From an uncultured archaeon (GTDB lineage: Archaea > Asgardarchaeota > Lokiarchaeia > Sigyniarchaeales > Promethearchaeaceae), in assembly GCA_964426185.1 (NCBI GenBank), contig CAYRPF010000056.1, positions 1-13,263 on the forward strand: a DNA stretch of 13,263 nt. The letters are read 5' to 3'. The notes under the pieces were generated by a model. The model saw only the letters and a list, made by a program, of their open reading frames with translations. It did no database searches and had not been told where the DNA came from. Positions 1-13,263 of the stretch are shown piece after piece. The stretch's first letter is position 1; every line of letters begins with the position of its first letter. The position numbers and the translations under genes were made by a program.

Positions 1-221
1 TGAACAATCATTTGCAAACAATAATTATTGCACCTATGACTACAAAATCCCATGCCTATCCAACGAGAGTAAAACTAAATTTCGCAGGTAGAACAAGATG
101 GATTGTGGTAGATCAACTTCGAACAGTAGATAGAAAGAGATTTATCAAGAAATTGGGCACTTTGGAAAAAAAAACGATCGATCAAATAAAAAAAGCTATC
201 CAAGAAATGCTTGTTGATTAA
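1..221 (+). CDS. Type II toxin, PemK/MazF family endoribonuclease (5'-truncated by the window edge)
   Basis: The frame is open from the window edge (..NNHLQTIIIAPMTTKSHAYPTRV..WIVVDQLRTVDRKRFIKKLG..). IIAPMTT and DQLRTVD.KR are hallmark PemK/MazF motifs. The TTG at 12 is internal and the true start lies upstream of the window. Confidence 0.9.
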   Translation, partial: NNHLQTIIIAPMTTKSHAYPTRVKLNFAGRTRWIVVDQLRTVDRKRFIKKLGTLEKKTIDQIKKAIQEMLVD

Positions 222-274
222 TTCGCACGTCCTATAATCCATAATCCTAATTATTTCATATTGCAATGTAGTGG

Positions 275-361
275 TATAATTTACAATACTACCAAACACC
301 AAAAGATTGACGGTTGAATTGAATCGTATTATAATGTGGTGTTGGATTGGGGTAAATTATA
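275..361. repeat. Imperfect inverted repeat / long stem-loop downstream of the MazF toxin
   Basis: TATAATTTAC (275-284) is the exact reverse complement of GTAAATTATA (352-361). AACACCA (295-301) pairs with TGGTGTT (337-343), and CC (292-293) pairs with GG (344-345). Confidence 0.5.
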
Positions 362-462
362 TTGCTTTACCACCTTTACGGATTAGAAAAATAGAGTTTC
401 GTTTAAATATAATATAAATAAATAAAACAAAGATTTTTCTTTTTTAAATGAGAAATTAGATT

Positions 463-1476
463 ATGGCGACCTTATTATCCAATTTCATCACATTTCTGAT
501 TTTCTGTGTAGCTCTTTTTTTAATCTATCGGATTCTCTTATTATTACTAAAGCGAATTGACAAAAGAACGCCCGGCACAGAAACGTCTATTAAAGTGATT
601 CGATTATTACTAAGGTTCGGAGTAATTTTTGCCATCATTATCGGAATATTCACTATTTTCGATGTATCTTCCCCTTTATTCATTTCATTATCCTCGATTT
701 CTGGGATTATTATCGGGTTTGCTTCCACGGAGATTGTGACCCAGGTAATTGCTGGATTGTATTTAATTACATCTCGACCTTTTACCGTTGATGATTTGGT
801 AAAAATTGATGATGTAGAAGGGCTGGTGATCGAAATTAATCTCAATCATACCGTAATTAAGCAATTTAACAATACACTTTGTTTGATTCCTAATAAGAAA
901 TTGCTGGAATCTCAAATTCTGAATTATACACTTAATATTAAAGATGAATTAGAATATTCTCAATCAATAGTTGAGCCAAATTCTATCCATTCTGAATCTA
1001 AATCTGAATCTGAATCTGAATCTGAATCTACATCCGAATCCAAATCCGAATCTAAATCTGAATCAACATCCGAATCCAAATCCGAATCTAAATCTGAATC
1101 AACATCCGAATCCGAATCTAAATCTGAATCTACATCCGAATCCGAATCCGAATTTAAATTTTTTACCAAAAAAAAAATGGTCGATTTTCTGGGCAATATC
1201 ACCGACCTGATTACTGAAGAAAAAGTTACTCAATATGTTTTCGAAATTGAAGTGGAATTTGATTTTGATCCACAAGAGATATTTGCCAAGATAGATCGGG
1301 TATGCACTCAATTTGAGCCCAAATATTTCTTAAAACCAAAGTTCAAAATTGTTGGGTTCGGATATCGAGCAAAAATTCGGTTTTGGGTTTTTGCTAAGCG
1401 GTCTTCTACAATTATAGAAATGCAAAAAGATTTCATCCAAGCCATTGCACAAGAATTGTATGGAGGTTCTAAATAA
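463..1476 (+). CDS. Small-conductance mechanosensitive channel (MscS family) with an internal Ser/Glu low-complexity insertion
   Basis: Three hydrophobic N-terminal segments; [60 protein letters not shown] matches the MscS TM3 and beta-domain signature. Confidence 0.9.
991..1152 (+). repeat. In-frame tandem hexamer repeat (TCN-GAA/AAA/ACA) x27 with higher-order 36-bp units
   Basis: 27 units encode SE x17, SK x6 and ST x4. Two identical 36-bp copies, TCCGAATCCAAATCCGAATCTAAATCTGAATCAACA, lie at 1033-1068 and 1069-1104, followed by a 30-bp variant at 1105-1134. Confidence 0.97.
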
Positions 1477-2495
1477 TGACGAGCATAGCAGAAATATGGG
1501 AAAAAATTGAAGATTTTCTCTCAAGTGGCATGATTATCACGATTTTTAATTGGAGTATTCCATTATATACAATAATTGCTTTGGTTTTGGGGATAATAGG
1601 GCTAATTCTGATTTTTCAATTGCTCAAACGATTACTTTATCGTTTAGCGAAAAACAGCGCATTTCCAGCAGAAATCTATAATGGGCTATTATTTCTATTC
1701 CGATTGTTATTCGGAATCCTTTTAATCTGGTTAATTCTAAAACTGCTTGATATTGAGTCCGATTACTTATTGGTTATATCAGGGATAGTTGGAACCGCTA
1801 TAGCTTTTGCGTCTGTGAAAACCATCAATAATTTTATAGCAGGATTATGGATTGCGCTCAGTACTCCCTATTTATATGGGGATTATGTAAAAATTGACAA
1901 TGTGGAAGGATTAGTGGTGAAAATTACCTCTTTCTACACTCGGATTAAAACCTATCGGGAAAATACCATTTTGATCCCTAATCTTTCTTGTATCAATTCT
2001 AATATCGTCAATTACTCGATAAATATCACCTCCATTAGAAATAAGATTGAAATGTTAAAGAAACAAATAGAAAATTTACAGAAGAATAAAAATAAGAAAC
2101 TGAAGAGTAGTAATATGCTCAGAATTGCTCAATTTCAAGATGAAATCAACGAGAAAGAATTGATCTTAAAAAATATAGAGGATTTTAGATCAAATTTAAT
2201 GAATCGGAAAACTTCAGTGTCATTATCAAGCTTTGTTCAAGTCGATAAAGTGATTAGGTATATTTTTACACTCCAATTGCAAAAGAAGCTTAAATATGTA
2301 GAACAGAAATTACGCAGGTTACAGGAAGAATGGTATCACAAATATCATTTTCATGTGGATGTGAATTTAATAGATATAAGGTCCCACTTTATCTATGAAT
2401 TTACGCTTACGACTTTAGATCCCGTAGATATACTCAAATTTTATCCCGATTTGGTAAATGATGTATATAAAACAATATATAAAAAATCAAATTGA
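1476..2495 (+). CDS. Small-conductance mechanosensitive channel (MscS family) with a basic coiled-coil-like insertion
   Basis: Three TM segments; GTAIAFASVKTINNFIAGLWIALSTPYLYGDYVKIDNVEGLVVKITSFYTRIKT..IPN..S.IVNYS. The start overlaps the previous stop (TAATG, 1474-1478). Confidence 0.9.
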   Translation: MTSIAEIWEKIEDFLSSGMIITIFNWSIPLYTIIALVLGIIGLILIFQLLKRLLYRLAKNSAFPAEIYNGLLFLFRLLFGILLIWLILKLLDIESDYLLVISGIVGTAIAFASVKTINNFIAGLWIALSTPYLYGDYVKIDNVEGLVVKITSFYTRIKTYRENTILIPNLSCINSNIVNYSINITSIRNKIEMLKKQIENLQKNKNKKLKSSNMLRIAQFQDEINEKELILKNIEDFRSNLMNRKTSVSLSSFVQVDKVIRYIFTLQLQKKLKYVEQKLRRLQEEWYHKYHFHVDVNLIDIRSHFIYEFTLTTLDPVDILKFYPDLVNDVYKTIYKKSN

Positions 2496-3836
2496 AGACC
2501 TTTTTTTAAGATCGACGGGTGAATTGCTGTAATATATGCTGTTTGACGGAACATTCTCCCGCACTACCGTGTTACTTCCCACATGTGCATAGGCCCCAAT
2601 GGTTTTTCCAGGCATGATGCTGACTTGAATCCCAAGTTGGGCATGATCCCCAATAATGGTTCCTAATTTTCGTCTGCCGGTGTTTACGCGTTGTCCTTTG
2701 ACTTTCATGGATATGGATTTCTTATCTAACCTTAAGTTAGCGGTAATTGAGCCACATCCGAAGTTAACATGCTCCCCGATGATGCTATCCCCGACATAAG
2801 ATAAATGAGGAATGGCTGAATGATTCATGATAATGGAACTCTTCACCTCAGATCCATTTCCTACCTTGCAAAAGTCTCCTAAAGTGGTATACGGTCGAAG
2901 ATAAGCATTCGGTCCAATCACACAATTTTCTCCAATTATTATAGGTCCCTCTAGATAACTACCCGATTTAATTACAGAATTTTTACCGAGTTTAACGGTA
3001 CCATGGATGTTTACAAAAGGCTCCACTGTACCTCCTTCATTTATTAAGTTGGAGGCAGGGAGATTTGATTTGGTGGTGGGTTCTCCTGGAAGTTGTTCTA
3101 AAAAATAATGTGTGGCTTCTAAAAATTGCCATGGATGGCCAACATCACTCCAAAAATATTCAGAAACATCCAAAACATGGAATTTATCACCAGCTTTAAC
3201 TCGAGCAGCGATAGCATCCGTTAATTCATATTCACCCCTAGGTGATTTTTCAATAGTACTTAATGCATCGAAAATGGTGGGCGCAAGCACATAAACCCCT
3301 GCATTTGCTAAATTCCCGAATCTGTCATCCGGAGGCTTTTCCACCATTTTTTGTAAGATATAATGCTCATCTACTTTCATAATTCCCCATTTGGTGGGAT
3401 CGGGCATAGATTTTGCTGCTATGATACCATGATATTGTTCTTTAGTGAAATCGCGCTTTATTAGGTAATAAATTTGTGGGTCCATGAACAGATCTCCATA
3501 GATAAGCATAAAAGGCTCATTTTTGGCGAAATTTTTAGCTAATTGGGCAGCATGACCCGTTCCTAAGAATTCTTTTTGATCGATATAAGTAATAGAAAGC
3601 CCCATTGAATCACCCTTCCCATAATAATTCTCAATTTGCTCTTTTTTATAACCAACTATGAGTAAAACTTCTTCAATACCAATTTTTTTTACTGCTTCCA
3701 AAGTATGGGTTAAAATCGGCCTTCCTCCGATGGGAATGAGGGGTTTGGGGCGGGTATCGGTTAATGGGGTAAGGCGTTTGCCAAATCCCGCTGCTAGAAT
3801 CACAGCTTTTTGTAAAATGGGGGGTGAATTATTCAT
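2487..3836 (-). CDS. glmU: Archaeal-type bifunctional sugar-1-phosphate nucleotidylyltransferase / acetyltransferase (GlmU-like)
   Basis: N-terminal AVILAAGFGKRLTPLTDTRPKPL, Q.E.LGTGHA and EKP motifs. C-terminal left-handed beta-helix hexapeptide repeats with GPNAYLRP, HLSYVGDSIIG, NFGCGSITANLRLD and TGRRKLG, typical of archaeal GlmU. Confidence 0.9.
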   Translation of the reverse strand: MNNSPPILQKAVILAAGFGKRLTPLTDTRPKPLIPIGGRPILTHTLEAVKKIGIEEVLLIVGYKKEQIENYYGKGDSMGLSITYIDQKEFLGTGHAAQLAKNFAKNEPFMLIYGDLFMDPQIYYLIKRDFTKEQYHGIIAAKSMPDPTKWGIMKVDEHYILQKMVEKPPDDRFGNLANAGVYVLAPTIFDALSTIEKSPRGEYELTDAIAARVKAGDKFHVLDVSEYFWSDVGHPWQFLEATHYFLEQLPGEPTTKSNLPASNLINEGGTVEPFVNIHGTVKLGKNSVIKSGSYLEGPIIIGENCVIGPNAYLRPYTTLGDFCKVGNGSEVKSSIIMNHSAIPHLSYVGDSIIGEHVNFGCGSITANLRLDKKSISMKVKGQRVNTGRRKLGTIIGDHAQLGIQVSIMPGKTIGAYAHVGSNTVVRENVPSNSIYYSNSPVDLKKRSSI

Positions 3837-3857
3837 AAAACATGCACTAAAGGTATT

Positions 3858-3867
3858 TTTTTAAAAA
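3858..3867 (-). promoter_or_regulatory. Putative archaeal TATA box for glmU (leaderless or short-leader transcript)
   Basis: Minus-strand TTTTTAAAAA lies 22-31 nt upstream of the ATG at 3836. Similar spacing is seen at several other genes. The AT-rich background lowers certainty. Confidence 0.45.
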
Positions 3868-3881
3868 TTTGGATGATAAGA

Positions 3882-4976
3882 TTAGATTTCTTCATAATCT
3901 TGGTCGGCTGCTTCTTTTTCAAGTTCTTTTAATCGTTTGCGATTACGTTCGGTCTCTTCTTCTAAAATCTTCCTTTTTTCTTCTTCTAATCGCTTTAGTT
4001 CTAGTTCCTGCTTAACTCGCTCAAGTTCCTTACGCTTTTCAATTATTTCCTTTTCCTTTTCTAATCTTTCTTTTTCCTGTCGGAGTCGTTCTTCTTCAAT
4101 CTTGCGCTGTTCTTCTTCCAATTTGAGCTTTTCCAATTCAAGTTTCTTTTCATCTTCTTCTAATTTCTCTTTTAAGGCTTTAGATTGAGCTTCCAATTCT
4201 CGACGTTCCAAATCTTCTTGCTCTAAGGTTTTTATCTCTATAATTTCTTTTAAAACTTCATCTGCCGCAGATTTTGCCACATCTACACTGGCTCGTCTAA
4301 GTGCACCTTCTGAATCTTTTTTCAAGACACGATCTGCCGCGGTGATTAGCAGTTGTTCTTCTGGGGATATCTCTTGGATTTTATCCTTTTCAGCCAGAAG
4401 TTGTTCTGCGGTTTTCACTATTTCAGAGTCATTCATGCGAATTTCGGATTCATCTTTAAGCAATTTTAGAAATTTCAAGATACGCGCTTCAATTTCATTT
4501 CGATCTGTCTTTCCAACAGTTTGAAGAATTTGGATGGCATTTTTCCGCACGAATTCTTCAGGATCGGATAAGCAAGAAATGATTAAATCATAAAAGGGAA
4601 CCATTGAGACAGGATCGGTGTCCGCTACATATTTTAGTAACCGTAACATTCCTTCCCGCTTTTTTGGTGAACCGTATTTAATGAAATCTTCTACGTATGG
4701 AAAAATCAAGTTCTTATGTTCTTCCACAAATTTCTTCAGGGAAAGGATTATAGAATAACGGATTACGTCATCATCGAAATTTAAAATTCCTAACAATGAC
4801 GGCATAATTTTTTCTACTACTTCCACTGCGGTATCTGTAATGATATTCAAGCTAGGTACAAGATCTTCAATAAACTTCGAATCTCGCTTATCTAAATTCT
4901 TTTTAATAAGCTGAACTGCAGCCTCGTAGTCTTTTTTATCTAATAAGGCAAAGATTTCTTCCATAATGTTATCCAT
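3882..4976 (-). CDS. HEAT-repeat (alpha-solenoid) protein with a C-terminal E/K/R-rich coiled-coil or single-alpha-helix tail
   Basis: HEAT-like units LLGILNFDDDVIRYSIILSL, FIKYGSPKKREGMLRLL and IISCLSDPEEFVRKNAIQIL. Residues about 251-358 are dominated by E/K/R/L with no Pro or Gly. Confidence 0.8.
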   Translation of the reverse strand: MDNIMEEIFALLDKKDYEAAVQLIKKNLDKRDSKFIEDLVPSLNIITDTAVEVVEKIMPSLLGILNFDDDVIRYSIILSLKKFVEEHKNLIFPYVEDFIKYGSPKKREGMLRLLKYVADTDPVSMVPFYDLIISCLSDPEEFVRKNAIQILQTVGKTDRNEIEARILKFLKLLKDESEIRMNDSEIVKTAEQLLAEKDKIQEISPEEQLLITAADRVLKKDSEGALRRASVDVAKSAADEVLKEIIEIKTLEQEDLERRELEAQSKALKEKLEEDEKKLELEKLKLEEEQRKIEEERLRQEKERLEKEKEIIEKRKELERVKQELELKRLEEEKRKILEEETERNRKRLKELEKEAADQDYEEI

Positions 4977-4985
4977 ATTTTTATT

Positions 4986-4990
4986 CTCCT
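4986..4990 (-). promoter_or_regulatory. Shine-Dalgarno-like AGGAG for the HEAT-repeat gene, overlapping the upstream stop codon
   Basis: The minus strand reads TAGGAGAATAAAAATATG, placing AGGAG 9 nt before the ATG at 4976. The 12-nt intergenic gap implies co-transcription. Confidence 0.6.
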
Positions 4991-5987
4991 ATGTCGAATT
5001 ATTTTGGGAATTTAAAGGAACTTTCTGTCGAAGATTATTAACATATGTCAGTAATTGACGGATTTGGCCATATGTTAGAAATTGAAGGTTATTTTGCTTC
5101 AAAAAATGATTCAGATTTTGGTATTTAAGGGTAATTGTCAAGTTTTTACGCTCATCTTCGGCTAATTCGATTTCAAAGTAATTTTGTTGTAAAAATTCAA
5201 AAAATTCCAAAAAAAATGTCGAATCTTCTTGAAGATAATCTGGAGAAACTTGATTAAATGGAATTTTCATGATTAAAGTAATTTGATGTTCCCCACTTAC
5301 GATAGTAATCCCTTCTATATCCATTTCTGCACAGTAAGTATGAAAAACGATATCAATAATACGCAAATTTACAATAATATCATCTTTTGCGTTCACTATG
5401 GTCAAATTCGTTGTGAAATCGGATATAAAAATTGCACCTTCAAACCAAATGATCATCAAAGGTCCAACAATATCGTAGAGAAAGGTACCTTCTTTGATTA
5501 CCTTATCCTTTGAGATAATTCGGTCGAAAATTGCCCTATCACCATAACGAAAATCAAGATTCACTGCAGGAATCTTGCTCTTACTGATAATTTCATGTAA
5601 TTTAGAAGGCTCTTTGTTAAAATATTGGTTGAATTTTTTTTGCATCTTAGGGAACATGATTTCGATGAAATCATTGTTAAAAATTGGTTCATCTTGTGGG
5701 GTATATAAAGTGGTGTTTTTATTCAGATAACGCTTGATGTTATTTACGGCTTGTGAATAACAAAATTTGGGTAAATCTTCATAATTCGCTCCGGCTTGAA
5801 GACGAACTTTCAGTAAAATTCGTTTGGGACATTGGGGTGAAAGTACACAAACCATGCGATCGTCTTCACAAACCATACAATATTCATGCAGTTCTTTAAA
5901 CAATAACTTGTTGAGCTGTATCATGGCTTCGGGTGGAATTATGTCGGTTGAAATATAATCGACCAAATCTTTTACATCGAAAACCAT
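4989..5987 (-). CDS. Hypothetical protein with an N-terminal Cys cluster (HxxCxxCx6Cx5C...C), putative metal-binding
   Basis: 332-aa ORF with natural composition; H34, C37, C40, C47, C53 and C76; GGAG upstream of the ATG. No family recognised. Confidence 0.75.
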   Translation of the reverse strand: MVFDVKDLVDYISTDIIPPEAMIQLNKLLFKELHEYCMVCEDDRMVCVLSPQCPKRILLKVRLQAGANYEDLPKFCYSQAVNNIKRYLNKNTTLYTPQDEPIFNNDFIEIMFPKMQKKFNQYFNKEPSKLHEIISKSKIPAVNLDFRYGDRAIFDRIISKDKVIKEGTFLYDIVGPLMIIWFEGAIFISDFTTNLTIVNAKDDIIVNLRIIDIVFHTYCAEMDIEGITIVSGEHQITLIMKIPFNQVSPDYLQEDSTFFLEFFEFLQQNYFEIELAEDERKNLTITLKYQNLNHFLKQNNLQFLTYGQIRQLLTYVNNLRQKVPLNSQNNST

Positions 5988-6055
5988 AGTGCTCAGTTAC
6001 TCCAAGCTCTACATTCCAAAAAACTTTGTGGAGATGAATTTTCCTTGTTTCTTTT

Positions 6056-7225
6056 TCAATCTGAATATTTGGGAGATACCTTTTTGGCAATAAATGCAAG
6101 AATAATCATAAAAAACAATAAGAATCCTCCTACTTGAAGAATAGTTTTTAGCTTAATTTTACTGCTATTGGAAAGATATCCTTCAATTCCTTTACAATCG
6201 AAGATTTGAATTTCATTAGGGTAATTTTGCACAAATAGGGTTGTCCCACTAAGATTAATTTTACCATATGTGTTGGTACTCTCCAAGTAATCCACAAGTA
6301 CGGGATAACCAGGAAGATCAATATAAAATAGACACAAACCACCCGAATCAAAACGAGTAAAAAGAAAACTTCCATTCAAGAATACATTCTTTACAGGAAC
6401 CGTCTGGTTTAGTTTATTTACCACAACTATATTTGACATATTACTAATATATACCGAAAGAATTCCAGCTTTACCTGCTGCAAGATATATAATATCATTC
6501 GGTATATCCAATGCAAGATCAAAACCATCTACCGCATCTTCTATACAACTTTGATTTACTGGGTGCGTAAAATTTGAAAAATCTACGATTTGTAGACCGA
6601 TTTGTGTTTGAGCAATGAAAAGATAAGGTGAATCATATTGAATTGCATGTATTTGGGTTCCAAATATTTTACCTACAAAATTAATCCGATTCTCTTGGGA
6701 TATATTATAAAAATATACAGATTTACTGGTCATTCCGAATATATTAACATCTTTCACCAAAATTTGGGAAAATGTTTGGTTAATAGATTGTGATTTCATC
6801 AGTCTTGGAAAAGTTGGTTCAGAAACATCAAAAATGAGTAAGCTTCCGTTAGAAAGGGAAAGATATAGTTTAAGATTCTGCTCATTCTCAGATAAAGTCC
6901 CAGTCGATATGGAATTATTCACTGGAATTTCATAAATTTCAGTTGGATTAAGCGAATCAGATATATCATAAATAATAACTTCATTTGATGTGATTGCATA
7001 CATTTTAGAATTAAAAATTTCAAAAGATATAATTTCGGATTCAGATGAAAAAGTTAAAGTTTGTGTGGGAATGAAGATAGTTGATTCATTGGATGTACCT
7101 TTAACAAACCATGTTGCTCCTTGAATTATGGAAGACGAAAGAAATATGATTAATAATAAGAATCCGAAGGTTTTTTTCCACTTATGTAGATTTCCCTTTC
7201 TGAAAAATCCCGCCACAATTTTCAT
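6056..7225 (-). CDS. Membrane-anchored LVIVD-repeat (beta-propeller-like) surface protein
   Basis: N-terminal hydrophobic signal/TM (FGFLLLIIFLSSSII); repeats such as VIIYDISDSLNP, LLIFDVSEPTFP, YLFIAQTQIGLQIVDFSNFTHP and IYLAAGKAGILSVYISN; C-terminal TM (VGGFLLFFMIILAFIA) followed by KK. Confidence 0.8.
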   Translation of the reverse strand: MKIVAGFFRKGNLHKWKKTFGFLLLIIFLSSSIIQGATWFVKGTSNESTIFIPTQTLTFSSESEIISFEIFNSKMYAITSNEVIIYDISDSLNPTEIYEIPVNNSISTGTLSENEQNLKLYLSLSNGSLLIFDVSEPTFPRLMKSQSINQTFSQILVKDVNIFGMTSKSVYFYNISQENRINFVGKIFGTQIHAIQYDSPYLFIAQTQIGLQIVDFSNFTHPVNQSCIEDAVDGFDLALDIPNDIIYLAAGKAGILSVYISNMSNIVVVNKLNQTVPVKNVFLNGSFLFTRFDSGGLCLFYIDLPGYPVLVDYLESTNTYGKINLSGTTLFVQNYPNEIQIFDCKGIEGYLSNSSKIKLKTILQVGGFLLFFMIILAFIAKKVSPKYSD

Positions 7226-7248
7226 TACAATTGTAAAAAATGAAAGGT

Positions 7249-7259
7249 AGATAAAAAAA
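7249..7259 (-). promoter_or_regulatory. Putative TATA box for the LVIVD gene
   Basis: Minus-strand TTTTTTTATCT lies 24-34 nt upstream of the ATG at 7225, preceded by purine-rich GAAAA. Confidence 0.35.
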
Positions 7260-7314
7260 TTTTCATTAACTTAAATCCTTTTGAGAAAAATTACCGTTTC
7301 GCTAATATTCTATT

Positions 7315-8340
7315 TTACCACCGATTTTCAGCATATTCTGCGTGGCCGAAAAATTTATCTTCCTTAGAAATCTCAATTTTTTCTCCATTATCAAGCACCA
7401 GGGTTCCAGTAAAATATCCATAGGCCTTTAAGACTTTCATCCGTAAAATAGCAAAGTTATTATCATCAACCATTACAAAGGTTGGATGAAGATGCATTTG
7501 GACCCGGTCATCGTTACTTTCGAAGATCCAGTCATCTTCAACATTATATGGATTCCAATAGTATTTTACTTCATCCAAATGATGCCCCTTATGATTGAAA
7601 AAGATCATATTCTTGCTGGATTCAAGACCGAAACCGTAATCAAAATTAAGACCCAATAGATTTCCTTGAACTTCACCTGAAGCAGAAGCCCATCTCCATG
7701 TAGTTTTATAAGGAAAAACTGCCCTAGTCCAATCTAAACATCCATAACTTTTTAGTTCATCTGAAAATGTGTATTCTTTATCTGCTACCTTAAATGTTCC
7801 AAAAGCTTGCATACAATTTGCCTTTTGGGCATAAACAAAATGTTTTGGGTTAGAAAAAGGAATAACATTGACCATCGAATCCATATCTGGTGGGCACATT
7901 AGTTTAATTTCACCTTGAAATCCTTTACCTCCAAAATAATCGGGAAAATTGAATTTAAATTGACGATGATCTTTATGTTTAACGCATTCCCAAGACGAAT
8001 TCTTAATTTGATAACGAATATCGCCCGCATTGCTGGATGGGGGTAAATTTAGTTTTCCTTTCGAAAACCATTCTACTTCACTGGCCTCGGAGGTTTCGTG
8101 ACGTTCAAAATCTAAAAAAGTAGCTTGAATTTTACCTTGATAGCCTACATCATAAATAACTAAAATGAGACCAAATTTATCATTTCTAATTTCGTAATAA
8201 TCCCATTCCTTAATTCGGAGTGCCGATGCATGAACTCGGCTTCGTTCATATTTTAAAAGGAGATCACGCGCCCATCCAGTTTGAACTAGATGGCCTTTAT
8301 CATTTAAAAGAGGTCCTGGAGAAGTAATTTCTGATTGCAT
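7315..8340 (-). CDS. DUF2804 family protein
   Basis: Motifs G.LL...G.L...GWAR, RIKEWDYY and DWTRAVFPYKTTWRWAS, and an HAEYAENRW C-terminus, match what I recognise as DUF2804. Confidence 0.8.
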   Translation of the reverse strand: MQSEITSPGPLLNDKGHLVQTGWARDLLLKYERSRVHASALRIKEWDYYEIRNDKFGLILVIYDVGYQGKIQATFLDFERHETSEASEVEWFSKGKLNLPPSSNAGDIRYQIKNSSWECVKHKDHRQFKFNFPDYFGGKGFQGEIKLMCPPDMDSMVNVIPFSNPKHFVYAQKANCMQAFGTFKVADKEYTFSDELKSYGCLDWTRAVFPYKTTWRWASASGEVQGNLLGLNFDYGFGLESSKNMIFFNHKGHHLDEVKYYWNPYNVEDDWIFESNDDRVQMHLHPTFVMVDDNNFAILRMKVLKAYGYFTGTLVLDNGEKIEISKEDKFFGHAEYAENRW

Positions 8341-8362
8341 ATTGATATATTGGCCGAACTTC

Positions 8363-8372
8363 TACTTAAAAA
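8363..8372 (-). promoter_or_regulatory. Putative BRE/TATA promoter for the DUF2804 gene
   Basis: Minus-strand GAAAAAAAATAA followed by TTTTTAAGTA, 23-32 nt upstream of the ATG at 8340. Confidence 0.5.
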
Positions 8373-8393
8373 TTATTTTTTTTCATTTTCTGA

Positions 8394-8924
8394 TTATGAA
8401 TAAGGTTCAGCAAAAATATCTGCCCAAGGAAGATGGAAGGTAAAAATCGTAAATTCCAGAATCAAAATGAGCATTAAAAGCATAATTACTAATTGGGATG
8501 ATCGATTCCACTCAATTTCTTTTATTTGATTTTCAAAAACCGTGATAATGAAAATTGTGAGTATAGTACAGCTAATTGCCCATAATATTTCAACCCACAC
8601 CCTACCAATTGGTCCGTAAATAGCTGGCGCAATATACCACAAAATAAATATTATCCAAGGCGTTAATATCGCCCCAAAAAGGTGAGTAAAAACAAATTGC
8701 CGTTTATGGAAAAGTGTTTTATAAAAAATACCGAATTCTATGGCAGATAACAATAAATAACTGTAAAATGCAATTTTCCAATGTTGAAAAACAGATTCAT
8801 TTATCCCACTAAAGATCTGCATAACAATATTTGGAAAGAAATCGTACAAATAATGTAAAATTTCGAAAATTAAAAGAAATCCAAAAATTCTAGATAAATA
8901 ATAAGCTGTGGAATAGGGTTTCAT
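8394..8924 (-). CDS. Integral membrane protein, DUF6512-like
   Basis: About 5 TM segments; LHYLYDF and NESVFQHWKIAF resemble the H..Y and NESVWEH.K motifs of DUF6512. Confidence 0.65.
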   Translation of the reverse strand: MKPYSTAYYLSRIFGFLLIFEILHYLYDFFPNIVMQIFSGINESVFQHWKIAFYSYLLLSAIEFGIFYKTLFHKRQFVFTHLFGAILTPWIIFILWYIAPAIYGPIGRVWVEILWAISCTILTIFIITVFENQIKEIEWNRSSQLVIMLLMLILILEFTIFTFHLPWADIFAEPYS

Positions 8925-8945
8925 AATAAATACTTGTTGTGAGAT

Positions 8946-8969
8946 TTTTAAAATACATCTCTTTTAATA
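8946..8969. promoter_or_regulatory. Divergent promoter region with back-to-back TATA-like boxes
   Basis: Minus-strand TTTTAAAA (8953-8946) lies 22-29 nt before the ATG at 8924. Plus-strand TTTTAATA (8962-8969) lies 30-37 nt before the ATG at 8999. Confidence 0.45.
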
Positions 8970-8998
8970 AGGTAGAACACAAATAAGTAATCAATATT

Positions 8999-9907
8999 AT
9001 GACTTTCTCGATTTGTGGATTTGATCCCAATACAGGGGATCTGGGTGTTGCTGTTCAAAGCAAATTCATTTGTGTAGGAATGGTAGTACCTTTTGTAAAA
9101 GCAAATGTTGGAGCTATTGCCACTCAAGCATTTTGCAACACAACTTTTGGACCCAGAGGGTTAGAACTTCTTGCTAAGGGGAATTCACCCCAAAAAACTC
9201 TAAATATTTTGCTAAAAGATGATTCTGATCGTGAACAGCGCCAAGTTGGTATTATTAATGTAAAAGGAGAAGCGGCAGCATTTACGGGAAAAGAATGCTT
9301 TTATTGGGCTGGACATATAGTTGGTGAGAATTTCACTGCTCAAGGTAATATTTTAGTAAATTCTGAAACGATCGAGCTCATGGCTAAAGCGTTCGAATCT
9401 ACAAAGGGGGATTTATCAGAACGACTGCTTTCTGCCTTAGAAGCGGTTGACAAACCTGGTTATGGAGATGTTCGAGGTCAGCAATCAGCTGCACTACTTG
9501 TGCATCGTGAAAATGCGGGATACGGCGGTTTTTCTGATGATTTGGTGAATATTCGAGTAGATGAGCATCCAAAACCTATTAAAGAACTCAGGCGGATCTT
9601 TTCCATATATGACATGATATTCCTAAAACGGGAAGATCCATCCAATTTATTGCCTATTCAAGATGAAATTGCGGTGAATATTCGAAAAATTTTGGTAGAA
9701 TTGAATTATCTACCAAGAACCATTAATATAGAAAGTCCAGATTGGACTAAAAACGATCATCAAGCTTTGGAAAATTGGATCGAGATAAATAATTTCGAAA
9801 ATAAATTTTCAAAGAAATATGAAATCTGGAAATCCATCTATGATTACATTTTATCAGAAAAGGGAACTCCTGCGGTAAATCTGAGAAAAATGTCGGAAAT
9901 TCAATGA
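8999..9907 (+). CDS. DUF1028 family Ntn-hydrolase with a C-terminal putative peptidoglycan-binding-like domain
   Basis: MTFSI..D..TGDLGVAVQSKF..VG..VP, GAIATQA, RQVG, AQGNIL, GD.RG.QSAAL and RVDEH..PI.EL.R motifs. The C-terminal ALENW...NNFENK resembles the PG_binding_2-type extension often fused to DUF1028. Confidence 0.88.
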   Translation: MTFSICGFDPNTGDLGVAVQSKFICVGMVVPFVKANVGAIATQAFCNTTFGPRGLELLAKGNSPQKTLNILLKDDSDREQRQVGIINVKGEAAAFTGKECFYWAGHIVGENFTAQGNILVNSETIELMAKAFESTKGDLSERLLSALEAVDKPGYGDVRGQQSAALLVHRENAGYGGFSDDLVNIRVDEHPKPIKELRRIFSIYDMIFLKREDPSNLLPIQDEIAVNIRKILVELNYLPRTINIESPDWTKNDHQALENWIEINNFENKFSKKYEIWKSIYDYILSEKGTPAVNLRKMSEIQ

Positions 9908-9972
9908 TTTTACTTGAATGGATGGAAAAGAGAAATAAATAAAAATGAATTAGAGATATCTGCTTAAAAGAA

Positions 9973-10209
9973 TTAGCAATTGAAAATGGATTTTTGCTGT
10001 ATGAATTTAGTTAAAGTATCAATTGATTGGGAGAAATGCGGGCAAACTCGAGATTCACAAACGACTTGCTCTAAATTACCGTGAATTTCTTTAAACGCGC
10101 ATGAAATGTCAAAAATTCCCGCTTTATTTAGTATTTTTTTCACATGTGTACAACGAGAACAAGGAAGAACCATCAATGCTAAATTGCGAGAATATTCAAC
10201 TTCCTCCAT
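9973..10209 (-). CDS. Small Cys-rich hypothetical protein, putative Zn or Fe-S binding
   Basis: 78 aa with CSRCTH (C17, C20), C37 and CESRVCPHF (C51, C56). A TTATAAAA box lies about 28-35 nt upstream, and the ORF fills an otherwise empty gap. Confidence 0.6.
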   Translation of the reverse strand: MEEVEYSRNLALMVLPCSRCTHVKKILNKAGIFDISCAFKEIHGNLEQVVCESRVCPHFSQSIDTLTKFIQQKSIFNC

Positions 10210-10385
10210 TTTCTTCGATATTTACACCGTCCTAACTTTTATAATAATATTTAACCCCGAATATTCCAATAAATATTTGAAAAGTTTCCAATTTCATCAC
10301 AAAGCTTTTTTCATGTGAGCTTCTTAATAGTTATTATAATTGATCTGGTTAAATTTCTTCCCCGATCAGCACTGAAGGTTGAAAA

Positions 10386-12050
10386 ATGCCACTGAGTCAT
10401 TTATTAGGAATGCCAAAATATGCACGTTATCAGAAAGTGGTAAAATTACCACCAGATAAAACAGGAATTATGCCAAATCGTCGCATAGTTCTTATATCTG
10501 ATACACACATTTCTTCCGGAACAAATTCAAATTTTAATTGCGTTATGTTCCGTAAAGGATTGGAGGAAATTTCTCAAATTCCCGATGTGGATTATATCAT
10601 TCATCTTGGCGATCTTACTCATGATGGTACTTATATGGAATATGAAATCGCTTTGGACATGATTCGAAAGATTAATTCAGAGAAATTTTTTATAATTCCT
10701 GGCAACCATGATTCCCGAAATGTGGGTTATCTGCTTTTCGAAGAATTATTAGGAAAAAGAACGTTTGAAATTGAAGAACCACATTTGTATATCCTTGGAG
10801 TTGATTCCAGCATTCCAGATCAGAACACTGGGAGAATTGGTTCGCAAGCATTGAAATATAGTGAAAAAGTTTTTTATGATCATGAAGATCAGATTAAAAT
10901 ATTTGCTTTTCATCATCAATTAATCCCCATTCCTTATACTGGAAGAGAACGTTCGGCTATTTATGATGCGGGAGATGCTTTGGAAATGGCACTACGTACG
11001 AATGTTGATCTTATACTGAACGGGCATCGTCACATTTCAAATGTTTATACATGCTCTAATGGATTTGGAGATTTAGTTATTTTTAATTCTGGCACACTCT
11101 CTGCAAATAAAACGCGCTATCGCGAGCTTTTCTCTTATACGGTACTGGATTTGGAGGAAAAATTTGCTAAATTTATGACTAAGAAATTAATGGACGGGAA
11201 TTACATCGAACGAAGACGTTTCCTTCACCAACATTTTCTTCCTTATTCAATTTCCCAAAAATCACCTCAAATATCACTTCCAACTCAAAAACCAATAGCA
11301 AAAATAGTGCATGCTGGAAATGCCCACTTTGGAAAAACTCTTTTTTTACCACATATTTTCGAACATGCTATTCGGCAAATTAATGATTATAAACCAGATA
11401 TGTTCATATTTACAGGATCACTCACTGGTGGCAATATCCCTGATGAATATTTAGTAGCTAAAACAATGTTGCAAGAAATTAAATCACCACAATTTATAAT
11501 CCCAGGTTTTAAAGATCTGACTAAATATGGGTGGGATCGATTTGAAAAATTTATTGGTGAAGTTGACCCACGGTATGAAAATGACTGTTTCCGGATATTA
11601 GGTTTGAATACTGTAGATCCCCACATAAGTAATGGTTCGGTAGGTAGAAGAAGGATGAAAGAGATTACCGATTATTTCTCTTCCCAAACTGACTCCAAAA
11701 TTAACATTTTAGCTATGAATCACCGGTTGATACCCTCACCCAAGTTAAAATTTGAGCAGATTTTAGAGGATTCTGGCAGTGCTTTGAAAAATTTCACTAA
11801 TCCGGAAAATAATATTCATTTAATTTTAATGGGAAAAAATAATGTTGGCTTCTCTTTACAGCTGGAAGAAACCGTTTTATCTTTTACTGGCACGCTCTCA
11901 TCGATTCAAACTGTTAAACCTCAAATCCATTCCTTTAATAAAATTGAAATTTTTCCTGATCATTCATTGCGCGTGTATGAACAGATTATTGAAACAGATC
12001 AAACCAGATTACTCGGACATTTTTGGCAATCATCTGTTGGAAAAAAATAG
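10386..12050 (+). CDS. Tandem calcineurin-like metallophosphoesterase (intact N-domain, degenerate C-domain)
   Basis: The N-domain has SDTH, GDLT, PGNHD, FHH and GHRH, plus GRERS.I.DAGD. The C-domain repeats the fold with altered motifs. The start could alternatively be the ATG at 10410 or 10470. Confidence 0.88.
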   Translation: MPLSHLLGMPKYARYQKVVKLPPDKTGIMPNRRIVLISDTHISSGTNSNFNCVMFRKGLEEISQIPDVDYIIHLGDLTHDGTYMEYEIALDMIRKINSEKFFIIPGNHDSRNVGYLLFEELLGKRTFEIEEPHLYILGVDSSIPDQNTGRIGSQALKYSEKVFYDHEDQIKIFAFHHQLIPIPYTGRERSAIYDAGDALEMALRTNVDLILNGHRHISNVYTCSNGFGDLVIFNSGTLSANKTRYRELFSYTVLDLEEKFAKFMTKKLMDGNYIERRRFLHQHFLPYSISQKSPQISLPTQKPIAKIVHAGNAHFGKTLFLPHIFEHAIRQINDYKPDMFIFTGSLTGGNIPDEYLVAKTMLQEIKSPQFIIPGFKDLTKYGWDRFEKFIGEVDPRYENDCFRILGLNTVDPHISNGSVGRRRMKEITDYFSSQTDSKINILAMNHRLIPSPKLKFEQILEDSGSALKNFTNPENNIHLILMGKNNVGFSLQLEETVLSFTGTLSSIQTVKPQIHSFNKIEIFPDHSLRVYEQIIETDQTRLLGHFWQSSVGKK

Positions 12051-12129
12051 AACGTTTTAAAAGAAATTAGATATTATGGGGTGATTTTAGATTAGGTACA
12101 CTAAATTAGCACAAAATTATGTTAGGATT

Positions 12130-12390
12130 TTGATATTTGGATTAATTTCTGGATGTACAGGGTATTTTGTATTGAGATTTTTTCCCGCTTTTCCTTTGAT
12201 ATGGGTCCTTGGATTGGGAAGTATTTTGCTCTTCTTAGTGGAGTTTCTTTTCTTTATTCCACCGGATTCACCCTTCTTATCTCCTGATAAAAAAGCATAT
12301 CGAGCTGTGGTATATAGTTTACTTTCTGTTTTAGGATATCTTCCTTGCTATTTTTTGGGATTTTCAATTGGATTATATATTGGATGGTAA
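12130..12390 (+). CDS. Small hydrophobic membrane protein (about 3 TM), start uncertain
   Basis: Three hydrophobic segments. TTG start, with the frame open back to 12091. An in-frame ATG at 12076 is cut off by TGA (12082) and TAG (12088). Confidence 0.45.
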   Translation: MIFGLISGCTGYFVLRFFPAFPLIWVLGLGSILLFLVEFLFFIPPDSPFLSPDKKAYRAVVYSLLSVLGYLPCYFLGFSIGLYIGW

Positions 12391-12409
12391 TGGATGGTAA
12401 TGGGATGGG
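12381..12409 (+). repeat. 10-bp tandem duplication TGGATGGTAA x2 plus a degenerate third copy
   Basis: TGGATGGTAA TGGATGGTAA TGGGATGGG; the first copy contains the stop codon of the 12130-12390 ORF. Confidence 0.8.
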
Positions 12410-12479
12410 TTTAACCATTCTGGTAGTAATTTCTGCAATACCTCCCACAACTCCATCACTTCTTGTTTGCTCTACAAAT

Positions 12480-12692
12480 ATGAATTTCACTTTTGAAATT
12501 ACTCTATCTCATTCTACCCAAATTGCGTGGTCCTATGGCAGAAAATTACCATATGAATCACTCAATCATCCAATTCTTGCTAAACTTATGTCAAATTCTA
12601 AGATTGTCATCTCTCAGCATGCAGATCCATCTAATATTGTTTCTTTTATTCAAAGAATAAATGATATGGAATATTCCAAAGAAAATCTGTAA
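12480..12692 (+). CDS. Possible small hypothetical protein (3' part of the 12345-12692 ORF)
   Basis: ATG at 12480 gives 70 aa with no recognisable motif. The upstream part of the long ORF overlaps another gene and a tandem repeat. Confidence 0.25.
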   Translation: MNFTFEITLSHSTQIAWSYGRKLPYESLNHPILAKLMSNSKIVISQHADPSNIVSFIQRINDMEYSKENL

Positions 12693-12774
12693 TGTATCTA
12701 GTTGTATTCTAAAAAGCGTCAGCTCTCGAGGGAAGTTGCCCTTTTTAGTGGTACACGTGTACGTACATCAGGTT
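12684..12774 (+). repeat. About 90-nt imperfect hairpin immediately downstream of the ParE pseudogene
   Basis: AATCTG/CAGGTT, ATGTA/TACAT, TGTA/TACA, CTAAAAAG (12709-12716)/CTTTTTAG (12741-12748) and CAGCT/AGTTG pair in nested order. Confidence 0.7.
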
Positions 12775-13024
12775 CTATATTCTTTCAACCCAATAATTAG
12801 GATTTCTATTTAACTGCATTACCGCGATAATAATTACTTCATTTTGTCCAATTTGATAAATTATTGGAAATTTGACTCCAAGCTTTGGGAAAATTTAATA
12901 TTCGTTGAATTGTCGAATAGAATTCTTCTAAAAATTGAGTACCTAAGGAATCATTGATATTAGAATAATAATTTAACGCATCTTCCAATTCTTTAATTGC
13001 TAAAGAATTAAATTTGTATTTCAT
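12775..13024 (-). pseudogene. RelE/ParE family toxin pseudogene (internal deletion plus frameshift)
   Basis: The N-part MKYKF..A.KELEDALNYY..LG.QF.EE..I.RIL.FPKAWSQIS continues in a shifted frame from 12864 as IIYQIGQNEVIIIAVMQLNRNPNYWVERI* (TAG at 12777-12775). The usual central R-R-x..FPYG segment is absent. Confidence 0.88.
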
Positions 13025-13236
13025 TTTTCTATCCTTTTACGCATTTGATTGATTACTTCTTCTCCGTCAATTAGGGTAATCTTGCCTGATTGGATTGCTT
13101 GTACTCTTTTCTCTGCTTCTTCTGCCCAAATTTGATCAATTTCGGGTTGAATGGGTACATTTAGACTTTTAATTAGTTCCTCAATCAATTGACTGCGTAG
13201 ATTTGAAGGTAATAATTCTTTGTTTACGGTAGACAT
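13021..13236 (-). CDS. Putative addiction-module antitoxin (TIGR02574-like)
   Basis: LP..LR..L.E.L..SL...EID..WAEEAEKR...I.SGK..LI.GEEV is the typical signature. It has an ATGA overlap with the toxin start at 13021-13024. Confidence 0.85.
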   Translation of the reverse strand: MSTVNKELLPSNLRSQLIEELIKSLNVPIQPEIDQIWAEEAEKRVQAIQSGKITLIDGEEVINQMRKRIEK

Positions 13237-13263
13237 TTTTCTATACTCTATATAGTATTTAGG

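Follow-up and report, generated by a model that had tools for sequence, protein, structure and literature searches.

Whether two overlapping MscS-type genes of an uncultured Lokiarchaeia archaeon encode two mechanosensitive channels or two subunits of a single one is the question raised by the locus described here. The locus lies near one end of the stretch of DNA that was analysed (13,263 nt, referred to as the window). In an earlier note on this DNA the genes had been read as a coupled unit, with oppositely charged insertions at the same site and a possible co-assembly of the two products. The analysis carried out to follow up this reading relied on the gene layout, the distribution of the pair in related genomes, the predicted folds of the proteins and the composition of the insertions.

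A conserved, translationally coupled gene pair

The two genes are designated A and B. The genes and the signals around them are located as follows.

402–449, + strand: AT-rich, TATA-like stretch 5′ of A, putative promoter shared by both genes (sequence reading)
463–1476, + strand: gene A (P0001, 337 aa), open reading frame for the upstream-type MscS subunit
1462–1466, + strand: GGAGG, Shine-Dalgarno-like motif for B within the last codons of A, 9 nt 5′ of the ATG
1474–1478, + strand: TAATG overlap of the A stop and the B start
1476–2495, + strand: gene B (P0002, 339 aa), open reading frame for the downstream-type MscS subunit

The stop codon of A (TAA, 1474–1476) and the start codon of B (ATG, 1476–1478) have one base in common, giving the TAATG that had been claimed earlier. 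The claim that A and B make up a coupled unit is backed by this overlap, by the GGAGG motif and by conservation of the pair in relatives. In most of the ortholog pairs the gap at the junction is −1 to +3 nt, and GGAGG or GGAGGG was found 4–10 nt 5′ of the called B start at 10 of 15 junctions in the ortholog set. The AT-rich stretch upstream of A may serve as the archaeal promoter for both genes. The host genome (3.26 Mb in 155 contigs, 92% complete) was searched as a whole; A and B are its only PF00924 genes, and no match to MscL was obtained in the same 92% complete assembly.

On the − strand, a convergent gene (2487–3836) codes for a nucleotidyl transferase resembling GlmU, in which a hexapeptide-repeat domain is present (PF00483, PF00132); its 3′ end and that of B overlap by 9 nt. 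At 3–221 on the + strand, the window edge cuts into a gene for a MazF/PemK-type toxin (PF02452, E 4e-17), of which the C-terminal part is left. Further away are a DUF2804 gene (7315–8340, − strand; E 4e-97), a DUF6512 gene (8394–8924, − strand) and a gene in which DUF1028 is fused to a putative peptidoglycan-binding domain, PF08823 (8999–9907, + strand), the latter being odd in an archaeon.

Conservation of the pair and of its inserts was followed in 41 related genomes and then in 161 genomes of the class. The A-then-B arrangement was found in 18 of the 161 genomes. Its carriers include nine of the 13 further members of the window's family and the two cultured Lokiarchaea encountered, Promethearchaeum syntrophicum MK-D1 and Candidatus Lokiarchaeum ossiferum B35. 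Among relatives of the same order, 33 adjacent same-strand MscS pairs were counted at about 38 loci. The earlier note had held that orthologs occurring singly or lacking the inserts would speak against it; at every complete type-1 locus examined, A precedes B and the inserts are present. The occurrence of the orthologs as A-then-B pairs with inserts fits co-assembly.

In a maximum-likelihood tree of 71 proteins, six clades were obtained, corresponding to three pair types, each split into upstream and downstream members. SH-aLRT support was 94 for the clade of the window A, 99 for that of the window B and 100 for the other four. The upstream and downstream labels required 3 and 2 changes on the tree, against about 23 when they were shuffled, and the partner clades show mirrored sub-clade structure. 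The backbone of the tree is without resolution and is compatible with one ancient duplication as well as with three separate ones. In the multi-pair genomes G006 and G017, one member of the pair is found in each partner sub-clade; pairs have thus been duplicated whole and partners never exchanged. A seventh clade from the same genomes holds a canonical MscS without insert and with an E. coli-like C-terminal tail, which is always a single gene.

Within the set of relatives, a second family of coupled MscS pairs was noted in genomes of family f3 (L017, L020, L022, L027–L035, L037–L041, L043), with up to four pairs per genome. In its upstream members, an EGFE-like sequence replaces the RPF motif after TM3, and TF replaces FA in the pore helix.

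Absence of the pair was also joint. PF00924 gave zero matches in two genomes of the same genus, G001 (one 4.4-Mb contig, 93% complete) and G002 (87% complete), which are close relatives apparently living without any MscS-type channel. No clear full-length A or B orphan was seen, the exceptions being contig ends and a single genome, G022 (Promethearchaeota PPR_0005, 63% complete), in which a full-length B lies beside a truncated A. This truncated A is a 141-aa ORF (L072:2037-2462) comprising the insert and the alpha/beta domain only, and it overlaps the B start; the space upstream of it is filled by an unrelated 492-aa gene. It could be a soluble cage-domain partner, a product of decay or a misassembly. 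Taken together, A and B are a conserved translationally coupled pair whose members share their inheritance, their duplications and their losses. Gene adjacency by itself would also yield mirrored trees and joint duplication or loss.

The MscS fold, the kink residue and the inserts

Both proteins were matched by PF00924 (MS_channel_2nd, the MscS beta domain; curated cut-off 20.2 bits), A with 64.7 bits (E 8e-18) and B with 59.4 bits (E 4e-16). In HMMER searches, chains of solved MscS, YnaI, MscK and MSL1 matched A and B, the matches covering TM1 through the beta domain. A and B are 42% identical to each other, and this identity is confined to the TM3 pore helix and the beta domain. The domains and residues dealt with in this section are the following.

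733–930, + strand: beta domain of A, residues 91–156, with PN(X)9N (Pfam, whole-genome matches, translation)
1225–1461, + strand: alpha/beta (ferredoxin-like) cage domain of A, residues 255–333 (AF2, structural alignment)
2247–2480, + strand: alpha/beta cage domain of B, residues 258–335 (AF2, structural alignment)
730–732, + strand: codon of Glu90 in A, aligned to E. coli MscS G113 at the TM3a/TM3b kink (alignments)
1818–1820, + strand: codon of Lys115 in B, aligned to E. coli MscS G113 (alignments)
931–1224, + strand: insert of A, residues 157–254 (alignments), disordered in AF2 save short flanking helices
2019–2249, + strand: insert of B, residues 182–258 (alignments), in AF2 an antiparallel helical hairpin with helices 184–203 and 210–243
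991–1159, + strand: in-frame tandem repeat encoding the Ser/Glu/Lys/Thr tract of A (TRF), species-specific

A is composed of three TM helices, the beta domain, the insert and the alpha/beta domain, without a C-terminal beta-barrel strand. The AF2 model of B (mean pLDDT 82) has three TM helices, the beta domain, the hairpin and the alpha/beta domain; that of A (mean pLDDT 66) has the same core. Against E. coli MscS, the B model gave a Foldseek E-value of 3.5e-12 and a VIA Z of 13.6 with 236 residues aligned, and the A model a Z of 14.4 with 235 aligned residues. Since both models cover residues 24–265 of E. coli MscS and leave about 80–95 of their own residues unaligned, the inserts are extra to the fold, and A and B end before the barrel strand. 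That strand (E. coli residues about 271–280) is absent from A and B in sequence as well as structural alignments; the barrel characterises the E. coli type and is no defining feature of the MscS family. The cage domain, modelled by AF2 in both proteins as strand-helix-strand-strand-helix, went undetected by Pfam in A and B and was seen only through AF2 and structural alignment.

The PN(X)9N motif described for the MscS family (PMC3386975) is present in both proteins, as read from the translations, the version in B being PNLSCINSNIVN. In a 21-sequence alignment that included E. coli MscS (reference sequence from NC_000913.3), the TM3 columns of A110, G121 and P129 are invariant. At the gate positions, L105 is replaced by Ile in A and Thr in B, and L109 by Phe in both. 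The window pair and its orthologs keep TM3, the Phe at L109, G121, P129, PN(X)9N and the cage domain in both members. In the models, A and B look like pore-forming subunits with the full MscS fold. They are members of the MscS family, in a coupled two-subunit, barrel-less and insert-bearing variant.

The glycine hinge at position 113 is absent from both proteins, its place being taken by Glu in A and Lys in B, with G121 kept. Within the window's family, Glu was found at this column in 11 of 11 family-f1 A orthologs and Lys in every B-type protein. In a sister sub-clade of family f3, the A member has Gln and the B member Asn. A scan of metagenomes for further independent co-switches brought up pairs in these same two states, all being Glu/Lys or Gln/Asn, and one event remains. 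The co-change at the kink is a single coordinated evolutionary change and is for this reason only suggestive. Substitutions of G113 in E. coli MscS alter inactivation, so adaptation in the channels of the window pair is probably unlike that of MscS.

When A and B were aligned with E. coli MscS and their orthologs, both inserts fell exactly between the beta and the alpha/beta domains. Each begins directly past I.NY(T/S), with which the beta domain closes, and the canonical sequence resumes in the first alpha/beta strand (VIRYIFTLQL in B). The earlier reading of two insertions at the same site, rejoining homologous sequence, was therefore borne out. In AF2, residues 160–252 of A have pLDDT below 50, and the B insert has mean values of about 62–91 over 10-residue blocks. 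Insert length varies among relatives. A-type orthologs are 295–300 aa long with inserts of 37–62 aa. The B insert is 75–86 aa in most relatives, 138 aa in G003 and 232 aa in G008. The B-type orthologs of the last two genomes (L025:1480-2670 and L026:995-2482, respectively) carry long hairpin inserts rich in Lys and Glu, and this expansion is suggestive of a coiled-coil stalk of variable length. The conserved elements are the point of insertion, the short helices flanking the A insert, and the B hairpin. The junction from beta to alpha/beta domain is an insertion hot spot in Asgard MscS. The inserts would lie outside the cytoplasmic cage, that of A as a mostly disordered linker and that of B as a hairpin of variable length.

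In composition, insert 1 (nt 928–1218) has 97 aa with 21 E, 3 D, 11 K and 30 S and a net charge of −13; a hand count of its Ser-rich tract agrees with the 17 E against 6 K reported before. Insert 2 (nt 2016–2243; 76 aa) has a net charge of +7, and its first half is strongly basic as had been described (+8, against −1 in the second half). The Ser/Glu tract of A is encoded by a tandem repeat with periods of 6 bp and 36 bp, the 36-bp unit being present in 4.4 copies (TRF). It is absent from the closest orthologs, P0015–P0018 (42–60% identical). The tract is an ordinary repeat expansion, recent and in frame, which has inflated the A linker in one species. P0014 (293 aa, 100% identical) was considered as an allele with a shorter repeat and was discarded; it is an N-terminally truncated copy with the repeat unchanged. 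Two further observations concern such sequences. A run of ten adenines (1168–1177), 9 nt past the repeat end at 1159 within gene A, is a potential slippage site. In the host genome, a 776-aa ORF (G000:C68:16410-16592) has a Ser/Glu-rich tract 40% identical to the A repeat, and Ser/Glu low-complexity tracts recur in this genome.

Net charges were compared in the 15 orthologous pairs from which both inserts were extracted. They range from −13 to +11 in A and from −6 to +17 in B; the −13 is that of the window and is found nowhere else. Individual pairs combine A +10 with B 0, A +7 with B +6, or A −4 with B +9. No consistent opposition is seen in these pairs, so opposite charge is not a conserved feature and complementarity as a conserved rule is ruled out. 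The apparent complementarity with B results from the Ser/Glu repeat of the window species and lies outside the conserved design. One explanation of the locus has the acidic A insert and the basic B insert pair electrostatically, forming a cytoplasmic sensor or tether and driving co-assembly. The charges in the window and the shared structural site of the inserts agree with it; a species-specific repeat as the source of the acidic tract, the absence of consistent opposition in ortholog pairs and the predicted disorder of the A insert speak against it. We regard this explanation as quite improbable, and as a general rule the mechanism is unlikely. The coupled unit and the same-site insertions of the earlier interpretation thus stand, and opposite charge as the organising principle does not.

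One channel or two

The explanation which we prefer is that A and B form, in Lokiarchaeia (Promethearchaeota), a conserved translationally coupled two-gene operon encoding two anciently diverged MscS-type subunits that would act together. The most likely arrangement would be a single tension-gated channel with both kinds of subunit in its pore ring. That the two proteins work together, most probably as one heteromeric channel, is given an about even chance. A heteromer is suggested by the coupling, the co-inheritance and co-loss of the genes, the single-gene state of homologues outside the class, the kink residue and the pore-forming competence of both proteins. Against it stand the geometry of a seven-membered ring, in which two kinds of subunit could not take strict turns, the listing of all solved matches with a single sequence, the single-event origin of the kink change and the G022 locus. 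A complex prediction with A residues 66–337 and B residues 90–339, based on separate alignments, scored 0.02 against a mark of 0.32 and is counted neither for binding nor against it. A fuller proposal is that Lokiarchaeia have an obligately heteromeric MscS with A and B in a defined order, a putative Glu/Lys contact at the pore-mouth kink that would help to keep them joined and an extendable coiled-coil hairpin of B outside the cage, and that the coupled pair has diversified into at least three pair families; this is put forward tentatively, at somewhat less than an even chance. If true, prokaryotes would have their first heteromeric MscS channel, and the stoichiometry of its ring, a 4:3 heptamer or an even-numbered ring, would come into question.

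The main rival is that A and B form two separate homoheptameric channels of differing threshold, conductance or selectivity, co-expressed from one operon and staying together merely through adjacency and the usefulness of each. Several MscS paralogs are likewise retained in E. coli. Each solved MscS-family match is listed as seven chains per entry with a single sequence, every core pore element is kept in both A and B, and adjacency suffices to account for mirrored trees, all of which agree with separate channels. It is harder to reconcile with them that only one orphan, the B beside a truncated A in G022, was seen among more than 30 pairs with orthologs down to about 30% identity, that whole pairs were duplicated repeatedly, that A and B are jointly missing from two genomes of the same genus, and that outside the class the closest relatives occur as single genes. 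A Glu or a Lys at the kink would also make rings of like charge in homomers. Two separate channels are considered a real possibility, if a lesser one. An accessory or regulatory role of one member, with the hairpin-bearing cage of B capping or modulating an A channel, or with A acting via a soluble C-terminal part, can draw on the 141-aa A of G022, in which the insert, the alpha/beta domain and the overlap with the B start are kept, on the range of B insert length from 75 to 232 aa, and on the upstream member of the second pair type, which is without the conserved RPF motif. Against such a role, the window pair and its orthologs keep all the core pore and cage elements in both proteins, and G022 is a single case from a genome that is 63% complete; we consider it very unlikely.

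Comparison with known systems

E. coli MscS (YggB; PDB 2OAU, 6RLD, 7ONJ and others) resembles A and B in its three TM helices, in a TM3 with A110, G121 and P129, in the PN(X)9N beta domain and in the alpha/beta cage domain. It is a homoheptameric channel of small conductance encoded by one gene, whereas A and B are distinct subunits encoded by two coupled genes. Unlike E. coli MscS, A and B each bear an insertion of 75–98 aa between the beta and alpha/beta domains, have no barrel strand, and have Glu/Lys at G113, Ile/Thr at L105 and Phe at L109.

The nearest homologues outside the class, from Thor-, Heimdall-, Jord- and Bathyarchaeota, belong with A and B to the same barrel-less archaeal MscS subfamily; they have in common the YRY.F with which the alpha/beta domain begins, and the place of insertion. 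In contrast to the paired A and B, they stand singly, as judged from flanks of 2.5 kb. By eye, the insert is nearly lacking in Bathyarchaeota, about 25–35 aa in Thor- and Heimdallarchaeota and about 55 aa in Jordarchaeota.

A coupled two-subunit MscS present across the class would provide a clean system in which heteromeric assembly of this family can be tested, and the A/B pair would reveal what use is made of an insertion hot spot on the cytoplasmic cage. Such a channel would also be of relevance to the cell biology of Asgard archaea, wall-less cells bearing membrane protrusions. Literature searches for heteromeric MscS channels in prokaryotes or Asgard archaea found none, the only pertinent work returned being that on plant MSL proteins; no structure of a heteromeric MSL was found in these searches.

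In Arabidopsis, MSL9/MSL10 and MSL2/MSL3 are, like A and B, paralogous MscS-family subunits which have been proposed to mix. For MSL9/MSL10, a heteromer was proposed from electrophysiology cited in PMC3386975. MSL2 and MSL3 interacted in split-ubiquitin assays, in which MSL3 was without self-interaction (PMC6508831). The plant MSL proteins are eukaryotic, much larger and encoded by unlinked genes, whereas the case for A and B is one of operon coupling and co-inheritance in an archaeon.
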